Source: Phreatobacter sp.
Lineage (GTDB): Bacteria > Pseudomonadota > Alphaproteobacteria > Rhizobiales > Phreatobacteraceae
Length of the DNA stretch: 64,000 nucleotides
Direction of reading: 5' to 3'
Assembly: GCF_022843985.1 (NCBI RefSeq)
Contig: NZ_JALHMP010000012.1
Span: 35,471 to 99,470 of the forward strand
Shown: piece by piece, positions 1 through 64,000 of the stretch
Numbering within the stretch: position 1 is the first letter of the stretch
Layout of the letters: the number at the start of each line of letters is the position of its first letter
Translations under genes and position numbers: made by a program
Notes under the pieces: model-generated
The model's database searches: none
The model's input: only the letters and a program-made list of their open reading frames with translations
What the model was told of the DNA's origin: nothing

Positions 1-230
1 GGGCCGACGACCTGCCGTCCTTCGACGTCGGCATGACCGTGACGCCATGCCCGTCCAACCCGCTCGGCATCAAGGGCTGCGGTGAGGCGGGCGCCATCGC
101 CGCACCCGCCGCCGTCATCAACGCGCTGACCGATGCGCTGGGAACCGAGGAGGTGCCGATGCCGGCGACGCCCCAGGCCCTGTGGACGGTCATCCAGAAA
201 CAGTCCCGTGCCGCGATCGCGGCCGAGTAA
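1..230 (+). CDS. coxL: C-terminal fragment of xanthine dehydrogenase/CO dehydrogenase-like molybdopterin large subunit (partial, runs off the window)
   Basis: Frame is open from base 3 ([47 protein letters not shown]). The NPLGxKGxGEAG...PAAVINA motif is the typical C-terminus of XdhA/CoxL proteins. Confidence 0.85.
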
Positions 231-248
231 GGTTCGAAAGAGGTCATC

Positions 249-1046
249 ATGTATCCTTTCAAGTACCAGAAGGCCGCCACCGTCCGCGGTGCCGTCTCGC
301 TCCTCGGCAAGGCCGAGGATCCCAAGCTGCTGGCCGGCGGTCACACGCTGATCCCCACCATGAAGCAGCGGCTCGCCAGCCCGAAGACCCTGATCGACCT
401 GTCGGGTGCCGGCCTGTCGGGCATCGAGCAGAAAGGCCGCAACATCGTCATCGGCGCGATGACCACCCATGCGGAGGTCGCCGCGTCGCCGGTCGTCCAG
501 CAGGCGATCCCGGCGCTCGCCCGGCTGGCCGCCCATATCGGCGACCCCCATGTCCGCCATCGCGGCACGATCGGCGGTTCGGTCGCCAACAATGACCCGG
601 CGGCCGACTATCCCGCGGCGCTGATGGCGCTGGGGGCGACTGTCCACACGAGCAAGCGCAAGATCCCGGCCGAGGAATTCTTCGCCGGAATGTTCGCGAC
701 CGCCCTCGACGAGGACGAGGTGATCACCAAGATCGCCTTCCCGGTGCCGGGCAAGGCCGCCTATGTGAAGTTCCCCAATCCGGCCTCGCGCTACGCCATC
801 GTCGGCGTCTTCGTCGCCAAGAAGGGCAGCCAGGTGAAGGTCGCCGTCACCGGCGCCGGATCGGGCGGCGTCTTCCGCCACACGGCGATGGAGGAGGCGC
901 TGGCCAAGCGCTTCAACCCGAAATCGCTGGAGGGTGTCGCGACGCCCGCCGCCGATCTCAACGGTGACATCCACGCCTCGGCGGACTACCGCGCCCATCT
1001 GGTCGGCGTCATCGCCAAGCGCGCCGTTGCTGCCGCCATGGCCTGA
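249..1046 (+). CDS. coxM: FAD-binding medium subunit, CoxM/CutM family
   Basis: LAGGHTLIP and RHRGTIGGSVANNDPAAD FAD-binding motifs; RBS-like GAGG upstream. Confidence 0.92.
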   Translation: MYPFKYQKAATVRGAVSLLGKAEDPKLLAGGHTLIPTMKQRLASPKTLIDLSGAGLSGIEQKGRNIVIGAMTTHAEVAASPVVQQAIPALARLAAHIGDPHVRHRGTIGGSVANNDPAADYPAALMALGATVHTSKRKIPAEEFFAGMFATALDEDEVITKIAFPVPGKAAYVKFPNPASRYAIVGVFVAKKGSQVKVAVTGAGSGGVFRHTAMEEALAKRFNPKSLEGVATPAADLNGDIHASADYRAHLVGVIAKRAVAAAMA

Positions 1047-1070
1047 GCACGCGAGTCGTCACGATCACGC

Positions 1071-1107
1071 GGAGGGCCGGGCGCGAAAGCACCGGCCCTT
1101 CGCCTTT
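1071..1107. terminator. Intrinsic terminator hairpin between convergent coxM and the hypothetical gene
   Basis: Stem GAGGGCCGG / CCGGCCCTTC with a GCGCGAAAGCA loop, followed by CGCCTTT. Confidence 0.6.
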
Positions 1108-1139
1108 ACCGGCTCCGGTTTCCTTCCGCTGTCGTCGGC

Positions 1140-1517
1140 TCAGCCGGCATCCGGCGCGATTCGACGGACCTGCAGAACCTCGATCATCTCGTCGTTCTTG
1201 CGATAGGACACGCAGCGCAGCGATCCGAGCGGACCGGGAATCTGCGGGTCGTGGGCGTGGTTGTGCTCCAGAAGCTGCAGGCACTGCTCGGGACGCTCGA
1301 CCACCCGCAGGGTGCGCCAGCCGCGCGACAGTTCCGGGTTGGCGGTGATGTATTCGAGGCGGACGAGATCGGGGCGCTTCGGGTCGATCATGCGGCGGAC
1401 GCTGCCGGTCATGACCGAAGCCTCGCCCGGGAAGAACACGAACAGACCGATCACCATGCCACCAAAGGCGACAAGCATCGTGATCAGGGTCGTGTTGTTG
1501 CGCATATGCGGGCCCAT
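1140..1517 (-). CDS. Hypothetical protein with an N-terminal membrane anchor (start uncertain: 1526, 1517 or 1505)
   Basis: Only non-shadow ORF filling the gap; hydrophobic LITMLVAFGGMVIGLFVFF followed by a soluble region with two Cys. Confidence 0.65.
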   Translation of the reverse strand: MGPHMRNNTTLITMLVAFGGMVIGLFVFFPGEASVMTGSVRRMIDPKRPDLVRLEYITANPELSRGWRTLRVVERPEQCLQLLEHNHAHDPQIPGPLGSLRCVSYRKNDEMIEVLQVRRIAPDAG

Positions 1518-1605
1518 GGCTGACACGGGACGTGACAGCCAAGTCAGCTAACAGATGAATGTTAATGAAAATTCGAATCGAAATCGCAAAAACAGAGACA
1601 CGGGC

Positions 1606-1632
1606 GGAACGCCGCGTTTTTTCGGTGGTTTT
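1606..1632 (+). promoter_or_regulatory. Possible EcfG/RpoE2-type general-stress promoter
   Basis: GGAAC-N18-TT (GGAAC gccgcgttttttcggtgg TT) about 90 bp upstream of the DUF3108 start. Confidence 0.3.
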
Positions 1633-1719
1633 TTCCGTCATGCCGCAAAATCGCCCCATCCCGCCGCAATCACTGATGTCAGGGAGGCGCCCCGATCCGG
1701 TCCTCTCGGAGGCCCGCGC

Positions 1720-2559
1720 ATGAAATCCCCCCTTGCCGTCCTCGCCGCCGCGCTCCTCTCCCTCGGCGCCGCGCCGGCGGCCGCTCAGGTGCCGGGTCAG
1801 GTGCCGGGTCAGGTGTCGGCCGATTATGCGGTGAGCTTTCTCGGGCTTCCGATCGGCCGCGGCACGATGGTCTCGACGTCGGACGGGAGGACCTACCGGA
1901 CCACGCTCGAGGCGCGCGTTACCGGCATGGCGGCCATCTTCGCCGGCGGCTCGGGCACCGCCACCTCCGTCGGCCAGATCCGCGGCAACGGTCCAGTGCC
2001 CTCCAGCTTCACCGTGGAGATCCGCTCGGGTGGCAAGGTCGAGACGATGCGCATGGCCATGGCCGGGGGCAATGTCACCGGCGTCACCCGTGACCCGGAC
2101 AAGCCGCCGCATCCGCGCGCCACTCCTGTCCTGCCCGAGCACCTGCGCGGTGTGCTCGACCCGCTTTCCGCCGGTATCTTCGTTGCCGGCGGGACGGGCC
2201 CCGTCGCGGGGGCCGCGGCCTGCCAGCGCCGCACGCCGGTTTATGGCGGACGCGAGCGCTTCGACCTCATCTATTCCTTCGTCGAGACCCGGCAGGTGGA
2301 GATCGGCGGCTACAGGGGCGAGGCTGCGGTCTGCCGCGTGCGGTTCGAGCCGATCGCCGGCTACAGGCCCGACCGAAATGACATCCGGAACGCGCGGCAA
2401 CGCTCCGCCGAGGTGATCCTCGTTCCGGTGCGCGGCACGCGGAACCTGCTGCCGGCGAAGATCACCCTGGCGACCGGCTATGGCACCGGCATCGCCCTGG
2501 CGACGCGGCTGGCGCTCGATCCGGGCCCGCCGACGGCACGGCGCGCCTCCGCGGATTGA
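1720..2559 (+). CDS. DUF3108-family exported protein
   Basis: GGAGG RBS before ATG 1720; signal peptide MKSPLAVLAAALLSLGAAPAAA; DPLSA...C...Y.GRERFD...C.VRF.PIAG pattern of DUF3108. Confidence 0.8.
   Translation: MKSPLAVLAAALLSLGAAPAAAQVPGQVPGQVSADYAVSFLGLPIGRGTMVSTSDGRTYRTTLEARVTGMAAIFAGGSGTATSVGQIRGNGPVPSSFTVEIRSGGKVETMRMAMAGGNVTGVTRDPDKPPHPRATPVLPEHLRGVLDPLSAGIFVAGGTGPVAGAAACQRRTPVYGGRERFDLIYSFVETRQVEIGGYRGEAAVCRVRFEPIAGYRPDRNDIRNARQRSAEVILVPVRGTRNLLPAKITLATGYGTGIALATRLALDPGPPTARRASAD
1786..1821 (+). repeat. 12-bp in-frame tandem repeat (QVPG x2 + QVSA)
   Basis: caggtgccgggt caggtgccgggt caggtgtcggcc. Confidence 0.9.
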
Positions 2560-2615
2560 GGTTCTCGGCGGCATGCCGGCTGCGCTATGGTTCGCCATCC
2601 AGCCGGAGTGCCTTC

Positions 2616-3533
2616 GTGACATCTGCCCTGCCCACTGCGCTTCCCACCTCCATCGACGCGACGCTCTCGTTGCTGCGACAAGGCGACTATGTCGCCGACC
2701 GGTCGCTGGCGACTGTTCTGTTCCTGGCGCTGAAAATGGGGCGCCCGCTGCTGTTGGAGGGGGAGGCGGGTGTCGGCAAGACCGAAATCGCCAAGGTTCT
2801 CGCCGCAGCCCTCGGGCGCAACCTGATCCGCCTCCAGTGCTACGAGGGGCTCGACGTCTCGGCTGCGGTCTATGAATGGAACTATGCGGCGCAGATGATC
2901 ACCATCCGCCTCGCCGAGGCGGAAGGGACGGTGGACCGCGAGGCGCTCGCCTCGGGCATCTTCTCCGAGCGGTTCCTGGTGAAGCGGCCGCTGCTCCAGG
3001 CGCTCGAACCGGACCTGCGCGGCCCGCCCGTCCTGCTCATCGACGAACTCGACCGTACCGACGAGGCCTTCGAGGCCTTCCTGCTGGAGGTGTTGTCGGA
3101 TTTCCAGGTGACCGTGCCCGAACTCGGCACGATCAAGGCACCGGCGCCGCCCATCGTCATCGTCACCTCCAACCGGACCCGCGAGATCCACGACGCATTG
3201 AAGCGCCGTTGCCTCTATCATTGGGTCGATTACCCCGACGCCGCCCGCGAACTCGCCATCCTCAAGGCCAAGGCACCGGGCGCGCCGGAGCGGCTGACCA
3301 GGGAGATCGTCGCCTTCGTCCAGCGCCTGCGGAAATCCGACCTGTTCAAGGTGCCGGGCGTCGCCGAGACCATCGACTGGGCGACAGCGCTGACCGAACT
3401 CGACGCCGTCGGGCTCGACCCGCAGGGCGTCACCGACACGCTCGGCGTCCTGCTGAAATACCAGGACGACATCCAGAAGATGCAGGGCGGCGAGGCCAAG
3501 GCCATCCTCGACGAGGTGAAGGCGGGACGCTGA
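2616..3533 (+). CDS. coxD: MoxR-family AAA+ ATPase (CoxD-like)
   Basis: Walker A GEAGVGKT, RLQCYEGLD, Walker B LLIDELDR, ALKRRC; likely GTG start at 2616. Confidence 0.9.
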   Translation: MTSALPTALPTSIDATLSLLRQGDYVADRSLATVLFLALKMGRPLLLEGEAGVGKTEIAKVLAAALGRNLIRLQCYEGLDVSAAVYEWNYAAQMITIRLAEAEGTVDREALASGIFSERFLVKRPLLQALEPDLRGPPVLLIDELDRTDEAFEAFLLEVLSDFQVTVPELGTIKAPAPPIVIVTSNRTREIHDALKRRCLYHWVDYPDAARELAILKAKAPGAPERLTREIVAFVQRLRKSDLFKVPGVAETIDWATALTELDAVGLDPQGVTDTLGVLLKYQDDIQKMQGGEAKAILDEVKAGR

Positions 3534-3538
3534 TTTCC

Positions 3539-3865
3539 ATGGTTCCGCTCGCCCTCGTCACCGATCCGGGCCGCCGGCCCTGGCTGAAGGCCTTTGTCAT
3601 CGGCGCGGCACTGCTCCTCGCCCCACTGGTCTGGTGGACGGTGCTGGCGCTTGCCGGGACGCGCGTGCCGGCCCCGGTGGCCTGCGGCCTGTCGACGGCG
3701 CTGATCCTCGTCGCGGTGCTGGCGATCGCGCCGCTGCCCGAGATGGCGGTGCTCGGGCTGCTGCAATGGCTGACCATGTTGCGGAGCGGCTTGCCCCGCG
3801 CCGTCTACAATGCGGGATCGCTCGCCCTTTCGCCGGTCTTCGCCGCCCTCTTGAGGCCGGCCTGA
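3539..3865 (+). CDS. Small integral-membrane hypothetical protein (108 aa)
   Basis: ATG 5 bp after the coxD stop; its TGA overlaps the next ATG (TGATG); about 3 hydrophobic segments. Confidence 0.65.
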   Translation: MVPLALVTDPGRRPWLKAFVIGAALLLAPLVWWTVLALAGTRVPAPVACGLSTALILVAVLAIAPLPEMAVLGLLQWLTMLRSGLPRAVYNAGSLALSPVFAALLRPA

Positions 3866-5055
3866 TGGCGAACGCGCTGGCCGAGAACATCGCCCATTTC
3901 GCCCGGGCGCTGCGCATCGCCGGGCTCCCCGTCGGTCCCGGCACGGTGCTCGATGCGGTGGCGGCGGTGGAGGCGGCCGGCATCGGCTCGCGCGAGGACT
4001 TCTACTGGACGCTGCATGCGGTCTTCGTGACGAAGCACGAGCATTCGCTGCTGTTCCGCACCGCCTTCGAGATCTTCTGGAAAAAGCGTCACCTGATGGA
4101 GAAACTGCTCTCCATTCTCATGCCGGTGGCGCCCGCCGCCCCGGGCAAGCCCGATCCGGTGTCGTTGCGCCTTCAGGAGGCCTTCTTCAAGCAGGCCGAG
4201 AGCGTGCCGGTGGAAAAGCCGGAGATCGAGGTCGATGCGAGCCTCACGGTTTCCGACATCGAGGTGCTGCAGAAGAAGGACTTCGCGCAGATGACCGCCG
4301 CCGAGATCGCCGAGGCCAACCGCAAGGTGGCGGCCCTGGTGCTTCCGGACGATGCCGTTGTGACGCGCCGCCTGGCGCCCGATCCCCGCGGACGGCGGAT
4401 CGACCTCAGGCGCACCCTGCGCCGTTCGATCGGGGAGGGGGGCGGCATCATCGACCTGGCCCGCCGCGGCCCGAAGACGAAGCATCCGCCGCTGGTCGTG
4501 CTCTGCGACATTTCCGGGTCGATGAACCAGTATACCCGGGTGATCCTGCATTTCGTCCACGCCCTGATGGACAACCGCCGCAACGTCCATGCCTTCACCT
4601 TCGGCACGCGGCTGACCAACATCACCCGGATGCTGAAGGCGAAGGACCCGGACGAGGCGCTGGCCGCGTGCTCGGCGGCGGTCGAGGACTGGTCGGGCGG
4701 CACCCGCATTGCGCCCTCGCTCGCCGCCTTCAACAAGGTCTGGTCGCGACGGGTGCTGTCCGGCGGGGCGGTGGTGCTGCTGGTGACCGATGGGCTCGAG
4801 CGCGACGGCACGGCCGATCTCGCCCGCGCCGCCGACCGGCTGCATCGCTCCTGCCGCCGGCTCGTCTGGCTCAACCCGCTGCTGCGCTTTGACGGGTTCG
4901 AGGCCCGCGCCCAGGGGATCCGGGCGCTGCTGCCCCATGTCGACGAGTTCCGCACCATCCACAATGTCGCGGCAGTGGCGGAACTCGTGGCTGCGCTGGA
5001 CGCCCGCCGGCCGGACCAGGCGCATGATCCGCGGCGCTGGTTGAAGGGTCTTTGA
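3865..5055 (+). CDS. coxE: VWA domain protein, CoxE-like
   Basis: MIDAS DISGSM, FTFGTRLTNIT, WSGGTRI, TDGLER, WLNPLL. Confidence 0.9.
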   Translation: MANALAENIAHFARALRIAGLPVGPGTVLDAVAAVEAAGIGSREDFYWTLHAVFVTKHEHSLLFRTAFEIFWKKRHLMEKLLSILMPVAPAAPGKPDPVSLRLQEAFFKQAESVPVEKPEIEVDASLTVSDIEVLQKKDFAQMTAAEIAEANRKVAALVLPDDAVVTRRLAPDPRGRRIDLRRTLRRSIGEGGGIIDLARRGPKTKHPPLVVLCDISGSMNQYTRVILHFVHALMDNRRNVHAFTFGTRLTNITRMLKAKDPDEALAACSAAVEDWSGGTRIAPSLAAFNKVWSRRVLSGGAVVLLVTDGLERDGTADLARAADRLHRSCRRLVWLNPLLRFDGFEARAQGIRALLPHVDEFRTIHNVAAVAELVAALDARRPDQAHDPRRWLKGL

Positions 5056-5160
5056 GGGTAGGGTCTTGCCGCAAAGGACGCATGGCGAGCCTGCCCTTGC
5101 GTCGCGCCGCCGTTCATCCGATGTCTTGGAACACAGGGAAACTGTTCGAGGAGATCTGCC

Positions 5161-5484
5161 ATGCTCTCGACCGACGACGACATTCTCGGACAGGCGGAAG
5201 CCTGGGCGAAGGCCGGAAAGGGAGTGGCGGTGGCGACCGTGGTCGAGACCTGGGGCTCGGCCCCGCGCCCGGTCGGCTCGCATCTCGTCATCGACGAGGA
5301 CGGCAGCTTCCTCGGCTCGGTCTCCGGCGGCTGCGTCGAGGGTGAGGTTGTCACCGAGGCGCTGGACGTGATCGGTACAGGACAAGCCAAACTGCTGGAA
5401 TTCGGCGTTGCCGACGAGACGGCGTGGCGGGCGGGCCTGTCCTGCGGCGGGCGGATCGCCGTCTATGTCGAGAAGGTCGGCTGA
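5161..5484 (+). CDS. XdhC/CoxI family protein, N-terminal half
   Basis: ATVVETWGSAPRPVGS...GSVSGGCVEG...GLSCGG; GAGGAG RBS. Confidence 0.9.
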   Translation: MLSTDDDILGQAEAWAKAGKGVAVATVVETWGSAPRPVGSHLVIDEDGSFLGSVSGGCVEGEVVTEALDVIGTGQAKLLEFGVADETAWRAGLSCGGRIAVYVEKVG

Positions 5485-6161
5485 TGCGACTCGCACTCCT
5501 CTCGGCGCTCAACGCGGCGCGTTCCGACAGGCGCGCCGCTGTCCTCGTCACCGATCTCGACGGCGGTGCGGCCCGTCTCGTCACCGCGGAGACCCTCGCC
5601 GGCGATCCGCTGGAGGAGGCGATCCGGACGGCCCTGCGCACCGGCCGCAGCGGCGTCGTGGAGGGCACGCGCGCCTTCCTGACCGTCCAGGTGCCGCCGG
5701 CACGGATGGTCATAATCGGCGCCGTCCATATCAGCCAGGCGCTGGTGCCGATGGCGCGGATGATCGGCTATGATCCCGTCATCGTCGATCCGCGCACCGC
5801 CTTCGCCACGCCCGAGCGCTTTCCCGGCGTCACGCTGCTGGCGCAATGGCCGGACGAGGCGCTGCCGGGCCTCAAGGTCGACCGCTACACCGCCTTCATC
5901 GCGCTGACCCACGATCCGAAGATCGACGATCCCGCGCTGATGCACGCCTTCGAGAAGAACTGCTTCTATATCGGCGCGCTGGGCTCGCGGAAGACCCATG
6001 CCCGGCGCATCGAGCGGCTGGGCGCCAATGGCGCGCCGCCGGAGGCGCTGGCCCGCATCAAGGCGCCGGTCGGCCTCGCCATCGGTGCCATCACCCCGGC
6101 GGAGATCGCCGTGTCGATCCTCGCCGAGGTGACGCAGGCCTGGCGGCAGGGCATCGCGTGA
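5484..6161 (+). CDS. XdhC family protein, C-terminal Rossmann half
   Basis: IIGAVHISQAL, LTHDPKIDD, YIGALGSRKTH, PVGLAIGAITPAEIAVSI; TGATG coupling to the upstream gene. Confidence 0.9.
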   Translation: MRLALLSALNAARSDRRAAVLVTDLDGGAARLVTAETLAGDPLEEAIRTALRTGRSGVVEGTRAFLTVQVPPARMVIIGAVHISQALVPMARMIGYDPVIVDPRTAFATPERFPGVTLLAQWPDEALPGLKVDRYTAFIALTHDPKIDDPALMHAFEKNCFYIGALGSRKTHARRIERLGANGAPPEALARIKAPVGLAIGAITPAEIAVSILAEVTQAWRQGIA

Positions 6162-6194
6162 GATCGGCCTGGGGGCGCGGCTAGGAGACGGCAG

Positions 6195-7802
6195 ATGCGG
6201 TTCGGTCCCGTGCCCTTGGACGACGCGCTGGGCGGCATCGTCGCCCATGCCGTGCGCCGGGACGGCCTGCTCCTCAAGAAGGGGACCCGCATCGGGGCGG
6301 CGGAGATCGCGGCGCTGGCCGCTGCCGGTCTCGACAGCGTGACCGTGGCGATGGCCGAGCCGGGCGATGTCGGCGAGGACGAGGCGGCCGCCCGGATCGC
6401 AGCGGCGGTGGCCGGTGCCGGTCTGCGCATCGACCCGGCCTTTACCGGACGGGCCAATCTCTTCGCGGCGGCGGCTGGCGTCCTCGTGGTTGCCCAGGCC
6501 GGAATCGACGGGATCAACCGCATCGACGAGGCCATCACTTTCGCGACCCTGCCGGCCTTCGCCGCCGTCGAGGCCGGCGAGATGGTGGCGACCGTCAAAA
6601 TCATCCCCTATGCGGTGGCGGGCGCCCGCGTCGCCGAGGCGGTCGCCGCCGGCCCACTGGTGCGCGTCGCGCCCTTCGTCCGGCGCCGTATCGCAGTGAT
6701 CTCGACCCTCCTGCCGGGACTGGCCGACAAGGTCGTCGACAAGACTCTCCGGGTCACAGCCGACCGTCTGGCGCCAGCCGGCGCCCAGATCGTCGCCGAC
6801 CGGCGCATTCCCCATGATCCCGCGGCGCTGGCGGCGGTGATCGCCGAAGTCCGGCCGCTGGCCGATCTGATCCTCGTCTTCGGGGCCTCCGCCATCGCCG
6901 ACCGCCGCGACGTCATTCCCGCGGCGCTCGAGGCGGCCGGCGGCCATGTCGAGCATCTCGGCATGCCGGTCGATCCCGGCAACCTCCTGATGATCGGCGC
7001 GCTCGACGGCGTCCCGGTCATCGGCGCGCCGGGCTGCGCCCGCTCGCCGAAGGAGAACGGCTTCGACTGGGTGCTGATGCGGCTTCTCGCCGGCCTGGCG
7101 GTGACCAAGCAGGACGTGACCGGCATGGGGGTGGGAGGCTTGCTCATGGAGATCGTGTCGCGACCGCAGCCGCGGGCGGGAGACGTCGAGGATTCCCCGG
7201 CGCCGCGCATCGCCGCCATCGTTCTGGCGGCCGGGCGGTCGACGCGCATGGGTGGACCGAACAAACTCCTCGCCGAAATCGGCGGCAAGCCGCTGGTGCG
7301 TCATGCCGTAGAGGCGGCGTCCGGGGCGGGGCCGGCCGATATTCTGGTCGTCACCGGCCATCAGGAGGCGGCCGTGCGCGCGGCATTGTCAGGCCTTCCC
7401 GTGCGCTTCGTCCACAATCCCGACTTCGCCGCCGGGCTGTCCACCTCCCTCAAGGCGGGGATCGCGGCGCTTGGCGAGGCGATCGACGGGGTCGTGGTGC
7501 TGCTCGGCGACATGCCGCGCATCTCGCCTGCGCTGGTTGCAAGGCTCGCCGCGGCCTTCGCCCCCGAGGAGGGCCGCCACATCGTCGTACCGGTGGCGGA
7601 CGGGCGCCGCGGGAATCCGGTCCTGTGGGGGCGCCGCTTCTTCCCCGAACTGACGCGCGTCACCGGCGACCAGGGCGGGCGGGCGGTGCTGGCCGGTGCG
7701 CCCGAGGCCATTGCCGAGGTGCCGGCGGAGGAGGACGACGTCCATCTCGACCTCGATACGCCCGATGCGCTGGCGGCCGCAGGCGGGCGGCCGGCGCCTT
7801 AA
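6195..7802 (+). CDS. Molybdopterin-binding (MoeA-like) plus MocA-like nucleotidyltransferase fusion
   Basis: N-terminal GMPVDPGNLL / GAPGCARSPKENGFDW; C-terminal LAAGRSTRMGGPNKLL, LGDMP, GNPVLW, GDQGGR, DLDTPD. Confidence 0.88.
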   Translation: MRFGPVPLDDALGGIVAHAVRRDGLLLKKGTRIGAAEIAALAAAGLDSVTVAMAEPGDVGEDEAAARIAAAVAGAGLRIDPAFTGRANLFAAAAGVLVVAQAGIDGINRIDEAITFATLPAFAAVEAGEMVATVKIIPYAVAGARVAEAVAAGPLVRVAPFVRRRIAVISTLLPGLADKVVDKTLRVTADRLAPAGAQIVADRRIPHDPAALAAVIAEVRPLADLILVFGASAIADRRDVIPAALEAAGGHVEHLGMPVDPGNLLMIGALDGVPVIGAPGCARSPKENGFDWVLMRLLAGLAVTKQDVTGMGVGGLLMEIVSRPQPRAGDVEDSPAPRIAAIVLAAGRSTRMGGPNKLLAEIGGKPLVRHAVEAASGAGPADILVVTGHQEAAVRAALSGLPVRFVHNPDFAAGLSTSLKAGIAALGEAIDGVVVLLGDMPRISPALVARLAAAFAPEEGRHIVVPVADGRRGNPVLWGRRFFPELTRVTGDQGGRAVLAGAPEAIAEVPAEEDDVHLDLDTPDALAAAGGRPAP

Positions 7803-7831
7803 CCAAGCTGAATGCCACGCGGCGATTTTGA

Positions 7832-7864
7832 CAAAAAAATCCCCGGGTCGTTGCCGGCCCGGGG
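7832..7864 (-). terminator. Intrinsic terminator with its U-tract on the minus strand
   Basis: Minus strand reads CCCCGGG-ccggcaacga-CCCGGGG-ATTTTTTT. Confidence 0.7.
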
Positions 7865-7965
7865 CGTCAGATGGTCATCTCCGTGGACGCGGAGTGGTTG
7901 ATCCCGTCTATCTGCCTATCTGCTGGGCAGCACAATCAGGACCGCATCTTTACCCTACCTGTTGA
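7832..7965 (-). ncRNA. Candidate small RNA (family not recognised)
   Basis: Orphan minus-strand terminator with no minus-strand CDS upstream; small hairpins (TGCT-GCCC-AGCA, CTCCG-N6-CGGAG). The 5' end is a guess. Confidence 0.4.
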
Positions 7966-8056
7966 CCTTAACCCGTTGCGCCGGATTTCCCGCCAATTGT
8001 CGGCATTGGCCAGCGGCCTCCGCGACGGCGCCTCCCGGGCGCCGAAACCGGCCGCG

Positions 8057-8094
8057 GTCATCGTCGGGTCATGGTGGTTTCACCCGGACGTCAT
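8057..8094 (+). promoter_or_regulatory. Pho-box-like array (PhoB site)
   Basis: GTCAT(8057), GTCAT(8068), TTCAC(8079), GTCAT(8090): exact 11-bp period, about 50 bp upstream of btaA. Confidence 0.7.
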
Positions 8095-8144
8095 CCCACC
8101 CTCCTACCTCCGTCCCCAGACTCCTCGAATCGGGATGAGACGGC

Positions 8145-9398
8145 ATGGCTCTGGTGGCAGGCGAGGCGCGCAAGGCGACCCATCGCAATATCGGACGGGC
8201 CGTCGCCCGCCACAGCCCGCTGTCGCCGGCGGGGCTGCAAGAGCAGCTCTTCACGCTGATGTTCTCCGGTCTCGTCTATCCGCAGATCTGGGAGGATCCG
8301 GCGATTGACATGGAGGCGCTGGCGCTCCGCCCGACCGACCATCTGGTCGCCATTGCCTCGGGCGGCTGCAACATCCTCAGCTATCTCGTTGCCGGACCGG
8401 CGCGCATCACCGCCCTCGACCTCAACGAAAACCACGTGGCGCTGAACCGGCTCAAGCTGGCGGCGGCCCGTCACCTGCCGGATCATGCCAGCTTCTTCCG
8501 CTTCTTCGGCGAGGCCGACAGCGGTGACAATGTCACCGCCTATAAGCGCCACCTGCGCGACCGCCTCGATCCCATGACGCGCGCCTACTGGGACCGCCGC
8601 GACTGGGCCGGCCGCCGCCGCATCAGGCAGTTTTCCGACAACATCTATCGCAAGGGTCTGCTCGGCTGGATGATCGGCACCGGCCACGCCGTCGCCCGGC
8701 TGCACGGCCGCGATCCGCGCCGCATGCTGGAGGCCCGGTCGCTGGCCGAGCAGCGCGCCATCTTCGACAGCGAGCTGAAGCCGCTGTTCTCGTCGCGGCT
8801 GGTGCGCTGGCTAGTGAAGAATCCGGCCTCGCTCTACGGGCTCGGCATTCCGCCGGCCCAGTACAAGGCGCTGCTCACCTCGGCCAAGGCCGGCGGCGGC
8901 ATGGAGGAGGTGCTGGTGGCCCGCCTCGAGCGCCTCGCCTGCGGCTTTCCGCTGGAGAGCAACTATTTCGCCTGGCAGGCCTTCGGACGCCGCTACCAGC
9001 CGGGCGCGGCGGGGGCCGTGCCGCCCTATCTCGCTGCCGCCCACTTCGACGCGGTGAGGGCCCATGCCGATCGCGTCGAGGTCTGCCACGAGAATTTCAT
9101 CGACCACCTCGAACGGCTGCCCGACGCTTCGCGCGACGCCTATGTCCTGCTCGATGCGCAGGACTGGATGACGGACGTGGTGCTGAACCGGCTGTGGCGC
9201 GCGATCCTGCGCACGGCGCGGCCCGGCGCGCGCGTCATCTTCCGAACGGCAGCCGAGGACAGCCTGTTGCCCGGCCGCGTGGCACCGGACATCCTCGCCC
9301 GCTTCACCTATGACGCGGCGCGCTGCCGGGCCTGGACCGACCGCGACCGGTCGTCGATCTATGGCGGTTTCCACCTCTACAGGCTGGCGGCGTCGTGA
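8145..9398 (+). CDS. btaA: DUF3419 / SAM:diacylglycerol 3-amino-3-carboxypropyl transferase
   Basis: LVYPQIWEDP..D..AL, IASGGCNILSYL, NYFAWQAFGRRY, LLDAQDWM, DRSSIYGGFHLY; paired with a methyltransferase. Confidence 0.9.
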   Translation: MALVAGEARKATHRNIGRAVARHSPLSPAGLQEQLFTLMFSGLVYPQIWEDPAIDMEALALRPTDHLVAIASGGCNILSYLVAGPARITALDLNENHVALNRLKLAAARHLPDHASFFRFFGEADSGDNVTAYKRHLRDRLDPMTRAYWDRRDWAGRRRIRQFSDNIYRKGLLGWMIGTGHAVARLHGRDPRRMLEARSLAEQRAIFDSELKPLFSSRLVRWLVKNPASLYGLGIPPAQYKALLTSAKAGGGMEEVLVARLERLACGFPLESNYFAWQAFGRRYQPGAAGAVPPYLAAAHFDAVRAHADRVEVCHENFIDHLERLPDASRDAYVLLDAQDWMTDVVLNRLWRAILRTARPGARVIFRTAAEDSLLPGRVAPDILARFTYDAARCRAWTDRDRSSIYGGFHLYRLAAS

Positions 9399-10066
9399 CG
9401 GCGCCGACGGATGTCTTTCCCGCCTCCGAGCGGATGGATGCGATCTATCGCTGGCAGGTCGGCATCTACGACGCGACGCGGAAATTCTACCTGATCGGCC
9501 GCGATCCGTTGATCGCAGACCTCGCGCCGCCGGTCGGCGGTACGGTGCTGGAAGTGGGCTGTGGCACCGGGCGCAACCTCATCGTCGCCGCACGGCGCTA
9601 TCCGCAGGCCCGGTTCTGCGGCTTCGACGTCAGCCCGGTCATGCTGACCGAGGCGCGCCGTGCCGTGGCACGCGCCGGGCTCGCCGGGCGCATCCGTCTC
9701 GCGCAGGCCGATGCCGCGCGGTTCGATCCGCTGACCACTTTCGCCTGCGAGGGCTTCGACCGGGTGTTCTGCTCCTACACGCTGTCGATGATCCCACCGT
9801 GGCAGGAGGCGCTCGATCGGGCGCTGGCCGCTGTGCTGCCGGGGGGGGCCCTCCATGTCGTCGACTTCGGCGACCAGGAGCATCTCCCATCGGTCTTCCG
9901 CGCGGGGTTGCGGGCCTGGCTGGCCCAGTTCCATGTCACGCCGCGGGACGATTTCGCGCCGGTGCTTGCGGACCTCGCAGCGGCGCGCGGCCTTTCGGCA
10001 CAGGTGGACCGTCCCTATCGCGGTTACGCCGTCCGCGCGATCGCCGCCCGCCGGCCCCTTGCTTGA
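9395..10066 (+). CDS. btaB: SAM-dependent methyltransferase of DGTS betaine-lipid synthesis
   Basis: IYDATRKFYLIGRD, VLEVGCGTGRNL, SYTLSMIPPW, VVDFG; GTGA overlap with btaA. Confidence 0.87.
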   Translation: MTAPTDVFPASERMDAIYRWQVGIYDATRKFYLIGRDPLIADLAPPVGGTVLEVGCGTGRNLIVAARRYPQARFCGFDVSPVMLTEARRAVARAGLAGRIRLAQADAARFDPLTTFACEGFDRVFCSYTLSMIPPWQEALDRALAAVLPGGALHVVDFGDQEHLPSVFRAGLRAWLAQFHVTPRDDFAPVLADLAAARGLSAQVDRPYRGYAVRAIAARRPLA

Positions 10067-10101
10067 CCCCGTCGGCGGGCGGGGTCTATGACCCCCGCCA
10101 T

Positions 10102-11205
10102 ATGACCCAGGCCCTCCAGACCGCCGGCGCCCCCGAACTGACGGTGGTTGTGCCCAGCTACAACGAACGCGACAACGTGCCGGAACTGGCGCGCCGGCTC
10201 GACCATGTGCTGGCCGGCATCGCCTGGGAGATGATCGTCGTCGACGACGACAGCCCGGACGGTACCGCCGCTGTGGTCAAGGAGATCGCCCGGCGCGACC
10301 CCCGCGTGCGCTGTATCCGGAGGGTCGGACGGCGCGGGCTTGCGGGCGCCTGCATCGAGGGCATGCTCGCCTCCTCCGCGCCGGTCGTCGCCGTCATGGA
10401 CGGCGACCTGCAGCACGACGAGACCATCCTGCCGGCCATGCTCGACCAGATCCGGGCCGGGCGCGACCTCGTCGTCGCCAGCCGCAACATTGCCGGCGGC
10501 TCCAAGACGGAGGGGCTCTCGCCCATCCGCCAGGGGATTTCCGACCTCGGCCGACGCCTGTCGGCGATGATCCTCAAGGCGCCGCTGACCGACCCGATGT
10601 CCGGTTTCTTCATGATCCGCCGCGACATCGTCGAGGAGGTGGCGCCGCGCCTCTCCACCACCGGCTTCAAGATCCTCGCCGACATCGCGGCCTCGGTGCC
10701 CCGGGCGCCGAGCCTCGCCGAGGTCCCCTTCATCTTCCGCGAGCGCGTCCATGGCGAGAGCAAGCTCGACGCCAAGGTGGCGCTCGACTATGTCGGCTTC
10801 GTCCTCAACAAGCTGTCCGGCGGGTTCATTCCGCTGCGATTCATCTTCTTCGCCCTGGTCGGGGCCAGCGGCCTCGTCGTCCATCTGGCAGCACTTTATG
10901 CAGGCCTGACGTTCGGCCTGCGCTTCGAGTGGGCGCAGACGCTGGCGACGGTCGTCGCCATGACGTCGAACTTCGTCATCAACAATGAAATCACCTATCG
11001 CGACGCCCGACTGAAGGGCGCCAGCTTCCTGACCGGCCTGATGCTGTTCTATCTGGTCTGCAGCATCGGTGCCTTCGGCAATGTCGGCGTTGCCAGCTGG
11101 CTCTATGCCGGCGATGTCGACTGGTGGCTCTCGGGCCTCGCCGGGGCCGTCATGGGAGCCGTGTTCAACTATGCCGCCTCGGCCACCCTCGTCTGGCGCC
11201 GCTGA
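10102..11205 (+). CDS. GT2 polyprenol-phosphate glycosyltransferase fused to a GtrA-like domain
   Basis: VVVPSYNERDN, VVDDDSPDGT, MDGDLQHD, DPMSGFF, GFKIL, GESKL; hydrophobic GtrA-like C-terminus (RFIFFALVG...NFVINNEITY). Confidence 0.9.
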   Translation: MTQALQTAGAPELTVVVPSYNERDNVPELARRLDHVLAGIAWEMIVVDDDSPDGTAAVVKEIARRDPRVRCIRRVGRRGLAGACIEGMLASSAPVVAVMDGDLQHDETILPAMLDQIRAGRDLVVASRNIAGGSKTEGLSPIRQGISDLGRRLSAMILKAPLTDPMSGFFMIRRDIVEEVAPRLSTTGFKILADIAASVPRAPSLAEVPFIFRERVHGESKLDAKVALDYVGFVLNKLSGGFIPLRFIFFALVGASGLVVHLAALYAGLTFGLRFEWAQTLATVVAMTSNFVINNEITYRDARLKGASFLTGLMLFYLVCSIGAFGNVGVASWLYAGDVDWWLSGLAGAVMGAVFNYAASATLVWRR

Positions 11206-11206
11206 C

Positions 11207-12736
11207 ATGGCACCGGCCTTGCGCCCGGTCTGGGCCGGGAGCGCCGGTGCCGTCCTGGTTCTGGTCTGCGTCCTGACGGCGGTGCGGCTCTGGGCGGCCG
11301 GGTCCCTCGGCCTCGCCGCCGACGAAGCCTATTACCACCTGTGGTCGCAGAATCTCGCCCTCGGCTATTTTGACCACCCGCCGATGGTGGCACTGCTGAT
11401 CCGTGCCTCCACGGCGGTTTTCGGCGACACGGAATTCGGCATCCGCTGGCTCTCTGTGCTGCTGGCGGCGGCGGCGAGCCTCGGCGTCTGGCGTCTCGTC
11501 TGGCGCCTGACCGATGATCGGGCCGCGGCGATCGCCGGGGCGGGGATGGTGCAGGCGACGCTGTTCCTCGGCGCCGGCGCCATGCTGGTGACACCGGATA
11601 CGCCGCTCGTGCTGTTCTGGACGCTGGCGCTGCTCGCCCTGGTCGAGGTCTGGCGCACCGGCCGGGGTGTCTGGTGGCTGGCGGCGGGCCTTGCCGTCGG
11701 TCTTGCCTTCATCTCCAAATATACCGCCGTCTTCCTCGGCTTGGCCATCCTGCTCTGGATCGTGCTGGTGCCGGAGCTTCGCCGTTGGCTGCGCTCGCCC
11801 TGGCCCTATGCGGGCGGCATCCTCTGCCTCGCGGTCATGGCGCCGGTGCTGTGGTGGAACCTCGCCCATGGCGGCGCCTCCCTCACCAAGCAGTTCGGAC
11901 GCGCCGTTCCGAAGGCCTTCGACCCGCGCTTCGTGCCCGAATTCATGGCCGGGCAGGCGGCGCTGCTGACGCCGCTGATCGGGATCCTGGTGCTCTGGGG
12001 CCTGTGGGTGGTTGGCCGCCGCGCTCTCGACCAGCGCGAGCCGGGCGCCGTGCTGCTGACCGTGTCGGTCCTGCCGCTGCTCGCCTATCTCGTCTGGTAC
12101 GGCCTGTTCGACCGCGTCCAGGGCAACTGGACCGCCTGTCTTCTGCCGGCTTCCATCGCCGCCGCCGTGATCGGCGCAAAGGCCCTGCCGGCCGCTGCCC
12201 CCCGCGCCGCCGCAGTGCTGCGGGCGGGCCTGCGCTGGTCGGTGGTCAGCGGGGTGGTGCTTGGACTCCTGGTCATCGGCCATGCGGGTTTCCGGCTGGC
12301 GCCGCTGGCCATCGATCCGACCGGCCAGTTGCATGGCTGGCGGGCCGCTGCGGAGGCTGTCGAGGCGACGGCCATGCGGGCCGGGGCGGGCACGATCGGC
12401 ACGGCGAGCTACACGACGACGGCGCATCTGCGCTTCTACGGCACCGGTCGGCTGCCGGTGGTCCAGCTCGGCGAAAGGCTGCGCTATGCCATGGAAACGG
12501 CGCCCGATCCCGCGGCCATCGCCGCGCGGCCGGTACTGGTGGTGGTGGAGAGCCGCCGCGTGGCGGAAGTCAGCGCGCGGCTCGGGCAGTTCTACCGGGT
12601 GGTGGATCCGGCCGGGACGGTCGACCGGCTGTGGCGGCCGCGATTCGGGCTGACGGACCGGATGGACCAACTGGTGCTCTTCGTCGCCCGTGATCCGCTT
12701 CAGCCCGGCCTGCCCGATCTCACCGCGCCTCAGTAG
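11207..12736 (+). CDS. GT39/ArnT-PMT-like membrane glycosyltransferase
   Basis: DEAYYHLWSQNLALGYFDHPPMVA, TPDTPL, SKYTA; many TM segments. Confidence 0.88.
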   Translation: MAPALRPVWAGSAGAVLVLVCVLTAVRLWAAGSLGLAADEAYYHLWSQNLALGYFDHPPMVALLIRASTAVFGDTEFGIRWLSVLLAAAASLGVWRLVWRLTDDRAAAIAGAGMVQATLFLGAGAMLVTPDTPLVLFWTLALLALVEVWRTGRGVWWLAAGLAVGLAFISKYTAVFLGLAILLWIVLVPELRRWLRSPWPYAGGILCLAVMAPVLWWNLAHGGASLTKQFGRAVPKAFDPRFVPEFMAGQAALLTPLIGILVLWGLWVVGRRALDQREPGAVLLTVSVLPLLAYLVWYGLFDRVQGNWTACLLPASIAAAVIGAKALPAAAPRAAAVLRAGLRWSVVSGVVLGLLVIGHAGFRLAPLAIDPTGQLHGWRAAAEAVEATAMRAGAGTIGTASYTTTAHLRFYGTGRLPVVQLGERLRYAMETAPDPAAIAARPVLVVVESRRVAEVSARLGQFYRVVDPAGTVDRLWRPRFGLTDRMDQLVLFVARDPLQPGLPDLTAPQ

Positions 12737-13440
12737 CGCCGCCACAGGGACAGGCCGGCATAGGCACCGGAACGGCCACCGCGATCCTGTGCGAAGCCCG
12801 CCGACAGGCGCAGCCCCAAGGGGCCGATTGTGATTCCGGTCGCATGTACGCCGAGCCGTGTGCGCAGCGTGCCGTGATGGGTGCTGAACGTCGCTTCAGG
12901 CCCGATATGGACGCCGCGGCCGATGTCATAGCCGGGCGCGATGCGCAGGCTCGCCGCGGCGAAGGGAGTCGCATAGGTGGCGTAGAGCTGGACGGCCACA
13001 CGCTCCAATGGGGTAAGCCAGGCATCGAGCGTTAGGACCGGGCCGATGCGCGTGCCCAGATGGGGGTCGGGGAGGGCGGGCGACAGGCGCCGCGTCTCCA
13101 GGGCCAGGCCGGCGAAGAGGGTTGCCGAGCCCCAGCGGCCCTGTTCGCGCCAGCCGGCCACGAGCCGGGCGGTGGTCGTTGTCTCCAGGACCCGATCCGG
13201 CAGAAGGGGATCGATACGGAACCGCGAGATCCCCGTGCCGGCGGTGATGCGCAGGGCGAGGCCGCGGCCCTCGCCGTGCCGACCGGCCAGCGCATCGAGG
13301 CCTGAGGAGAGGTGAAACCCGTCGAAGGCGCCATCGAGGCCGAGGAAACTCGTGAAACGAGGCCCGGCGGGCGTGTCGGCGAGGGCCACGCCCGGCAACC
13401 ATGCGACGGCAATGGTCCCCCATGCTCTCCATGCGCGCAT
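12730..13440 (-). CDS. BcsS-like exported (probable beta-barrel) protein
   Basis: Signal peptide, alternating beta-strand pattern, IGPEA motif, C-terminal aromatic Y. The resemblance to the cellulose-biosynthesis BcsS family is recalled, not searched. Confidence 0.6.
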   Translation of the reverse strand: MRAWRAWGTIAVAWLPGVALADTPAGPRFTSFLGLDGAFDGFHLSSGLDALAGRHGEGRGLALRITAGTGISRFRIDPLLPDRVLETTTTARLVAGWREQGRWGSATLFAGLALETRRLSPALPDPHLGTRIGPVLTLDAWLTPLERVAVQLYATYATPFAAASLRIAPGYDIGRGVHIGPEATFSTHHGTLRTRLGVHATGITIGPLGLRLSAGFAQDRGGRSGAYAGLSLWRRY

Positions 13441-13524
13441 GGGTCATTCGCTCACGGAACCTCGCCGCTGGCCATATGGGACATCACCGGATGGGAGGGC
13501 GGGCGCCACGACGCCAGCCCACCG

Positions 13525-13540
13525 TTAATGAACCGCTAAC
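13525..13540 (+). promoter_or_regulatory. CtrA-box-like site between divergent bcsS-like gene and usg
   Basis: TTAA-tgaaccg-CTAAC. Confidence 0.6.
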
Positions 13541-13629
13541 CAAGTTGGTCGCTCAATCGTGACGGCCCGCCGTGTCGCCGGTCGGCCAGCAAGACCCAGT
13601 GCATCGTCGCAGCTTCGCCGGAGGCCGTC

Positions 13630-13932
13630 ATGCCAGCGCCGTCCCCTTCCGTTCCGTCCCGCCGGATCGACGCCGATTTCGTCCGGCTGATCGAAGGCTA
13701 TTCCCTCACCACTGCCGAGATCCTCTACCGGATGCCCGACCATCCGCTGCTGCTGCAGACCTATCTCTGGCAGGACTACGATCAGGCGCCCTATTTCCCG
13801 GTGCTGAAGAGATTCCTCGCGTTCTGGGAGAAAAGCCTTGACGGACGACTTCATGCCGTCACCGTCGTGTCGTCCCGGCTGGTGCGGCCGCGCGAACTGC
13901 GCATGGCCCAGAGCCTGTCCTATCTCCACTGA
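13630..13932 (+). CDS. usg: Usg-like family protein
   Basis: GYSLTTAEILYRMPDHPLLLQTYLWQDYD.AP.FP.L..FL.FW...LDG.LH.V; GGAGG RBS. Confidence 0.9.
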   Translation: MPAPSPSVPSRRIDADFVRLIEGYSLTTAEILYRMPDHPLLLQTYLWQDYDQAPYFPVLKRFLAFWEKSLDGRLHAVTVVSSRLVRPRELRMAQSLSYLH

Positions 13933-14077
13933 TCCGTGCCGATCGTCGCTGGTCGCCCGGCGAGCGTCGCTTGGCAGTGGCGGCGCAGCGCGGAGCGACG
14001 TATGGATAGCGCCCTTTTGCTCGCCGGATCCGCTCGTGCCCACCCCTGAGAAGACAACGCAGATCATTGCCGCGCTG

Positions 14078-14656
14078 ATGTCATCCAAGCCATCGAGCGA
14101 TCCCGAGGTTTTCGGGAGCCTGACGGTTGGTGATCTGTTGGCGTCGCTGCGCTCGCGCGCTTTCGGCCTGTCGCTGATCCTCTTCGGGCTGCCCAATCTC
14201 CTGCCCATTCCCGGCCTGCCGATTCTTACGGGTATCGTGCTGGTCATGCTTGCCTGGCAGATCCTCGTGGGACGGGAAGTGCCGTGGCTGCCCGACCGCA
14301 TCGCCGGCACGGCGCTGCCGCGTGCCCGCCTGACCCAGGTCGTCAACCGCACGCTGCCGCTGTTGCGGCGTCTCGAAACCATGTCCCGGCCGCGGCTGGC
14401 GCTGGCGGCGGGGCCCACTGCGCGTCGCCTCGTCGGATTGGCTGTGCTGGTCCTCGCGGTGCTGCTGGTCATCGTGCCGATTCCCTGGATCGGGTCGATG
14501 CCGCAGGGGCTCGCGCTCTGCGTGCTCGGTCTCGGCCTGACCGAGCGTGACGGTTTGCTGGTTGTTGCCGGCTTTGTCCTCGCCGCGATCGCCACGGCGG
14601 TGAGCGCTGGAATCGGCTACACGATCATGGCAAGTGCACTGTCCATCCTGTTCTGA
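14078..14656 (+). CDS. exoD: ExoD family membrane protein (copy 1; start may be GTG 14036)
   Basis: RAFGLSLILFGLPNLLPIPG, WQILVGREVPWLP, LGLTERDGLL. Confidence 0.85.
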   Translation: MSSKPSSDPEVFGSLTVGDLLASLRSRAFGLSLILFGLPNLLPIPGLPILTGIVLVMLAWQILVGREVPWLPDRIAGTALPRARLTQVVNRTLPLLRRLETMSRPRLALAAGPTARRLVGLAVLVLAVLLVIVPIPWIGSMPQGLALCVLGLGLTERDGLLVVAGFVLAAIATAVSAGIGYTIMASALSILF

Positions 14657-14689
14657 TGGCGGTCGGTCAACGCAGCGGAGACTCGTCCC

Positions 14690-15319
14690 TTGCAGGAGAA
14701 TTCCGATCCCCCGGTCCACCGGACGTCCGAGATCTTCCTCGCGCTGAAGACGGTCGGCGAGGGTGAACGCATCTCTCTTGACGGGCTGACGCGCGCCCTC
14801 GGCGACCGTGCCTTTGGCCTGCTCGTGCTGATCTTTGCCCTGCCGAACATCATTCCGATGATTCCGGGCGTCTCCACCGTGTCCGGCATCGTCATCGGCA
14901 TTGTGGGCCTGCAGATGATGATCGGCCGGCATGCGCCCTGGCTGCCTGCCGCCATCGGCGAGAAATCGATTCCGCGGGCCCAACTCGCGGCCATGGTCGA
15001 CCGCACCATCGGCTGGGTGGCGAAAGTCGAGCGGGTGGCGCGTCCACGCTGGAGTTTCATGACACGCGGGCCGATGCACGTCATCCTTGGCGCCATGTTC
15101 GTGCTGCTCGGGGCCATCCTGGCCCTGCCGCTGTCCTGGGTCGGCAATTTCCCCCCTGGCGTGGCGCTGGTGGTTCTGTCGATCGGACTGCTCGAGGACG
15201 ACGGCATGCTCGTCGCCGCCGGTCACGCCATCGGCATCGTCGCGACCGCCCTGGTCCTCGCCCTGGTGGTGGCGCTGGTGGCGGCGGCGATCACGAGTTT
15301 CGGCTGGCTGACCGCCTGA
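14690..15319 (+). CDS. exoD: ExoD family membrane protein (copy 2)
   Basis: LGDRAFGLLVLIFALPNIIP, QMMIGRHAPWLP, GNFPPG, GLLEDDGML. Confidence 0.88.
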   Translation: MQENSDPPVHRTSEIFLALKTVGEGERISLDGLTRALGDRAFGLLVLIFALPNIIPMIPGVSTVSGIVIGIVGLQMMIGRHAPWLPAAIGEKSIPRAQLAAMVDRTIGWVAKVERVARPRWSFMTRGPMHVILGAMFVLLGAILALPLSWVGNFPPGVALVVLSIGLLEDDGMLVAAGHAIGIVATALVLALVVALVAAAITSFGWLTA

Positions 15320-15380
15320 TCCGGCTTCACTTGGGCGGCCACGGACAGTATGGTCCGCCCAGATCTGACGAGGACCTGAC

Positions 15381-15629
15381 ATGGCCGATCTCATCGTGCC
15401 CCATTTCGCCAATGACGACGGCGTCGCCGTCATCCATATCGGCGTGAAGGAATTCCAGTGCATGGGCGCGCGCGCGCCCTTCGACCATCCGCATGTCTTC
15501 CTCGACATGGGCAGCGATACCGAGATCGTCTGCCCCTATTGCTCGACCCTCTATAAGTATGACGCCGCGCTGCATGCCGACGAGACCCGCCCGGCCGGCG
15601 CCTATGTGAAGACCCTGGCCGAGGCCTGA
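15381..15629 (+). CDS. zf-CHCC zinc-finger domain protein
   Basis: FQCMGA..PFDHPHVFLDMG....IVCPYCSTLY; GAGGA RBS. Confidence 0.9.
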   Translation: MADLIVPHFANDDGVAVIHIGVKEFQCMGARAPFDHPHVFLDMGSDTEIVCPYCSTLYKYDAALHADETRPAGAYVKTLAEA

Positions 15630-15636
15630 TCGGCGC

Positions 15637-16812
15637 GTGCCCGCGGCGCGCCATGTCACCATTGCCGGTGCCGGTATCGGCGGCCTGACCTTGGCCCTGT
15701 GCCTTGCCAGGGCGGGGGTCACATCGACCGTCCTGGAGCGCAGCCCGGCGCTGGAAGAGGTCGGTGCCGGCATCCAGCTCTCCCCCAATGCCAGCCGGAT
15801 CATGATCGCACTCGGTCTCGCCGAGGCGCTGGCGCCGGTCATCGTCGCGCCCGCGGGCATGGACGTCAGGTCGGGATCCTCCGGCGCGCTTCTCGCTGCC
15901 GCGACGCTGGGCGGGACGGCGGCGCAGCGCTGGGGCTCACCCTGGTGGGTCGTCCACCGTGCCGACCTTCTCGCCGCTCTCGCCGCGGCCGCCGCTCTGG
16001 AACCGGCCATCATGATCGAGACCGGCACTGCCGTCGCCACCGTCATGGCGGCCGGGGCTGGGTTCGACCTCACCCTCGAAGGAGGAGAACACCGCCGTGT
16101 CGCCGTGCTTGTCGGCGCCGACGGCATCCGCTCGGCGGTGCGGCACGGGCTCGGTGATCCCACCCCGCCGATCTTCCGGCACCGCAGCGCCTTTCGGGCC
16201 ACCCTGCCGATGGTGGCGGTGCCCGCGGCGCTGCGCGGTGACCGGCTCGGGCTCTGGCTGGGTCCCGATGCCCATCTCGTCCATTACCCGCTGCGCGGCG
16301 GCAGCCTGTTCAACGTCGTGGCGATCATCGGCGACCCCGCCCCGGTTGCCGGCTGGCGGGCGCCGGGCGACGCCTCGGTCCTCGCGCAACGCCTCTCCGG
16401 CTGGGATGCGGCGCCGCGCCAGCTGATCGCTGCGGTCGAAGTCTGGCAGCGCTGGTCCCTCGCCGACCGTCCGGTCTGGTTTGGCCCGGGGCAGGGATCG
16501 GCGACGCTGATCGGGGATGCGGCCCATGCCATGCTGCCCTTCGTGGCCCAGGGCGGTGCCATGGCGATCGAGGATGCCGCGGTACTGGCTGCCTGCTGCG
16601 CGGCCGGGCCGGATGACCTTGCCGGTGCCTTCCGCGCCTATGAGGAGGCGCGCCGGGCGCGCGTCGCGCGCGTCCAGTCGCTCGCCCGCCGCAACGGTGT
16701 CATCTATCACCTCAAGGGGCCCGCAGCCTTCGCCCGCGACGCCGCCATCCGCCTGCTCGGCGGGCGCGGGCTGCTGGCACAGCAGGACTGGATCTACGCC
16801 CACCGGGCCTGA
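15637..16812 (+). CDS. FAD-dependent monooxygenase (salicylate hydroxylase-like, class A)
   Basis: GAGIGG, EVGAGIQLSPNA, GADGIRS, LIGDAAHAMLPFVAQGGAMAIEDA. Confidence 0.9.
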   Translation: MPAARHVTIAGAGIGGLTLALCLARAGVTSTVLERSPALEEVGAGIQLSPNASRIMIALGLAEALAPVIVAPAGMDVRSGSSGALLAAATLGGTAAQRWGSPWWVVHRADLLAALAAAAALEPAIMIETGTAVATVMAAGAGFDLTLEGGEHRRVAVLVGADGIRSAVRHGLGDPTPPIFRHRSAFRATLPMVAVPAALRGDRLGLWLGPDAHLVHYPLRGGSLFNVVAIIGDPAPVAGWRAPGDASVLAQRLSGWDAAPRQLIAAVEVWQRWSLADRPVWFGPGQGSATLIGDAAHAMLPFVAQGGAMAIEDAAVLAACCAAGPDDLAGAFRAYEEARRARVARVQSLARRNGVIYHLKGPAAFARDAAIRLLGGRGLLAQQDWIYAHRA

Positions 16813-16816
16813 AGGA

Positions 16817-17356
16817 TCAGCGCCGGGGCGGGGTCTCGGCCTGGTTGGTCGTGCCGGCGAGGTCGCGGATGTTCATCCGCTGGCCGCCGGGCAGCAGAAT
16901 GTCACCGGGCCGCAGGCCGCCGCCGCAGCGCGCCGAGACGAAACGCCCCTGCTGCGTGGTGAGCGTCTGCTGGAACTCCGACTGTCCGATGGTCTGCACC
17001 GTGCCCTCGATGCGCAGCGAATAGGTGGCCCTGAGGTCGCCGGAGACGACGGAGCGCGCCGTGGTCCGCGTCTGGCCGACCTGGCAGTCGCTTTCGATGA
17101 TGAAGTCGTCGCCGTCGCGGCGGATCTCGTAGCGCTGGCATTGCTGGCCGAGCTGGCCGAAGCCGAACTGCACCATCTGCCGCTCGGTGGCGGCATCCGT
17201 GCAGGTCTGGACGGTGAATTCCTGGCCGCCCGGACCGCCGCCGGTCATCATGCGGATCTCCCAGTAGCCGGGCCGGCGCAGCGGCAGCTCGACGCCCTGC
17301 GGCTGTGCGAGGGCTGGGCCGGCGGTGAGGCCGACAAGAAACAGAACCCTCAGCAT
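16817..17356 (-). CDS. DUF3617-family exported protein
   Basis: Signal peptide; LP.RRPGYWEI, C.D, C..., C, GDL...Y, RCGGGLRPGDILLPGGQRMNI. Confidence 0.75.
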   Translation of the reverse strand: MLRVLFLVGLTAGPALAQPQGVELPLRRPGYWEIRMMTGGGPGGQEFTVQTCTDAATERQMVQFGFGQLGQQCQRYEIRRDGDDFIIESDCQVGQTRTTARSVVSGDLRATYSLRIEGTVQTIGQSEFQQTLTTQQGRFVSARCGGGLRPGDILLPGGQRMNIRDLAGTTNQAETPPRR

Positions 17357-17450
17357 GGTGTCTCCGGAACGGGGCGTCGTCAGCGATCATAGGGCAGCGG
17401 TGACGTGGCGACAGTGGCTGATGGGCCACGGTGGCTATCGTATGTCTCGC

Positions 17451-17489
17451 CAACGACAGCCTCTCTTTCAGGCCACGGGGCTGTCGCTG
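17451..17489. terminator. Hairpin just 3' of tRNA-Leu (probable terminator)
   Basis: CAACGACAGCC ... GGCTGTCGCTG inverted repeat. Confidence 0.45.
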
Positions 17490-17501
17490 ATGGGGTGCCA
17501 A

Positions 17502-17586
17502 TGGTGCGGACGGCCGGACTCGAACCGGCACGGGTTGCCCCGCAAGATTTTAAGTCTCGTGCGTCTACCGATTTCGCCACGCCCGC
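17502..17586 (-). tRNA. tRNA-Leu (anticodon TAA)
   Basis: Reverse complement GCGGGCGTGGCGAAATCGGTAGACGCACGAGACTTAAAATCTTGCGGGGCAACCCGTGCCGGTTCGAGTCCGGCCGTCCGCACCA: cloverleaf, long variable arm, TTCGAGT T-loop, encoded CCA. Confidence 0.97.
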
Positions 17587-17596
17587 TCCGGACCGA

Positions 17597-17625
17597 GCCT
17601 TAGCGCGATCGGCAGACCCTGTCAT
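17597..17625 (-). promoter_or_regulatory. Sigma70-like promoter of the tRNA
   Basis: Minus strand ATGACA-N17-TAAGGC immediately upstream of the tRNA. Confidence 0.5.
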
Positions 17626-17669
17626 CCGCGGCCTGACGGGCGCCGGATGACGTAACGGCACTGTCGGGA

Positions 17670-17685
17670 TTAATGATACCCTAAC
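17670..17685 (+). promoter_or_regulatory. CtrA-box-like site
   Basis: TTAA-tgatacc-CTAAC. Confidence 0.6.
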
Positions 17686-17805
17686 GGCAGGGCAACAGTT
17701 CGTTGACCATTTCGAGCAGTCCGGTCAACGGGCTGTTGAAAGCTGCGGGCTATGGTCCGCCGGGGATCGCGGGAAGGACCAGACCACTGTTCGAGGAGAG
17801 CCGCC

Positions 17806-17976
17806 GTGAAGGTCACTCCCGCCAAGATTCTCCTGTTCTTCATGAGCCTGCTGGTGTTCATGAATCCGCCGCTGGTGCTCGGCTTGCTCGGCCCTGACGG
17901 CCGGCGCGCCGGCCTGATGATCGACGAGAGCCTGGGCACAGACCAGATGCGCATCGCGCTGTTCGGACGCCGGTGA
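17806..17976 (+). CDS. Small membrane protein (56 aa)
   Basis: GAGGAG RBS 7 nt before GTG; MKVTPAKILLFFMSLLVFMNPPLVLGLLG hydrophobic segment. Confidence 0.6.
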   Translation: MKVTPAKILLFFMSLLVFMNPPLVLGLLGPDGRRAGLMIDESLGTDQMRIALFGRR

Positions 17977-17982
17977 AACGCG

Positions 17983-18477
17983 TCAGCCGGCGTCGCGGAT
18001 CGGCGGCTGAAAGGTGTAGCCCATGTCCCAGGGGAAATAGATCCAGGTGTCCTGGGACACCTCGGTAACGAAGGTATCAACCATCGGCCGACCCAGCGGC
18101 TTGGCATAGACCGTCGCGATATGCGACTTCGGCAGCATATCGCGCACCACCTTGGCGGTCTTGCCGGTATCGACGAGGTCGTCGACGACGAGGACGCCTT
18201 CGCCGCCATCGGTCAGCAATTGCGGGGCGACTTCCTTGATCACCTTGAGCTGCCCCTGGCTCTGGTAGTCGTGGTAGCTGGCGATGCAGACCGTCTCGAT
18301 CATGCGGATGCCGAGTTCGCGCGTGACAATGGCGGCGGGCACAAGGCCGCCGCGGGTAATGCAGACAATGGCGCGAAACGGCCCGGCGCCGCTGATCCGC
18401 CAGGCCAGCGCCCGGGCGTCGCGGTGGAACTGGTCCCAGGCCACCGGGAAGGCCTTTTCCGGATTCGGCGTCGCCAT
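17983..18477 (-). CDS. gpt: Xanthine-guanine phosphoribosyltransferase
   Basis: [46 protein letters not shown]. Confidence 0.93.
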
Positions 18478-18635
18478 GGGGTGCTCCACGCTCACGAGAT
18501 CATCGATAGGGCGGCGACACTAGCCGCGCGCGGCCTCGGCGCAAATCGCCCGCGGCGCTTTTCCCAAGGGAATCGCGCTGGAGCGAGGGTCAAGCGGGAG
18601 CGTCGCGATGGCGTGGTGACGCCCCGGCGGCCATG

Positions 18636-19406
18636 TCAGGCGCCGCGGGTGACCGTGATGGGCGCCTCCGGCCCCTTGTGTTCGCCGACCATGGCGACGA
18701 CGGCCGCTTCGGCGGCCGCCAGCAGCGATTCGTCCTTGGCGCGCAGCACGAGGCGGGTCCAGAAGCGGCCGTCCTGCATCATCGGGTAGGAGCCCATGAT
18801 GACGCCGGGGTGGGCCTTGGCGATGGCGGCATAGGGCGTGCCGATGTCGCCCTCGCGCAGGCCCGGCGCCTCGATGGAGACCTGGATCATCTTGGTGCCG
18901 GTCTTCAGGCGCGGAGAGACGACGTCCATCATGGCCTGCATCACCGAGGGCACGCCGGCCATGGTGACGACGTTGCCGATCATGAAGCCCGGGGCCTTGG
19001 ACACCGGGTTCTCGATGAGCTCGGCGCCGGCCGGAATGCGCGCCATGCGCAGGCGGGCCTCGTTCAGGTCCTTCTCTGGGATGCGCTCCAGCAGCATGGC
19101 GCGGGCGCGCGGGTCGACGTCGATGGAGACGCCGAAGGCCTTGGCGATGCAGTCGGCGGTGATGTCGTCGTGGGTCGGGCCGATGCCGCCGGTGGTGAAG
19201 ACGTAGCCGTACTTCGCCCGCAGCGTGTTGAGGGCGGGGACGATCTCGTCCTCCTCGTCGGGGACGACCCTGACCTCCTTCACGTCGATGCCGATGGCCG
19301 TGCAGTACTCGGCAATGTAGCCGATGTTCTTGTCCTTGGTGCGCCCGGAGAGGATCTCGTCGCCGATGACGAGGATGGCGGCGGTGACGGTGGTCGGCTC
19401 GGTCAT
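18636..19406 (-). CDS. CinA-like molybdopterin-binding (MoCF_biosynth) protein
   Basis: ILVIGDEILSGRTKDKN, VFTTGGIGPTHDDIT, MAGVPSVMQAM. Confidence 0.9.
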   Translation of the reverse strand: MTEPTTVTAAILVIGDEILSGRTKDKNIGYIAEYCTAIGIDVKEVRVVPDEEDEIVPALNTLRAKYGYVFTTGGIGPTHDDITADCIAKAFGVSIDVDPRARAMLLERIPEKDLNEARLRMARIPAGAELIENPVSKAPGFMIGNVVTMAGVPSVMQAMMDVVSPRLKTGTKMIQVSIEAPGLREGDIGTPYAAIAKAHPGVIMGSYPMMQDGRFWTRLVLRAKDESLLAAAEAAVVAMVGEHKGPEAPITVTRGA

Positions 19407-19510
19407 GATGGTGCTCCGGGATGAGCCCGGAGGTAGAGCGCGGCGCGACCTGCGGCAAGGGCCCTGCAGGCGGTGAGGCGCGGAATGCTCCCCTGCGCTG
19501 CGGCTTGGTT

Positions 19511-20335
19511 CTACTGCACCTGCACCTGCCGCGAGGCCTGGTCGACCACCACCTTCACGGTCAGGAACTCGCCCTCGCCGCCGTGGCGCGAGCCGCGGAT
19601 GGGCGCGGCATTGAGATAGTCGAGGCCGCAGGCGATGCGGATGTGCTGCTCGGTCGGGCACTGGCCGTTGGCGGCGTCGAAACCGACCCAGCCGAGGCCC
19701 TCGACATGGGCTTCAGCCCAGGCGTGGCCGGCCTCCTGGTCCACCGTGCCGTCGGCATGGAGGAAATAGCCGCCGACATAGCGGGCAGGGATGTTGAGGT
19801 GGCGCGCCGCGGCGATGAAGATATGGGCGAAGTCCTGACAGACGCCGCGCTTCAGCGCGAAGGCCTCCGCCGCCGTGGTGGCGGAATGGGTTGGATCCTT
19901 GTCGAAGGTGATGTCGCGGGCGAGGTCGTCGAGCAGGGCGTGGAGCGTCGAGAGCCGGTCGCCCGGCCGCTCGCGGGCCTCGGCATAGGCGCGGATCTCG
20001 CCGTCGGCGGTGGTCAGGTCGGTGCCGCGCAGGTAGAGGCCGGGCGGAAACCGCTCGATGGCGCCGCGCACCACGCCGGCGGTGTCGGACGTCTCGACAA
20101 GGCCATCGACGCGGACGGTGAGGGTCTGCACCGGCCCGGTGCAGGAGAAGGTGTGGGTGATGTTGCCGAAGGCGTCCTCGTGGGCATCGAGGCGGCAGTC
20201 CTGGTCGACGTCGATGCGCCAGGTCGCGACGTGCTGGCCCTCGTAGTTGCGCGGGGTCAGCCGCAGCGTCTGGATCACCGCATGGGCGGGGACGGCATAG
20301 CTGTAGATGGTCTCGTGGGCGATGCGGATGCGCAT
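19511..20335 (-). CDS. Transglutaminase-like protein (Bact_transglu_N + core)
   Basis: I.HET.YSY, LRLTPR, GVCQDFAHIF, SHAW-type GHAWAE, GWVGFD, GLDY..AAPIRG. Confidence 0.93.
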   Translation of the reverse strand: MRIRIAHETIYSYAVPAHAVIQTLRLTPRNYEGQHVATWRIDVDQDCRLDAHEDAFGNITHTFSCTGPVQTLTVRVDGLVETSDTAGVVRGAIERFPPGLYLRGTDLTTADGEIRAYAEARERPGDRLSTLHALLDDLARDITFDKDPTHSATTAAEAFALKRGVCQDFAHIFIAAARHLNIPARYVGGYFLHADGTVDQEAGHAWAEAHVEGLGWVGFDAANGQCPTEQHIRIACGLDYLNAAPIRGSRHGGEGEFLTVKVVVDQASRQVQVQ

Positions 20336-20348
20336 GGCGGCCGCCCGC

Positions 20349-21293
20349 TCAGGTCAGATATTGCTGGGTGATGGCGGCACCCAGCCGGTTGTTCTCGGTG
20401 ATGAAGTCCGAGACGAATTCGTGCAGGCCGGACTGGAAGATATCCTCGATCCGGGCGCTTTCGAGCTTCGTCCGGGTGGCACGGGCAGCGCGCTGGGCCG
20501 GGCCCTGGCGGCCATAGGCGAGCGACAGGCTGTCGAGGTTGCGCACGATGCTCTCGTAGCAGGCGGCGAGCGAGCGCGGCATCTGGTCGTTGAGGATCAG
20601 GAGGTCGGCGACCAGCCAGGGCTTCAGGCTCTCCTTGTAGACCCAGTGATAGGCGGTCAGCGCCGAGACGGCCCTGAGGATCGCCGACCACTGGAAATAG
20701 TCCAGCGACCCGCCGACCTGCTCGGCGCCGGGCAGCAGCACGTGATATTTCACGTCGAGGATGCGGGCGGTGTTGTCGGCCCGCTCGATCATCACACCGA
20801 GGCGCGAGAACCAGTAGCCGTCGGACCGCAGCATGGTGCGATAGGCCGAGCCGTCGAACCGCAGGCCCGTTTCCTTCACGAAAGAGAGGAAATTGGCCAG
20901 GTGTTCGTCCTGGTTGAGGCCGCTCGCCCGGTATTTCGACAGTTCCAGCCATGCGGCGTTGATGGCGTCCCACATCTCCACCGTCAGCGCCGTGCGCACC
21001 GAGCGCGCATTGGTGCGGGCCACCTCGAAACAGGAGCGGATGGAGGAGGGGTTGTCGGGCGAGAAGGCGAGGAAGTCGATCACCGTCTCGCGGGTCGCCT
21101 TGTCATGCGCCTGGTAGAAGAGATGGGCGCACCCGGCGGTGGCGACCGCCGACTCCCATTCGTTCGACGTCCCGGCATAGGCGGAGGGCAGATTGGCGAG
21201 GCGGGTCGAGGCCTCGATGATGCGGGCGAGATATTCGGCCCGTTCGACATAGCGGGCCAGCCAGAAGAGATTGTCGGCGGTACGGGAGAGCAT
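20349..21293 (-). CDS. Alpha-E domain protein (DUF403)
   Basis: MLSRTADNLFWLARYVERAE, ARTNARSVR, ERADNTARILDVKY, PRSL. Confidence 0.93.
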   Translation of the reverse strand: MLSRTADNLFWLARYVERAEYLARIIEASTRLANLPSAYAGTSNEWESAVATAGCAHLFYQAHDKATRETVIDFLAFSPDNPSSIRSCFEVARTNARSVRTALTVEMWDAINAAWLELSKYRASGLNQDEHLANFLSFVKETGLRFDGSAYRTMLRSDGYWFSRLGVMIERADNTARILDVKYHVLLPGAEQVGGSLDYFQWSAILRAVSALTAYHWVYKESLKPWLVADLLILNDQMPRSLAACYESIVRNLDSLSLAYGRQGPAQRAARATRTKLESARIEDIFQSGLHEFVSDFITENNRLGAAITQQYLT

Positions 21294-21307
21294 GGGTTCC
21301 GCCTATC

Positions 21308-22735
21308 TCACGAGTCCAGGACCCAGGTGTCCTTGGTGCCGCCGCCCTGGCTGGAATTGACCACCAGGGAGCCCTCCTTCAGCGCCACGCGGGTGAGGCC
21401 GCCGGGGACGATGCGCACCTTGTCGCGTCCGGTCAGGACGAAGGGCCTGAGGTCGACATGGCGGGGCGCGACGCCCTCCTCGACCAGGGTCGGGCAGGTG
21501 GAGAGGGCGAGCGTCGGCTGGGCGATGAAATTCGACGGGTCCTTCACCAGCTTGTGGCGGAACAGTTCGATCTCGGCCGCCGCGGCCTTAGGCCCGATCA
21601 GCATGCCGTAGCCGCCGGAGCCGTGAACCTCCTTGACGACGAGCTCGGGCAGATGGTCGAGGACATATTTCAGCTCGTCCGGCGCGCGGCAGCGCCAGGT
21701 CGGGACATTCTTCAGGATCGGCTCCTCGCCGAGATAGAATTTCACGATCTCCGGCATGTAGCTGTAGACGGCCTTGTCGTCGGCGACGCCGGTGCCGACG
21801 GCATTGGCGAGCGTGACATTGCCGGCATGGTAGGCCGACATCAGGCCCGGCACACCGAGGGCCGAATCCGGACGGAACACCAGCGGATCGAGGAAATCAT
21901 CGTCGAGGCGGCGGTAGATGACGTCGACACGCTTGGGACCCTCGGTCGTGCGCATGTAGACCACGTCGGCCTTGACGAAGAGATCGCGGCCCTCGACCAG
22001 TTCGACGCCGAGCTTGTCGGCGAGGAAGGTGTGCTCGTAATAGGCCGAATTGAAAAGGCCCGGCGTCAGCAGCACGCAGGTCGGGTCGGAGGAGGCCGAG
22101 CGCGGCGCCACCGACTTCATCGTGGCGAGCAGGTCATCGGTGTAGTTCTCCACCGGCGCGACGCGGTGCTGCGAGAAGAGCTCGGGGAAGAGGCGGATCA
22201 TCACCTCGCGGTTCTCCAGCATGTAGGAGACCCCGGAGGGGGTGCGGGCATTGTCCTCGAGCACATAGAACGTGTCGGCGTCGACGCGGACGATGTCGAT
22301 GCCGGCGATCATCACATAGATGCCGTGGGGCACCGGCTGCTGGTTCATTTCCGGCCGGAAGGCAGGATTCTGGTAGACGAGGTCCTCAGGAACGATGCCG
22401 GCGCGCAGGATCTCGCGCTTTGTATAGACGTCGCCGAGGAAGGCGTTGATGGCGCGCACGCGCTGCGTCAGGCCTTTCGACAGCCGCACCCATTCGTCGT
22501 TGGTGAGGACGCGCGGGATGACGTCGAACGGGATCAGGCGTTCGGTCGAGGCGGCGTCGCCATAGACCGCGAAGGTGATGCCGATGCGGCGGAACAGCGC
22601 CTCGGCCTCGCGCGAGCGCGTTGCGAGCAGGTCCGTCGGTATGGTCTTCAACCAGCGAGCCAGGGTTTCGTAGGCGGGGCGGACCGCACCGTCCGCGAGG
22701 TTCATTTCATCGAAGATCGGTGCATCGCCTGCCAT
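21308..22735 (-). CDS. Circularly permuted type 2 ATP-grasp protein (DUF404/407)
   Basis: GITFAVYG, ERLIPFD, LEDNARTPSGVSY, VIYRRLDDDFLDP, HVDLRPF, GGLTRVAL.EGSLVVNSSQGGGTKDTWVL. Confidence 0.95.
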   Translation of the reverse strand: MAGDAPIFDEMNLADGAVRPAYETLARWLKTIPTDLLATRSREAEALFRRIGITFAVYGDAASTERLIPFDVIPRVLTNDEWVRLSKGLTQRVRAINAFLGDVYTKREILRAGIVPEDLVYQNPAFRPEMNQQPVPHGIYVMIAGIDIVRVDADTFYVLEDNARTPSGVSYMLENREVMIRLFPELFSQHRVAPVENYTDDLLATMKSVAPRSASSDPTCVLLTPGLFNSAYYEHTFLADKLGVELVEGRDLFVKADVVYMRTTEGPKRVDVIYRRLDDDFLDPLVFRPDSALGVPGLMSAYHAGNVTLANAVGTGVADDKAVYSYMPEIVKFYLGEEPILKNVPTWRCRAPDELKYVLDHLPELVVKEVHGSGGYGMLIGPKAAAAEIELFRHKLVKDPSNFIAQPTLALSTCPTLVEEGVAPRHVDLRPFVLTGRDKVRIVPGGLTRVALKEGSLVVNSSQGGGTKDTWVLDS

Positions 22736-22877
22736 TGACGGCTCTAGTCCCCTCTGGAAGACGAAGCGTGGTCCTTCTCTGATGGAACGATCCTGACGCT
22801 TCGCCGACAAGCTAGCGGCAAATCACGTCGCAAGGGAAGGGGGCTTTCGCAGATGCACAAGCGCCGCCGCGAACGGG

Positions 22878-23213
22878 TCACGTGTCGCGGCCGGCGATCT
22901 CGACCACCAGCGCACCGGGCGGCAGCAGGCCGGCGAGGGCCGCGGCGATGGCGCGGCCATCCGCGATATAGGCCGCCTCGGCGTCGCTGGAGGGAAAGCG
23001 GCTCGCGAGCGGATCGTCGCGATCATAGATCGCCTGGAAGACGGCGTCCCAGTCGTTGATCCGCGCCACGATCCCGTCGGGAAGGCCGAGGCATTCGGGG
23101 TCGAGGTTGTCGCCGGTCTCGTGGTCCCAGGTGGGCCAGCATTCCCATTCGGGGGCGAGGCGCAGCCGGCGCGGGAGCATTGCGGAGGGATCGGCGGAGG
23201 GATCGGCGGACAT
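22878..23213 (-). CDS. Hypothetical protein (start 23213 or 23180)
   Basis: Acidic/Trp-rich LRLAPEWECWPTWD...LDP..LGLP....RINDW; typical codon usage; same strand as the ATP-grasp operon. Confidence 0.7.
   Translation of the reverse strand: MSADPSADPSAMLPRRLRLAPEWECWPTWDHETGDNLDPECLGLPDGIVARINDWDAVFQAIYDRDDPLASRFPSSDAEAAYIADGRAIAAALAGLLPPGALVVEIAGRDT
23183..23210. repeat. 12-bp tandem repeat (SADP x2 at the ORF N-terminus)
   Basis: cggagggatcgg cggagggatcgg cgga. Confidence 0.8.
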
Positions 23214-23315
23214 TGCTAGAAGCTAGCACCGCCAGCGGCCCCACCGGAACCGCGCCATTGCTCCGGCCGGGGGCGGAGGCTATGGCAGGGTCCGCTTGTC
23301 ACCACCGGAGACCCC

Positions 23316-24074
23316 ATGGCCGTCAAGGTCGCCGCCCTCTATCGCTTCGCCCCCCTGCCGGACTGCGCCGATCTCGTCGCCCCGCTCCGGGAGCTGTGCG
23401 CGGAGCTCGGCATCAGGGGGACGCTGCTGCTGGCGCCGGAAGGGATCAACGGTACGGTGGCCGGCACCGACGAGGCGATCGACGACCTCGTCGCGAAGCT
23501 CTCCGGCGGCTGGGTTTTCGGCAACCGGCTCGCCGGCATGGAGCTGAAGTTTTCGACTGCCTCCGCCTTGCCGTTCGGCCGGCTGAAAGTGAGGGTGAAG
23601 CGCGAGATCGTCGCCTTCGACGGTGGCGCGACCGATCCCTCGCAGCGCGTCGGCACCTATGTGGCGCCCGCCGACTGGAACGCGCTGATCGCCGATTCCG
23701 AGACTGTCGTGATCGACACGCGCAACGCCTTCGAGGTGGCGATCGGAACCTTCGTCGGGGCACGCGATCCGGGAACCGTCAGCTTCGGCCAGTTCAGGGA
23801 CTATGTCGCCCGCGAGCTCGATCCCGCCCGGCACCGGCGCATCGCCCTGTTCTGCACCGGCGGCATCCGCTGCGAAAAGGCCAGCGCCTATCTCATCGAC
23901 CAGGGATTTGCCGAGGTGCATCATCTCAAAGGCGGCATCCTCGCCTATCTTGAGCAGGTGCCGGAGCGCGAGAGCCTGTGGCGCGGCGGCTGTTTCGTCT
24001 TCGACGGCCGGGTCGCCCTCGGTCATGGCCTCGCCGAGGCGCCGGAGACCGCGGAGGGGATCGAACTGGCATGA
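23316..24074 (+). CDS. trhO: Rhodanese-related tRNA U34 hydroxylase (UPF0176)
   Basis: GTLLLAPEGINGT, RLKVRVKREIV, IDTRNAFE..IGTF, LFCTGGIRCEKAS, HLKGGILAY, CFVFDGRV. Confidence 0.9.
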   Translation: MAVKVAALYRFAPLPDCADLVAPLRELCAELGIRGTLLLAPEGINGTVAGTDEAIDDLVAKLSGGWVFGNRLAGMELKFSTASALPFGRLKVRVKREIVAFDGGATDPSQRVGTYVAPADWNALIADSETVVIDTRNAFEVAIGTFVGARDPGTVSFGQFRDYVARELDPARHRRIALFCTGGIRCEKASAYLIDQGFAEVHHLKGGILAYLEQVPERESLWRGGCFVFDGRVALGHGLAEAPETAEGIELA

Positions 24075-24286
24075 GCGAAATCTCCGACCTCGCCGCCCGT
24101 CTCGAAGCCCTGGAGATCAAGGCAGCCTATCAGGACCAGACGATCGAGGACCTGAACGCCACGATCACCGCCCAATGGGCCGAGCTGACGCGGTTGCAAC
24201 GACTCGTGGCACGGCTCGAGGACCAGTTGCGCGAGGCCCAGAACGCCGGCCCGCAGGGACCCGAGCCGCCGCCTCCCCATTACTGA
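24071..24286 (+). CDS. slyX: SlyX family protein
   Basis: RLEALEIKAAYQDQTIEDLN coiled coil, C-terminal EPPPPHY; ATGA overlap with trhO. Confidence 0.92.
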   Translation: MSEISDLAARLEALEIKAAYQDQTIEDLNATITAQWAELTRLQRLVARLEDQLREAQNAGPQGPEPPPPHY

Positions 24287-24394
24287 TCCCGCGGCGCGCC
24301 GGCTTCGCCCTGTGGAGCAACCCACCCGCAACGCCTGCTGCGTTGCTCATCACGTTGGCCGCGGCTACACGGTTGGGTTCCTGGAGAATCGCTG

Positions 24395-25150
24395 ATGACC
24401 TATTGTTGCGGCATCCTCGTGCGCGACGGGCTGGTGATGATTGCCGACACCCGCACCAACGCGGGCCTCGACAACATCTCGACCTTCCGCAAGCTGCACG
24501 TTTTCCAGAAGCCCGGCGAGCGGGTCATGGCGCTTGCCTCCGCCGGGAATCTGTCGATCACCCAGTCCGTTCTCGGCTTCCTTCACGAAGGCCTGCCCAA
24601 CGAGGAGACCGGCGAACTGGAAACCATTCTCAACGCGCCGACCATGTTCCAGGCGGCGCAGCGGGTGGGCCGGGCCATCCGCGAGGTCAGGCGCATCGAC
24701 GGTCCGGGGCTCGAGGAGGATGGCATCAAGTTCGAGGCCTCGTTCCTCTTCGGCGGACAGATCAAGGGCCGGTCGCTGCGCCTGTTCATGGTCTATGCCG
24801 CCGGCAACTATATCGAATGCACGGTCGATACGCCCTATCTGCAGATCGGCGAGCACAAATACGGCAAGCCGATCCTCGACCGCGCCATCAAGTTCGACAC
24901 CAACCTGAACGATGCGCTGAAGATCGGTCTGGTCTCGATGGATTCGACCATGCGCTCCAATCTCGGCGTGGGCATGCCCATCGACATCGCGGTGATGCCG
25001 CGGGGCGACGCCTTCCTGCAGACCCATTACCGGATTGAGCCCGGCGAGCCCTATTTCCATGACCTGCGCGAGCGTTGGTCGGCGGCGCTGCGCAAGGCGC
25101 ATATGGACATTCCGCCGCCGCCTTATTCCGGCTCCAACGTGGTGAAGTGA
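24395..25150 (+). CDS. Anbu proteasome-type (Ntn) peptidase
   Basis: N-terminal MTYC (Thr1), ADTRTNAGLDNISTFRKL, SAGNLSITQ, QIGEHKYGKPILDR, SMDSTMRSNLGVG.PID. Confidence 0.92.
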   Translation: MTYCCGILVRDGLVMIADTRTNAGLDNISTFRKLHVFQKPGERVMALASAGNLSITQSVLGFLHEGLPNEETGELETILNAPTMFQAAQRVGRAIREVRRIDGPGLEEDGIKFEASFLFGGQIKGRSLRLFMVYAAGNYIECTVDTPYLQIGEHKYGKPILDRAIKFDTNLNDALKIGLVSMDSTMRSNLGVGMPIDIAVMPRGDAFLQTHYRIEPGEPYFHDLRERWSAALRKAHMDIPPPPYSGSNVVK

Positions 25151-25156
25151 GCGGCT

Positions 25157-27370
25157 TCAGCGCACCGTGAACCGCGCCGTCAGCGTCGCGTTCGAATCAT
25201 TCCCGACATAGATCTCGTATGCACCGGGCTCGACGCGATAGCGCGCCTGGTCGTCGTGGAAACCCAGGCTTCGCACAGGAATGGCGAAGCGGACGGTCGC
25301 GTGGCCGCCGGCGCCGACCTCGACCTTCTCGAAGAAGCGCAACTGGCGGACCGGCCGCGAGCGCGAGCCGACCATCTGCCTGACATAGACCTGGACGACC
25401 TCTTTGCCCGCCGGTCCGGAGACATTCGAGACGCGAACGGAGCCGGAGACCGTGCCGTTGCGCGCCACGCGCGGGGCGTCCAGCGTCAGCGCGTCGAAGG
25501 TGAAGCGTGAGAAGGACAGGCCGAAACCGAAGGGGTAGAGCGGCTCGAGCTTCTCGTCGGTATAGCCGGTCTCATAGCGGGCATTGGTCAGGCGCGGACG
25601 GCCGGTCGGCAGCGCGTCGTAGTAGATCGGCACTTGGCCGGTGGCGCGCGGGAAGGTCATGGGCAGCTTGCCCGAGGGATTGGTGCGGCCGGTCATGACC
25701 TCGGCGAGGGCGGTGCGGCCCTCAGTGCCGAGGTGGAAGGCCTGGAGGATGGCCGCAACGCGATCGGCAAAGCGTGTCAGCACGAAGGGGCGCGTCGTGT
25801 GGAGGATGACAACGACCGGCTTGCCGGTGGCAATCAGCGCGTCGAGCAGGGTCTGCTGAACCGGCGGCAGGTCGAGATGGGCGCGCGAGGTGCCCTCGCC
25901 GATCTGTTCGCAATCCTCGCCGAGCATGACGACGACGACATCGGCGGCTTCCGCCGTACGCACGGCACCGGCCGTGTCGCCGGCAGCGAGGTTGCAATGG
26001 GTCGCGAGGCCGGGCGCGAAGCTGATCGCCACGTCGGGGCCGAGCAGGCGCGAGAGTTCGTCCGGCAGTTTCGGCGGACGGACCCGGGGCAGGCCGGCAT
26101 TGTCAGAATACTGCCAGTCCTCCTGATGGGTCGCGGCACCGCCGACGACGGCGATGGAACGCACGGACGGACGCAGCGGGAGAATCGCCTCGCGGTTGCG
26201 CAGCATGACGATGGATTCGCGCGCCACGGCGAGGGAATCGGCCCTGGCGGCGGGCGTCGCCATGTCACGCGCAGCGGTCGTTGGGTCGAAGGGCGGTTCC
26301 TCGAAAAGACCCATATGGAACTTGACGCGCAGCACGCGGCGGACCGCCTCGTCGAGGGCGGCGGCCGGTACCCGGCCGGCACGGATCTCGTCGGCGAGAT
26401 GGGCGTCATAGGCGCCCGACATCATGTCCATGTCGACGCCGGCGAGGAAGGCCTTGCGTGCCGCCTCGGCCCTGTCGGCCGCCATGCCGTGATTGATCAG
26501 TTCACGCACCGAATCGAAGTCGGAGACGACGAAACCGCGGAAACCGAGACGGCCTTTCAGGATGTCGGTGACGAGGGTGCGGTCGCCGGTCGCGGCGATG
26601 CCGTTCATGGCGCTCAGCGAGGTCATGACGGTGAAGGTGCCGGCGGCAATCGCCGCCCGGAATGCCGGCATCTGGTAGTCCCAAAGTTCAGAAACCGGGA
26701 TCCAGACGCTGTTATAGTCACGTCCACCCTCGGCAGCGCCGTAACCGATGAAGTGCTTGGCGGAGGTGGCGAGGCCGCCGCGATGGTAGCCGGCGACGCG
26801 CGCGGCGGCGACGACGGAGGCCAGGTGCACGTCCTCGCCGGCGCCCTCCATGTTGCGGCCCCAACGGGCATCGCGCGTCATGTCGATCATCGGCGCAAAG
26901 GTCCAGTTGATGCCGGTGGCACGGGCCTCGCGGGCAGACCAATAGGAGGCGAGTTCGACCAGGCGCGGGTTGAAGGTGGCGGCCTGGCCGATCGGCTGTG
27001 GGAAATAGGTGGCAAAGCCGTTGATGGCATCGAGGCCGAGGATCAGCGGAATCTGCAGCCGCGACCGGGCCACCTGCGCCCGGACGGCGGCGATCTCGGT
27101 GGGTTCGGTGAAATTCATCACGGCGCCGGTGCGGCCCTGGGCGATCCACTCGGGCCGGAAGTCGTCGCCGCGGCCGCGCAGGTTGAGCTGGCCGATCTTC
27201 TCGGCTGTGGTCATGCGCGCGAGCAGGGCATCGATGCGTCGCTCGATCGCCCGCGCCTCGGCGCCGGTCTTCCAGGCGAGAGCCGGGGGGGCGGGGGGCT
27301 GCTGGGCGAGGGCCGGCAGGGGGGCGATGGCGAGGAGAAGCGGGAGCAGGCGGCGGGTCAGGACATTCAT
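25157..27370 (-). CDS. Periplasmic GH3 beta-glucosidase (BglX-like)
   Basis: Signal peptide; RDARWGRNMEG.GED, AKHFIGYG, GFRGFVVSDF (nucleophile), GKLPMTFPR, PLYPFGFGLS, Fn3-like C-terminus. Confidence 0.93.
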   Translation of the reverse strand: MNVLTRRLLPLLLAIAPLPALAQQPPAPPALAWKTGAEARAIERRIDALLARMTTAEKIGQLNLRGRGDDFRPEWIAQGRTGAVMNFTEPTEIAAVRAQVARSRLQIPLILGLDAINGFATYFPQPIGQAATFNPRLVELASYWSAREARATGINWTFAPMIDMTRDARWGRNMEGAGEDVHLASVVAAARVAGYHRGGLATSAKHFIGYGAAEGGRDYNSVWIPVSELWDYQMPAFRAAIAAGTFTVMTSLSAMNGIAATGDRTLVTDILKGRLGFRGFVVSDFDSVRELINHGMAADRAEAARKAFLAGVDMDMMSGAYDAHLADEIRAGRVPAAALDEAVRRVLRVKFHMGLFEEPPFDPTTAARDMATPAARADSLAVARESIVMLRNREAILPLRPSVRSIAVVGGAATHQEDWQYSDNAGLPRVRPPKLPDELSRLLGPDVAISFAPGLATHCNLAAGDTAGAVRTAEAADVVVVMLGEDCEQIGEGTSRAHLDLPPVQQTLLDALIATGKPVVVILHTTRPFVLTRFADRVAAILQAFHLGTEGRTALAEVMTGRTNPSGKLPMTFPRATGQVPIYYDALPTGRPRLTNARYETGYTDEKLEPLYPFGFGLSFSRFTFDALTLDAPRVARNGTVSGSVRVSNVSGPAGKEVVQVYVRQMVGSRSRPVRQLRFFEKVEVGAGGHATVRFAIPVRSLGFHDDQARYRVEPGAYEIYVGNDSNATLTARFTVR

Positions 27371-27552
27371 CGGGGGCGCGCGGCTCCTCAGGGCATGCGG
27401 CCGGGCATGGGTTGCAACCGGCAGCGAAGGCATCAGCTTCCTAGCCGTGTTCTCACGCGTTCCGCAACGGCCCCCCAGCCGCGGCCGGGCGTCACGCCTG
27501 TTCCGCCGGCTGGCGGGTTCCGCAGGCCGCAACCTCCGGCTATAGCTCCGCC

Positions 27553-28335
27553 ATGATCGCGTCCTCCTCCCGCCTGCCCAAGCAACGCTTTGCCTCCGAC
27601 GGCGTCGAGATCGCCTATTTCGACACGGGGAAGGGCGATCCGGTCCTCTGCATCCATGGCTTCGCCTCCAATGCCCATATCAACTGGACCTATCCGGGCT
27701 GGGTGGACACGCTGACCAGGGCCGGCCGGCGCGTCATCGCGCTCGACAATCGCGGCCATGGCGATTCGGACAAGCTCTACGATCCCGCCGCCTACCACAC
27801 GACGCTGATGGCCGAGGATGCACGGGCGCTGCTCGACCATCTTGGCATCGAGAGCACGGTGGTGCTCGGCTATTCCATGGGGTCGCGCATCACGGCGTTC
27901 CTCGCTCAGCGCCATCCCGGCCGGGTAAAGGCGGCGATCATGGGCGGCCTCGGCATCAAGCTCATCGACGGGGTCGGCCTGCCGGAGACCATCGCCGAGG
28001 CGCTGGAGGCGGAGACGCTGGAGGAAGTCACCGACCCGCAGGGCCGCATGTTCCGCGCCTTCGCCATGCAGACCCAGTCGGACCGGCGGGCGCTGGCCGC
28101 CTGCATCCGCGGCTCGCGCAACCTGATGAGCCGCGAGGAGGCCGCCTCGATCGCCTGTCCGGTGCTCATCGCGGTGGGGACGAAGGATGAGATTGCCGGC
28201 GCGCCGGAGCCGCTGGCCGCGATCATCCCCAAGGGGGAGGTGCTTTCGATCCCGGATCGCGATCATATGCCGGCCGTGGGCGACAAGGTCTTCAAGGCCG
28301 GTGCGCTCGCTTTCCTCGCCCGGATCGCCGCCTGA
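27553..28335 (+). CDS. Alpha/beta hydrolase
   Basis: IHGFAS, DNRGHG.S, GYSMG nucleophile elbow, RDHM. Confidence 0.9.
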   Translation: MIASSSRLPKQRFASDGVEIAYFDTGKGDPVLCIHGFASNAHINWTYPGWVDTLTRAGRRVIALDNRGHGDSDKLYDPAAYHTTLMAEDARALLDHLGIESTVVLGYSMGSRITAFLAQRHPGRVKAAIMGGLGIKLIDGVGLPETIAEALEAETLEEVTDPQGRMFRAFAMQTQSDRRALAACIRGSRNLMSREEAASIACPVLIAVGTKDEIAGAPEPLAAIIPKGEVLSIPDRDHMPAVGDKVFKAGALAFLARIAA

Positions 28336-28364
28336 CGATTGGCCTCTCATCGGACCGCGCCGCC

Positions 28365-29219
28365 ATGTCCCAGCATCCCCGCCACGCGCGTTTCACCGGC
28401 CAGGACGGCAACCGGCTGGAGGCCGACGTCTACGGCCATGGCGAGAAGGTGGCTCTGCTGCTCCATGGCGGCGGGCAGACGCGTCATGCCTGGCGCGCCA
28501 CCGCCCGCAGGCTCGCCGAGCGCGGCTTCACGGCGATCGCCGTCGACCAGCGTGGCCATGGCGACAGTGAATGGGTGGCCAATGGGGCCTATGCCTTTGC
28601 CGATTACAGTGGTGACGCCGTGGCTCTCGGTCATGCCATCGCCGCGCGGTTCGGAGCGACGCCAGCGGTCATCGGCGCCTCGCTCGGCGGGATCGCGGCG
28701 CTCAATGCGCTTGGCGTCGCAGCCTGTTTCTCCGCCCTGGTGCTTGTCGACATCGTCCCTCGCATGGAAGAAACCGGCGTGATGCACGTGCAGAGCTTCA
28801 TGCGGGCGCGGGCCAAGGAGGGGTTCGCCAGCGTCGAGGAGGCAGCCGAATCGGTGGCGGCCTATCTGCCGAGCCGGACCCGGCCCCCGTCGACGGATGG
28901 GCTGAAGAAGAACCTCCGGCTCCGCGATGACGGCCGCTGGTACTGGCACTGGGATCCGGCCTTTCTCGAAGGCGGGCGGACGGTCAACACCGACCGGGCG
29001 ACGATCGTCGCCACCCTCGAGGATGCGGCGCGGCGGCTGTCGGTGCCGACACTCCTGGTGCGCGGCAATGCCTCCGACATCGTGTCGCAGGAGAGCGCTA
29101 ATGCCTTCCTCGCCCTCGTGCCCCATGCCCGTTTCGTCGACGTCAGCGGCGCCGGGCATATGGTGGCGGGGGACAAGAACGACATCTTCGCCGACGCGAT
29201 CCTGGCTTTCCTCGGCTGA
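28365..29219 (+). CDS. Alpha/beta hydrolase (second copy, distinct subfamily)
   Basis: LLHGGGQTRHAW, DQRGHG, GASLGG, WHWDPAF, AGHMVAGD. Confidence 0.9.
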   Translation: MSQHPRHARFTGQDGNRLEADVYGHGEKVALLLHGGGQTRHAWRATARRLAERGFTAIAVDQRGHGDSEWVANGAYAFADYSGDAVALGHAIAARFGATPAVIGASLGGIAALNALGVAACFSALVLVDIVPRMEETGVMHVQSFMRARAKEGFASVEEAAESVAAYLPSRTRPPSTDGLKKNLRLRDDGRWYWHWDPAFLEGGRTVNTDRATIVATLEDAARRLSVPTLLVRGNASDIVSQESANAFLALVPHARFVDVSGAGHMVAGDKNDIFADAILAFLG

Positions 29220-29408
29220 GCGCCTGTCGCAGGTTCTGAGGTTTTCCCAATTTTCATCAGGGGCTTGAGTAGGCAGGGTCACGCTCCGATTCCGATTCAG
29301 CGTGGCCTTCATCCTGCGGTTTCGATTCAAGATCGCCGCGCAACGCGCGGAGCGTCGGGCATTGCAGAACGGGTGAAGCAATCGAATACGGAGGGGTGGG
29401 CGACGGCC

Positions 29409-29594
29409 ATGGCGGAGCAGCAGCGCAAATCTGGACCAGGGCCACGCGCAGGGGAGGTCTCACGACGATCCGCACCGCCCGCCACCTTCGCCGCTGCGCT
29501 TCTGGTGCTGCCGACCCTCGTCCGGCAGACCTTCGTCCGGCGTGCGGTCCTCCACCGGCCAGGAGGTCGACCAGCCGTCTCAATTGCTCAGTGA
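29409..29594 (+). CDS. Possible small protein (61 aa)
   Basis: GGAGGGG upstream of ATG; fills an otherwise empty 540-bp gap; short hydrophobic core FAAALLVLPTLV. Confidence 0.35.
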   Translation: MAEQQRKSGPGPRAGEVSRRSAPPATFAAALLVLPTLVRQTFVRRAVLHRPGGRPAVSIAQ

Positions 29595-29596
29595 GC

Positions 29597-29638
29597 CTTG
29601 TTCGCGGCCTGCAGGACTCCCGCGCCCTCGCGAACAAG
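29597..29638. terminator. Hairpin downstream of the small ORF
   Basis: CTTGTTCGCG ... CGCGAACAAG perfect 10-bp inverted repeat; no U-tract. Confidence 0.35.
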
Positions 29639-29759
29639 AGGGAGGTCAAGGCGCCGGTGACCCAGTTCGCCCCGGCCCGGCGGGTGCGGCGCGGCGGCTT
29701 TGACTTGACCACCCCGGCCATGGCACACGGCGCAACCAGCGCAACAAGGGAGGTCGCCC

Positions 29760-29975
29760 ATGGACCGCACCGAGATCACCAAGATTCAGGACTACCTGCG
29801 CCGCAAGTTCGGCAACCAGACGATCAAGCTGCAGCCCAACATGCGCCGCAAGGAGATGGTCGAGGTGATGATCGGCGACGAGCAGATCGGCACGCTCTAC
29901 AAGGACGTGGATGAGGGTGAGACCTCCTACACGGTCACCATCTCCATTCTCGACATCGATCTCGAGGAGGCGTGA
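29760..29975 (+). CDS. DUF3126 family protein
   Basis: EI.K.Q.YLRRKFGN..I.......K...EV.IGDE.IG.L.KD.DEGE.SY; GGAGG RBS. Confidence 0.88.
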   Translation: MDRTEITKIQDYLRRKFGNQTIKLQPNMRRKEMVEVMIGDEQIGTLYKDVDEGETSYTVTISILDIDLEEA

Positions 29976-29989
29976 GGCCGATCGGCCGA

Positions 29990-30037
29990 TTAACCCTTCC
30001 TTAAGGAAATCGGCTCGGCCTCTTAACAAAATCCTAA
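29990..30037 (+). promoter_or_regulatory. Tandem CtrA-box-like sites
   Basis: TTAA-cccttcc-TTAA (29990-30004) and TTAA-caaaatc-CTAA (30023-30037). Confidence 0.7.
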
Positions 30038-30097
30038 TGACGCGGTACCGATCGGGACGAGGGCGGCAGGCCCTTCTGTCCCATCGGGTCGCGCGTC

Positions 30098-30418
30098 ATG
30101 TCTCAGGTCAGCCTCCAGCTTCTCCACTCGCTCGCGCTGGGTTTTGCGATTTCCGGACTTCTGGTGGCGCTCTACCGTGCACTTGCCGCCAAGCCCGCGA
30201 GTTTCCGCCTGCTGCAGAGCGGCGGCGCTGCCGCGGTTCTGGCGATCCCCTTTCTCGCCTTCGCCGCTCCCGTCATCATCGTGCGCAACACGATCCGCGG
30301 CCGCCGCATCGAGAACCGCCGGTTCGAGTTCGTCTTCCTGGCAACGCTTGTGGCGCTGATCTGGAGCCTGATGTCCGGGCGTGTGCTGACCATGGTCCTG
30401 CATGCCTTCGGCCTGTGA
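30098..30418 (+). CDS. Conserved small membrane protein (DUF6949-like)
   Basis: Three hydrophobic segments; GFA.SGLL...YR.....PASF, FAAP.II.RN..RGRRIENRRF. Confidence 0.75.
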   Translation: MSQVSLQLLHSLALGFAISGLLVALYRALAAKPASFRLLQSGGAAAVLAIPFLAFAAPVIIVRNTIRGRRIENRRFEFVFLATLVALIWSLMSGRVLTMVLHAFGL

Positions 30419-30494
30419 CCACCCGGCACGCCCCTGACATGCCCTGACACGGGCCCGGCGCATCCTCGACCCGTCACCAGCACGGGAGGGGGCC

Positions 30495-31001
30495 ATGACA
30501 GGCAATCACCGCGATCGCCTTGCGATGGAGGCCGGCGACGGCCGCCTCGATTTCGATTTCCTGATGGGTACCTGGACGGTGCATCACCGGCGCCTGCGAA
30601 CGCGGCTGTCGGCCGATACCCGGTGGGAGGAGTTCGGCGGCACCTGCGCTGCGCTGCCCGTGCTCGGTGGTGCCGGCAATGTCGACGACAATGTCCTGCA
30701 CCTTCCCGGCGGCAGCTACCGTGCCCTCAGCATCCGCGCCTTCGATCCGGCCCGCCGGCAATGGTCGATCTGGTGGCTGGACGCCCGCGACAGCGCCATC
30801 GGGAAACCTGTCCACGGCCGTTTCTCTGATGGTGTCGGCACGTTTCTCGGCGACGACATGTGGCAGGATCGGCCGGTCAGGGTGCGTTTTCTCTGGTCCG
30901 GCATGACCGTCCATTCGGCGCGCTGGGAACAGGCCTTCTCCGCCGATGGCGGGGCGAGTTTCGAGACCAACTGGGTGATGGATTTCCGCCGGGCGCCGTG
31001 A
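30495..31001 (+). CDS. DUF1579-like hypothetical protein
   Basis: FDFL.G.W.VHHRRL, FDP....WSIWW, G.F.DG.G.F, RWEQAFS.DGG..FETNWVMDF.R. Confidence 0.75.
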   Translation: MTGNHRDRLAMEAGDGRLDFDFLMGTWTVHHRRLRTRLSADTRWEEFGGTCAALPVLGGAGNVDDNVLHLPGGSYRALSIRAFDPARRQWSIWWLDARDSAIGKPVHGRFSDGVGTFLGDDMWQDRPVRVRFLWSGMTVHSARWEQAFSADGGASFETNWVMDFRRAP

Positions 31002-31082
31002 GAGCGCCTGGCCCGTTCCGCCGACTTCTCAAGCTGGTTGGCGCCGTGCGATAGCTCCTTGGCGACACGCGCGGAGGACACC

Positions 31083-31613
31083 ATGCCCATCTATGCCATC
31101 GACGGTATCCAGCCGATCCTGCCTGAGGGCGACAGCGTCTTTGTTGCGCCGGACGCCCATGTCATCGGCAAGGTCGAGATCGGCGCCGATGTCGGCATCT
31201 GGTTCGGCGCGGTGATCCGCGGCGACAACGAGTTGATCGCCATCGGTGAGGGCACCAACATCCAGGAAATGTGCATGCTGCACACCGATCCCGGCGCGCC
31301 GATGACGATCGGAACCGGCTGCACCATCGGCCACAAGGTGATCCTCCATGGCTGCACCATCGGCGACAACACGCTGATCGGCATGGGGTCGACCATCCTG
31401 AACAATGCGAAGATCGGCAACAATTGTCTGGTCGGGGCCAATTCCCTGGTCACCGAGGGCAAGGAGTTCCCCGACAATTCGCTCATCGTCGGATCGCCGG
31501 CACGGGCCGTGCGCACACTCGACGAGGCCGCCATCGCCCGGCTGAAACTGTCGGCGGCCAGCTATGTGAACAACGCCCGGCGCTTCAAGGCGGGCCTGAA
31601 GCCGGTGGGGTGA
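31083..31613 (+). CDS. Gamma-carbonic anhydrase family protein
   Basis: IRGDNE.I.IG..TNIQE..MLH, TIGH..ILHGCTIG hexapeptide repeats with three His. Confidence 0.93.
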   Translation: MPIYAIDGIQPILPEGDSVFVAPDAHVIGKVEIGADVGIWFGAVIRGDNELIAIGEGTNIQEMCMLHTDPGAPMTIGTGCTIGHKVILHGCTIGDNTLIGMGSTILNNAKIGNNCLVGANSLVTEGKEFPDNSLIVGSPARAVRTLDEAAIARLKLSAASYVNNARRFKAGLKPVG

Positions 31614-31618
31614 ACGCC

Positions 31619-32224
31619 ATGCCTGTCGTCGACTTCTACTACGAATTCGCCTCGACCTATTCCTATCCCGCGGCCATGCGGGTGGAGGAGGTCGCCGGCA
31701 AGTCCGGCGTCACCGTACGCTGGCGACCGTTCCTCCTCGGGCCGATCTTCGCCGAAGCCGGCTGGACCACCTCGCCGTTCAACCTGATCCCGGCCAAGGG
31801 GCGGTATATGTGGCGGGATCTGGAACGGATCAGCGCGACCATGGGCCTCCCGTTCCAGAAGCCCGATCCCTTTCCGCAGAACAGCCTGACCGCGGCGCGG
31901 ATCGCGACGGCCCTGCCGGACGACGGCGCGCGCGCGACTTTCTCGCGCGCCCTCTACCGGGCCGAATTCGGCGAGGGCCTGTCGATCGCCGATCCCGAGG
32001 TTCTGGGCCGCGCGCTGACGGTGGCCGGCGTCGAGCCCGCGCCGGCGATGATCGCGGCGGGATCAGACTCCGTGAAGCAGGCGTTGCGCGCCACCACCGA
32101 GGAGGCGAAGGCCAAGGGCCTGTTCGGTGCGCCGAGCCTCGTCACCGCCGACGGGGAACTGTTCTGGGGCAATGACCGGATCGAGGAGGCCGTGGCGTGG
32201 GCGCGCAGGACCGGTTCGGCCTGA
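31619..32224 (+). CDS. 2-hydroxychromene-2-carboxylate isomerase / DsbA-like (GST kappa) protein
   Basis: DFYYEFASTYSY, WRPFLLGPIF, GLFGAPS, ELFWGNDR. Confidence 0.9.
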   Translation: MPVVDFYYEFASTYSYPAAMRVEEVAGKSGVTVRWRPFLLGPIFAEAGWTTSPFNLIPAKGRYMWRDLERISATMGLPFQKPDPFPQNSLTAARIATALPDDGARATFSRALYRAEFGEGLSIADPEVLGRALTVAGVEPAPAMIAAGSDSVKQALRATTEEAKAKGLFGAPSLVTADGELFWGNDRIEEAVAWARRTGSA

Positions 32225-32237
32225 GATGGCCCCGTCC

Positions 32238-32279
32238 AAAAAGGTGACGGCCGGCCCTCGTTCTGAGGTACCGGCCGTC
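32238..32279 (-). terminator. Intrinsic terminator of the BTLCP gene
   Basis: Minus strand GACGGCCGG-loop-CCGGCCGTC-accTTTTT. Confidence 0.65.
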
Positions 32280-32341
32280 TGTTCGCGAACCCGGTCTGGG
32301 GACGGGGAGGGGTGGGACGTGACCGAGGACGCGAAACGGGA

Positions 32342-32983
32342 CTAGCGGGTGGCGACGGCGGCGGGCGCGCGGCCCGGCCCGACGGTCACCCAATGATTGG
32401 GATCGTGGGAGGCCTGCCGCTTGATGAAGCGGTAGCCGGTCTGGTTCCAAAGGCGGATGTCGTTCGTCTCGTTGTCGAGCACATAGTCGCCGCGGTCGGT
32501 GCGGACGGTGAGGATGGCGTGGCCGTCGCCCTGGCGGTCGCGGACGACGGTGATGAGCAGGGCGCTGGCCGGAAAGCCGGCTTCGATGAGCAGCTTCTTC
32601 TTCAGGAGCACATAATCCTCGCAGTCGCCACGCCCGGATGTCGGGTAGGTCCAGCGCTCCTCGGTGCCGTACTGGTCGATGTCGGTGACAGGCTCGATGG
32701 CGGTGTTCACATGGGCGTTGATGCGGATGAGCGTCGCCCAGGTGTGGCGGTCGGCGCGCACCAGGTCGATACCGCGCGGCCGATCACGGCATTCGGCGGG
32801 AAAGTCCCGGCAGAACTGCCGCCAGCCAATCGGCGACGTTGTCGCGCCCTGTTCGTTCAGGAAGGCGAGGCGATCGCCCGACCCGGCCCGGGCGGCCGGC
32901 ATCGCGGCGACGAAGCCGAGCGCCAGGGCGCCGAGCATGGCACCCCATATCTTCATCGCCCTCCAGGTGGTCTGGCCGTTCAT
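32342..32983 (-). CDS. Transglutaminase-like cysteine peptidase (BTLCP/LapG family), exported
   Basis: Signal peptide; PIGW..FC....AEC, GDCEDY.LLKKK.L, GHAILTVRTDRGDYVLDN (Cys-His-Asp triad). Confidence 0.92.
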   Translation of the reverse strand: MNGQTTWRAMKIWGAMLGALALGFVAAMPAARAGSGDRLAFLNEQGATTSPIGWRQFCRDFPAECRDRPRGIDLVRADRHTWATLIRINAHVNTAIEPVTDIDQYGTEERWTYPTSGRGDCEDYVLLKKKLLIEAGFPASALLITVVRDRQGDGHAILTVRTDRGDYVLDNETNDIRLWNQTGYRFIKRQASHDPNHWVTVGPGRAPAAVATR

Positions 32984-33262
32984 GACGTGTCCCTCCGTCG
33001 TTGGCTGGACACTGACAGTCGGGCTTTGCGGCGGGCTGAAACGAAACAGTGAAAGACGACGGGTTTGCGTCACCACTCGTTCAGTTTAACGGGGCGTGGA
33101 TTTACCCTGTGGGTTCACGCCTAGATCGGGTCTCCAACACAAGCCCCTGATAAAACAGGCTCATTCGGTGCGCGATAGGGATCGGGAGATGGTCGCTGCG
33201 CGGCGAAACGCCGATGATCGCGGGCAAGTGTAAATGCGCACAGGCGCTGGGTCTGCTTGCTG

Positions 33263-33277
33263 TTAACCGCCGTTTCA
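33263..33277 (-). promoter_or_regulatory. CtrA-box-like site upstream of BTLCP
   Basis: Minus strand TGAA-N7-TTAAC. Confidence 0.45.
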
Positions 33278-33358
33278 GCACGTCGGCATCCGATGCCCCG
33301 GGGACGGGCGGAAAGGGTTCCGCTTCCGACAGGGCCGGGGCCTGAACGGCGTGGCCCT

Positions 33359-34018
33359 TCAGCGGGCGAACATCACCGGTTCGGCGTTCGCCTTGAGGTC
33401 GGCGCCGAGTTCCTGGCCGAGGGCAAGGATGGCCTCGATCGGCTGCTGGCCGGAGAATTCGATGGCGACGCCACGCTCTAGGATGCGCACGACGCGTGCC
33501 ATGGTGCGGGAGATCTGCACGATGTCGCCGGGCTTGAGGTCTTCGGCGCCACCGATCGCCGCGCCCGACAGGGAGATGTCAAGTACACGCACCGGCACCT
33601 TGTCGCCGAGCGGCGTGGTGATGGTGGTAAAGGGGTTGCGCGGAATGACGCGCTCGTGGCGACGATCTTCCGGCAGCCCGAGGATCTGGCGGTTGGCCAG
33701 CCAGGTCAGCTGGTCGGCGAGCTTGTCGCGCTTGCGCAGCGAGGCTTCGATGGTCATCGAGAACCCGGTCTCGGTGGCGCGGACGATCATGCCCTCGATT
33801 CGGCCGATATGGTCGAGATAGGCGATGACACGCTCGCCCAGCTTGCCGACCACGGGGGCAACGATGGCGGCGCCGCCCGGAGACATGTCCACGACCTGAC
33901 AGGGGAATTCGCGGCGATCCGACAGCATGAAGCGGCCGAGCACGTCCACGCGCACGCGCTGGAAGCGACGGTTCTCTTCCGAAGATGGTCCGGACAGGAC
34001 TTTCGCGAGCGCTGACAT
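33359..34018 (-). CDS. Tandem PilZ-domain protein
   Basis: RRFQRV + DMSPGG and RRHERV + DISLSG: two RxxxR / DxSxxG sets. Confidence 0.92.
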   Translation of the reverse strand: MSALAKVLSGPSSEENRRFQRVRVDVLGRFMLSDRREFPCQVVDMSPGGAAIVAPVVGKLGERVIAYLDHIGRIEGMIVRATETGFSMTIEASLRKRDKLADQLTWLANRQILGLPEDRRHERVIPRNPFTTITTPLGDKVPVRVLDISLSGAAIGGAEDLKPGDIVQISRTMARVVRILERGVAIEFSGQQPIEAILALGQELGADLKANAEPVMFAR

Positions 34019-34091
34019 ATTCGACGGGGTTCGAGGACGATGCGTCAAAGATTAACGGCTGAGCGTTAACGCAGTGTTGCAAAGCACCTCA

Positions 34092-34694
34092 TCAGGCCAC
34101 ATTACCGCCCTGAATGATACGCAGTGCCGGTCGCGCGGAAAAGGTCATCGCGGTCGGTTGCACGGGGGACGTGGCGGCAAGCGCTGCGGGGTCTTGCCAG
34201 GTCGGCCAGACCAGACGGATCGTCTCGATCTCGATGCTGGCGAGACCGTCGCGTCCGATCCAGTAAGGCAGCTCGGCGGCACTCATGGCGCCTATCAGAC
34301 GGGCTCCGAGGCGCCCGCGATGGACGAGCGGCAGAAGGATGGCCTCGAGCGCCATGCTGCGCCCGGCCGTGCTGGTGGCCGAGAGCTGCATCAGCATGCC
34401 CGCAGGAGCTGCCAGCGCATCACCCAGGGTGCCGGTCACCGCCTTGCGCGCATCCGGGGTGAAGACGTCGAGGAAGCCGGTGCCCTTCAGTTCCCCCGCG
34501 AAGAGCGTGCAGGCCCTCGAACCGGCGAGACGGTAGATGAGGCTGCCGTTGCGATCGGTTTCGAGGACGATCGTATCACCGAGAATCGGCGCGATCGCAC
34601 GGGGATCGATCTCGGTGCGGTCGGGAGCCGGTCGGCCGGCACGCAGCTGGTCCCAGTGGGCGAAGAGGGTGCTGCTGGCGGCATTGTTCATCAT
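34092..34694 (-). CDS. PAS_5 (DUF1457) domain protein
   Basis: LFAHW..LRAGRPAP.R.EIDP.AI...LGD, YRLAGS..C.LF..ELKG, E..LLPL. Confidence 0.85.
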   Translation of the reverse strand: MMNNAASSTLFAHWDQLRAGRPAPDRTEIDPRAIAPILGDTIVLETDRNGSLIYRLAGSRACTLFAGELKGTGFLDVFTPDARKAVTGTLGDALAAPAGMLMQLSATSTAGRSMALEAILLPLVHRGRLGARLIGAMSAAELPYWIGRDGLASIEIETIRLVWPTWQDPAALAATSPVQPTAMTFSARPALRIIQGGNVA

Positions 34695-34794
34695 GGGCCT
34701 CGTCTGTGCCGATCCGGGACGGAAAATGCCCGGATGCGAAGGATCGAGACGTGATCAGCACCGCCTGTGCCATGGCCCGGCGAGGAGGATAGGG

Positions 34795-34834
34795 TTAACC
34801 CTTGGTTTCCGCGTTAGGGTTAAGAAAGGGTTTC
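34795..34834 (-). promoter_or_regulatory. Two degenerate CtrA-like sites upstream of the PAS gene
   Basis: Minus strand GAAA-N7-TTAAC occurs twice, 25 bp apart. Confidence 0.45.
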
Positions 34835-34924
34835 GATTGCCGGCGGCGCATGGCGTGTGGTTCGGTTCGGTCGTTCCACGAATTCGGTACGCCGGTCTTG
34901 ACTCCCGGCGGATCGCTCAACTTC

Positions 34925-35031
34925 AGGCATATCTCCGGGGACACGAGGAGATGGAGACGTGACCTATCGGGAATGGTTCGCCATTCCCCACGTTCCAGCC
35001 GGGGGAGATCGTCAGATCTCCCCCTTTTTTT
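34925..35031 (+). ncRNA. Candidate structured small RNA (family not recognised)
   Basis: Three hairpins: ATCTCC/GGAGAT; GGGAATGG-TTCG-CCATTCCC extended by ACGTG/CACGT; GGGGGAGATC-GTCA-GATCTCCCCC followed by T7. Confidence 0.65.
35001..35031 (+). terminator. Strong intrinsic terminator
   Basis: Perfect 10-bp stem plus TTTTTTT. Confidence 0.85.
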
Positions 35032-35148
35032 GTCCTTGCGGTGCCCGGTGGGGTCCTGCGGGTTGTCGCGCACCCGGGCAGCTCTCGACACGGGGGCCGC
35101 CTTGGCTCTAGTGAGACCTTCCCGCAGGCGATCCCCCGGCAGTTCTCC

Positions 35149-35865
35149 TTGTCCGAACGCGAACCGATCCTCAACATTCCCGGCGTGGTGACTGCGCTCA
35201 GCCTGGCGATGATCGTCATCCATGTCGGGCGCCTCTTCCTTCTCAGCGACGATGCGGACCGCGAGGTCCTGCTCACCTTCGCCTTCATCCCGGCCCGGTT
35301 CGAGCCGTCGCTGGCCGGCACCTGGTTCCCCGGCGGCGCGGCGGGGGACGTGTGGACCTTCGTGACCTACGGCTTCCTCCATGCCGACTGGACGCACCTC
35401 GCTGTCAACGTCCTCTGGCTCGCGGTGTTCGGGTCGGCGGTGGCGCGTCGCTTTGGCACCCTGCGCAGCCTTGTCTTCTTCGCCGTCACGGCGGCAGCAG
35501 GCGCGCTCGGCCATCTCCTGGCGGTCGGGACCGCCTTCGTCCCGGTGATCGGCGCTTCGGCCGCCGTCTCCGGCTTCACAGCCGCGGCACTGCGCTTCGT
35601 CTTTCAGGCGGGCGGCCCGCTCGGCCCCAGGCGCGCGAGCGGAGAGGATGCCTACAGGGTGCCGGCGCTGGGACTCGCCGCCATGGTTCGCAACGGTCCG
35701 GTCATGGGGATGGTGGTGGTGTGGATCGGGGTCAATGTCGCTTTCGGCGCAATCAACCTGCCGATGCCGGGCTTCGAGGGCCAGATCGCCTGGCAGGCGC
35801 ATCTGGCGGGGTTTGCAGCAGGACTTTTTCTCTTCCGCTTCTTCGATCCATTCCGCGCCGGCTGA
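35149..35865 (+). CDS. Rhomboid family intramembrane serine protease (start uncertain, TTG 35149 assumed)
   Basis: REPILNIP, TYGFLHADWTHL..N, IGASAAVSG, AWQAHLAGF. Confidence 0.88.
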   Translation: MSEREPILNIPGVVTALSLAMIVIHVGRLFLLSDDADREVLLTFAFIPARFEPSLAGTWFPGGAAGDVWTFVTYGFLHADWTHLAVNVLWLAVFGSAVARRFGTLRSLVFFAVTAAAGALGHLLAVGTAFVPVIGASAAVSGFTAAALRFVFQAGGPLGPRRASGEDAYRVPALGLAAMVRNGPVMGMVVVWIGVNVAFGAINLPMPGFEGQIAWQAHLAGFAAGLFLFRFFDPFRAG

Positions 35866-35995
35866 CGGTGTTGCGCTGCACACCTGACGTCTTGTCTTCA
35901 TGCGGGCCAAGGCGAATACTTCGGGCCCGGGCAACCGGAGCATGACAAGGCGGGGCCGCCCGCGACGGGCGTCCCTCCGCGACCGGAGGCAGATC

Positions 35996-36427
35996 ATGAA
36001 CGTGAAGAGCATTCTGGACGCCAAGGGCAGGGCGGTCGCCACGATCGACCCCGATGCGACGCTGGCGGCTGCGGCCCATCTCCTCGCCGAGATGCGGATC
36101 GGCGCCGTCGTGGTGACGGGGGCGGGCCATTCGGTGGCCGGCATCCTGTCTGAGCGCGACATCGTCCGCTCGCTGTCCGATCATGGGGCGAAGGCCCTCG
36201 ATCGCTCGGTGGCGGATACCATGACCCGCAAGGTGATCACCTGTGGCGAGCAGGATTCCCTCAGCCAGCTCATGGAGAGCATGACTGACGGCAAGTTCCG
36301 CCATCTGCCGGTGGTCGAGGGGGGGCGCCTCGTCGGCATCATCTCCATCGGCGACGTCGTGAAGCGGCGGCTCGCGGAGATCGAGAGAGAGCACAACGCC
36401 CTCAAGGAATATGTGACCAACGCCTGA
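35996..36427 (+). CDS. CBS-pair domain protein
   Basis: IGAVVV, GILSERDIVR, FRHLPVV...LVGIISIGDVVK; GGAGG RBS. Confidence 0.92.
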   Translation: MNVKSILDAKGRAVATIDPDATLAAAAHLLAEMRIGAVVVTGAGHSVAGILSERDIVRSLSDHGAKALDRSVADTMTRKVITCGEQDSLSQLMESMTDGKFRHLPVVEGGRLVGIISIGDVVKRRLAEIEREHNALKEYVTNA

Positions 36428-36436
36428 GCCGGGTTG

Positions 36437-37510
36437 TCAGCTCACCGCCTTTAGCGCTTCGGCGAGATCGGGCAGCAAGCGTTCGGTGGCCTCCTCGCCG
36501 AGGGCGATGGTTTCGGCGGCGCGATGGAACTCGAACAGGCCGATCTTCGACAGCCGGGGGCCGATCAGGATGTTCGGCGGATCCCCCGCCAGTCGCTGGC
36601 GGGCGATTCGCTCCTGGGTGGCGTTGAAGGCCTTGGCCATCACGGTGGGAATGCCGGGGGCGCGGGCCACGGTGATGCGGCTGTCGATGGGCCCCGGCTC
36701 GGTGTCGAGCGACATGGCGGCGCGCAGCGGCCGCGCCAGTGCCCGGCCGATGCCGCGGCCGAGACCGCGTCCGATGCCCTTACCCAGATTGACCACCGCC
36801 CTGACGCGCGGCCGGCTCTCGACCAGCGGCTGGGCCTCGTCCTCGGGGCTGGTGCCGTGGTCCTGGATGACGGTCGAGCGGCCGAGGGCGTCGGCATTGA
36901 GGCTGACGGCGATGACCAGGCGGGCGCCGAGGGCGCGGGTGACGGAGACGGGAACCGGGTTCGACAGGGCGCCGTCCATCAGCCAGCGACCGCCCACCCG
37001 GACCGGCGGCAGGATCCCCGGCAGGGCATAGGAGGCGCGCAGGGCCGTCATCAGCCGGCCGCGCGTCAGCCAGATCTCGTGGCCGGTGCCGATCTCGGTG
37101 GCCACCGCGGCGAAGCTGATCGGCAGCGCCTCGATCCGCGTCTCGCCGATCTCCCGCTGCAGCAGTTGCGCCAGCCGCGAGCCGCCCATCAGGCCGCCGC
37201 CGGAAATGGCGATGTCGACGAGCGCGATGACATCGCGCCGCTTGAGTGACAGGACCCAGTCGGAGAAGGCGTCGAGTTTGCCGGCCGCATAGAGCCCGCC
37301 GACGGCGGCGCCGATCGAGGTGCCGGCGATGACGTCCGGCTCATATCCGGCGCGTACCAGAGCGCGGATGATGCCGATATGGGCGAGGCCGCGCGCGGCG
37401 CCCCCGCCCAGCGCCAGACCGATCACGGGCCGCGGCGGCGGGGTTAGGGTGCTCTCGGCGAAATCGGCGGGTTCGGCCTCGGGCCGACCGCGGCGGCGCA
37501 GCGTCAGCAT
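36437..37510 (-). CDS. Patatin-like phospholipase (RssA-like)
   Basis: LALGGGAARG.AHIG, GTSIG, ASYALPG, DGALSNPVP. Confidence 0.92.
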   Translation of the reverse strand: MLTLRRRGRPEAEPADFAESTLTPPPRPVIGLALGGGAARGLAHIGIIRALVRAGYEPDVIAGTSIGAAVGGLYAAGKLDAFSDWVLSLKRRDVIALVDIAISGGGLMGGSRLAQLLQREIGETRIEALPISFAAVATEIGTGHEIWLTRGRLMTALRASYALPGILPPVRVGGRWLMDGALSNPVPVSVTRALGARLVIAVSLNADALGRSTVIQDHGTSPEDEAQPLVESRPRVRAVVNLGKGIGRGLGRGIGRALARPLRAAMSLDTEPGPIDSRITVARAPGIPTVMAKAFNATQERIARQRLAGDPPNILIGPRLSKIGLFEFHRAAETIALGEEATERLLPDLAEALKAVS

Positions 37511-37513
37511 GGC

Positions 37514-37966
37514 TCAGCCGAAGGCCGGGCGCAGCCGCTCGGCGTCGCGCGGGACAAGCCGGACATCCTCCAGCGCGCCGCCGGTGGGAATGGCGCGGTA
37601 GAAGCAGGTCTTGCGGCCGGTATGGCACGAGCCGCCGTCGCCGCCGACCCGGACCTTGAGCCATACGGCGTCCTGGTCGCAGTCGACGCGCATTTCGACC
37701 ACCGTCTGGATCTGGCCGGACGTGTCGCCCTTGTGCCAGATCACGCCGCGCGACCGCGACCAGTAATGGGCCTCGCCAGTCTCGATAGTCAGGCGCAGGG
37801 CGTCGGCATTCATATGGGCCACCATGAGCAGTTCCCCGGTCTGCGCATCGCTGGTCACCGCGGTGATCAGACCATCGGCGCCGAAGCGGGGGAGGAGACG
37901 GTCGCCCTCCTCGATCTCGATCTTGGAAGGTGACGCAGGGGCCTGCGGGGGGCATTCGGCGCACAT
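37514..37966 (-). CDS. hisI: Phosphoribosyl-AMP cyclohydrolase
   Basis: [34 protein letters not shown]. Confidence 0.95.
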
Positions 37967-38157
37967 GGCATGGGGTCCGCGGTCGGCAGTGGCTTCAATC
38001 CTGTCAAGTCTTCTATCCCGCCTTGTGGACAAGCCCAAGCGCCAAGATCGGTGGAAGTGGCCGGCCACCACCGCGTCAAGGTTAATGAATGGTTCGGCTC
38101 GTCCCGGGAGAGGCCGGCAGTTATTTTGCGGAAGTCCTAATTCTCCCGGAGACCCCC

Positions 38158-38508
38158 ATGAGCGAGCAGCGAGACCTTTTCGCGAAGTCCGGCATCGTCG
38201 ACCAGACCGAGCTCAAGGCCAATGCCGCCCTCTATGCGGCCCGGGAGAAGGCCGCCGCCCCCGACGGCGACGTGGCGCCGATCATCACCGCCTCGCCGCG
38301 GGTCATCCGCCAGGGCGGTGCTGCGGCGGCGCGGGCCCTGCGCGAGAAGCTGGTCGCCGAACAGCAGGCGGTCGTGGTCGAGGCGGCCGCGCGCTTCGCC
38401 CGGCGCGATGCCGAGGGCATTCCGGCGCGCTCGATCCTGCGATTCCGGCTGAGTGACCTGCCGCGGCTGATCCGCCCCGATCGCGATCCGCAGAAGCCGT
38501 CGCGCTGA
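38158..38508 (+). CDS. Hypothetical protein (116 aa)
   Basis: GGAG upstream, genome-typical codon usage, fills the gap between hisI and the TfoX gene. Confidence 0.65.
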
Positions 38509-38521
38509 GGCGCGTGTTCCG

Positions 38522-38890
38522 TTAGCGCTCCTCGAAGCTTCGCCGGCCGCGCACCTGTCGGGCGGCTTTGGCGGGGAGCGCCGCGACATGGCCGACGGCC
38601 ATGGCGGACCATTGCGCCAGCGCCGGCGCATCGAGCCCTTCCGGGTCGACATAGACGTAGCCCTCCATCGGCTTGCCGCGGACCTCCATCGATCGTGTTC
38701 CCGGGCGGGCGAGCGCCTCGGCGTGCCGGTCCTTGCCGACGCGCAGCAGCAGGCCGCTTTCGGACAGGGCCGCTACCATGTTGCCGCCGAGCAGCACGGC
38801 CGTCCCGCCGAACATGGCGATGCGGCTCGTCGATCCATGGCGGCCTGCATCGGCCTCGATCAGCGTGAGGATCGTCTGGTCGTCCATCAT
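38522..38890 (-). CDS. TfoX/Sxy N-terminal domain protein
   Basis: MFGG...LLGGNM.......GLLLRVG, KPMEGYVYV, L..W...A...V..LP.K. Confidence 0.85.
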   Translation of the reverse strand: MMDDQTILTLIEADAGRHGSTSRIAMFGGTAVLLGGNMVAALSESGLLLRVGKDRHAEALARPGTRSMEVRGKPMEGYVYVDPEGLDAPALAQWSAMAVGHVAALPAKAARQVRGRRSFEER

Positions 38891-39050
38891 GGCCTCATTC
38901 TCCCGAACGCCGCGGTGCCGCCCCCCCGGGGCCATCATCGGCTGGGTGTCGACACGGTCCGCTGCGCGACCCGTCTTACCATTGCGGCGCGAAACGGCCT
39001 GATGCTAAGAGGCGCAAACCGCTTTTCTCGTTCCAACGGGTGATTTCCGC

Positions 39051-39338
39051 ATGTCCGTCGATCAGGCGACCGTCCGGCGCATCGCGCATCTCGCGCGCAT
39101 CGCCGTGACAGACGAAGAGGTGCCGCACCTCCAGGGCGAACTCAACGCTATCCTCGCCTTCGTCGATCAGTTGAACGAGGTCGACGTCACCCATGTCGAG
39201 CCAATGACCTCCGTCACTCCGATGGCGATGAAGAAGCGTCAGGACGTGGTGACCGATGGCGGCATCCCGGACCTCATCGTCGCCAACGCGCCCGAGCGGG
39301 AAGGCCATTTCTTCGCCGTTCCCAAGGTCGTGGAGTAA
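39051..39338 (+). CDS. gatC: Asp/Glu-tRNA amidotransferase subunit C
   Basis: [33 protein letters not shown]. Confidence 0.96.
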
Positions 39339-39341
39339 GCC

Positions 39342-40853
39342 ATGACCGACCTGACCCGGATGACCATCGCCGAGGCCCGCGACGGCCTGACGAAGAAGAG
39401 CTTCTCGGCCGCCGACCTGACGCAGGCCTATCTCGCAGCCATGGAGAAGGGCCGTAAGCTCAACGCCTATGTGCTTGAGACGCCCGAGAAGGCGCTCGCC
39501 ATGGCGGCGGCTTCCGACGCCCGCATCGCCAAGGGCGAGGCCGGGCCGCTGGAGGGCATTCCGCTCGGCGTGAAGGATCTGTTCTGCACCGAGGGCGTGC
39601 GGACCACCGCCTGCTCGAACATTCTCGGCAATTTCATCCCGCCCTACGAATCCACCGTCACTAGCCATCTGTGGCGCGACGGCGCGGTCATGCTCGGCAA
39701 GCTCAACAACGACGAATTTGCCATGGGCTCGTCCAACGAGACCAGCTGCTTTCCGGCGCCGATCAATCCGTGGCGGCGGCAGGGTTCCAATGCCGGCGCC
39801 GGCCCCGGCGGGATCGACGCCACGCCCCTCGTGCCCGGCGGATCCTCGGGCGGATCGTCGGCCGCCGTTGCCGCCATGCTCTGCGCGGGTGCGACCGCGA
39901 CGGATACGGGTGGCTCCATCCGCCAGCCGGCGGCATTGACCGGAACGGTTGGCATCAAGCCGACCTATGGCCGCGTGTCGCGCTGGGGCATCGTCGCCTT
40001 CGCCTCCTCGCTCGATCAGGCCGGACCCATCGCCCGCGACGTGACGGATGCCGCCATGCTGCTGCGCTCCTTTGCCGGCGCGGACGCGAAGGACACGACC
40101 TGCGTTGATCGCCCGGTGCCTGACTATGCCGCGGCGGTCGGCAAGTCGATCAAGGGCATGACGATCGGCATTCCCCGGGAGTACCGCATCGACGGCATGC
40201 CGGCGGAGATCCAGAAGCTGTGGGACGAGGGCGCCCAGATCCTCAAGGAGGCTGGCGCCACCCTCGTCGAGATCTCGCTGCCGCACACGAAATATGCGCT
40301 TCCCGCCTATTACATCGTGGCGCCGGCGGAGGCCTCCTCCAACCTCGCCCGCTATGACGGGGTACGCTACGGCCTGCGCGAGCCCGGCAAGGACATTGTC
40401 GACCTTTACGAGAAGACCCGCGCCAGGGGCTTCGGCAAGGAGGTCCGCCGCCGCATCATGATCGGCACCTACGTGCTCTCGGCCGGCTATTACGACGCTT
40501 ATTACGTCCGCGCGCAGAAGCTCCGCACCCTGATCAAGCAGGATTTCGAACAGGCCTATGCCGCGGGTGTCGATGCCATCCTGACGCCGGCGACACCTTC
40601 CGCCGCCTTCGGAATCGGCGAGAAGGGTTCCGCCGATCCCGTCGAGATGTATCTGCAGGACATCTTTACCGTGACGGTCAACATGGCGGGCCTGCCGGGT
40701 ATTGCCTTGCCAGCCGGTCTCGATCCTCAGGGCCTGCCCCTCGGCCTGCAGCTCATCGGGCGCGCCTTCGACGAGGAGACGCTGTTCTCGGTGGCCAGCG
40801 TCATCGAGAAGGCCAAGGGCCGCTTCCCGGTCTCGGACCGCTGGTGGGGATGA
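39342..40853 (+). CDS. gatA: Asp/Glu-tRNA amidotransferase subunit A
   Basis: [57 protein letters not shown]. Confidence 0.97.
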
Positions 40854-40857
40854 GGTG

Positions 40858-41073
40858 ATGATCGCTGCCCGGGCCGTCGCCATCGCGTGCCTGACGGTCT
40901 TCGGGTGGCTCCTGTGGATTTTCGCCGCGCTGCTTCTGGTCTATCTCGCCATGGCCTGGCGTTCGGGCGATCCGGCGTTCAAGCTCGTCTATCTCGCGGT
41001 GATGGCGATCGCCGCGGTGGCGACGGGTTTCGTCAGCCGCCATCTGGCGCGGCGGATCGAGGCGGGTCGCTAG
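40858..41073 (+). CDS. Small two-helix membrane protein (71 aa)
   Basis: GAGGTG RBS overlapping the gatA stop; two hydrophobic helices separated by RSGDP. Confidence 0.65.
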   Translation: MIAARAVAIACLTVFGWLLWIFAALLLVYLAMAWRSGDPAFKLVYLAVMAIAAVATGFVSRHLARRIEAGR

Positions 41074-41159
41074 CGGCGACGTGTTTCAACGTGTTCCACA
41101 CGCTCTTTTAAGGGGCGATCGACCATGCTCCGCGGGTTCGGTTACCGCGGCGGGGCTTC

Positions 41160-43436
41160 ATGTCATCGATCGATACGTCTCACGACCTTCCGATGGGTCA
41201 GGGAAGCCTCGCGCGGCTCGTCGCGCTGCCGCTGTTCGCCCTCGCCATCTTCGTCTCGGCCTTGCTGCTGTTCTCGGTGCAGCCACTGTTCACGAAGATG
41301 GTGCTGCCAGTGCTCGGCGGCACGCCGGCGGTCTGGTCGGTGGCGATGGTCTTCTTCCAGGGCGTATTGCTGGCCGGCTACGGCTATGCCCATCTGCTCA
41401 ACCGCCATCTCGATCCGCGACGCGCCATCCTCGTCCATCTCGGCATGATGGCCCTCGTCTTCGCAGTCGCCCTGCCGATCGCCCTGGCGCCGGGCTGGGG
41501 CCGGCCGCCCGCGGAGGGTGAGGCGCTCTGGCTCATCGGCCTGTTCGCGGCCTCGGTGGGGCTTCCGTTCTTCGCGCTTGCCGGCAATGGTCCGCTTTTG
41601 CAGGCCTGGTTCGCCCGGACAGGCCACCGCGACGCTGCCGATCCCTATTTCCTCTATGGCGCCTCCAATCTCGGCTCGTTCCTGGCGCTTCTGTCCTATC
41701 CTTTCGTGATCGAGCCGCTGCTGTCGCTGAAGACCCAGTCCGCCGTCTGGGCCGCCGGCTTCGCCGTACTCGGTGGCCTGATCGCCCTCACTGCTGTGAT
41801 CCTTGGCCGGACCGTCCGACAGGAGATGGTCCCCGCCACCAGTCGCCCCGCTGCGGCGCCGGTCGCCTGGTCGGAGCGGCTGACCTGGATCGGCCTGGCG
41901 GCTGTGCCCTCCGGCCTGCTGGTCGCGCTCACGGCGCATCTGTCGACCGATGTGGCCGCGGTGCCGCTCCTGTGGGTCCTGCCGCTGGCGCTGTTCCTCC
42001 TCACCTTCGTGCTTGCCTTCCGCGACGGCGGCTCCGGCCTTCACCGCCTCATGGTCACTGGTCAGCCGGTGATGCTGGTCGGTGTCATCGTCGCCCTGCT
42101 GGCCAGTGCGAACATCCCATGGCCGCTCGCGGCGGCGCTGCATGTCGGCTTTTTCTTCGTCGCGACGATGGTCTGCCACGGCGAACTCTACCGGCGCCGC
42201 CCGGCCACAACCCATCTGACCGAGTTCTACGTCATGCTGTCCGTGGGCGGGGTCATCGGTGGCATTTTCGCCAGCCTCATCGCGCCGGCCCTGTTCAACT
42301 CGATCCTCGAATATCCGGTCCTCGTCGTCGCCGCCGTCCTCTGCCGGCCGGGCATGGGCGAGGCGCTGGCGCGTCTCGGATGGCCGCGCTTGATCGCCGC
42401 CTTGGCGCTTGTCGCCGGCCTCGTGGCGGTGCAGGCCCTCGCCGGCGTGACCGCCAAGTCGTTGCCGGTCATCGCCTATATCGCCCTCATGGCCGGAATT
42501 GCCGGCATCATCCTGATCGGCCGGCAGAAGCCTTCGCTGATGCTGGCGGGCGCGCTCCTCTTCGTCGCGGTCAGTCAGGCACCGGTCATGCCTGCGGGTA
42601 CCCTTGCGCGCGAGCGCTCCTTCTTCGCCGTCCACGAGGTGCGGGAGACACCAGACGGACAGGGACGCCTGCTGGTGCATGGCATCACGGTCCATGGGGC
42701 CGAGCGTACCCGCCATCCCGACGGCCGTCTCATCGACGGGCACCCTGAACCGGCAAGTTACTATCATCGCGGCGGTCCCTTCGGCGAGGCCATCGGCGCG
42801 TTGCGCGCGTCCCGGCAGGGCAGGCCGCTGCGGGTCGCCGCGATTGGCCTGGGGGTCGGCTCGCTCGCCTGCTACAATCAGCCGGGCGACTCCTGGACAT
42901 TCCTCGAGATCGATCCGGTCGTGGTCCGGATGGCCCGCGATACCAGCCTCTTCCGGTCGCTGACGCGCTGTGCGCCGGACGCGCCGGTGGTGATCGGCGA
43001 CGGGCGCCTGACGCTTGGCGATCAGGCCGGCCGGTTCGACCTCATCGTCGTCGACGCCTTTTCCTCCGACGCCATTCCCGTGCATTTGCTGACGCGGGAG
43101 GCTTTTACAGGCTATCTCGACAAGCTGGCGCCGGACGGGGCGATCTTGGTCCACATCTCCAACCGCAACATGGATCTCAGCCCGGTCGTGGCGGCCTCCG
43201 CTGCCGCCCATGGCCTGACCGGCGGCGTTCGCCATGGTGTGGCGGAAGGCGGCATGCGCGATGCTATGACCGCCCCGGCCATCGTGGCCATGGTGGCGCG
43301 CGACGCGAGGCATCTCGGGTCCATCGCCGATGCGCCGACCTGGCCGCCCCTCGTCGTGCCGAATGGTTTCCAGACCTGGACCGATGACTATTCCAACATC
43401 ATCGATCCGATCATCCGTCGATTCCGCAAGCCCTGA
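41160..43436 (+). CDS. Fused membrane transporter-like / spermidine synthase-like SAM transferase
   Basis: About 12 TM N-terminus (LLFSVQP, LLQAWF, PYFLYGASNLGS, CHGELY..RP....LTEFY); C-terminal IGLGVGS, EIDP.V, FDLIVVDAFSSDAIP.HLLT.EA, WTDDYSN. Confidence 0.88.
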   Translation: MSSIDTSHDLPMGQGSLARLVALPLFALAIFVSALLLFSVQPLFTKMVLPVLGGTPAVWSVAMVFFQGVLLAGYGYAHLLNRHLDPRRAILVHLGMMALVFAVALPIALAPGWGRPPAEGEALWLIGLFAASVGLPFFALAGNGPLLQAWFARTGHRDAADPYFLYGASNLGSFLALLSYPFVIEPLLSLKTQSAVWAAGFAVLGGLIALTAVILGRTVRQEMVPATSRPAAAPVAWSERLTWIGLAAVPSGLLVALTAHLSTDVAAVPLLWVLPLALFLLTFVLAFRDGGSGLHRLMVTGQPVMLVGVIVALLASANIPWPLAAALHVGFFFVATMVCHGELYRRRPATTHLTEFYVMLSVGGVIGGIFASLIAPALFNSILEYPVLVVAAVLCRPGMGEALARLGWPRLIAALALVAGLVAVQALAGVTAKSLPVIAYIALMAGIAGIILIGRQKPSLMLAGALLFVAVSQAPVMPAGTLARERSFFAVHEVRETPDGQGRLLVHGITVHGAERTRHPDGRLIDGHPEPASYYHRGGPFGEAIGALRASRQGRPLRVAAIGLGVGSLACYNQPGDSWTFLEIDPVVVRMARDTSLFRSLTRCAPDAPVVIGDGRLTLGDQAGRFDLIVVDAFSSDAIPVHLLTREAFTGYLDKLAPDGAILVHISNRNMDLSPVVAASAAAHGLTGGVRHGVAEGGMRDAMTAPAIVAMVARDARHLGSIADAPTWPPLVVPNGFQTWTDDYSNIIDPIIRRFRKP

Positions 43437-43657
43437 GGGAGGCGGCGCCCGCATTGGCGCGGGCGCCGCCGGGGTCCGGCGCGACGGGGGCGGCGGCCGG
43501 TTCCCCACGGGCGGAGAGGGCGTCCGCCCGTTGGCAATACGGGGCGCCCAAGGTGATGGATGAAGCCTAACCGGCAAAAAGCGCGGTTCAGCGACAGCCT
43601 GTCGCATCCAAAGGGGGCTCTTTGGTGTAGAACCAGAAACTGCTTGGTGCGGGAGGC

Positions 43658-44200
43658 TTGATGGTGGCGGTCGGCGCCGATCTCAAGGACGCGCTCGCGC
43701 GCTGCGCGGGCGGGGACAAGGCCGCCCTCAGGATGATCTACGAGAGCGAATGCGCCGCGATGATCGGCGTTGCCGCGCGCATCGTGAAGCGTCGGGAACT
43801 GGCCGAGGAGGTCGTTCAGGAGGCCTTCGTCAAGATCTGGCGCAATGCCCACCGTTATGACCCCGGCCTCGGCCCGGCCAAGGCCTGGATCTACGCCATC
43901 GTCCGCAACCAGGCCATCAATACGCTGCGGAGCGGGCGGCGCGAGGATCTCGTCGACGAGGTGCCGGAGGATGCAGGCTCGGTGGTGGAAGCCTATGCCG
44001 CCGCCGAGCGCCTGCCGGACGGCCAGGCCCTGCGCCGCTGCCTGGAGGGGCTCGAGGCCCGCCGCCGCACGAGCCTCCTCATGGCCTATGTGGACGGCTT
44101 TTCCCATGGCGAGATCGCCGGCCGTCTCGGCCTGCCGCTCGGCACGGTGAAGGCCTGGATCCGCCGGTCGCTGCTGGCGCTCAGGGAGTGCATGGGATGA
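43658..44200 (+). CDS. ECF sigma factor (SigK-like)
   Basis: AEEVVQEAFVKIW, AWIYAIVRNQAI, GFSHGEIA.RLGLPLGTVKAWIRR. Confidence 0.93.
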   Translation: MMVAVGADLKDALARCAGGDKAALRMIYESECAAMIGVAARIVKRRELAEEVVQEAFVKIWRNAHRYDPGLGPAKAWIYAIVRNQAINTLRSGRREDLVDEVPEDAGSVVEAYAAAERLPDGQALRRCLEGLEARRRTSLLMAYVDGFSHGEIAGRLGLPLGTVKAWIRRSLLALRECMG

Positions 44201-44898
44201 CCGACGACCTGATCGCCACCGCCGGGGAATATGTCGCCGGACTGATGTCGCCGGAGGAGCAGGAGACCTTCGAACGGCTGATCGCCAGCGACCCCGTGGC
44301 CCGCAGCGCCGTCGCGGACTGGCGCTCGCGGCTTCTCGCCCTCGACGAGACCGCGCCCCGGCTGACGCCCTCCGCAGGCCTGTGGCCGGCCATCGAGACG
44401 GCTATCGGCGCTGCGCGTCCGGGACAGGCGAAACCCGGCTGGTTCGCGCGCCTCTGGCAGGATGTCTCCGCCCTGAGGCTCGCCACGCTCGCGGGGGCTG
44501 CGGCGGCCCTGGTCATGGCAGTGCTTCTCGTCACCCAGCCGTTCGGCGGCGCGGGCAAGCCCACCGTCGTCGCCGTGCTCAACGCACCGAATACCAGCGA
44601 GGCCGGCGCCATCGTCGAGGCTTTCGCCGACGGCCGTATCCGCGTCGTGCCGCTGCGCGCCATTCCGGTGCCGGAAGGGCGGGTGCTGCAGGTCTGGACC
44701 CTGTGGGACCGGCAGGTCGGTCCGCGTTCGGTCGGCCTGATGGAGCGGGCCGAGGCGCGCGACTACGCGACATCCGGCATGCCGCGGCCGGTCGACCAGC
44801 AATTGTACGAGATCACGCTGGAGCCCGCGGGCGGCTCACCGACCGGGCGGCCGACCGGGCCAATCCTCTATGTCGGGCGGGGTGCGACGCCGCTGTAA
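44197..44898 (+). CDS. Anti-sigma factor, RskA-like
   Basis: AGEYVAGL, one TM, LQVW, ITLEP.GGSPTG.PTGPI; ATGA overlap with the sigma gene. Confidence 0.9.
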   Translation: MTDDLIATAGEYVAGLMSPEEQETFERLIASDPVARSAVADWRSRLLALDETAPRLTPSAGLWPAIETAIGAARPGQAKPGWFARLWQDVSALRLATLAGAAAALVMAVLLVTQPFGGAGKPTVVAVLNAPNTSEAGAIVEAFADGRIRVVPLRAIPVPEGRVLQVWTLWDRQVGPRSVGLMERAEARDYATSGMPRPVDQQLYEITLEPAGGSPTGRPTGPILYVGRGATPL

Positions 44899-45003
44899 GA
44901 CCGTCGGCAGGGCGTAGCGGGGCTCTGCGGGGCCCGCTGCCCCTTGCCGATGACCGCTCCCCTGGGCTACCCAAGCGCTTCTCCTCCACTGTCGGGCCCG
45001 CCC

Positions 45004-46473
45004 ATGACCGCTCATGCCAATCCGAAGAACCTCATCCCCGGCGCCACGGGCGACTGGGAGGTGGTGATCGGCCTCGAGATCCATGCGCAGGTGGCCTCCA
45101 ACGCCAAACTGTTCTCGGGGGCCGCTGTCGGCTTCGGCGCGCCGGAAAACAGCCAGGTGAGCCTCGTCGACGCGGCCATGCCGGGGATGCTGCCGGTCAT
45201 CAACGAGGAATGCGTGCGCCAGGCGATCCGTACCGGGCTCGGCCTCAAGGCGACGATCAACCACCGCTCGGTCTTCGACCGGAAGAACTATTTCTATCCA
45301 GACCTGCCACAGGGCTATCAGATCAGCCAGTACAAGAGCCCGATCGTCGGCGAGGGCGAGGTCATCGTCGACCTGTCGCCGACCGAAAGCTTCACGGTCG
45401 GCATCGAGCGCCTGCACCTGGAACAGGATGCCGGCAAGTCGATCCACGATCAGCACCCGACGCTGTCCTATATCGACCTCAACCGCTCCGGCACCGCGCT
45501 GATGGAGATCGTCTCCAAGCCGGACATGCGCTCGGCCGACGAGGCCAAGGCCTATGTGACCAAGCTGCGCACCATCCTGCGCTATCTCGGCACCTGCGAC
45601 GGCGACATGGAGAAGGGCAACCTACGGGCCGACGTCAATGTCTCCGTGCGCAAGCCCGGCGATCCCTTCGGCACCCGCTGCGAGATCAAGAACGTCAACT
45701 CCATCCGCTTCATCGGCCAAGCGGTCGATTACGAGGCGCGCCGGCAGATCGGCATCCTTGAGGATGGCGGCACGATCGACCAGGAGACGCGCCTCTACGA
45801 CGCGACCAAGGGCGAGACGCGCTCCATGCGCTCGAAGGAGGAGGCGCACGACTACCGCTACTTCCCTGATCCCGACCTGCTTCCGCTTGAATTCAGCCAG
45901 GCCTATGTGGACGATCTCGCCGCTGTCCTGCCGGAACTGCCGGACGCCAAGAAGGCGCGCTTCATCAGCCAGTACGGGCTCACCCCCTATGACGCCTCGA
46001 TCCTCGTGCTGGAACGCGACAATGCCGACTATTTCGAAGCCGTCGCCAAGGGGCGCGACGCCAAGGCCTCGGCCAACTGGGTGATCAACGAGCTGTTCGG
46101 CCGCCTCAACAGGGATGGCCGCGATGTCACGACCTCGCCGGTGACGCCGGCCCAGATCGGCGGCATCGTCGATCTCATCGCCTCGGGCGTCATTTCCGGC
46201 AAGATCGCCAAGGACTTGTTCGAGATCATCTATACGGAGGGCGGAGACCCGGCGGCGGTGGTGGAAGCCCGCGGCATGAAGCAGGTCACCGATACCGGCG
46301 CCATCGAGAAGGTGATCGACGCGGTCATCGCGGCCAATCCCGACAAGGTCCAGCAGGCCATCGCCAAGCCGACCATGCTCGGATGGTTTGTCGGTCAGGT
46401 GATGAAAGCCTCCGGCGGCAAGGCCAATCCCGAGGCGGTGAATGCGATGCTGAAGACGAAACTCGGGATCTGA
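45004..46473 (+). CDS. gatB: Asp/Glu-tRNA amidotransferase subunit B
   Basis: [64 protein letters not shown]. Confidence 0.97.
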
Positions 46474-46517
46474 GGCGGGGGCGCGGCCCGGCCTCTAGGC
46501 TGCGACAGGACCACCGG

Positions 46518-47096
46518 ATGGCGAGCCTCTGGACGGCGAACATCGCGCGGGATCCCCGGTATCGGGGCGCCGAGGAGATCATTGCGGCGGCCGGCTATGC
46601 CATCACCATCGCCGATGATGGTATCGCCATCGTCAATGAGGAGACCGGCGACAGCCAGCGTTTCCGCTCGCGCAAGGATGTCCTCGCCTTCGCCGCGTCG
46701 CTCGCATCGGGCGAACCGCCGCCGGTCCAAAAGCGGGGTGCGAGGATCCGCAACGGCCCGGGGTTCCGCGACCGGTCGGCCCGTCCGCCGGCGCGCGAGG
46801 CGGGATCGGGCGCGGACGGCGATGAGGAGTTGGATCTCGCCCGGCTGAAGGCGCTCTGCCAGGCGCTAACCATCGAGCGTGACGCGTGGAGGGCGCGGGC
46901 GCAGATCCGTGAGGAGACGGCGGCGAGCGAGCCCGCCGATGGTGGCGAGCAATACCGCGCGCTGAAGAAGTTCATCGCCCGCGAGTTCCACCCCGACCAG
47001 GTCCGTGCCGACGGAATCGAGCGGCTGGTGCGCACCGAGGTCTTCAAGACGATCTGGGCCCATATCGAGGAGATCGAGCGGTCCGGGCGGTCCTAG
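46518..47096 (+). CDS. Hypothetical protein with a C-terminal J-domain-like HPD module
   Basis: YRALKKFIAREFHPDQ...RTEVFKTIW resembles J-domain helix II-HPD-helix III; central coiled coil. Confidence 0.65.
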   Translation: MASLWTANIARDPRYRGAEEIIAAAGYAITIADDGIAIVNEETGDSQRFRSRKDVLAFAASLASGEPPPVQKRGARIRNGPGFRDRSARPPAREAGSGADGDEELDLARLKALCQALTIERDAWRARAQIREETAASEPADGGEQYRALKKFIAREFHPDQVRADGIERLVRTEVFKTIWAHIEEIERSGRS

Positions 47097-47194
47097 GGTC
47101 GGCCCTCCGCAGATCGGCTGCCAGCTTTGTGGCAATACGGTTTGCGACGCAGGGGATGATCGTTTTCCATGCCGGCCTCCTGGGGAGGAAAATC

Positions 47195-47827
47195 ATGTCG
47201 AAACGCTTCACGCTCCACGGTTTCTGGCTGTCGGGCCCGACCTACAAGGTCGGTCTCATGCTCAGCCTCTGCGGCGAGGATTTTGCCTATCATTCGCTCA
47301 ATCTGCGCGCCGGCGAGCACAAGGCGCCGGCGTTCCTGGCCAGGAACCGCTTCGGTCAGGTGCCGGCCCTGGAGGATGCGAAAACCGGCCTGTCGCTCTG
47401 CCAGTCGGCGGCGATCCTCGATTATCTCGCGGCCGAACTGGGTCAGTTCCAGGGCGACGGCGCTGCCGGGACCGCCCGCGCGCGCGAATGGATGTTCTGG
47501 GATTTCGACCGGCTCGCCGGGCCCATCTACCGTTCGCGTGCCCAGCGCTTCGGCCTTCGGGCCTATAACCAGCCGATCATGGAAATGTACTGGGCCGAAG
47601 GCAATGCGGCGCTGAAGGTGCTGGAGGAGGCGCTGGCGAAGGCCGACTGGCTCGCCGGGCCGCGCCCGACCATCGCCGACATCGACGTCTATGGCGTGGT
47701 TGCCTATGCGCCGCAGGCGGGCTTCGACCTCGCCGTCTATCCGGCCATCAGCACCTGGATGAGCCGGATGGAGGCGCTGCCGGGCTTCATCGCCAGCGAC
47801 GGCCTGCCCAAGGCGACGCGCGCGTGA
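47195..47827 (+). CDS. Glutathione S-transferase family protein
   Basis: SGPTYKV.L.L, NRFGQVPAL.D, L.QSAAILDYLA, WLAG..PTIADI; GAGGA RBS. Confidence 0.92.
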   Translation: MSKRFTLHGFWLSGPTYKVGLMLSLCGEDFAYHSLNLRAGEHKAPAFLARNRFGQVPALEDAKTGLSLCQSAAILDYLAAELGQFQGDGAAGTARAREWMFWDFDRLAGPIYRSRAQRFGLRAYNQPIMEMYWAEGNAALKVLEEALAKADWLAGPRPTIADIDVYGVVAYAPQAGFDLAVYPAISTWMSRMEALPGFIASDGLPKATRA

Positions 47828-48297
47828 GCGCCGAGGTCACCTTGCGGGAAGCGACCGTGGCCGACGTGCCGCGGATCGCCGCGCTCATCGCCATGGGCGA
47901 CGCCAAGTCGCCCCTGGATGCCGCCGCGGCCGAGGCGGAGGGCCTCCACCCCGCTTATGCCGCGGCATTCCGGCGGCTCGCTGCGTCAGAGGCCAACCAT
48001 CTGTTCGTGGCGGAGCAGGGCGGGCGCATCGTCGGTACCTACCAGCTCACGGTCCTGCCGGGCATCGCCGAGCGCGGCCGCACCCGCGGCAAGATCGAGA
48101 GCGTCCATGTCGACCCGACCCTGCGTCGCAGCGGCATCGGCGCGGCGATGATGCGCCACGCCATCGCCACTGCCCGCGACAAGGGGATCGGGCTTGTCGA
48201 GCTGTCGTCGAACAAGAGCCGCACCGATGCCCATCGCTTCTACGAGCGGCTGGGTTTCGCCAGGAGCCACGAGGGCTTCAAGATGGCCCTCGACTGA
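47824..48297 (+). CDS. GNAT N-acetyltransferase
   Basis: VGTYQLT.LPG, IESVHVDP.LRRSGIG..M, LSSNKSRTDAHRFYERLGF..SHEGFK. Confidence 0.92.
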   Translation: MSAEVTLREATVADVPRIAALIAMGDAKSPLDAAAAEAEGLHPAYAAAFRRLAASEANHLFVAEQGGRIVGTYQLTVLPGIAERGRTRGKIESVHVDPTLRRSGIGAAMMRHAIATARDKGIGLVELSSNKSRTDAHRFYERLGFARSHEGFKMALD

Positions 48298-48315
48298 GGG
48301 TCGCTCCGCCGGGGG

Positions 48316-48603
48316 TCAACCGCGGCGGCGGCCGCGGCATTCCGGCAGGAAGCTGCGCCAGGTCTTGCCGGCGGCCTGCAGCCGGGTCTTGTCGCGCCGC
48401 CATTCGGCGCCGCAATCCCGCATGATCTGGTCGTTGCGCAGCTGCGCGGCCGAGCGTGGCCGCCGGGTGGTGCCCGCGGCCGGGGGCGTGGTGGCCGTCT
48501 CGGTTGCGGCACTGCGGCTGCGCGTGGGCGCCGTGGACTGGGCGGTGGCGATATCAGCGGTGAGGATGAGGGCGGCGACGGCCGCGAGCCAGTGAAGTCG
48601 CAT
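48316..48603 (-). CDS. Small secreted protein with a PsiF-like Cys/Trp C-terminal motif
   Basis: GGAGGA RBS; signal peptide; low-complexity Thr/Ala linker; MRDCGAEWRRDK...GKTWRSFLPEC. Confidence 0.75.
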   Translation of the reverse strand: MRLHWLAAVAALILTADIATAQSTAPTRSRSAATETATTPPAAGTTRRPRSAAQLRNDQIMRDCGAEWRRDKTRLQAAGKTWRSFLPECRGRRRG

Positions 48604-48830
48604 GGTTGATCCTCCGAGTGATCGCGCTGAACGTGTCACCCTGAGGCAGAACCCCGGATGAACGTCGCTGCGGTTGTATCCTGCCCTGTTCCTGCAACCG
48701 TGCAACTGAGGCATCGCACGGATGGGCCCTCGAGGGGTTGGCCTCCCGCGGCAAGATGCTAGCCTCCCGCTCCCGAGGCCCGGCGGCCCCGACCGGTGCC
48801 ACCGGGATCAGGTTCACGCGGAGACGCTCC

Positions 48831-49529
48831 ATGTCGCAACGTCCGATCGAACTCCATTACTGGCCGACCCCGAACGGGTGGAAGATCACCATCATGCTGG
48901 AGGAATGCGGGCTGCCGTACAACGTCATTCCCGTGAACATCGGCAAGGGCGACCAGTTCAAGCCCGAATTCCTGAAGATCGCCCCGAACAACCGGATGCC
49001 GGCCATCGTCGATCCCGACGGGCCGGATGGCGCGCCGATCTCGGTCTTCGAGTCGGGCGCAATCCTCCTCTATCTCGGCCGCAAGACCGGCCGGTTCTAT
49101 CCGCAGGACGAGCGCGGCCGCGTGGCGGTGGAGGAATGGCTGATGTGGCAGATGGCCGGCTTCGGCCCCATGCTCGGCCAGACGCACCATTTCCGTATCT
49201 ATGCGCCTGAAAAGATCGAGTATGCGATCAACCGCTATACCAACGAGGCCAACCGCCTCTATGGCGTCCTCAACCGACGTCTCGAGGGGCGCGACTTCAT
49301 CTGCGACGCGGTGTCGATTGCCGATTTCGCCTGTATCGGCTGGGCAAAGCTCTGGGAACGGCAGGGGCAGGACATGGACCAGTTCCCGCAGGTGAAGGCC
49401 TGGATCGACCGGATGCTGGCGCGGCCGGCGGTGCAGAAGGGGCTGATGGTCAACAAGGAGGACCGCAACGCTACGGCGCCGCGCGATCCGGCGGCGCAGG
49501 CGATCCTCTTCGGCCAGACGGCGCGCTGA
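48831..49529 (+). CDS. GST Nu-class (YfcG/YghU-like) disulfide oxidoreductase
   Basis: WPTPNGWKI.IMLEE, PNNRMPAIVD, FESGAILLYL..KTG, RYTNE..RLYGVL. Confidence 0.92.
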   Translation: MSQRPIELHYWPTPNGWKITIMLEECGLPYNVIPVNIGKGDQFKPEFLKIAPNNRMPAIVDPDGPDGAPISVFESGAILLYLGRKTGRFYPQDERGRVAVEEWLMWQMAGFGPMLGQTHHFRIYAPEKIEYAINRYTNEANRLYGVLNRRLEGRDFICDAVSIADFACIGWAKLWERQGQDMDQFPQVKAWIDRMLARPAVQKGLMVNKEDRNATAPRDPAAQAILFGQTAR

Positions 49530-49578
49530 CCCACGACCATGCCGGCGCTGTGGCGGGGGCTTTCACCTTGTCGTAGCG

Positions 49579-49594
49579 TTAATCTTACGTTGAC
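49579..49594 (+). promoter_or_regulatory. CtrA-box-like site upstream of the Sel1 gene
   Basis: TTAA-tcttacg-TTGAC. Confidence 0.55.
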
Positions 49595-49671
49595 CTATGG
49601 GAAGCAGACTGCGGCTGATGAATGGTATCGGGCGGCCGACCGGTCCGCCCCTCTCAATCGGAGATCATGCG

Positions 49672-49956
49672 ATGACCGTGATGATCCTCGCAGAGGACGA
49701 AGCGCCGTCCATCGTGCCGGCCGATCTAGCCGACAGGCCAGCCCGCGAGTTGGGAACGCTCTATGCGGCCGGGCGGGTCGTGCCGCGCGACCTCGTCGCC
49801 GCCCATATGTGGTTCAACATCGCCGCCCTGAAGGGCGACCGCGACGCGGCCCACAGGCGGCAGGAGGTCGCTGCCGAGATGAGCAAGGACGAGATCTCGC
49901 AGGCCCTTGGCTGGGCGAGGGCATGGCTCGATTCGCAAGCGCCTGTGGCCGTCTGA
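49672..49956 (+). CDS. Small Sel1-repeat protein
   Basis: LGTLYAAGR.VPRDLVAAHMWFNIAALKG...A...R..VAAEMS..EI..A...AR.W; GGAG RBS. Confidence 0.85.
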   Translation: MTVMILAEDEAPSIVPADLADRPARELGTLYAAGRVVPRDLVAAHMWFNIAALKGDRDAAHRRQEVAAEMSKDEISQALGWARAWLDSQAPVAV

Positions 49957-51177
49957 TCAGGCGGCCTTGAGACGGGCGCGTTCCTTGCGCATGTCCGGCA
50001 GGAAGACGGTCAGAAGACCGATCAGCGGCAGGAACGAGCAGAGCCAGTAGACATATTCAATGCCCCTGGCATCGGCGATCTGGCCGAGCACCGCTGCGCC
50101 GATGCCGCCCATGCCGAAGGCGAAGCCGAAGAACAGCCCGGAAATCATGCCGACCTTGCCGGGGACGAGTTCCTGGGCGAAGACGAGGATCGCTGAGAAG
50201 GCCGAGGCCATGACCACGCCGATGATGCCGGTGAGGATCACGGTTCCCGTCAGGTTGGCGTAGGGCAGGGCGAGGGTGAAGGGGAGCGTCCCCAGGATCG
50301 ACCCCCAGATCACCAGCTTGCGGCCGAAGCGGTCGCCGATCGGGCCGCCGAGCACCGTCCCCACCGCGAGGCCGCCGAGGAAGACGAAGAGCAGCAACTG
50401 CGCGTCACGCACCGACACGCCGAAACGGTGGATGGTGTAGAAGGTGTAGTAGCTGGTCAGGCTGGCCATGTAGACATATTTCGAGAAGACCAGCAGTCCA
50501 AGAACCGTTAGCGCGATCAGCACCTTGCGGCGCGGCAGGACGAAGGGGCGGGCAGGCGCCGGCCGCGCGGCCTGGGCCGCCCGCTGGCGCGCATACCAGC
50601 CGCCGACCCTGACAAGGATAACCATGGCGGTGAGCGCCAGCGCGCCGAACCAGGCGACGGATTGCTGGCCCCGCGGCAGGATGATGAAGGCCGCCGCCAG
50701 CGGTCCAAGGGCGGTGCCGACATTGCCGCCGACCTGGAACAGCGACTGGGCGAGGCCGTGGCGCCCGCCCGAGGCGAGCCGCGCCATGCGCGAGGATTCC
50801 GGGTGGAACACCGCCGAGCCGAAGCCGACCAGGCCGGCGGCGACGAGGAGCAATTCGTAGGTTGCCGCATGGGCGAGGAGGATCAGCCCGGCAAGTGAAA
50901 AGCCCATCCCCACAGCCAGCGAATAGGGCTGCGGATGCCTGTCGGTATAGAGACCGACCAGCGGCTGGAACAGTGCGGCGGTTCCGGAGAAGACGAAAGC
51001 GAGGAGGCCGATCTGGCCGAAATCCAGCGCGTAATTCTCCTTCAGGACGGGATAGAGCGCCGCGACCAGCGACTGCATCACGTCGTTCAGCAGATGGCAG
51101 GTGCTGAGCGCCGCCAGGATGCCGAAGGAGGTGCGGTCGACAGCAGGGGCGGCCGTGGCGACGGGCGTGCTGGTCAC
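49957..51177 (-). CDS. MFS transporter, Fsr (fosmidomycin resistance)-like
   Basis: HLLNDVMQSL..ALYP, QPLVG.YTD, AVFHPESSR, G.AQS.FQVGGN.G, GGPIGDRFGRK; GAGGAG RBS before GTG. Confidence 0.9.
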   Translation of the reverse strand: MTSTPVATAAPAVDRTSFGILAALSTCHLLNDVMQSLVAALYPVLKENYALDFGQIGLLAFVFSGTAALFQPLVGLYTDRHPQPYSLAVGMGFSLAGLILLAHAATYELLLVAAGLVGFGSAVFHPESSRMARLASGGRHGLAQSLFQVGGNVGTALGPLAAAFIILPRGQQSVAWFGALALTAMVILVRVGGWYARQRAAQAARPAPARPFVLPRRKVLIALTVLGLLVFSKYVYMASLTSYYTFYTIHRFGVSVRDAQLLLFVFLGGLAVGTVLGGPIGDRFGRKLVIWGSILGTLPFTLALPYANLTGTVILTGIIGVVMASAFSAILVFAQELVPGKVGMISGLFFGFAFGMGGIGAAVLGQIADARGIEYVYWLCSFLPLIGLLTVFLPDMRKERARLKAA

Positions 51178-51301
51178 GGATGCTCCTCGGGGCGGCATCG
51201 GCTGCTTCATTCCTGCCCGATCAGGAGGCAATCCTCGGCAGGGGTCAATGCTGCCGGGCCGGGAGCCCGCATGCGCGGGGCGAGGGGCTCCCGCTGCCGG
51301 G

Positions 51302-53143
51302 TCAGTTCACCACGCGCACGGCGCCCCGGGCGGCGCTGGTGGTGAGGGCGGCATAGGCCCTCAAGGCCGTCGTCACCTTGCGCTTGCGCGGGGCGGCCGG
51401 CTGCCAGGCGGCCTTGCCCCTTGCTTCCATGGCGGCGCGGCGGCGGGCGAGTTCCGCGTCGGAGACGCGCATGGCGATCGTCCGATTGGGAATATCGATG
51501 TCGATCATGTCGCCCTCCTCGACGAGGCCGATGGCGCCGCCTTCCGCCGCTTCCGGCGAGGCATGGCCGATGGAGAGGCCGGAGGTGCCGCCGGAGAAGC
51601 GGCCGTCGGTGATGAGGGCGCAGGCCTTGCCGAGGCCCTTCGACTTCAGATAGCTCGTCGGATAGAGCATTTCCTGCATGCCGGGACCGCCGCGCGGCCC
51701 CTCATAGCGGATGACGACGACGTCGCCGGCCTTGATCTTGTTGGTGAGGATGGCATCGACCGCCGCGTCCTGGCTCTCGAAGATGCGGGCTGGGCCGGAG
51801 AAGGTCAGGATCGAGGTGTCGACCCCGGCGGTCTTCACGATGCAGCCGTCGAGCGCGATGTTGCCGGAGAGCACGGCGAGGCCGCCGTCCTGCGAATAGG
51901 CGTGTTCCGCGGAGCGGATGACGCCCGTCTCGCGGTCGAGGTCGAGTTCCTCGAAACGGCGGCTCTGGCTGAAGGCGGTCTGGGTCGGCACGCCGCCCGG
52001 TGCGGCGGAATAGAAGGTCCTGACGCTCTCGCTGTCGGTCACCGTGATGTCCCAGCGGGCGAGGGCGGCCGCCATGCTTTCGGCATGGACGGTCGGCAGG
52101 CTCGTGTCGATGAGCCCGGCGCGGGCGAGTTCGCCGAGAATGGCCATGATGCCGCCGGCGCGGTGGACGTCCTCCATATGGACATTGGCGACGGAGGGCG
52201 CGACCTTGCAGAGCACCGGCACGCGGCGGGAGAGGCGGTCGATATCCTCCATGGTGAAGCCGATCTCGCCCTCATAGGCGGCAGCCAGCAGGTGCAGCAC
52301 CGTATTGGTCGAGCCGCCCATGGCGATGTCGAGCGTCATGGCGTTCTCGAAGGCCTTGAACGAGGCGACGGAGCGCGGCAGTACGCTCACGTCGTCCTGC
52401 TCATAATGGCGGCGCGCGAGATCGACGATGAGATGGCCGGCCTCGACGAAGAGGCGCTTGCGGTCGGCATGAGTCGCCAGCACCGAGCCGTTGCCGGGCA
52501 GGGCGAGGCCGAGGGCTTCGGTGAGGCAGTTCATCGAGTTGGCGGTGAACATGCCCGAGCAGGAGCCGCAGGTCGGGCAGGCGGCGCGCTCGATGGCGGC
52601 GACCTCTTCGTCGGAGATGCTGTCGTCGGCGGCGGCGACCATGGCGTCGACCAGGTCGACCTTCTTGAGGACACCGTCGGCAATGAACTTGCCGGCTTCC
52701 ATCGGTCCGCCCGAGACGAAGACGGTCGGGATGTTGATGCGCAGGGACGCCATGAGCATGCCGGGCGTGATCTTGTCGCAGTTGGAGATGCAGACCAGGG
52801 CGTCGGCGCAATGGGCGTTGGTCATGTACTCGACGCTGTCGGCGATGACCTCGCGCGAGGGCAGCGAATAGAGCATCCCGTCATGGCCCATGGCGATGCC
52901 GTCATCGACCGCGATGGTGTTGAACTCCTTGGCGACGCCGCCGGCCTTCTCGATCTCGCGCGCCACCAGCTGGCCGAGATCCTTCAGGTGCACATGGCCC
53001 GGCACGAACTGGGTGAAGGAATTGGCGATGGCGATGATCGGCTTGCCGAAATCGGAATCCTTCATGCCGGTGGCACGCCACAGGCCGCGGGCACCGGCCA
53101 TGTTGCGGCCATGGGTCGTGGTGCGTGAACGATAGGCGGGCAT
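51302..53143 (-). CDS. ilvD: Dihydroxy-acid dehydratase
   Basis: [74 protein letters not shown]. Confidence 0.97.
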
Positions 53144-53225
53144 GGTCGTTTCCAAGTCTCGTCGTGGATCTGTTCGATCGGTCCGGCGTGCGGTCCGTTG
53201 ATCCAGCCTTTATCGGTTCAAAACG

Positions 53226-53235
53226 GGTTAGACCA
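53226..53235. promoter_or_regulatory. Possible GntR/FadR-type operator in the divergent ilvD/hydantoinase promoter region
   Basis: GGT-TAG-ACCA fits the GGT-N3-ACCA core. Confidence 0.25.
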
Positions 53236-53431
53236 GTGCGGCACGGCGGCGTGGCCGAGCCGCGCCAGCGACATGGCAGGCATTCGTCCACTCTGGTTCA
53301 GGACTTGCGTCGGTCCCAGCCGTGCAGCGGCATCAGGCCTTCGGCCCGAAAGCAGACCTTCCGCCGCCCGGCCTGCTTGCCGTTCAATGCTGCAGGCCGG
53401 ATCGGCCGGTCCGGTCATGGAGCAAAGCGAC

Positions 53432-55435
53432 GTGCAGGCAAGAGAATGGGACATCGGTACCGATATCGGCGGCACGTTCACCGATATCATTGCCGTCCGC
53501 AGCGGTGGCCATGAGACGCGGATCGCCAAGGTTCCCTCCCGCCCCGATGCGCCCGTCCAGGCGATGATGGAGGCGCTTACGGCCGTCGGTCTCGGACCCG
53601 ACGACGTCAGGCGCTTCGTCCATGGCACCACGCGCGTCACCAATGCCCTGGTCGAGGAGCGCCTGCCGAAGATGGCGCTGGTGGCCACTGCCGGGTTCGA
53701 GGACGTGCTGGAGATCGCCCGCTACCGCCGGCAGGAGCTCTACCGCCTCGACATTCCGCCGAAGGCGCCGCCGCTGGTGCCGCCGTCGCTGTGCTTCGGC
53801 ATCGTCGAGCGGGTCGACCATAGCGGCGCCGTGCTGACGCCTTTGGCGGACAGCGAGATCGAACGGCTGGTGACCTGGCTCAAGGCCAACGCGGTCGCCA
53901 GCGTCGCCATCTGCCTGCTGCATGCCTATGCCAATCCCGACCATGAAAAGCGCCTCGCCGAGCACCTCGCCGGCATCGTCCCGCATGTCTGTGTCTCGCA
54001 CGAGATCAATCCGGAGGCGCGCGAATATGAACGGGCCTCCTCGACGGCCTTCAATGCTGCGGCGATGCCCATCGCGGTGGAATATCTGACCGAACTGGAG
54101 GAGCGGCTGCCGATCGGCGCGGGGCTGCAGGTCTTCCACTCGGCGGGCGCCATGGTGCCCTTGCCGGCAGTCAAGCGGCGTCCGCTGGTCATGGCCATGT
54201 CCGGGCCGGCGGCTGGCGTTTCCGCCTCGGCGCGCATCGCCCGCGACCTCGCGCGCCCGCGCGTGCTGACCTTCGATATGGGCGGCACCACCACCGACGT
54301 GTGCCTCATCGTCGACGGCGCGGCGGAGATGACCGACACCCGCATGATGGGCGGGCGGCCGCTGCGCCAGCCGATGCTCGCGGTCCATTCCATCGGCGCG
54401 GGCGGCGGTTCCATCGTCGATCTGGGGCCGGGCGGCCTCTCGGTGGGCCCCAAGAGCGCCGGCGCCGTACCGGGCCCTGCCTGCTACGGCCGCGGCGGCA
54501 CGCGCGCCACCATCACAGACGCCAATGCCATCCTCGGCTATCTCGATCCCGAGGCGCTGCTCGGCGACACGATCCGGATCGACCTCGGCAAGGCGCGCGA
54601 CGCCGTCCAGCCCATCGCGGACAGGCTTGGCCTCGGCCTCGCCGAGACGGCGCTCGGCATCGTCAAGGTTGCCAACGCCACCATGGCGCGGGCCTTGCGG
54701 CGGGTGACCGTCGAGCGCGGCGTCGACGGGCGCGACTGCACGCTGCTCGCCTTCGGCGGCGGCGGGCCGATGCATGCCACCGGCCTTGCCGACATCTATG
54801 GCCTGCGGGAGATCATCGTGCCGGCGGCGTCGAGCGCCTTCTCGGCCCTCGGCTGCCTCACCGCCGATTTCAGCTTCCTGCAGCAGCGCACCGTGCGCAT
54901 GGCGCTGAAAGGACTGTCGGCCGAGGCCTTCGCGGCGCGGGTCGCCGAACTCGTCGCGGAGGCGCGCGATCCCCTCATCGCCAACGGCATCGCGGCGGAG
55001 GAGATCACCGTCGAGCCTGTCGCACTGATGCGCTATGCGGCGCAGAGCGATTCCATCCCCATCGCCTTTGCCGTGCCGCTTGACCCGACGCGGCTGGAGG
55101 CCGACTTCCACGCCCGCCACCACCAGCTCTTCGGCTATGCGACCGGTGAGGCCTGCGTCATCGAGGCGCTGCGGGTGAAGGCGACGAAGCCCTCGGAGAC
55201 GCCGTTCTCGCGTCCCGATGTCGGCCGGCCACAGGTCTCGGGCCGCAGCCGCTCCTGCATCTTCGGGCCGGAAGGGTCGGTCGAGACGCGCATCCTGCCG
55301 CGCGAGACCGTTTCGGGGATCACCACCGGCCCCGCCATCATCGAGGATGCCTGGTCCACCGTCATCGTGCCGCCGGGCTGGCAGGCGCGTCCCGACGACC
55401 TCGGCAATCTCTTCCTTACCCGGAGCGAGTCATGA
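53432..55435 (+). CDS. Hydantoinase/oxoprolinase subunit A (start GTG 53432 or ATG 53417)
   Basis: DIGGTFTD, HGTT..TNA, EYER.S, SGPAAG, DMGGTTTDV, SAGA.PGPACYGRGG...T.TDAN, AFGGGG..HA. Confidence 0.93.
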   Translation: MQAREWDIGTDIGGTFTDIIAVRSGGHETRIAKVPSRPDAPVQAMMEALTAVGLGPDDVRRFVHGTTRVTNALVEERLPKMALVATAGFEDVLEIARYRRQELYRLDIPPKAPPLVPPSLCFGIVERVDHSGAVLTPLADSEIERLVTWLKANAVASVAICLLHAYANPDHEKRLAEHLAGIVPHVCVSHEINPEAREYERASSTAFNAAAMPIAVEYLTELEERLPIGAGLQVFHSAGAMVPLPAVKRRPLVMAMSGPAAGVSASARIARDLARPRVLTFDMGGTTTDVCLIVDGAAEMTDTRMMGGRPLRQPMLAVHSIGAGGGSIVDLGPGGLSVGPKSAGAVPGPACYGRGGTRATITDANAILGYLDPEALLGDTIRIDLGKARDAVQPIADRLGLGLAETALGIVKVANATMARALRRVTVERGVDGRDCTLLAFGGGGPMHATGLADIYGLREIIVPAASSAFSALGCLTADFSFLQQRTVRMALKGLSAEAFAARVAELVAEARDPLIANGIAAEEITVEPVALMRYAAQSDSIPIAFAVPLDPTRLEADFHARHHQLFGYATGEACVIEALRVKATKPSETPFSRPDVGRPQVSGRSRSCIFGPEGSVETRILPRETVSGITTGPAIIEDAWSTVIVPPGWQARPDDLGNLFLTRSES

Positions 55436-57012
55436 GTGCGCTGGACCCCTTCGTGGTCGAGGTGATCCGCCACGGCCTGTCGGCCGCGGCCGAGGAGATG
55501 AGCCTCGTCATGACCCGCTCGGCCCGCTCGCCGCTGCTGCGCGAGGCGGGAGACCTTTCCTCCGCCATCACCGATGCTGAGGGTGGGCTGGTCGGCCAGG
55601 GGCGAGACATCCCGATCCATCTCGGCGCCATGGCCTATACGGTGAAGGAACTGCTGAAGGTGCGCCCTGCCTCCGGCATGAAGGAGGGCGACGCGATCAT
55701 CTACAATGTCGGCGCTCTCGGCGGAAACCATCTCAACGACGTCAAGATCGCCCGGCCCGTCTTCGTCGAGGGCCGCCTCATCGCCTTCGCGCTCAGCCTC
55801 GCCCACTGGCCCGATGTCGGCGGCACCTGGCCGGGCAGCTATCTCGCCAATGCCTTCGACACGTTCCAGGAGGCGATGCGCATCCCGCCGCTGACGATCG
55901 CCGACACCAATGGTCTCAACCGCTCGGTGCTCGAGCTGATCCTCGCCAATGTCCGCGACCCCGTCTCCTGCGAGGGCGACCTGATGGCGCAACTGGCGGC
56001 CACCACGGCGGCGGAGCGGCGCATCCGTGAGATGTGTGCCCAGTATGGCACCGAGACCTTCGTCGCGACCATGAGCCGCCTGCACGATCTCTCGGAGGCG
56101 GAGATGCGCGCGGCGCTGGCCGACCTGCCGGACGGTACCTATGAGGGCGAGGATTTCCTCGACGATGGCGGGCCGAACGGCGAGCCCGCGCGCATTCACG
56201 TGACAATCGAGATCCGCGGCGACGAGGCGACCTTCGATCTCTCGGGGTCGGCCGACCGGGTCGCCAATTTCTGCAACACGACGCCTTTCATCGCCCGCTC
56301 CGCGGTGGTCTATGCCGCGCGCATCATGAGCGGACGCGACATGCAGCAGAATGCCGGCGCGCTCAGGCCCATCACCATCATCACCCGGCCGGGATCCATC
56401 TTCGAACCGGGCTGGAACGCGGCAGTTGCCGCCGGCAACCACGAAACCTCCATGCGGGTGGTTGACGCCATCTTCCGTGCCATGGAGGCGGTCATTCCCG
56501 AGCGGCTGTCGGCCGGGGGGCCGGCGACGTCCGGCCTCCTCGCCTTCGCCGAGCCGATGCCCGACCAGTCCTGGCGCATGCTCTACGAGGTGCATGGCGG
56601 CGGCGAGGGCGCCCGTCACGACCGCGACGGCTGCCCGGCGACGCGCGTCCATCTCGCCAATACCTCGAACACGCCGGCCGAAATGATCGAGGCGAACTAT
56701 GCCATCCGCGTCGAGAAACAGGCGATCCGCCGTGATTCCGGCGGGAAAGGCCTGCACAAGGGTGGAGACGGCGTCATCCGCGCCTATCGGGTGCTGGCGC
56801 CGAGCCTGTGGCTCACCACCTGCGTCGAGCGCTTGGTCATGCCGACCTATGGCCTGAAGGGGGGCGGGGAGGGCAAGCCCTATACGATCACGCTGGAACG
56901 CGACGGTCGCACGGAACGCCTGTCGGGCAAGGCCAATCTGCTGCTCAAGGCCGGCGATCTCGTGACGCTGGAGGGCTGCGGTGGCGGCGGCTACGGGGTT
57001 TCCGCCGCATGA
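55432..57012 (+). CDS. Hydantoinase/oxoprolinase subunit B
   Basis: RSP.LRE..D.S, IPIHLG, GG.HLND, HW.DVGG..PGS, QE..RIPP, GG.GA, S.NTPAE, RDSGG.G..KGGDG..R; ATGA overlap. Confidence 0.93.
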   Translation: MSALDPFVVEVIRHGLSAAAEEMSLVMTRSARSPLLREAGDLSSAITDAEGGLVGQGRDIPIHLGAMAYTVKELLKVRPASGMKEGDAIIYNVGALGGNHLNDVKIARPVFVEGRLIAFALSLAHWPDVGGTWPGSYLANAFDTFQEAMRIPPLTIADTNGLNRSVLELILANVRDPVSCEGDLMAQLAATTAAERRIREMCAQYGTETFVATMSRLHDLSEAEMRAALADLPDGTYEGEDFLDDGGPNGEPARIHVTIEIRGDEATFDLSGSADRVANFCNTTPFIARSAVVYAARIMSGRDMQQNAGALRPITIITRPGSIFEPGWNAAVAAGNHETSMRVVDAIFRAMEAVIPERLSAGGPATSGLLAFAEPMPDQSWRMLYEVHGGGEGARHDRDGCPATRVHLANTSNTPAEMIEANYAIRVEKQAIRRDSGGKGLHKGGDGVIRAYRVLAPSLWLTTCVERLVMPTYGLKGGGEGKPYTITLERDGRTERLSGKANLLLKAGDLVTLEGCGGGGYGVSAA

Positions 57013-58658
57013 GCATCTGGCCGGCCGGCGTCGCCCGCACCATCGGCGCGCTGCCCGAGAGCCTCGGCGCGGCGCTCAGGGCCACCGCGGCGCGGCGGGG
57101 GGAGGCGCTGGCCATCGCCTTCTACGGGGCGGAAATCAGCTTTGCCGAACTCCTCGCGCGGGTGGAGCGGCTCGCGGCCCATCTCCAGCACGCCTGCGGC
57201 CTCGCACCCGGCGACCGCGCGCTGCTCGACATGCAGAATTCGCCGCATGCGATCATTGCCTACCAGGCCATCGCCCGGGCCGGCGGCGTGGTGGTGCCGG
57301 TCAATCCGATGTCCATGCCGGAGGAAATCGCCTATCTCGCGGAGGACAGCGGGGCCAGGGTCGCGCTGATCGGTGCCGAGCTGGTCGGCAGGTTCTCAGG
57401 GCTCGTGCCGGCGCCGCTGGCCCATGTGATCGTCGCGGCCTATGGCGACGAGATTCCGGCCGATACCCCGTTCCGCCTGCCACCGGTGATCGGCGAGAGC
57501 GTACTCCCCGAATGGCTGCAGCCGGGCTTTGTCGCCTGGAACGAGGCGCTGGCGGAGACGCGGCCGCCACGGCCCGATACCAGCCGTCCGGACGATCTCT
57601 GCGTCATGCCCTACACGTCCGGCACGACGGGCAAGCCGAAGGCCTGCCTGCACACCCACCACAGCGTGCTCTTTACCGCCTTCGTCCAGGCGCGCTGGTA
57701 CTTCTACGACGATGAAACCGTGCTCACCGGCTTCATGCCGATGTTCCATGTCGCCGGCATGCAGCTCTCGCTCAACGGCTGCGCCGCCTGCGGCGCGACG
57801 GTGGTCGTCATGGCCCGCTGGGACCGGGACCTCGTGGCGCCGCTGTTCAAGCGCTACGGGGTGACCTTGTGGAGCGCGGCGCCGACCATGGTGGTGGATG
57901 CACTCGCCGCAGACGGCTTCGACCAGGCCGCCTTTGCCAGGCTCAAGACTATCACCGGCGGCGGCGCGGCCATGCCTGCGGCGGTGGCGGCCGAGCTGAA
58001 GCGGCGGTGGAACCTCGCCTATGTCGAGGGCTATGGCCTGACCGAGACCATGTCGCCGAGCCATCTCAACCCCGTCGACCGGCCCAAGCCGCAATGCCTC
58101 GGCGTGCCGGTGCAGGAGACCCATGCGCGCATTATCGACCCTGGGAGCCTCGCCGTGCTGCCGCAGGGCGAGACCGGGGAGATCGTCATTGCCGGGCCAC
58201 AGGTGATGCGCGGCTACTGGAACCTGCCGGAGGCAACGGCGGAGGCCTTCGTCACGCTCGCGGGGCGGCGCTTCCTGCGCACCGGCGACCTCGCCCGCAT
58301 CGACGACGAGGGCTATTTCCACATGGTCGACCGCCTGAAACGGATGATCTCGGTTTCCGGCTTCAAGGTCTGGCCCTCGGAGGTCGAGGCGGTGCTCTAC
58401 CGCCATCCCGCCGTCCAGGAATGCTGCATCGTCTCGGCGCCCGACGCCTATCGCGGCGAGACGGTGAAGGCCCTGGTGGTCCGCCGGCCGGGGTGCGACC
58501 TGACGGCCGAGGAGCTGATTGCCTGGGCGCGGGAGGTGATGGCCGCCTACAAGGTGCCGCGGCTGGTCGCATTCGTCGACGCCTTGCCGCGCACCGCGTC
58601 CAACAAGCTCGACTGGCGGTCGTTGCAGGACGCCGCCTGGGCGACAGGCGCCGGGTGA
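57009..58658 (+). CDS. AMP-dependent acyl-CoA ligase (long-chain fatty-acid-CoA ligase-like)
   Basis: YTSGTTGKPK, EGYGLTET, RTGDL, DRLKRMI..SGFKVWP.EVE, LPRT.SNK; ATGA overlap. Confidence 0.93.
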   Translation: MSIWPAGVARTIGALPESLGAALRATAARRGEALAIAFYGAEISFAELLARVERLAAHLQHACGLAPGDRALLDMQNSPHAIIAYQAIARAGGVVVPVNPMSMPEEIAYLAEDSGARVALIGAELVGRFSGLVPAPLAHVIVAAYGDEIPADTPFRLPPVIGESVLPEWLQPGFVAWNEALAETRPPRPDTSRPDDLCVMPYTSGTTGKPKACLHTHHSVLFTAFVQARWYFYDDETVLTGFMPMFHVAGMQLSLNGCAACGATVVVMARWDRDLVAPLFKRYGVTLWSAAPTMVVDALAADGFDQAAFARLKTITGGGAAMPAAVAAELKRRWNLAYVEGYGLTETMSPSHLNPVDRPKPQCLGVPVQETHARIIDPGSLAVLPQGETGEIVIAGPQVMRGYWNLPEATAEAFVTLAGRRFLRTGDLARIDDEGYFHMVDRLKRMISVSGFKVWPSEVEAVLYRHPAVQECCIVSAPDAYRGETVKALVVRRPGCDLTAEELIAWAREVMAAYKVPRLVAFVDALPRTASNKLDWRSLQDAAWATGAG

Positions 58659-58755
58659 TCGCCGGCCTTGCGAGCCCCGCCGGCAGGGACCAGCATGCGG
58701 CCTGCATCTTGCCTGCGCGATCCATACCCCTTCGCATGCCGCCCGAGATTCCGAC

Positions 58756-60195
58756 ATGACCTCACCGTCGCTGACCGCCCTCGAAACCCGCATCCGCGAC
58801 GATCTCGCGCGGATCGCCCATCCCCGGGCGCCGTGGCTGACCCCGCGCGTCGCGCCGGACGGGTCGGCGGCGCTCGACGTGCTGGTGGTCGGGGCGGGGC
58901 AGTCCGGGGTGGTCACTGCCTTCGGCCTGAAACGGTCGCGGGTCGACAATGTGCTGGTCATCGACAAGGCCCCCTATGGCGAGGAGGGGCCCTGGGTGAC
59001 CTTCGCCCGGATGCAGACCCTGCGCAGCCCCAAGGATTTCACCGGGCCGGATCTCGACATTCCGAGCCTCACCTACCAGTCCTGGCACGAGGCCCGCTAC
59101 GGCGCCGACCATTGGCGGGCGCTGGACCTGATCACGCGCCAGGACTGGAACGACTACCTCCTCTTCATGCGCCGGGTGACGGAGATCCCCGTCGACAACG
59201 ACACCGAACTCCTGTCGCTGACCCAGGCCGGCGAGCTGGTCGCCGCGACGGTCCGGGGGCCCGGCGGCGAGCGCAGGCTCTACGCCCGCAAGGTGGTGCT
59301 GGCGACGGGGCAGGATTCGACCGGCCGCTGGTGGATGCCGGATTTCGTCGCGTCTCTGGCGCCGTCCCTGCGCGCCCATGCGGCCGATGCGATCGACTTC
59401 GCCGCGTTGAAGGGCAAGGTCGTGGCGGTGCTGGGCGCCGGCGCCTCGGCTTTCGACAATGCGGCGACGGCGCTCGAAGCCGGCGCGGCCTCGGTCCATC
59501 TCTTCTGCCGCCGCCTCGAACCGCAGGTGATCCAGCCCTATCGCTGGATCACCTTCCGCGGTTTCATGAAACACCTCGCCGATCTCGACGATTCCTGGCG
59601 CTGGCGGTTCATGAGCCGCGTCATGGGCCTGCGCGAGGGGTTCCCGCAGGCGACCTATGACCGCTGCGCCCGGCATCCCAACTTCCTGCTGCATACGGGT
59701 GCGCCCTGGACCGCGGCGCGGGAGGAGGCGGGCCGTGCCGTCGTCACCACCCCCCATGGTGACTTCGCCGCCGATTTCCTCATCTGCGGCACCGGCATCG
59801 CCATGGACTATGCGGCCAAGCCCGAGTTGGCCGCCTTCCACGACAATATCGCCACCTGGGGCGACCGCTACTTGCCCCCCGAGGACGAGCGCAGCGACCG
59901 CCTCGCCGCCTTCCCCTATCTCTCGCCGGATTACCAGTTCACCGAGAAGGTGACGGGGCGCACGCCCTGGATCGGCAATGTCCATCTCTTCTCGATCGCC
60001 TCGACCATGAGCTTCGGTCCCTCCGGCTCGTCGATCAACGCCATGACCACCGCGGTGCCGCGGCTTGTTGACGGGATCACCAAGGGCCTGTTCGCGGCGG
60101 ATGTGGAGGCGAACTGGGAGACTTTCCTCGCCTATGACGTGGCACAGGCGGAGGTGCGCGAGACAGTGCCGGGGCTCGGTATCGCGGCGGAGTAG
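58756..60195 (+). CDS. NAD(P)/FAD-dependent class B flavoprotein monooxygenase (HpyO-like)
   Basis: VVGAGQSG, ARMQTLRSPK..TGP, LATG, VLGAGASAFDNA..ALEAGA, ICGTG, YLSPDYQFTEK. Confidence 0.8.
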   Translation: MTSPSLTALETRIRDDLARIAHPRAPWLTPRVAPDGSAALDVLVVGAGQSGVVTAFGLKRSRVDNVLVIDKAPYGEEGPWVTFARMQTLRSPKDFTGPDLDIPSLTYQSWHEARYGADHWRALDLITRQDWNDYLLFMRRVTEIPVDNDTELLSLTQAGELVAATVRGPGGERRLYARKVVLATGQDSTGRWWMPDFVASLAPSLRAHAADAIDFAALKGKVVAVLGAGASAFDNAATALEAGAASVHLFCRRLEPQVIQPYRWITFRGFMKHLADLDDSWRWRFMSRVMGLREGFPQATYDRCARHPNFLLHTGAPWTAAREEAGRAVVTTPHGDFAADFLICGTGIAMDYAAKPELAAFHDNIATWGDRYLPPEDERSDRLAAFPYLSPDYQFTEKVTGRTPWIGNVHLFSIASTMSFGPSGSSINAMTTAVPRLVDGITKGLFAADVEANWETFLAYDVAQAEVRETVPGLGIAAE

Positions 60196-60222
60196 CCCGT
60201 TTCGTGGATCACCGACCTCATC

Positions 60223-60313
60223 GCGTCATGCCCGGCCTCGTGCCGGGAATCCACGACTTGACCACCGCATCATGAGAATTCGTGGATGCCCGGGCCAAGC
60301 CCGGGCATGACGC
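60223..60313. repeat. Rhizobiales REP/MITE-like palindromic element
   Basis: GCGTCATGCCCGGCCTCGTGCCGGGAATCCACG ... CGTGGATGCCCGGGCCAAGCCCGGGCATGACGC: imperfect long inverted repeat with internal hairpins, between convergent genes. Confidence 0.8.
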
Positions 60314-60361
60314 ATAGGTCTGCGGGAGTGCCGTGTGAGACGGGCACCGAAGGGACGAGGC

Positions 60362-62038
60362 TCAGCCCGCCGTCGCGGCTTCCCTCTGGCGGGCCGTGGC
60401 CGCTTCCGGATCGAAATGCGGGATGGCCGCGATGAGCTCGCGGGCATAGTCGGACGCCGGATCGGTGAACAGCGCCCCGCTCGGTCCCTGCTCGACGATC
60501 TGGCCCTTCTGCAGCACGATGGTGCGCTCGCACATCATGCGGACGACGTTGAGATCGTGGCTGACGAAGAGATAGGCGAGGCCCGTCTCCCGCCTGAGAC
60601 GGTCGAGGAGATGCAGGATCACCGCCTGGACCGACACGTCGAGGGCCGCCGTCGGCTCGTCGAGAACCAGCAGGCGGGGCTTCGCCGCGATGGCGCGGGC
60701 AATGCCAACCCGGGCCTTCTGGCCCCCGGAGAGCTGGTGGGGGAAACGGTCGAGGAACTCGGCGGGTAGGCCCACGCGGCGGGCGCAATCCTCGACCTGC
60801 CGGCGCAGTTCGCGGCTGTCCTGGACGCCGGCCAGAAGTTTCAGCGGATCGGCGATGCAGTCGAAGGCGGAGAAGCGCGGGTTGAGGCTGTCGCCGTGGT
60901 CCTGGAAGACGATCTGGATGTCCTTGCGGAATCGCGACCGGTAGAAGTCGCGCGAGGAGATCTTGCCGATGTCCTCGCCGTCGAAGCCGATGGTGCCGGC
61001 GGAGTGATCGAGCAGGCGGCAGACGAGGCGTGAGATGGTGCTCTTGCCCGAACCCGATTCCCCGACGAGGCCGAGGCTCTCGCCGGGCGCGAGGTCGAAG
61101 GAGACGTCGTCGACGCCGCGGAAGCCATTGTCGAAGGTCTTCACGAGGTTCGAGACGGTGAGCAGCGCTTCGGCGGGCCGCCGGAGCGACACGCGCGGCG
61201 CCGCGGGCGCTGGCTCGCCGGCATCGACCACAAGGCTGTCGACGGTGGAATGGCGGGTCGGCGAGGCGGCGACGAGGCGTTTCGTATAGGGGTGCCGCGG
61301 CGCACCGAAAAGGCTCGCGGGCACCGACTGTTCAACCACAAGGCCCTGTTCCATGACGGCGACGCGCTGGCAATATTGCGCGGCGAGGCCGAGGTCGTGG
61401 GTGATGAGGACCATCGCCATGCCGCGGCGGGCGGTGATCTCGGCGAGGAGGTCCATCACCGTCTTCTGCGTCGTGACGTCCAATCCGGTGGTGGGCTCGT
61501 CGGCGATGAGGAGGGCGGGTTCGCAGGCGATCGCCATGGCGATCATGACGCGCTGGCACATGCCACCCGACAATTCGTGCGGATAGGCGTCGAGGCGCTC
61601 CTCGGGATCGCGGATCAGCACGGCCTCGAGCAGTTTCAGTGCCTTGGCGCGGGCCTCCCGCGCCGACAGCGCCTCATGGGCGCGCAGCACGTCGGCGATC
61701 TGCAGACCAACCGTGCGGATGGGGTTCAGGGCTGCCCGCGGGTTCTGGAAGATCATCGACATGGCCGCCCCGCGCAGCGGCTGCAGCATGGAACGCGAGG
61801 CGCGGGTGATGTCCTGGCCGCGGAAGGTGATGCGGCCGTTGGTGATCCGTCCCGCCCGATCGAGGAGCTGCATCACCGAAAAGGCGGTGACGGACTTGCC
61901 GGAGCCGGATTCACCGACAATGCCCAGCGTCTCGCCGGCGTCGAGGCTGAGGGAGACGCCCTTCAGCGCCTCTACCAGGCCGTTACGGGTGGAGAAGGTG
62001 ACCTTGAGGTCGTCGATGGTGAGGAGCGGCTCCGTCAT
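60362..62038 (-). CDS. Dpp/Opp-type ABC transporter ATP-binding protein (two fused NBDs)
   Basis: GESGSGKS twice, [10 protein letters not shown] and [16 protein letters not shown] / LDEPTA. Confidence 0.95.
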
Positions 62039-62880
62039 GTCCGGATCCGCGGATCGAGGATGTCGCGCAGGCCGTCGCCGAGGAGGTTGAAGCAGAGGAC
62101 GGCGGCCATCAAGGCGGCGCCGGGGAACACGACAAGCCACCATTTGCCGGTGGTGATGAAGCGCGCGCCCTCGGCCACCATGATGCCCCATTCCGGCGTC
62201 GGCGCCTGCACGCCGAGGCCGAGGAACGAGAGGCCGGCAGCATTCAGGATGGCCCAGCCGAGGTTGAGCGAGATCTGCACCGCCATGGCCGGGAGGACAT
62301 TGGGCAGGAGGAAGAGCAGCACGACGCGTACATGGCTGTTACCGGAGGCGCGCGCCGCTTCCACCCAGCCGGAATTGCGGCGGACATTCACCTCGGCGCG
62401 GGCGAAGCGGATGTAGAAGGGCAGGTTGATGATGGCGGTGGCGTAGATGATGTTCTCGACCCGGTTGCCGAGCGCCGCCACCAGCGCCATGGCAAGGACG
62501 AAGAGCGGGAAGGCCATCAGCACGTCGACGAAGCGGCCGACCCAGCGGTCGAGGCGCCCGCCGGCATAGCCGCAGAAGGCGCCGATCATGGCGCCGAGGA
62601 CGAAGGAGATGCTCACCGCCGAGGCGGCGATGGCGAGGTCGAGCCGGGTCGCCACCAGCACCCGCGAGAAGACGTCGCGGCCGAGCTGGTCGGTGCCGAA
62701 CCAGTGGGCGGCGCTCGGCGGCTGCAGTGCCTGCGGCACGTTGGAGACGGTCGGGCCGTAGGGTGCGATCCAGGGCCCGACGATGGCGATGAGCACCAGC
62801 AGCGCCGCGCCGATGCCGGCGACGAGCGTCACCGGATTGCCCCTGAGGATGTAGCCGGTATGGCGGAGCGTGGCGCTCAT
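62035..62880 (-). CDS. ABC transporter permease (DppC-like)
   Basis: HWFGTDQLGRDVFSRV, YIRFARAE, LPNV, AGLSFLGLG...PTPEWG.MV. Confidence 0.95.
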   Translation of the reverse strand: MSATLRHTGYILRGNPVTLVAGIGAALLVLIAIVGPWIAPYGPTVSNVPQALQPPSAAHWFGTDQLGRDVFSRVLVATRLDLAIAASAVSISFVLGAMIGAFCGYAGGRLDRWVGRFVDVLMAFPLFVLAMALVAALGNRVENIIYATAIINLPFYIRFARAEVNVRRNSGWVEAARASGNSHVRVVLLFLLPNVLPAMAVQISLNLGWAILNAAGLSFLGLGVQAPTPEWGIMVAEGARFITTGKWWLVVFPGAALMAAVLCFNLLGDGLRDILDPRIRT

Positions 62881-63908
62881 TCAATCGAGACCCGGGGATC
62901 GGCGAGGCCGTAGAGCACGTCGATGGTGAGGTTCACCAGGACGAAGATGAAGGCCATCAGCAGGACGAAGCCCTGCACCGGCGCATAGTCGGAGGTCAGC
63001 AGGGCGTCGAGCGCGTAGGAGGCGACACCGGGCCAGGAGAAGACTTTCTCGACCAGAACGTTGGCGCCCAGCATGGTGGAGAAGACGATGCCCATGATGG
63101 TGATGACGGGCAGGAGCGCATTGCGCAAGGCATAGACCAGGACGACACGCCGCCGCGACAGGCCGAGGGCTTCGCCCGTGCGCACGAAGTCGCTGGTCAT
63201 GACCGCCAGCATGGCGGCGCGGGTCATGCGGGCGAGCGGCGCCAGGACGAAGAGGGCCATGGTCGCCGCCGGCAGGACGAGCTGGCTCGCCGCGGCGCGC
63301 CAGGATTCCCATTCGCCGGCGAGGGCCGCGTCGATGAGGATGAAGCCGGAGACGACCGGTGGCTGAGCCGCGAAGACGTCGAGCCGTCCCGTCGGGTCGG
63401 GGGCGATGCCGAGGATGTAGTAGAAGGCGTAGATCAGCAGCAGCCCGGACACGAAGGTCGGCACGCAGACGCCGAGCGAACACAGGAACCTCACCCCGTG
63501 GTCGATCAGGGAATTGGGCCTGAGCGCGGCGAGGATGCCGAGCGGCAGGGCTAGAGAGAGGGCGAAAAGCAGCGCCGTGAAGGTGAGTTCGAGCGAGGCC
63601 GGCAGACGGTTGATCAGGTCGGTCACCACCGGCTGGCCGGTATTCATCGAGCGGCCGAGATTGCCGGTGGCGATGTCCTTCAGATAGAGCAGCAATTGCT
63701 GCGGGATGGGCTTGTCGAGGCCCATCTGCTCCCGGATCATCTGGATTTCCGCCTGTCCGGCATTGGGGCCGGAGGCGAAGAAGACGGCCGGGTCGCCCGG
63801 CAGCACCCGCATCAGCAGGAAGGTGAAGACGATCACCCCGAAGAGCGCGGGAACGGAAGACAGGGCCCTCCGTCCCGCGCGCCTGGCGATGCTGGCTGCA
63901 AGGCTCAT
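62877..63908 (-). CDS. ABC transporter permease (DppB-like)
   Basis: LPGDP, GLDKP...Q, GNLGRS, RLPASLEL, RMTRA.ML, YALRNALLP, EKVFSWPG. Confidence 0.95.
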   Translation of the reverse strand: MSLAASIARRAGRRALSSVPALFGVIVFTFLLMRVLPGDPAVFFASGPNAGQAEIQMIREQMGLDKPIPQQLLLYLKDIATGNLGRSMNTGQPVVTDLINRLPASLELTFTALLFALSLALPLGILAALRPNSLIDHGVRFLCSLGVCVPTFVSGLLLIYAFYYILGIAPDPTGRLDVFAAQPPVVSGFILIDAALAGEWESWRAAASQLVLPAATMALFVLAPLARMTRAAMLAVMTSDFVRTGEALGLSRRRVVLVYALRNALLPVITIMGIVFSTMLGANVLVEKVFSWPGVASYALDALLTSDYAPVQGFVLLMAFIFVLVNLTIDVLYGLADPRVSIE

Positions 63909-63922
63909 GACCGGCGGGCTCG

Positions 63923-64000
63923 TCAGATCCGCTTCATGTCGCGGAAGTCGACCTGGCGGTGATAGCCGTAGGTATAGCCGTCGATGTTCTTGGGCATGAC
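63923..64000 (-). CDS. C-terminal end of the probable ABC substrate-binding protein (partial)
   Basis: VMPKNIDGYTYGYHRQVDFRDMKRI-stop directly upstream of the DppB-like gene. Confidence 0.7.
   Translation of the reverse strand, partial: VMPKNIDGYTYGYHRQVDFRDMKRI

Follow-up and report, generated by a model that had tools for sequence, protein, structure and literature searches.

The canonical operon of the Anbu system was reportedly treated by Valas and Bourne in 2008 and by Iyer et al. in 2009. The composition of this operon, its induction under nitrogen limitation and the absence of any known substrate have been documented (PMC5666114, PMC6376114), with Pseudomonas aeruginosa, P. putida, Yersinia bercovieri and Hyphomicrobium among its hosts (Fuchs et al. 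2017, PMC5666114; Piasecka et al. 2018, PMC6376114). The ATP-grasp protein of the operon hydrolyses ATP, but no peptidase activity of Anbu and no substrate were found (PMC6376114). Judging from what is known of the protein families, the ATP-grasp/Alpha-E pair would make an amide or isopeptide bond, which the two hydrolases, a transglutaminase-like protein (TGase) and Anbu, would process or remove.

Here, a locus of this kind (19511-25150) is described within a 64,000-nucleotide stretch of Phreatobacter sp. DNA, referred to as the window. Its Anbu gene set belongs to a known system and is an ordinary, intact copy of it, arranged in a way specific to the lineage. In our reading, the locus is very probably a complete and functional member of the Anbu system, in which the trio of ATP-grasp, Alpha-E and TGase genes was inverted in the Phreatobacter ancestor and to which the genes in the resulting gap are unrelated.

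Gene content of the locus

The genes of the locus and its flanks are as follows:

18636-19406, minus strand: MoCF_biosynth/CinA-like gene (PF00994 at 1e-31, and PF24102, on the frame 18636-19661)
19511-20335, minus strand: transglutaminase-like cysteine hydrolase, TGase (PF01841 at 1e-21, N-terminal Bact_transglu_N PF08379 at 1.8e-21)
20349-21293, minus strand: Alpha-E protein (PF04168 at 4e-95, full length)
21308-22735, minus strand: circularly permuted ATP-grasp amidoligase (PF14403 at 5e-166, and PF04174)
23316-24074, plus strand: trhO, oxygen-dependent tRNA U34 hydroxylase (NF001133, 281 bits, cut-off 170)
24071-24286, plus strand: slyX (PF04102 at 3.5e-22; 4-nt overlap with the trhO stop)
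24395-25150, plus strand: Anbu, proteasome-beta-like Ntn hydrolase (PDB Anbu structures)
25157-27532, minus strand: GH3 beta-glucosidase, BglX-like (PF00933, PF01915, PF14310)

Family profile and structure matches placed every gene named in an earlier note on this DNA where that note had put it, and the four families to which it had assigned ATP-grasp, Alpha-E, TGase and Anbu are correct. The 1.66 kb that it gave as the spacing corresponds to 1659 nt between the ATG of ATP-grasp and that of Anbu, the two genes being divergent.

The catalytic residues are in place. Anbu begins with MTYCCG, the Thr directly following the Met, and retains Thr2, Asp18 and Lys33 when aligned to the solved Anbu structures (family criterion Thr1, Asp17, Lys32/33); in a phmmer search of the PDB it matches 5LOY, 5NYJ, 5NYF, 5NYW and 5LOX at E values from 3e-84 to 5e-63, which groups it with Anbu and not with HslV or the 20S beta subunit, and generic proteasome models match it only weakly. 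TGase keeps the triad Cys166, His204 and Asp220 (alignment to PDB 3ISR). The ATP-grasp protein matches PDB 3N6X at E 2e-205, and the Alpha-E gene, for whose product a sequence search returned no solved structure, starts 14 nt after the ATP-grasp gene. The ATP-grasp start at 22735 is backed by full-length tblastn alignments in 15 genomes; an alternative TTG start at 22810 was rejected as an unconserved in-frame extension, since relatives carry 1-nt indels there. The start of the MoCF-type gene was placed at the ATG of MTEPTTV, and a 312-aa ORF overlapping that gene (18520-19458) is an off-frame artefact.

No AAA+ unfoldase lies beside Anbu, its neighbours being the MoCF-type gene, TrhO, SlyX, the GH3 glucosidase and an alpha/beta hydrolase. 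The GH3 gene forms the right flank in Phreatobacter and is unrelated to the Anbu system: of the 15 loci compared in this genus, 14 have it adjacent or close to Anbu (the contig of L033 ends inside ATP-grasp, and in L041, the 15th locus, the gene is 1.2 kb downstream), whereas it is not beside Anbu in relatives outside the genus.

Each genome has a single Anbu gene, including the source genome (G000), estimated to be 100% complete, in which a second copy that might serve the trio, as considered in the earlier note, was looked for and not found. At dS of 0.35-0.6, dN/dS is 0.05-0.14 in Anbu and 0.05-0.17 in ATP-grasp; by this sequence measure, Anbu is under strong purifying selection.

Orientation of the trio

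In the relatives, that is, other families and genera of the order, the earlier statement that the four genes usually form one operon is borne out. The order MoCF(-) followed by ATP-grasp, Alpha-E, TGase and Anbu, all on the plus strand and with MoCF divergently upstream of ATP-grasp, was found in 57 of 90 relatives, and the same four genes with MoCF not in range in a further 14. In 85 relatives an Anbu hit has a TGase gene as neighbour; the two genes are co-directional in every case and at most 1 kb apart in 79.

The order in the window is MoCF(-), TGase(-), Alpha-E(-), ATP-grasp(-) and then Anbu(+), and it recurs in all Phreatobacter loci with enough flanking sequence; the back-to-back layout of Anbu and the trio is present in all 19 informative genomes of the genus. 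Since neither the MoCF-type flank nor Anbu has changed its place, it is the trio that was flipped and not Anbu, which the earlier note had taken to be the inverted gene. In the Phreatobacter ancestor, the three-gene ligase block was inverted, together with its own promoter region, between the MoCF-type gene and Anbu, so that one operon of four genes became two back-to-back units. In three outgroup families, the genes following Anbu are homologues of those at 2.5-7.8 kb of the window, beyond the opposite end of the locus, and therefore more than one rearrangement has hit the Anbu neighbourhood.

Such a layout could also mean that Anbu and the trio have become functionally uncoupled in Phreatobacter, their adjacency being a historical remnant and the parts working alone or with another ligase system. 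The two halves form distinct transcription units, the promoters predicted for them differ in type, and published pull-downs gave no stable complex of Anbu with the other operon proteins (PMC6376114). Moreover, the source genome holds a second, Anbu-less system (G000 C1:72655-79394), made up of a 1117-aa transglutaminase, a fused ATP-grasp-Alpha-E protein and a small TGase, which might supply the alternative partner. We nevertheless regard uncoupling as very unlikely. All 19 informative genomes retain the adjacency, with dS reaching 0.6, ATP-grasp, where found, is never more than 2.2 kb from Anbu in the Phreatobacter genomes examined, and purifying selection is equally strong on Anbu and on ATP-grasp. 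Further, in G011 the whole divergent pair has been re-inverted relative to MoCF; this second rearrangement left Anbu beside the trio, while the neighbourhood and what fills the gap have been altered again and again. The preferred reading is thus that of one system whose halves are now divergent.

Genes in the gap and transcription of Anbu

The earlier note had placed Anbu, inverted, behind trhO-slyX and suggested possible new partners. Stated in full, this alternative holds that Anbu moved behind trhO-slyX and now belongs to a trhO-slyX-anbu operon, with new partners, for example through a link to tRNA modification or oxygen, and with regulation independent of the trio. The three genes are indeed co-directional, only 108 nt separate slyX from Anbu, and this spacer is not unusually structured and contains no called terminator. 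The arrangement is also common, being found in 13 of the 19 informative Phreatobacter genomes. In a tree of the four proteins, G008, which bears trhO-slyX, groups with species having a direct gap (support 0.867), and therefore trhO-slyX occupancy could be ancestral to the genus and then lost, rather than a later insertion.

However, the remaining 6 of the 19 have the split layout without trhO-slyX. In four (G003, G010, G018 and G011) the gap measures 194-236 nt, and in G014 and G019 it is filled by LuxR-type genes; other genomes carry a 243-aa ORF or a small ORF there. The gene trhO is single-copy, and it is located elsewhere in G003, G010 and G018, where the trhO-slyX pair occupies another locus (slyX adjoining trhO at that other site too, as in G018), and is absent from G014 and G019. 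Neither TrhO nor SlyX was found within 8-9 kb of Anbu in relatives outside Phreatobacter; the Anbu-trhO-slyX linkage, for which a synteny survey had been proposed, is therefore not constant within the genus and was not encountered beyond it. In addition, trhO and slyX, with dN/dS of 0.19-0.42, evolve 2-4 times faster than Anbu. We conclude that trhO-slyX and the other gap genes are not part of the Anbu system, and the idea of a new operon with new partners appears most improbable. The 0.2-kb divergent gap is a variable site, occupied by trhO-slyX in the source lineage and by LuxR-type genes in others.

The same intergenic region bears a strain-specific insertion in the source genome:

22851-23312, no strand: insertion of 462 bp; in close strains, contigs join 22850 directly to 23313

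It contains a 111-aa ORF (22878-23213, minus strand) missed by the earlier note. The ORF belongs to a small uncharacterised family with homologues of 86-122 aa; the Devosia gene, for instance, follows a molybdopterin oxidoreductase. The same locus lacks it in 14 other Phreatobacter genomes.

As the trio and Anbu are divergent, at least two transcription units must exist, and a candidate promoter for Anbu lies in front of it:

24343-24370, plus strand: Anbu promoter-like box TTGCTC-N16-CTACAC, 52 nt before the ATG

This sigma-70-like box is found at -50 to -55 in all 15 Phreatobacter loci compared, with or without trhO-slyX upstream, a conservation that also speaks against a trhO-slyX-anbu operon. 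Of 69 canonical Xanthobacteraceae-like operons, 37 have a comparable box before Anbu (shuffle mean 0.23). A generic E. coli-type scan of the slyX-Anbu spacer called no promoter and no terminator, TTGCTC-N16-CTACAC included. Anbu would thus be expressed from its own predicted promoter, to which read-through from slyX may add, so that co-transcription with trhO-slyX may occur; separate transcription of Anbu and the trio is plausible on these predictions. Of the decoupled regulation suggested earlier, the existence of at least two divergent units stands, but not its novelty, the Anbu-proximal box being present in many canonical operons. Contigs from RNA libraries were either too sparse or resembled DNA, their depth being flat over 6.8 kb on both strands.

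Upstream region of the ATP-grasp gene

Two elements precede the trio:

22806-22840, minus strand: promoter-type block CCTTCCCT-N11-TTGCCGCTAGCTTGTC, homologous to the sigma-54 module of relatives, with the -24 GG lost
22760-22805, minus strand: predicted hairpin in the 5' leader of the ATP-grasp mRNA, immediately before the ribosome-binding site GAGGGGA

Of 51 Xanthobacteraceae-like loci, 49 have a sigma-54 box, TGGC-N7-TTGC, at ATP-grasp. The module C(C)TTCC[AC]T-N11-TGGCGCGAAGCTTGCA, homologous to the Phreatobacter block, is present in eight relatives, where the sigma-54 box is 20-37 nt from the ATG. The block CCTTCCCT-N11-TTGCCGCTAGCTTGTC has identical spacing in 15 of 15 Phreatobacter loci, in none of which TGG[CT]-N7-T[TC]G[CT] occurs at the conserved place, the homologous box there being TTGCCGCTAGCTTGTC; rpoN was found in the source genome. 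The nitrogen-limitation link of the Anbu system rests on the P. putida data together with the sigma-54 boxes of the relatives. In Phreatobacter, the motifs suggest that a derivative of the relatives' sigma-54 promoter, with the -24 GG lost, drives the trio, and that the genus-specific 5' hairpin comes after this derived promoter.

The hairpin was located by RNAalifold at alignment columns 71-115, with 95% of cells paired in each of two helices; for the three-helix structure 96% of cells are paired, versus at most 55% in slid controls. The window sequence folds at -27.4 kcal/mol (z -2.65 against shuffles).

It could be asked whether the approximately 115-nt block before ATP-grasp is a ligand-sensing or otherwise regulatory RNA, with CCCCUU acting as an anti-Shine-Dalgarno sequence on GAGGGG, a hairpin lying between the two, and with this RNA replacing sigma-54/NtrC control. 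RNAalifold does pair these two strings, in columns that are almost invariant, and compensatory changes are seen at three pairs of the inner hairpin; a by-eye reading also finds the CTTCC box upstream of the relatives' sigma-54 box complementary to a GGAAGGG-type ribosome-binding site. On the other hand, the outer helix never varies and hence offers no covariation evidence, and the hairpin of L045 is no more stable than shuffles. In relatives, the CCTTCCCT box precedes the -24 element of the sigma-54 promoter and therefore falls outside their transcript. The element is confined to one genus, its covariance model matching Phreatobacter only, once per genome, and a cmscan of 22600-24500 against Rfam 15 with E up to 5 returned only a chance CRISPR-DR match inside trhO, and hence no known family such as the glutamine riboswitch. 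A regulatory RNA is accordingly considered unlikely, and the upstream region is better read as a promoter of sigma-54 ancestry followed by a predicted leader hairpin.

Comparison with known systems

The Phreatobacter locus has the same four protein families as the canonical Anbu operon, with the catalytic residues kept, no AAA+ partner and one Anbu per genome. It differs in layout: the canonical genes are co-directional, whereas here the trio is inverted and divergent from Anbu, with unrelated genes in the gap. It also differs in its promoter region: the canonical operon of close relatives has an intact sigma-54 -24/-12 box before ATP-grasp, which Phreatobacter lacks.

The Xanthobacteraceae-like operons (Pseudolabrys, Afipia, Bradyrhizobium and Pseudorhodoplanes; L072-L144) share with it the MoCF-type flank, the CTTCC box, set 11 nt before the promoter element of ATP-grasp, and a TTGC...TA-type promoter-like box before Anbu. 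Their ATP-grasp promoter follows the sigma-54 consensus, whereas Phreatobacter has lost the GG and has a hairpin of about 45 nt between the box and the ribosome-binding site.

Finally, the Anbu-less system of the source genome is built from the same ligase and TGase-like families, with 32% identity for both ATP-grasp and TGase. Unlike the locus in the window, it has its ligase and Alpha-E parts fused, includes the extra 1117-aa transglutaminase, has no Anbu and is unlinked.

Gene content of the locus

By its gene content the locus belongs to the known Anbu system, which is widespread and for which no substrate has been reported since 2008, and its layout is lineage-specific. The genes concerned lie in a window with a G+C content of 66-72%, as follows:

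18636-19406, minus strand, MoCF/CinA-like gene
19511-20335, minus strand, transglutaminase-like protein
20349-21293, minus strand, Alpha-E
21308-22735, minus strand, circularly permuted ATP-grasp
22878-23213, minus strand, 111-aa ORF
23316-24074, plus strand, TrhO
24071-24286, plus strand, SlyX
24395-25150, plus strand, Anbu, matching solved Anbu structures
25157-27532, minus strand, GH3 glucosidase

The Anbu protein, in which Thr2, Asp18 and Lys33 are retained, matches these structures with E values of 3e-84 to 5e-63; Cys166, His204 and Asp220 are kept in the transglutaminase-like protein (alignment to 3ISR), and the ATP-grasp matches 3N6X (E 2e-205). Family and structure matches, catalytic residues and the distance of 1659 nt from the ATP-grasp ATG to the Anbu ATG bear out the arrangement and gene identities described in the earlier note, namely a minus-strand trio of ATP-grasp, Alpha-E and transglutaminase-like genes (the ligase block) beside a plus-strand Anbu.

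Two gene models were rejected. The Arg/Pro-rich ORF of 312 aa at 18520-19458 (minus strand), considered as a neighbour gene, is a wrong frame of the MoCF-type gene; its tblastn matches in relatives stem from an off-frame translation conserved along with the DNA, and conserved off-frame ORFs of this kind can mislead ORF-based synteny comparisons of GC-rich genomes. A TTG-extended start of ATP-grasp at 22810 was likewise discarded, its frame being broken by 1-nt indels in relatives.

A second Anbu elsewhere that served the trio, named in the earlier note as an argument against its own reading, was not found: the genome of the window's strain (4.33 Mb, estimated 100% complete) holds a single Anbu, and this test was therefore negative. 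The second Alpha-E match of the genome, outside the window at contig C1:72655-79394, belongs to a separate Anbu-less ligase system with two transglutaminases, of 1117 aa and 296 aa, and a fused CP-ATP-grasp-Alpha-E of 835 aa. In another Phreatobacter genome, only 74% complete, Anbu lies in three adjacent pieces in different frames (G020:C2:1388755-1389509), which are due either to assembly-error frameshifts or to a pseudogene.

Inversion of the ligase block

Loci were compared over 8-9 kb on each side of Anbu, the window proteins being mapped by tblastn. The comparison covered 15 other Phreatobacter genomes, 17 genomes from the order's other families and 73 additional relatives, mostly Xanthobacteraceae-like. 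Outside the genus, the order MoCF(-) / ATP-grasp(+), Alpha-E(+), TGase(+), Anbu(+), where TGase is the transglutaminase-like gene, is found in 57 of 90 loci; a further 14 of the 90 have the four genes likewise with MoCF not in range, the remainder being mostly truncated contigs. Wherever a Phreatobacter locus includes sufficient flanking sequence, the order is MoCF(-), TGase(-), Alpha-E(-), ATP-grasp(-) / Anbu(+). Since MoCF and Anbu both keep their place and strand, the inverted block is the trio and not Anbu, and the claim that Anbu had been inverted is to be corrected in this sense.

The most divergent member of the genus (G011, known from a 2389-nt contig, locus L071) has the order ATP-grasp(-) / 236 nt / Anbu(+), MoCF(+), a layout explained by a single additional inversion of the divergent pair as a whole; the pair of Anbu and trio has thus remained together through a second rearrangement. 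A caveat is that the genes following Anbu in three outgroup families are homologues of those at 2.5-7.8 kb in the window, and the wider neighbourhood has therefore been rearranged more than once. No repeats marking breakpoints were found at the inversion boundaries, where only GC-rich chance matches occur.

The four genes of the system remain under purifying selection. Between the window and six other members of the genus (dS 0.35-0.6 for the four genes), dN/dS was 0.05-0.14 for Anbu, 0.05-0.17 for ATP-grasp, 0.03-0.11 for Alpha-E and 0.13-0.35 for the transglutaminase-like gene, with 0.19-0.42 for trhO and slyX. Thus, the constraint on Anbu equals that on the ligase, and their adjacency has survived while the surroundings changed, both of which support, and do not prove, a retained functional link between Anbu and the trio.

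Genes between ATP-grasp and Anbu

The content of the gap varies within the genus, as listed below.

Contents of the gap between ATP-grasp and Anbu in Phreatobacter genomes
No genes, 194-236 nt: G003, G010, G018, G011
trhO-slyX: 13 genomes, including that of the window
One or two LuxR-type regulator genes, no trhO-slyX: G014, G019
LuxR-type gene and trhO-slyX: G005
243-aa ORF between slyX and Anbu: G006
462-bp insertion carrying the 111-aa ORF: the window's strain only

The trhO gene is single-copy. In G003, G010 and G018 it is located elsewhere, its surroundings being syntenic with part of contig C2 in the window's genome, and is accompanied there by slyX in at least G018; it is absent from G014 and G019. 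No TrhO or SlyX was found by tblastn within 8-9 kb on either side of Anbu in any locus outside the genus. The variable gap, the presence of trhO elsewhere or its absence, and the lack of linkage outside the genus therefore indicate that trhO-slyX is not a partner of the system; the earlier suggestion of new partners does not hold for this pair, as the divergent layout is kept without it in G003, G010, G018, G011, G014 and G019. In a tree of the four locus proteins, the trhO-slyX-bearing G008 groups with the direct-gap species (support 0.867). The pair would either have moved into the gap a single time, when diversification of the genus was already under way, or have been present early and later lost or moved.

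The 111-aa ORF, a member of a small family of unannotated proteins 86-122 aa long, was also rejected as a new partner, being strain-specific and found in Devosia behind a molybdopterin oxidoreductase gene. The Devosia homologue (L145:6001-6261) begins at the stop codon of this 697-aa gene, suggesting an accessory subunit of the oxidoreductase.

In three Phreatobacter species the ATP-grasp leader is immediately preceded, on its own strand, by LuxR-family genes (L039:6995-7720, L042:5229-5957, and L043:9951-10673 and 10851-11579). They combine a GerE-type HTH with an autoinducer-binding-like N-terminal part, share 52-73% identity with one another and have no homologue in the window's genome. Their role may be local regulation, or they may simply be cargo of the gap.

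Predicted promoter regions

The promoter motifs, namely the sigma-54 box of the relatives and the sigma-70-like box before Anbu, are the main leads offered by the locus. In 15 of 15 Phreatobacter loci the motif TTGCNN-N16-YTAYNN is found at -50 to -55 from the Anbu ATG, followed by GGAGAA, and is kept behind trhO-slyX, behind a LuxR-type gene and behind the ATP-grasp leader alike. A comparable sigma-70-like box is present in the TGase-Anbu spacer (90 nt before the Anbu start) in 37 of 69 Xanthobacteraceae-like canonical operons (shuffle mean 0.23), the typical form being TTGCCG-N17-GCTATAA, a strong alphaproteobacterial sigma-70-like box. This suggests that ordinary canonical operons hold an internal Anbu promoter and that Anbu is partly expressed independently in them. 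In view of the similar box in these relatives, Anbu's own promoter is probably older than the inversion, and a pre-existing promoter would have rendered the inversion harmless.

A generic scan called no sigma-70 consensus promoter; its three terminator-like sites all fall within coding sequence, and chance would give about as many. No terminator was called between slyX and Anbu, so read-through is possible. The inverted repeat GCAACGC-CTGCT-GCGTTGC (24327-24345, plus strand) shares bases with the -35-like hexamer of the box before Anbu and is partly conserved in the species that carry trhO-slyX; an operator is one possible role, a weak terminator lacking a U tract another.

Upstream of ATP-grasp, a consensus sigma-54 -24/-12 box (TGGC-N7-TTGC, 20-130 nt before the start) is found in 49 of 51 Xanthobacteraceae-like loci, for example as TGGCGCGAAGCTTGCA, TGGCCTGAAGCTTGCA or TGGCCCAAGCCTTGCT. 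It occurs in only 1 of 14 other families and at a conserved place in no Phreatobacter locus; RpoN is encoded in the window's genome. Phreatobacter carries instead, upstream of ATP-grasp, a block of about 115 nt conserved far beyond the level of synonymous sites, with the core CCTTCCCT-N11-TTGCCGCTAGCTTGTC, whose 11-nt spacing is shared with C(C)TTCC[AC]T-N11-TGGCGCGAAGCTTGCA of eight relatives. In these eight a CTTCC box, complementary to a GGAAGGG-type ribosome-binding site, lies exactly 11 nt upstream of the sigma-54 box. The core appears to descend from the sigma-54 promoter, having lost the -24 GG, and its present role may be that of a sigma-70-type promoter in which TAGCTT is the -10 element.

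In G011 a near-consensus sigma-54 box (TGGCACTTGCCCTGCA) is kept about 45-60 nt before the ATP-grasp ATG. The same locus carries the inverted repeat TTGCC-N11-GGCAA, which is found again in the form TTGCC-N11-GGCGA in the other Phreatobacter leaders.

Downstream of the core box and ahead of the ribosome-binding site, Phreatobacter leaders contain an additional hairpin of about 45 nt (22760-22805). Paired cells make up 95% in each of its two helices and 96% in the three-helix structure that was tested, the latter against at most 55% in slid controls, and compensatory changes occur in three pairs. The hairpin has an MFE of -27.4 kcal/mol (z -2.65) in the window, and the fold is unremarkable in L045, one of the Anbu loci compared. 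A covariance model of the leader (R1) matches only Phreatobacter, once per genome; among 201 genomes from 111 genera of the order, the leader was found in 6 genomes, all of this single genus, and an Rfam scan of the intergenic regions, this leader included, gave no match.

RNA libraries were also searched. Oligo-dT-labelled wastewater RNA-seq (runs X18-X20, window 18500-27600) yielded a 6.8-kb contig of a related strain, with flat depth across divergent and convergent genes and on both strands, so these runs carry DNA-like material; soil and eukaryote-host transcriptome runs gave short, low-depth contigs only, and none of the libraries revealed an operon structure.

A doubtful reading of these motifs is that control of the Phreatobacter trio was rewired from an ancestral, nitrogen-type sigma-54 promoter to another input acting through the block at 22806-22852 and the genus-specific 5' hairpin, with Anbu on its own older promoter plus, in the window's lineage, read-through from trhO-slyX. 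If this were true, the genus would offer a natural experiment, with the ligase genes and Anbu each active under conditions of their own, and could reveal whether Anbu acts on the ligase product.

Relation to known Anbu systems

The Anbu operon of P. putida is induced under nitrogen limitation and the ATP-grasp of Y. bercovieri hydrolyses ATP; no peptidase activity, substrate or stable complex of Anbu was found in published work (PMC5666114, PMC6376114). The Phreatobacter genes would form two divergent transcription units, the ATP-grasp/Alpha-E pair making an amide or isopeptide bond at the expense of ATP, while the Cys hydrolase and the Thr-1 hydrolase Anbu would process or remove the ligase product. 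The present locus adds nothing to the chemistry of the system. Natural variants separating its parts could be a useful handle, of which this one is modest: ligase block and Anbu appear to tolerate two transcription units while adjacent and equally constrained, and such a tolerated split argues for a functional link without need of co-translation or fixed stoichiometry. Compared with the canonical Anbu operon, in which ATP-grasp, Alpha-E, TGase and Anbu are all co-directional, the gene content is the same, whereas the Phreatobacter layout is split and back-to-back.

Follow-up and report, generated by a model that had tools for sequence, protein, structure and literature searches.

The intergenic region between the divergently oriented PAS_5 and rhomboid protease genes of Phreatobacter sp. 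contains, at positions 34925-35031, an element that is very probably a genuine structured RNA gene. Our preferred explanation, to which we give an even chance when it is taken as a whole, is that this element is an independent, trans-acting structured small RNA (sRNA) that uses an invariant GA-rich block. Coordinates refer to the window, i.e., the whole 64,000-nucleotide stretch of DNA that was analyzed (GCF_022843985.1, NZ_JALHMP010000012.1:35471-99470).

Under this explanation, transcription would start from a conserved candidate promoter containing the hexamer CTTGAC (34897-34902) and would stop at an intrinsic terminator (35001-35031). The resulting RNA of ~105 nt is predicted to fold such that a short stem, P0, closes a junction, the P1 hairpin displays a GGGGACA loop, and P2 forms a long bulged hairpin. 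The gene would be transcribed divergently from a PAS_5-PilZ-LapG-like cluster, with a conserved regulatory region of ~200 bp common to both. The RNA would then act in trans by base pairing via its 5' block, which is GA-rich and invariant and comprises the P1 loop and GGAGACGUGAC, possibly with the assistance of Hfq, which is encoded in the genome (tblastn 4e-21). The leader of the neighboring PAS_5 mRNA is a tentative candidate target.

Fold, strand, and conservation of the element

The plus strand of 34925-35031 has a predicted minimum free energy (MFE) of -53.7 kcal/mol (z = -5.23), and none of 200 dinucleotide shuffles folded as low. The minus strand of the same interval also yields a strong fold (z = -4.66). 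Since both strands fold well, the strand assignment rests on other evidence, namely the U-tail and the presence of G-U pairs. The latter account for ~36 of 650 pair cells (~5%) in the homologues and would be C-A on the opposite strand; together with the U-tail, they identify the plus strand as the functional one. The overall architecture is a three-way junction closed by P0 and bearing the P1 and P2 hairpins, followed by the terminator (Table 1). The stems named in the preliminary description, i.e., the UUCG-capped 8-bp stem, its extension, and the perfect 10-bp terminator stem with its U7, were all located, as was its CTTGAC hexamer. It had further noted that no plus-strand CDS ends here; indeed, PAS_5 lies on the minus strand and the rhomboid start lies downstream, and all its statements of fact about the sequence were correct.

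Table 1. Features of the element, its flanking DNA, and its positional homologues. Coordinates are those of the window unless a contig is named; "." marks features assigned to neither strand.
Feature	Position	Strand	Description
PAS_5 gene	34092..34694	-	Pfam PF07310; divergent from the sRNA, first of the PAS_5-PilZ-Peptidase_C93 cluster
Shared regulatory DNA, sRNA to PAS_5	34792..34887	.	GGGTTAAC, GTTAGGGTTAAG-AAGGGTTTCGATTGC, and CGTTCCACGAATTCGG conserved
Candidate promoter	34897..34924	+	CTTGAC (-35-like, 34897-34902), CGCTCAACTT (-10 region); genus-conserved
Predicted small RNA	34925..35031	+	~101-107 nt; putative 5' end; 3' end in U-tract
P0, 5' strand	34926..34928	+	GGC; partner 34998-35000; 3-bp stem closing the three-way junction
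P1 hairpin	34931..34952	+	AUCUCC/GGAGAU, 34931-34936 with 34947-34952; 10-nt loop GGGGACACGA
Near-invariant 5' block	34933..34963	+	C-GGGGACA-N-GAGGAGA-N-GGAGACGUGAC, 31 nt; candidate seed or recognition region
P2	34953..34996	+	Lower stem, 7-nt 5' bulge beginning AC, UUCG-capped upper stem
P2 lower stem	34953-34961 / 34989-34996	+	GGAG(A)CGUG paired with CACGUUCC
P2 upper stem	34969-34976 / 34981-34988	+	8 bp, UUCG cap
P0, 3' strand	34998..35000	+	GCC; partner 34926-34928; from the fold
Intrinsic terminator	35001..35031	+	10-bp G+C-rich stem, 4-nt loop, U7; directly after P0
Terminator stem	35001-35010 / 35015-35024	+	Perfect 10 bp; T7 at 35025-35031
Promoter-like motif	35082..35117	+	CTCGAC-N18-CTAGTG within GCTCTCGACAC..GGCTCTAGTGAGAC
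Rhomboid protease gene	35149..35865	+	Pfam Rhomboid; start TTG 35149, not GTG 35041
Positional homologues	L106 2923-3019; L109 about 1945-2030	-	Same promoter and terminator, different body

The RNA is nearly all paired and has no A/U-rich single-stranded stretch of the kind typical of Hfq-dependent sRNAs, a feature that we count against our preferred explanation. A scan for terminators recovered exactly one site, 35001-35031, in 2 kb, against a chance expectation of 1.6; hence, a terminator-like pattern alone is no rarer than chance in this region. It is conservation with covariation, rather than the terminator pattern, that raises the element above chance.

With a 161-nt query, 20 of the 22 Phreatobacter genomes were found to have a single copy of the element, at the same syntenic position. 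The gene order PilZ-PAS_5-[element]-rhomboid-CBS is retained at all 20 of these loci, PilZ and CBS being the genes beyond PAS_5 and rhomboid. A search with the core pattern added 12 metagenome contigs, and one more distant contig, L111, was also recovered. A covariance model built from 17 sequences recovers all these loci at 85-128 bits, and the element is kept as one unit in the 32 loci within this range.

Covariation in orthologous intergenic regions, which the preliminary description had put forward as a check, was found in the form of both conserved pairing and compensatory changes. Across 26 distinct homologues, 98.5% of the pair cells are standard pairs (99.2% in the terminator), and compensatory, both-sided changes are seen at 10 of 25 pairs, of which seven fall among the eight pairs of the P2 upper stem and three among the ten of the terminator. 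None of 500 shuffles matched the observed pairing and compensation, and sliding the 3' partners by 1-3 columns reduced pairing to 49-61%. Folded individually, all 26 sequences give the same junction and terminator, with P0 present in the MFE structure of nearly all. A fourth P0 pair is absent from the window's clade; several lineages have it as U:A and the metagenome sequences L095 and L055 as C:G. This alternation suggests that the transcript starts at or before G34926. Both strands of P1 are invariant across the homologues, and covariation is thus silent for or against this hairpin. In L111, the P2 cap is GCGA instead of UUCG, the RNA being otherwise canonical.

The 5' part of the element shows a different kind of constraint. 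The GGGGACA of the P1 loop is invariant among the homologues. The GGAGACGUG strand stays constant while its partner drifts between CACGUUCC, GACGCUCC, and AACGCUCC, and the 5' strand GGAGACGUGAC likewise shows no variation even though its partner varies. This suggests that a constraint other than forming the helix acts on the block; it could come from a protein, an alternative fold, or a pairing partner.

Two short reading frames were considered and rejected. A 50-aa ORF from GTG 34959 spans the terminator, and indels of 1-2 nt disrupt its frame in the homologues; the ATG of a three-codon M-E-T ORF is AGG in many species. The element therefore reads as non-coding, and it lies in intergenic DNA. 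The proposal of a discrete, self-terminating sRNA stands with respect to its structure, its own conserved terminator, and the lack of a match to any repeat or known family, whereas its start at 34925 is a position that we infer.

Candidate promoter, shared upstream DNA, and the PAS_5-PilZ-LapG-like cluster

CTTGAC and the conserved block downstream of it are putative -35 and -10 elements, respectively. A scan with the sigma-70 consensus gave no promoter match at the candidate site, and species differ by 1-2 nt in their -35/-10 spacing. Sister lineages with a different RNA body keep the promoter block (GACACCACCGnCGaTCCGC..AACTT).

Between this block and PAS_5 lies the shared DNA. The upstream half of the intergenic region has conserved RNA structure on neither strand, and the conserved elements of 34792-34887 are accordingly read as putative DNA sites. 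These include conserved TTAA boxes at 34795 and 34820, which read TTAA-N7-TTTC and form two units, GGTTAACCCTTGGTTTC at 34793 and GGTTAAGAAAGGGTTTC at 34818, that are spaced by 25 nt and followed by GATTGC (34792-34841). The TTAA-N7-TTTC unit is a half-match to the CtrA box TTAA-N7-TTAAC, and its second copy is kept even in the sister lineages L106, L109, and L111. Two other readings were discarded: the palindrome CACGAATTCGG as a regulon motif, its genome hits being mostly FHEF codons within genes, and GGGTTTCGATTGC as a sigma-54 site, its GG being unconserved and its spacing one base short.

Closer to PAS_5, the genus conserves an imperfect dyad, GTGCC-GATCC-GGGAC (34706-34720), 12-26 nt ahead of the PAS_5 start codon. 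The corresponding dyad of a Variibacter contig (L108, about 628-648, minus strand) is a perfect palindrome, CTGTCCC-GTGAC-GGGACAG, and that of L109 is in the opposite orientation, GTCCC-GGAAT-GGCAC. This dyad is probably an operator for a regulator of the PAS_5-PilZ-LapG-like cluster.

The cluster itself is widespread beyond the genus, as traced via its PilZ protein, which is always found within a PAS_5-PilZ-Peptidase_C93 (LapG-like) arrangement; several lineages keep a divergent intergenic region of 430-535 nt. The Pfam domains PilZ and Peptidase_C93 suggest c-di-GMP-dependent control of adhesion. The tandem-PilZ protein (33359-34048, minus strand) is far more conserved than its neighbors: its identity is 80-95% among Phreatobacter and 60-69% for other Rhizobiales families, whereas that of PAS_5 is 48-85%.

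In two of the sister lineages, L106 and L109, the upstream DNA boxes and the promoter block are retained, along with a 5' AGGC/GAGG, the terminator, and a 3' UCCAG-like linker. The internal RNA sequence of these lineages differs and is devoid of the invariant block, yet it still adopts a fold with two hairpins and a closing stem. At this fixed locus, the RNA body has turned over. In L106, the terminator is followed by a transaldolase gene rather than rhomboid; since the downstream gene changes, the stable association is with PAS_5 and the shared regulatory region. The Variibacter contig L108 has the cluster and no such RNA.

Evidence bearing on expression comes from one soil metatranscriptome (run X12), in which two short unstranded contigs, 34706-34880 and 34894-35044, together cover nearly all of the intergenic region. 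The flanking CDSs have no contigs, and 20 kb yielded only four further full-length pieces. The local enrichment of ~30-fold is built on three fragments, with a depth of ~2.5 and with DNA carry-over as a possible source, and two sister runs have nothing at the locus. The piece 34894-35044 begins 31 nt before the proposed start and extends 13 nt beyond the U-tract; as it overruns both predicted ends, it does not derive from the discrete RNA. These contigs may reflect a longer transcript (a PAS_5 leader or read-through), beside or instead of the short RNA. A 105-nt RNA would be lost from such libraries, and expression of the sRNA is plausible.

Candidate targets and competing readings

Target prediction, which the preliminary description had proposed, gave no genome-wide signal above shuffled sRNAs: the distribution of duplex energies over 6450 crude start regions was indistinguishable from those of six shuffled sRNAs. 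Among the exact complements of 11-16 nt that were examined, a 16-mer on contig 26 lies in the same sense inside an LptD-like CDS and a 13-mer on contig 30 is antisense to a real gene; both were set aside as chance matches.

Support, of a weak kind, was obtained for a single candidate target, the PAS_5 leader. In this genome, the duplex of this leader with the 5' block has an energy of -36.6 to -38 kcal/mol, which is in the top 1% of ~400-600 start regions. The duplex reaches p <= 0.05 in 7 of 20 genomes, and a rough combined p at the level of clades is ~0.03. It includes a 9-bp match of GAGACGUGA (34954-34962) with UCACGUCUC (the complement of 34746-34754). The complementary sites vary by clade and vanish in close relatives, and the 9-mer has a mismatch in genome G004. 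The 9-mer GAGACGTGA has two plus-strand copies, one at 34746-34754 in the PAS_5 leader region and the other at 34954-34962 in the invariant block of the sRNA. The clade of G001 duplicates TCCTGGGGA in place of GAGACGTGA, and the duplication is not shared across clades. As a possible target of the loop, the GUCCC of the PAS_5 leader was rejected; it is half of the DNA dyad, and its conservation therefore needs no RNA pairing.

The possibility that the RNA instead serves as a binding platform was raised in the preliminary description in the form of titration of an Rsm/Csr-like protein. This specific version found no support: of the five GGA motifs in the 107 nt, only the one in the P1 GGGGAC loop is unpaired, the other four lying within stems, and a search with the Pfam CsrA model (PF02599) over six frames of the genome, which is 100% complete, gave no match, while control genomes gave hits. 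A Csr/Rsm sponge is thus rejected for this genome, which lacks CsrA. A broader version, that the junction and the twin GGNGAC motifs (GGGGAC and GGAGAC) are recognized by some other protein or by a small molecule, is fairly unlikely. Its partner could reside in the PAS_5/PilZ module, with the RNA acting by sequestration or as a sensor. The scarcity of unpaired nucleotides, an invariance that exceeds the needs of pairing, the repetition of the GGGGAC/GGAGAC motif, the lack of a convincing RNA target, and the stable linkage to the PAS_5-PilZ-Peptidase_C93 cluster are all consistent with such recognition. However, besides the missing CsrA, no riboswitch or protein-binding family matched in a permissive Rfam search extending to E = 10, and no candidate binding protein was identified. 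Moreover, the sister lineages keep the position and the junction shape and lose the invariant block, which is a poor fit to a binding pocket.

A second alternative, likewise anticipated in the preliminary description, is that the element is a cis-acting leader or attenuator that allows signal-dependent read-through from the sRNA promoter into rhomboid-CBS. A structured domain, then a terminator, then a co-oriented gene is the layout expected of such a leader, rhomboid is downstream in most lineages, and one metatranscriptome piece spans the terminator. In addition, the AUCUCC/GGAGAU repeats common to P1 and the terminator would permit an alternative fold, in which AUCUCC of the P1 5' strand pairs with GGAGAU of the terminator 5' strand and the P1 3' strand pairs with the terminator 3' strand. 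However, the swapped fold offers 6+6 bp against 6+10 bp and receives no support from covariation, the columns concerned never varying among the homologues. The downstream context also argues against it. Rhomboid begins at TTG 35149, from which CCTTGTCCGAACGCGAACCGATCCTCAAC is conserved in all loci (the start codon being GTG in two species), whereas GTG 35041, the mechanical ORF start, falls in non-conserved sequence. The rhomboid start has no Shine-Dalgarno sequence and has a CU-rich UUCUCC directly upstream. The spacer from the terminator to this start is 65-190 nt long and unalignable, and it contains, ~30 nt before the start codon, a promoter-like motif (35082-35117) that is kept in 19 of 20 genus loci and might be rhomboid's own promoter. 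No known riboswitch class matches the element, and L106 has transaldolase after the same promoter, junction, and terminator, such that there is no constant gene downstream to be regulated. Taken together, these observations make an attenuating rhomboid leader unlikely.

A third alternative places the function in the act of transcription. Here, the firing of a promoter beside that of PAS_5 would be what matters, through coupling, interference, or a shared regulator, and the RNA would be a by-product whose structure and terminator keep it short and stable. The conservation of the promoter and upstream boxes where the RNA body is replaced fits this; with the body replaced and the promoter and terminator kept, transcription itself could matter more than sequence. 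So do the 200-bp shared region, which is conserved as DNA without RNA structure, and the stable pairing of the gene with PAS_5 and not with the downstream gene. Nevertheless, the body is under strong purifying selection in Phreatobacter, and an invariant block of 31 nt together with compensated helices is unlike a by-product. As the replaced bodies, too, still form three-way junctions, we regard this alternative as distinctly unlikely.

A more specific conjecture, and a long shot, is that the RNA is a dedicated partner of the PAS_5-PilZ-LapG-like module, with its twin GGNGAC block read by a protein of the module or by a nucleotide signal. If true, c-di-GMP control of surface adhesion would be coupled to an RNA switch, and co-evolution of the body with its partner would account for its wholesale replacement with position, promoter, and type of fold kept. 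Finally, beyond the unexceptional frequency of terminator-like patterns in the region, there is little to recommend a functionless chance hairpin cluster or decayed remnant, which is extremely improbable in light of the covariation, invariance, and synteny over 26 distinct sequences and the z of -5.2.

Novelty, significance, and relation to known small RNAs

A search of 34650-35200 against Rfam 15 at the gathering threshold gave no match, and the sole Rfam hit in the whole window is a tRNA at 17505-17586. The preliminary description had suggested such a search, and no known family was found at threshold either in the window or in seven homologous loci. A local permissive search of the window returned nothing better than E = 0.025. 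BjrC80 (RF02354) scored 12.8 bits (E = 5.2) in the window against a gathering score of 80 and had no hit in the seven homologous loci. A repeat, a possibility that the preliminary description had allowed for, and a mobile element are both rejected: no repeat family matched, and the element is single-copy in the genome, with no paralogue of its core. A full-text literature search for Phreatobacter and "small RNA" found no paper.

Outside the genus, the covariance model retrieved only terminator look-alikes from 292 non-Phreatobacter genomes of the same order, and the core pattern had no match in 400 genomes of the class; overall, the core motif is absent from ~700 other alphaproteobacterial genomes. 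The invariant block characterizes the Phreatobacter lineage. Elsewhere in the order, unrelated genomes (L030-L035) repeatedly carry terminators with the pattern GGGGGAG-NNC ... GNN-CUCCCCC-U(6-8), which score 22-28 bits; these are false matches and call for caution in model-based searches with this RNA.

It is well supported that the element represents a previously undescribed sRNA family of an ordinary kind. The element adds a well-supported structured RNA gene that was missed by annotation pipelines, and the alignment of 26 sequences with a consensus structure, which underlies the proposed family, could seed a new Rfam entry. Phreatobacter is a freshwater genus that is common in drinking-water and groundwater systems. 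As the RNA always lies opposite the PAS_5-PilZ-LapG-like cluster, it provides a handle on the regulation of a widespread and poorly understood module. More generally, the locus offers an example for sRNA evolution in which the body was replaced while the promoter, the terminator, and the shape of the junction were kept. Current ideas are not overturned by this RNA.

Comparison with known systems places the element among, yet apart from, several classes. It resembles riboswitches and attenuators in having a three-way junction followed by an intrinsic terminator and a co-oriented gene downstream; it differs from such leaders in the lack of a model match, the inconstant downstream gene, and the variable spacer with its promoter-like motif. 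It resembles CsrB/RsmZ in having several GGA motifs but departs from them in that the genome has no CsrA/RsmA gene, a single GGA is in a loop, and there is no array of repeated hairpins. Of the Rfam models, Atu_C4 (RF02499), whose function is unknown, alone aligned repeatedly to the element; the gathering score being 80 bits, it reached 23.8 bits in the window and 27.4 in L012. Like the element, it is a small RNA of the Rhizobiales, with a short hairpin followed by a UCCAG-like linker and a G+C-rich intrinsic terminator. However, the alignment covers only the 3' 63 nt, i.e., the P2 tip and terminator, and the aligned features are generic; Atu_C4 has nothing that corresponds to P0, P1, or the invariant 5' block. 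Finally, AbcR1/2 (alpha-r15) are trans-encoded, terminator-ended alphaproteobacterial sRNAs that are intergenic beside a functionally linked gene. The element shares with them the plan of an independent intergenic unit of ~100 nt with stem-loops, a Rho-independent terminator, Hfq in the genome, and conservation within a lineage, while having no sequence or model similarity to them. Whereas AbcR1/2 expose CU-rich anti-SD loops, the element exposes the G-rich GGGGACA loop and the GA-rich block. As most alphaproteobacterial sRNAs carry CU-rich anti-SD loops, a GA-rich seed would set this RNA apart as unusual among them.

Follow-up and report, generated by a model that had tools for sequence, protein, structure and literature searches.

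A C-terminal HPD hairpin resembling the J-domain in a Phreatobacter protein and its mostly alphaproteobacterial family

A short gene in the 64,000-nucleotide stretch of Phreatobacter sp. DNA analysed here (hereafter, the window) encodes a protein that ends in a predicted helix–HPD–helix hairpin. The closest known sequence profile to this hairpin is that of the J-domain, which it matches across helix II, the HPD tripeptide and helix III in one register. The same module is a mobile C-terminal domain common to hundreds of protein clusters, in which it carries no annotation; this mobile nature was overlooked in an earlier note on the locus, which treated one protein. The module is not a canonical J-domain and stands outside PF00226, since it scores below the Pfam threshold and lacks the fold of four helices. 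It is probably related to the J-domain, and the reading preferred here, to which slightly better than an even chance is given, is that of a minimal J-like, DnaK-recruiting module carried on an adaptor of the class C style.

The J-domain activates the DnaK/Hsp70 chaperone, and J-domain proteins determine the sites and substrates of Hsp70 action. Helices I and IV form the core of the canonical domain. The primary interface with Hsp70, for binding as well as for ATPase stimulation, is formed by helix II, the HPD tripeptide and helix III (PMC10410713). In DnaJ, residues H33, P34 and D35 contact L391, P419 and R167/Q378 of DnaK, and R22, K26, R27, K48 and K51 also contact DnaK and position the J-domain; an H-to-Q or D-to-N change in the HPD abolishes ATPase stimulation (PMC8215388).

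Architecture of the protein and extent of its family

AlphaFold2 modelling with an alignment of 14 sequences divides the window protein into four parts: an alpha/beta N-terminal domain, a disordered linker, a long helix and the C-terminal helix–HPD–helix hairpin. This layout agrees with the one proposed in the earlier note (N-terminal domain, coiled coil and C-terminal HPD). All parts are given below in window coordinates on the plus strand.

The N-terminal domain (residues 1–64, 46518–46709) is predicted to be a small alpha/beta fold of two helices, three strands and one helix, modelled over residues 4–64 with a pLDDT of about 85. The first 65 or so residues had been described as unrecognised, and this description held: the domain found no match in Pfam, NCBIfam, PHROG, PDB sequences or the ESM Atlas (residues 1–68 in the last case). 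An HMM of the domain matches 48 of the 167 collected proteins, 21 of which belong to Phreatobacter or close relatives. A hydropathy signal at residues 21–39 in three Phreatobacter orthologues corresponds to the beta strands of this domain, and the window protein has no genuine membrane helix; Pfam gave no TerB match in it either. As a separate observation, one 1614-residue protein (P0140) consists of about 25 tandem repeats of a unit of about 57 residues, ..AEQVQQRCADAGVELLDEY..KKYRVRYVACGHE.., which matches residues 12–53 of the N-terminal domain (E 1.4e-6); the Pfam matches of P0140 look like repeat artefacts.

The linker (residues 65–99, 46710–46814) is rich in Pro, Arg and Gly and predicted to be disordered (pLDDT 41–43), with gaps, low conservation and a variable length and sequence in the alignments. 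It is followed by a long helix (residues 100–137, 46815–46928), modelled with a pLDDT of 94–96 in the C-terminal AlphaFold2 model. This helix is probably a coiled coil, and members of the family match coiled-coil families in domain libraries. It carries the motif ERDxW..RA..E, with E120–W124 at 46875–46889; in an alignment of 165 family sequences, R121 is conserved in 69%, W124 in 67%, A128 in 73% and E132 in 70%. A profile covering residues ~67–135 (46710–46928), from the linker into the long helix, matches bZIP, tropomyosin and three GrpE proteins in the PDB, the GrpE matches falling on the long N-terminal helix of those proteins with E-values of 0.1–1.7. Homology to GrpE was considered and rejected, the matches being treated as probably due to coiled-coil composition.

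The hairpin itself is formed by the equivalents of J-domain helix II (residues 142–157, 46941–46988), placed by the AlphaFold2 model and the family alignment, and of helix III (about residues 166–191; residues 166–189 at 47013–47084), placed by the model and the alignments. The tripeptide H158-P159-D160 (46989–46997), read directly from the sequence, lies at the tip, in the loop between the modelled antiparallel helices 142–157 and 167–191. The stretch quoted in the earlier note, QYRALKKFIAREFHPDQVRADGIERLVRTEVFKTIWAHIEEI, corresponds to residues 145–186. A second AlphaFold2 model, of residues 100–192 on 138 family sequences, reached a pLDDT of 86.5; the long helix spans residues 101–137 in this model and 100–134 in the full-length one. 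Helices I and IV are absent from both models, whose C-terminal part contains only the hairpin and one long upstream helix, and the protein ends 1–3 residues past the helix-III equivalent; the earlier remarks that these two helices were not evident and that the module was C-terminal are thus confirmed in the predicted structure.

All 14 aligned sequences, among them a relative of 46% identity, have the HPD, as do 158 of the 166 sequences of the family; six others read HPN and one YDP. By position, H is conserved in 99%, P in 100% and D in 95% of 165 sequences. Conservation of the tripeptide among homologues and the fold were among the checks suggested for the earlier proposal: the HPD was found conserved and the predicted fold was a helix–HPD–helix hairpin, so that neither of the two outcomes named there as refuting it came about. 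In the helix-II equivalent, the basic positions are K150 (99% K/R), K151 (73%), R155 (87%) and that of Q145, which is R or K in 88% of the family. The near-invariant residues of the helix-III equivalent are G166, E168, R172, E174, F176, K177 and W180; in the 165-sequence alignment, F176 reaches 99%, W180 98%, K177 94% and R172 93%, and A154, ahead of the HPD, also 93%. The HPN subgroup (P0071, P0135, P0144, P0159, P0162 and P0166) displays the motif variants ..AFAR[LK]YHPN.. and ..FKEFW...

Beyond the window, an exhaustive search of representatives returned 285 clusters (50% identity) at E<=1e-3, the majority from metagenome-assembled genomes of Alphaproteobacteria; a word-indexed search returned 18 relatives, all of them close. 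The family core comprises the last ~75–90 residues: part of the ERDxW..RA..E helix, a variable spacer and the hairpin, with the consensus [RK]-[YF]-x-x-L-[KR]-R-F-[IL]-A-[RK]-E-[FLY]-H-P-D-x5-G-I-E-[KR]-x-x-R-x-E-x-F-K-x-x-W-x-x-I-E-x-I-E. Members diverge to about 28% identity, and in most of 166 sequences the module lies within five residues of the C-terminus. Its N-terminal partners include the alpha/beta domain, TPR, MORN, Sel1 and CarD_TRCF_RID with CarD_C; about 35 of the 165 aligned sequences have a single N-terminal membrane helix, and one protein (P0023) has weak FtsK_gamma and winged-helix matches ahead of the HPD module. Short gene calls of 53–77 residues contain the hairpin alone and may be truncated. 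In a 297-residue protein (P0068), complete CarD_TRCF_RID and CarD_C domains precede the coiled coil and the HPD module, a fusion that would link the module to RNA polymerase.

No family in Pfam, NCBIfam or PHROGs names the module in the window protein or its relatives, and the source names of the family proteins are all hypothetical, save one "phage terminase Nu1 subunit". This name, together with one IMG/VR contig, led to a phage origin being considered; it was rejected given the lack of a PHROG match and the chromosomal context. Concerning its distribution, a degenerate DNA pattern of the invariant residues, applied to species-representative genomes, detected 36 loci, nearly all in metagenome-assembled genomes of Alphaproteobacteria (Acetobacteraceae, Xanthobacteraceae, Rhodospirillales, Rickettsiales and Phreatobacter). 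A family-profile search of 400 Pseudomonadota genomes yielded the window's own genome only, plus weak coiled-coil matches, in a set-up that scored 10 candidates per genome and so understates the range of the family. Three copies (L075, L054 and L078) lie on contigs binned as Archangium gephyra and Solirubrobacterales, the Archangium gephyra-binned copy having the same N-domain stretch as the Phreatobacter-type protein P0004; these contigs are possibly mis-binned alphaproteobacterial ones.

Relationship of the hairpin to the J-domain

Profile–profile comparison provides the main evidence for a relationship. When the 165-sequence module alignment was compared by hhalign with 33 reference J-domains, drawn from 13 alphaproteobacterial genomes, the probability was 90.4% (P 1.4e-6) over J positions 16–52 of 74. 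A second comparison, of seven minimal sequences with 28 J-domains, gave 85.3% (P 6e-6) over J positions 17–56 of 63. The earlier suggestion that the stretch aligns with helices II and III was reproduced here in the same register. Searches of PDB sequences pointed in the same direction. The seven-member profile produced 28 matches at E<=10; 23 of these were J-domains, each aligned at the HPD. The best was the J-domain of dnj-2, with E 0.012 over 44 residues and covering both helices, and the main exception was AceK, a short chance match over ..LAKDFHPDH. With the orthologue profile, a J-domain (2qsa, dnj-2) again came first, aligned at the HPD with E 0.41. A single-protein phmmer search of the PDB returned just a chance match to santalene synthase, and the whole window protein gave no useful lead in the ESM Atlas.

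At the residue level, A154-R155-E156-F157 align with the J consensus A-x-K-Y ahead of the HPD, and F176-K177-x-I179 with DnaJ F47-K48-x-I50, the hydrophobic spacing i, i+3, i+7, i+10 of helix III being preserved. The stretch from the HPD to F-K is four residues longer than in the J-domain, but accepted J-domains are likewise longer there, by three residues in dnj-2 and by seven in the DjlA-like protein of this genome. Among the DnaK-contacting basic residues of DnaJ, the equivalent of K26 (K151) is basic in 73% of the family and that of K48 (K177) is K in 94%; R is found at the R22 position in just 33%, a hydrophobic residue stands in place of R27, and K51 is replaced by an invariant W. Opposite the conserved Y25 of DnaJ, the family has an invariant K/R. 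Its conserved basic residues lie elsewhere, at K150 (99%), R155 (87%) and R172.

The Pfam DnaJ model, which finds five J-domains in the window's genome, has no match in the window protein even at E<=10, nor in the 14 orthologues; at E<=0.01 it also missed all of 138 family members. The best match in the family, seen in one member, aligns in the correct register and reaches 13.1 bits (E 0.11), against a gathering threshold of 27.8 bits. Because no member reaches that threshold, the module is not counted as a canonical J-domain. The earlier proposal of a cryptic J-domain-like protein stands as regards the likeness, on a profile–profile probability of 85–90% and the predicted hairpin.

Compared with class C (type III) proteins carrying the PF00226 J-domain, the module likewise has two antiparallel helices with the HPD at their tip, a basic helix before it ending in A-[RK]-x-[FYL]-HPD, and F-K-x-[IL] after it. 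It differs in lacking helices I and IV, in staying under the Pfam threshold and in the four additional residues between HPD and F-K. Furthermore, it has an invariant set of its own (G166, E168, R172, E174 and W180) and an obligatory upstream ERDxW helix, and it forms nearly always the C-terminal end of the protein. DjlA offers a second comparison: its HPD module is also C-terminal, and extra residues likewise separate the tripeptide from helix III. The residues that follow the HPD are R-L-I-G-R-G-V in the DjlA-like protein and Q-V-R-A-D-G-I in the family, with HPD-x-h-x-[AG]-x-G-h in common. The N-terminal membrane helix that replaces the soluble N-domain in part of the family (about 35 of 165 sequences) is also DjlA-like. 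However, the J-domain of DjlA scores 44.6 bits in this genome, over the Pfam cut-off, and has all four helices, whereas the window protein has neither a membrane segment nor a TerB-like domain.

These differences bear on a first alternative, in which the module would derive from a J-domain or mimic one and yet not activate Hsp70, serving as a decoy or regulator of DnaK (in the sense of Pam16) or as a re-used hairpin whose HPD is structural. The loss of helices I and IV, the replacement of the Y25 and K51 equivalents by an invariant K/R and W, the family-specific residue set missing from J-domains and the position of every member under the Pfam threshold all point that way. So does the HPN subclade, which counts against the preferred reading: the D-to-N change is inactivating in J-domains, yet six family sequences have it. 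Nevertheless, the HPD is kept in 95% of the family despite divergence to about 28% identity, the pattern of a functional tripeptide, and the basic face of helix II is retained. Known inactive J-like proteins, moreover, typically lose the HPD. A module that does not activate Hsp70 is accordingly regarded as rather unlikely, at about one chance in four.

A second and less probable alternative is convergence or chance, where a coiled-coil protein unrelated to Hsp70 would have a hairpin of its own with the HPD as a helix-capping turn. Masking of the HPD is informative in this respect. The best alignment remained in the same register, but its score fell from 34.4 to 16.0 (P 0.013); the unmasked score is above every one of 200 column-permuted controls (maximum 20.3), and the masked score is above their 95th percentile (13.3) and below their maximum, inside the permuted range. 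The tripeptide thus gives about half of the profile–profile score, and the flanking helices add modest, register-consistent support. The weakness of the masked similarity favours convergence, as do the absence of a chaperone gene context and the score of the unrelated enzyme AceK, which over its short match equals that of most J-domains.

The structural comparisons weigh on both sides. With the C-terminal model, the three top Foldseek matches were J-domains (2ctp, 2lgw and 3ucs), which speaks against convergence, although all had E>1; 2ctp superposed at 2.2 Å over 41 columns with 32% identity, and 5nro_B and 9dyv were also among the matches at E>1. In VIA-align, the model fitted 5nro_B (DnaJ bound to DnaK) with Z 5.1 and 2.7 Å over 49 residues, many unrelated hairpins fitting equally, and CbpA (3ucs_D) with Z 4.6 and 2ctp at 2.2 Å over 46 residues, unrelated hairpins scoring equal or higher. 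A search with the full-length model ranked the J-domain of JAC1 (3ag7) sixth (Z 5.3), again with unrelated hairpins at the same score or higher; Foldseek matched nothing with this model, which has a disordered middle. Wide VIA-align searches with both models returned generic helical hairpins at Z 5–7, as convergence would predict. The modelled fold is compatible with the II–III hairpin of a J-domain, without discriminating power. Sequence evidence also speaks against convergence: the share of J-domains among the PDB profile matches (23 of 28), in one register and across both helices; the 85–90% obtained in two independent profile–profile set-ups; the register kept after masking; and the coincidence of both F-K-x-[IL] in helix III and A-[RK]-x-[FYL]-HPD in helix II with the J consensus.

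The gene and its genomic context

The gene is an ATG-to-TAG frame of 192 codons plus the stop, exactly 46518–47096 on the plus strand as read from the window, and begins 44 nt past the stop codon of gatB on the same strand. Orthologues of 188–193 aa, with 67–89% identity, are found in all five other Phreatobacter genomes searched, and the order gatB–ORF–GST–GNAT is kept in six Phreatobacter genomes, that of the window included. Differences from the closest orthologue fall mainly at the third codon position (15, 8 and 35 at positions 1, 2 and 3), and the GC3 of the frame is 0.86. An alternative upstream ATG at 46383 overlaps gatB, and the conserved N-terminus M..WT fits better with a start at 46518. 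The frame is a genuine, conserved protein-coding gene. A spurious or mis-delimited frame has next to no probability: such frames are abundant in high-GC DNA generally, and nothing further speaks for it, but the reading is refuted by the conservation of length and position throughout Phreatobacter, by a third-position substitution bias and GC3 that form the pattern of coding DNA, and by the existence of the 285 related clusters.

Upstream lies gatB (44944–46473, plus strand), encoding subunit B of the Asp/Glu-tRNA amidotransferase (Pfam GatB_N and GatB_Yqey), a neighbour kept in Phreatobacter. A scan of the gatB–ORF gap found neither a sigma-70-like promoter nor a terminator, and co-transcription of the two genes is therefore possible. 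The two genes immediately preceding gatB, on its strand at 43658–44898, encode an ECF-type sigma factor (Sigma70_r2, r4_2) and, overlapping it, an RskA-type anti-sigma factor. Downstream, on the plus strand, are a GST (47195–47827) and, overlapping it, a GNAT acetyltransferase (47824–48297). A second GST (GST_N_2, GST_C; 48834–49529), about 27% identical to the first, follows the GNAT gene. Three Phreatobacter genomes (L008, L010 and L011) have some 600 bp between the ORF and the GST, an insert that the window does not have; in L008 it contains a 167-codon frame that runs in the direction of the ORF.

The position upstream of GST and GNAT stress genes had been mentioned in the earlier note. 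The synteny is real within Phreatobacter, but the neighbours at 30 other family loci are unrelated. Since the GST and GNAT neighbours are limited to Phreatobacter, this association provides no evidence for function. Those 30 loci showed diverse housekeeping neighbours, with no recurrent partner and no Hsp70, GrpE or phage genes, and a dedicated chaperone operon or a phage module was rejected on these grounds.

The window's genome has one canonical DnaK, adjoining DnaJ. Besides DnaK, a single further sequence of this genome resembles Hsp70, a 1040-codon frame on the minus strand (G000:C12:104525-105337), about 5 kb past the end of the window and about 22 kb from the ORF, with weak matches to the Hsp70 nucleotide-binding domain (48.6 and 28.1 bits).

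A candidate DnaK adaptor and its significance

With a single canonical DnaK next to DnaJ, a class-C-style adaptor is the most economical mechanism for the window protein. The preferred reading, a minimal J-like module recruiting DnaK, would then proceed as follows. The N-terminal alpha/beta domain would have a client or a site as its target, and the flexible linker connects this domain to the long helix, which probably dimerises. The hairpin would dock, in the manner of DnaJ, where the nucleotide-binding domain, linker and substrate-binding domain of ATP-bound DnaK meet, and would trigger ATP hydrolysis, so that DnaK would be delivered to the target of the N-terminal domain. The upstream ERDxW helix may replace helices I and IV, make the dimer, or both.

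The combination of a constant C-terminal module with varied N-termini matches the build of class C J-proteins, in which one effector domain is likewise combined with many alternative targeting domains. A TPR region followed by a C-terminal J-domain is a known class C precedent. A broader proposal, advanced tentatively and with a little less than an even chance, is that the two-helix HPD hairpin represents a new and minimal J-domain class that dispenses with helices I and IV and is supported or dimerised by the ERDxW helix. Its proteins would be DnaK adaptors of the Alphaproteobacteria with interchangeable N-termini: a membrane anchor, TPR, MORN, Sel1, CarD, a winged helix or the alpha/beta domain.

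A large census of J-proteins (PMC10410713) drew on UniProt and InterPro annotation, and a family without a domain model that recognises it would escape such a census. For the window, the gain is modest: a "hypothetical protein" receives a testable annotation. For the family, the meaning depends on DnaK. If the module does not activate it, a conserved J-derived hairpin would have been put to another use. If it does, helices I and IV would be dispensable and the hairpin would define the minimal natural Hsp70-activating unit, opening new routes of DnaK targeting in Alphaproteobacteria, with the CarD fusion pointing at RNA polymerase.

Follow-up and report, generated by a model that had tools for sequence, protein, structure and literature searches.

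Closest described catabolic systems

Lyi, Jafri and Winans (1999) are reported to have proposed that AgaFG opens the lactam of agropinic acid. This hydantoinase A/B pair belongs to the aga region of octopine-type Ti plasmids (agropinic and mannopinic acid catabolism; compared here as NC_002377.1, positions 77313-87913), where the genes of a Dpp-type importer (fused ATPase, two permeases, binding protein of family 5) are divergent from an adjoining operon that encodes the FAD oxidoreductase AgaE along with the pair. In the caprolactam pathway of Pseudomonas jessenii, the two-subunit caprolactamase CapAB works alongside an omega-transaminase (PMC8453981). Three ATP motifs have been defined for CapA, namely phosphate-1 (DxGGTxTD), phosphate-2 (DxGGT) and adenosine (GxxPGP), and mutagenesis established that the motif residues and the metal ligands of CapAB are essential (PMC8453981). 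Hydantoin-utilization (hyu) clusters, for example those of Bradyrhizobium, encode a D-hydantoinase/dihydropyrimidinase (hyuH), an N-carbamoyl-D-amino-acid hydrolase (hyuC) and a racemase, and their natural substrate is unknown (PMC3546935).

Here we describe a locus of 11 genes, real and conserved, from a Phreatobacter-like freshwater bacterium. It most likely imports a cyclic nitrogen compound, uses ATP to open the ring and oxidizes the product. The component enzymes are of known types, and the layout recalls both the opine-lactam and the hydantoin gene clusters. The first-pass annotation, which recognized no matching pathway, overstated the novelty of the combination; the aga operon shares its logic, and elsewhere a module of importer, flavoprotein and short-chain dehydrogenase/reductase (SDR) lies inside classical hyu clusters.

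Layout and extent of the locus

The locus lies at the end of the window, which is the whole stretch of 64,000 nucleotides that was analyzed. The open reading frame positions confirm the arrangement first reported, in which ATGA overlaps couple hyuA to hyuB and hyuB to an acyl-CoA ligase gene, a flavoprotein gene lies downstream of the ligase after a gap of 97 nt, and a Dpp-type ABC importer operon converges on these genes across a 166-nt spacer; domain content from Pfam matches as well. Not visible to the first-pass annotation was that the last 78 nt of the window already encode the binding protein's C-terminus, and the island extends ∼5 kb beyond the window. Past the window end, the minus-strand operon continues on the contig with the rest of the gene for this family-5 binding protein (SBP_bac_5) and with genes for an SDR, a class-III aminotransferase and an NAD-epimerase-like protein, for a total of seven translationally coupled genes.

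The two operons are convergent and hence not co-transcribed. Their spacer holds a REP-like hairpin pair (60223..60313, no strand assigned), with arms of 37 nt that are 84% complementary, each carrying its own GC-rich hairpin of 9-10 bp. The motif occurs in at least 61 copies in the genome, often paired ∼60 nt apart. No T-tract terminator was found in the spacer, and the hairpin pair is the probable transcript end for both operons. Neither a regulator nor a carbamoylase gene was found in the locus, while D-carbamoylase-like genes sit on other contigs of the same genome. The arrangement is more than chance: ten Phreatobacter-like contigs share the gene order, with proteins 86-99% identical, and portions of it also turn up in other families.

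The hydantoinase A/B pair

The ATP-binding (ASKHA) subunit, HyuA (53432..55435, plus strand, 667 aa), starts with GTG, with a GGAG 10 nt upstream and an alternative in-frame ATG at 53417. It contains the Pfam domains Hydant_A_N, Hydantoinase_A and Hydant_A_C, and the ATP motifs DIGGTFTD (residue 11), DMGGT (residue 282) and GAVPGP (residue 344). HyuB (55432..57012, plus strand, 526 aa; Hydantoinase_B, E 6e-166) is the predicted metal-binding hydrolytic subunit, and a 4-nt overlap (ATGA) of its start with the HyuA stop indicates translational coupling. These adjacent genes have the two-subunit architecture of the family, and HyuB carries the family's Asp-His-Asp-His metal tetrad: Asp41, His100, Asp103 and His125 align with the CapB metal ligands Asp41, His99, Asp102 and His124. 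Every ATP-motif and metal-ligand residue that is essential in CapAB is present in the alignment.

The best solved relatives of HyuA are the N-methylhydantoinase 7hk5 (E 1.6e-103) and the caprolactamase 6yra_A (E 2e-92). The former, from creatinine catabolism, outscores the other solved relatives for both subunits (351 and 226 bits), but it is a fused single chain with about one-third identity to HyuAB, and the locus lacks the creatinine deaminase, N-carbamoylsarcosine amidase and sarcosine oxidase of that pathway. Among NCBIfam models, CapA and CapB (NF050156 and NF050157) fit the pair best, with scores of 431 and 238 bits that are far under the equivalog cut-offs of 1000. By these scores, HyuAB is predicted to be the equivalog of no characterized family member, and it is most likely an ATP-dependent cyclic-amide hydrolase of the caprolactamase/N-methylhydantoinase family.

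Carboxylation, which the first-pass annotation had offered as an alternative, is improbable in the absence of a gamma subunit, for whose gene the ATGA overlap of the CoA ligase with hyuB leaves no room. In comparisons with models for acetone and acetophenone carboxylase, the Apc scores of 94-228 bits fall short of the cut-offs of 1250-1500, and acetone carboxylase matches HyuB at only E 7e-9.

The acyl-CoA ligase

The acyl-CoA ligase (57009..58658, plus strand, 549 aa) belongs to the ANL superfamily, with AMP-binding and AMP-binding_C domains (Pfam), and the ATGA overlap of its start with hyuB points to translational coupling. It scores 733 bits against the cut-off of 705 for the PRK08314 subfamily (NCBIfam), and the motifs SGTTGKPK, GYGLTE, TGDL and RLKRMI are intact. 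A CoA activation step had been proposed for this locus; the ligase is indeed present and coupled, but it is the least conserved member, absent from the close, 92%-identical relatives L008, L010 and L011 and found at just one of the 52 more distant flavoprotein loci. Orthologues with 54-58% identity do lie near HyuAB in Tistrella-like genomes and in a further genome, G401.

The flavoprotein

The fourth plus-strand gene (58756..60195, 479 aa) encodes a flavoprotein with two dinucleotide motifs, GAGQSG (residue 46) and GAGASA (residue 227), and Pfam matches above cut-off to Pyr_redox_3, NAD_binding_9 and Lys_Orn_oxgnase. Its AF2 model (pLDDT 88) retrieves KtzI, PvdA, DesB and SidA as top Foldseek matches (E 6e-20, TM 0.63-0.72), and VIA-align scores SMFMO and DesB alike at Z 27.4, over 321-373 aligned residues. 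The two motifs together with the modelled fold place it among class-B flavoproteins (FMO/N-hydroxylating monooxygenase fold). The likeness to SidA, PvdA, KtzI, DesB and SMFMO extends to the fold, the two Rossmann motifs and the Lys_Orn_oxgnase match, while identity is only 14-19%, and the setting is a catabolic, importer-linked one rather than siderophore biosynthesis. The flavoprotein may instead be a reductase or dehydrogenase, because the modelled fold ties with a type II FMO and comes near a YpdA-type bacillithiol-disulfide reductase (Z 25.8). Public sources give only generic names for the family and no characterized member was found there; the flavoprotein belongs to an unnamed family.

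Flavoprotein orthologues are accompanied by the same importer and SDR, which are its closest partners, rather than HyuAB. At 52 flavoprotein loci outside the Phreatobacter group, the partners include the orthologous importer (17 loci), the SDR (14), a D-carbamoylase (11; match to PDB 6lei, E 1e-120), a dihydropyrimidinase that passes NCBIfam PRK13404 (9) and a hydantoin racemase (9), while an aminotransferase is found at only one. In the flavoprotein tree, linkage to HyuAB appears in at least four separate subclades.

The importer operon

At the 3′ end of the importer operon, a fused DppD/DppF-type ABC ATPase (60362..62038, minus strand, 558 aa) has two ABC_tran domains and an oligo_HPY domain (Pfam). 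Its true start is at 62038, not at the longest-ORF start of 62191, and overlaps the dppC stop as ATGA. The DppC-type permease (62035..62880, minus strand, 281 aa; BPD_transp_1 and OppC_N) has orthologues (75-83% identity) in all importer-bearing loci, and its gene overlaps by 4 nt that of the DppB-type permease (62877..63908, minus strand, 343 aa; BPD_transp_1 and BPD_transp_1_N). The window then holds 78 nt (63923..64000, minus strand) from the 3′ end of the binding-protein gene, which supply its final 25 codons and stop; in full, the gene spans L006:1394-3208(-), the same as G000:C12:99393-101207 (SBP_bac_5, E 7e-79).

Farther along the contig, outside the window and on the same strand, are the SDR (L006:3222-3983), the class-III aminotransferase (L006:3983-5353), which overlaps the SDR by 1 nt, and an epimerase-like extended SDR (L006:5440-6477). 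An SBP_bac_5 protein, two BPD_transp_1 permeases, one with OppC_N, and an ATPase with oligo_HPY identify the transporter as a Dpp/Opp-type importer, and none of the specific NCBIfam equivalogs DppA, GsiB, NikA and CntA reaches its cut-off. The ATPase is 45% identical to the AgaD-type fused ATPase of the Ti plasmid, and among solved structures the binding protein is closest to the agropinic-acid binding protein AgaA (6hlx, E 9e-36, 27% identity).

Genomic contexts of the orthologues

In the HyuB tree, an orthologue clade (at least 54% identity, SH-aLRT 100) excludes the four HyuB paralogues of the same genome as well as AgaG. The orthologous importer and flavoprotein accompany it in the window, G401, L022 and G370, whereas on Tistrella pTM3 and in three related genomes the companions are the importer, an aminotransferase and a CoA ligase. 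In the sister clade, 6 of 7 loci have an operon of HyuA, HyuB, SDR and a molybdenum hydroxylase. The neighbors across the orthologue clade are always N-heterocycle genes. One genome, G401, unites all components in a single co-directional run: HyuA (72%), HyuB (74%), class-III aminotransferase, CoA ligase (58%), D-carbamoylase, flavin reductase, racemase, dihydropyrimidinase, epimerase, SDR, flavoprotein (62%), SBP (58%) and DppBCDF.

Orthologues of the flavoprotein (60-63%), SDR (64-72%) and importer (SBP 57-60%) lie beside hyuC, racemase and hyuH genes in Bradyrhizobium, Variovorax, Chelatococcus and G401, and the three hydantoin genes adjoin this module in 9-11 other loci. The chemistry predicted for both settings is the opening of a cyclic ureide ring. 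The present locus differs in that hyuH, hyuC and the racemase are absent, with homologues on other contigs of the genome, and the ATP-dependent HyuAB is found instead.

Co-occurrence in several lineages with the importer, flavoprotein, class-III aminotransferase, CoA ligase or molybdenum hydroxylase shows that the neighbors are co-conserved. Absence of such co-conservation, which the first-pass annotation had named as grounds for rejection, is thereby contradicted, and catabolism of an N-heterocycle or lactam, as that annotation proposed, stands as the best reading.

Alternative readings

Opine-type lactam catabolism similar to that of aga is the alternative that fares best, although we consider it unlikely. 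An N-substituted pyroglutamate, for instance a lactamized Amadori or opine compound, would serve as substrate and be delactamized by HyuAB; the flavoprotein would then cleave or oxidize the secondary amine, and the SDR and the epimerase-like enzyme would handle the sugar or polyol. This fits the kinship of the binding protein with AgaA, the score of the SDR above the NCBIfam cut-off for the glucose 1-dehydrogenase subfamily (229.5 vs. 215), the epimerase/dehydratase-family gene in the operon, and the aga region itself, where the same kind of fused-ATPase importer accompanies an FAD oxidoreductase and a hydantoinase A/B pair. The shared architecture does not extend to orthology with AgaF/G, AgaA or AgaE. 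Identities of 27-45% to the Aga proteins are at the level of paralogues (HyuA 36%, HyuB 30%, SBP 27%), AgaG falls outside the HyuB orthologue clade, and AgaE is a DAO-type FAD oxidoreductase with no BLAST match to the class-B, two-Rossmann flavoprotein seen here. The aga unit also has neither a CoA ligase nor an aminotransferase, its operons are divergent instead of convergent, and the recurrent partners of the present genes elsewhere are hydantoin enzymes and not sugar enzymes.

A plain omega-lactam pathway of the caprolactam or valerolactam type, where a lactamase would yield an omega-amino acid for conversion by a class-III transaminase to the semialdehyde, then to the acid and the CoA ester, appears quite improbable. 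Both systems have an ATP-dependent lactamase of two subunits, in which the ATP motifs are identical and the metal site is Asp-His-Asp-His; CapA and CapB are the best models, and HyuB and CapB have a DIPIHLG stretch and a tyrosine in common. A class-III aminotransferase and CoA activation are likewise available, the former being of the omega-transaminase type with a 63% orthologue that directly precedes HyuAB in Tistrella. However, the model scores are far too low, aldehyde dehydrogenase is absent, and small lactams would explain neither the peptide/opine-type importer and class-B flavoprotein, which the caprolactam system lacks, nor the linkage to D-hydantoinase, carbamoylase and racemase genes; the genomic partners of the two systems differ as well.

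That HyuAB is a 5-oxoprolinase salvaging imported gamma-glutamyl or pyroglutamyl peptides, with the other genes as bystanders, is very improbable. The family does include 5-oxoprolinases, the importer ATPase resembles GsiA and YejF, and gamma-glutamyltranspeptidase genes occur in the vicinity of the Tistrella cluster and of some flavoprotein homologues. Against this, the GsiA and YejF scores are below the NCBIfam cut-offs, the genome has four further HyuAB pairs as well as a PxpA homologue to dispose of ordinary 5-oxoproline, the neighbors are co-conserved across families, and the sister clade is operonic with the molybdenum hydroxylase. The separation of the orthologue clade from the four other HyuB copies supports the view that this pair is probably not a stand-alone 5-oxoprolinase.

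Least probable of all, and nearly dismissible, is the chance abutment of a HyuAB-ligase-flavoprotein unit and an unrelated peptide importer, which would suit the convergent orientation, the REP pair between the operons, the lack of a shared regulator and the 31 of 61 flavoprotein tree entries that lack all partner genes within 10 kb, but not the importer orthologues (SBP 55-60%, DppC 75-83%) that neighbor the flavoprotein, HyuAB or both in six or more distinct lineages, with orientations that vary and include co-directional runs.

Proposed pathway

We propose that the two operons probably form one catabolic locus for an imported cyclic amide; the reactions, their order and the class of substrate are predictions from gene content and homology. 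The Dpp/Opp-type ABC importer, with its binding protein closest to the lactam-opine receptor AgaA, would take up the compound, and HyuAB would use ATP to open the ring. If it works like CapAB, HyuA would activate the iminol tautomer, which the metal site of HyuB would then hydrolyze. The released amino or N-carbamoyl acid would then pass to the class-III aminotransferase, the class-B flavoprotein and the SDR enzymes, where the flavoprotein may oxygenate nitrogen or another heteroatom, and the acyl-CoA ligase would channel the carbon skeleton into CoA-dependent metabolism. An opine-type N-substituted lactam is a possible but doubtful substrate. Our tentative first choice is a substituted hydantoin- or dihydropyrimidine-like cyclic ureide, and in that case HyuAB would replace the metal-dependent D-hydantoinase that adjoins the importer-flavoprotein-SDR module in other genera.

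Gene Organization and Borders of the Locus

The locus comprises eleven genes in two convergent operons within a 4.33 Mb genome assembled in 53 contigs, and the nearest public relatives of the window are Phreatobacter MAGs. In genome coordinates, the window spans G000:C12:35471-99470. On the plus strand, hyuA (53432-55435), hyuB (55432-57012) and an acyl-CoA ligase gene (57009-58658) are joined in turn by ATGA overlaps, and the gene for a 479-aa flavoprotein (58756-60195) follows the ligase gene after 97 nt. A Dpp-type ABC operon on the minus strand converges on these genes across a 166-nt spacer. Its ATPase is a fused DppD/F with its real start at 62038, which gives an ATGA overlap with dppC, and the C-terminal end of the family-5 solute-binding protein (SBP) is encoded in the final 78 nt of the window. 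Past this edge, upstream of the SBP, the operon has an SDR gene, a class-III aminotransferase gene that overlaps it by 1 nt, and a gene of the NAD-epimerase/dehydratase family. These coordinates and overlaps confirm the layout in the first-pass annotation, with coupled hyuA, hyuB and ligase genes, the flavoprotein next and an importer converging on them. The borders are a housekeeping ilvD on the left (1166 bits) and an Hsp70-like gene of 1030 aa on the right, and the locus has no regulator of its own. It is real, intact, conserved and uncharacterised.

In the convergent spacer, two GC-rich, REP-like hairpins (60223-60313) with the core CATGCCCGG-N5-9-CCGGGCAT make up a 37-nt imperfect inverted repeat. 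The genome has at least 61 copies of this motif, many of them in pairs about 60 nt apart. A promoter and terminator scan of the locus gave no signal above chance. The 1030-aa border protein is encoded on the same strand after the epimerase-like gene (L006:6493-9585, minus strand, equivalent to G000:C12:104492-107584 of the source genome). Pfam recognises a single domain in it, an Hsp70/actin-like ATPase at the C-terminus (residues about 746-1020), and the protein (cluster c21) is kept at the same position in Phreatobacter-like contigs.

The Predicted Ring-Opening Enzyme HyuAB and Its Orthologues

HyuA and HyuB have the complete Pfam architecture of their family. In caprolactamase, the A subunit contains two phosphate-binding motifs and an adenosine motif, the B subunit contains an Asp-His-Asp-His metal site, and mutating residues of the ATP motifs or metal site abolishes activity (PMC8453981). 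HyuA carries all three CapA-type motifs (DIGGTFTD, DMGGT and GAVPGP), and in the alignment D41, H100, D103 and H125 of HyuB match the CapB metal site residue for residue. The pair fails the caprolactamase equivalog test, with 431 bits for the NCBIfam CapA model and 238 bits for the CapB model against cut-offs of 1000, and is about 30-36% identical to each of the solved N-methylhydantoinase, caprolactamase and Ti-plasmid AgaF/AgaG. Judged by sequence, HyuAB is no equivalog of any characterised enzyme. Carboxylation, the other activity first considered for it, is disfavored, as the locus offers no space for a carboxylase γ subunit.

The same genome encodes four other HyuAB pairs and a PxpA homologue, the predicted route for ordinary 5-oxoproline disposal. 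The other pairs lie on contigs C3, C6, C7 and C8 (L002-L005). The C3 pair is close kin of a HyuAB in Roseomonas and Acetobacteraceae (L048, L049) that is 6 kb away from flavoprotein homologues. About 6 kb also separates the C6 pair from the PxpA homologue (C6:75192-75911).

HyuB orthologues at 54-57% identity occur in 14 of 400 sampled alphaproteobacterial species. In a tree of these sequences with the contig hits, the own-genome paralogues and AgaG, the 14 and the contig hits form a single clade (SH-aLRT 100), with the paralogues and AgaG outside. The first-pass annotation had held that neighbours lacking co-conservation would speak against its reading; they are co-conserved across the clade, in four contexts. 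The first is that of the window, shared by genome G401 and contig L022, with an orthologous importer and the flavoprotein. In the second (genome G370), HyuA-HyuB-cupin converges on flavoprotein-DppDF-C-B-SBP-M20 peptidase. The third, in Tistrella plasmid pTM3 and three related genomes, reads β-keto-acid cleavage enzyme-SBP-DppBCDF-GntR-aminotransferase (63%)-HyuA-HyuB; it lacks the flavoprotein and has a CoA ligase (54%) and an SDR at a distance of 2-4 kb. The fourth belongs to an eight-member sister clade, where 6 of 7 loci have an operon of HyuA-HyuB-SDR-CoxM-like FAD subunit-molybdopterin large subunit with an IclR regulator, apparently a separate uncharacterised pathway that hydroxylates and ring-opens N-heterocycles. 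Molybdenum hydroxylases of this type, the xanthine-dehydrogenase family, turn N-heterocycles into lactam tautomers, and thus all contexts of the HyuAB clade point to N-heterocycle catabolism.

The sister-clade operon is found at L087-L091 and L095 (genomes G267, G104, G164, G097 and G129). In Tistrella mobilis pTM3, the β-keto-acid cleavage enzyme (BKACE, formerly DUF849; L096:6413-7456) is the first gene of the orthologous importer operon, and genes for a γ-glutamyltranspeptidase and a thiolase-like protein are close by.

The Flavoprotein and Its Genomic Partners

A sequence search of solved structures found no close relative of the flavoprotein (best match 4usr, E 2e-4). Its AlphaFold model, built with 30 homologues (pLDDT 88), groups in Foldseek with the N-hydroxylating monooxygenases KtzI, PvdA, DesB and SidA (TM 0.63-0.72, 14-18% identity). 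An exhaustive aligner scores it equally against a Stenotrophomonas type II FMO and DesB (Z 27.4), with bacillithiol-disulfide reductase next (Z 25.8). The flavoprotein is therefore of a class-B-like, two-Rossmann type, and monooxygenase activity is likely. Its family has more than 5000 detectable homologues bearing generic names only, and the Protein Atlas entry adds nothing beyond such names.

We fetched 63 contigs encoding flavoprotein homologues and scored 62 for partner genes. Ten are Phreatobacter-like with the gene order of the window; in L008, L010 and L011 (92% identity), the CoA ligase is missing and HyuB directly adjoins the flavoprotein. Among the 52 loci outside this group, the most frequent partners are the orthologous importer (17; SBP 54-73%, DppC 75-89%), the SDR (14; 58-80%) and the epimerase-like gene (13), followed by a CN-hydrolase of the D-carbamoylase type (11), a dihydropyrimidinase/D-hydantoinase and a hydantoin racemase (9 each) and a flavin reductase (7). 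The HyuB orthologue is present at 3, and the CoA ligase and aminotransferase at 1 each. The partner dihydropyrimidinase scores 762 bits against a cut-off of 647 (NCBIfam PRK13404), and the CN-hydrolase has solved relatives among the N-carbamoyl-D-amino-acid hydrolases (E 1e-120).

One genome, G401, has every component together in one co-directional run: HyuA-HyuB-aminotransferase-CoA ligase-D-carbamoylase-flavin reductase-racemase, directly continued by dihydropyrimidinase-epimerase-SDR-flavoprotein-SBP-DppBCDF. In the flavoprotein tree, four or more separate subclades show linkage to HyuAB, and 31 of 61 rows have no partner gene inside 10 kb. Among the 400 sampled Alphaproteobacteria, only G370 and the window genome have both flavoprotein and HyuB, numbers too small for statistics. 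The predicted importer, cyclic-amide hydrolase and adenylating CoA ligase are intact and, with the class-B flavoprotein, repeatedly co-located.

Some record titles do not fit their contents. G401 is titled Frankia sp. RB7 and has Bradyrhizobium-like gene content, and MAGs titled Archangium gephyra and Asaia bogorensis have contigs 92-99% protein-identical to the window locus. Binning or labelling errors likely lie behind the misfit titles, which belong to L007, L008, L011 and L027.

Comparison With Known Systems

The initial statement that this combination matches no recognised pathway was too strong, as the agropinic-acid (aga) region of octopine Ti plasmids shares its logic. There, agaDCBA, which encodes a Dpp-type importer whose ATPase is fused, is divergent from genes for an FAD oxidoreductase and both hydantoinase subunits (A and B), whereas the window operons are convergent. 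Because the proteins are paralogous (27-45% identity) and the window flavoprotein belongs to another family than the aga FAD oxidoreductase, the locus is not a member of the aga system. The plasmid hit H62, considered as AgaA, is an unrelated peptide importer adjoining lysA and dapF. On a Rhizobium K84 plasmid, a 47%-identical SBP lies beside luciferase-like monooxygenases, not HyuAB.

The hyu clusters offer a second precedent. A hyuC-racemase-hyuH arrangement has been described in Bradyrhizobium, and it is unclear what role hydantoinases play in nature (PMC3546935). The three defining hyu genes are missing from the window locus, which is best described as a combination of an ATP-dependent HyuAB, an importer-flavoprotein-SDR module of the kind associated with hyu genes, an omega-type aminotransferase and, in an accessory role, a CoA ligase. 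Its parts and logic are clearly precedented. Literature searches for this gene combination found no match save the caprolactam/molinate route.

Candidate Substrates and Proposed Pathway

We favor a substituted cyclic ureide as the substrate class, given the linkage to hyu genes and the place of N-methylhydantoinase as the best of the solved relatives. The main weakness of this assignment is that a carbamoylase is absent from the locus, although homologues are present on contigs C11 (27526-28452, beside a family-5 binding protein) and C1 (93576-94493). An M20 peptidase 7 kb past the operon was considered as the missing carbamoylase and rejected, as it and the M20 genes of related clusters are not orthologues. 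AgaA and the aga architecture put an opine-type N-substituted lactam second, and a plain omega-lactam ranks third. Identifying the aminotransferase as α-amino-ε-caprolactam racemase was dropped, since the racemase 2zuk ranks far below ordinary omega-transaminases. Biotin, dihydrouridine, a siderophore-lactam and a diketopiperazine are further, speculative candidates. The genome also has a second cyclic-ureide locus (G000:C4:91518-99700), where the genes for a dihydropyrimidinase homologue (52%) and a hydantoin racemase (73%) diverge and another Dpp-type ABC system comes after the former.

From gene content and co-location, we infer the following order of reactions. The cyclic compound would be imported and its ring opened by HyuAB at the expense of ATP. 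The nitrogen of the resulting amino or N-carbamoyl acid would be lost or oxidised via the aminotransferase and/or the flavoprotein, SDR enzymes would adjust a hydroxyl or keto group, and the ligase would make the CoA ester. The first-pass proposal of import, ring opening, CoA activation and oxygenation of an N-heterocycle or lactam is partly supported: the neighbours are co-conserved and the motifs intact, and the CoA ligase is scarce (1 of 52 distant loci). The aminotransferase and flavoprotein tend to alternate by lineage, with Tistrella having only the former and G370, L008 and L010 only the latter, and so they may be alternative ways to handle the same nitrogen. In Tistrella, BKACE at the head of the importer operon would fit a β-amino acid intermediate, as from a dihydropyrimidine-type ring, and together with its nearby genes hints at a β-amino or β-keto acid.

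It is conceivable, if rather unlikely, that this unnamed class-B family is a catabolic N-oxygenase for the amine or amino acid freed when a cyclic ureide or lactam is opened. If true, the SidA/PvdA-type fold would gain its first catabolic role, and oxidation would stand as an alternative to transamination. The importer-flavoprotein-SDR module would then mark the long-sought natural substrate of D-hydantoinase/D-carbamoylase clusters, and the window lineage would have exchanged the metal hydantoinase for ATP-driven HyuAB.

Biological Significance

HyuAB-type enzymes and D-hydantoinases are in wide biocatalytic use. Few natural substrates of either group are known, a point made for hydantoinases in PMC3546935. 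Here, one co-conserved network ties a predicted ATP-dependent ring-opening enzyme and an orthologous importer to an uncharacterised class-B flavoprotein found elsewhere inside hyu clusters, and the SBP is therefore a direct experimental handle. Its ligand could reveal both the natural compound and the role of a flavoprotein family with thousands of unnamed members, and the locus would add an N-heterocycle recycling pathway in oligotrophic freshwater and soil Alphaproteobacteria.
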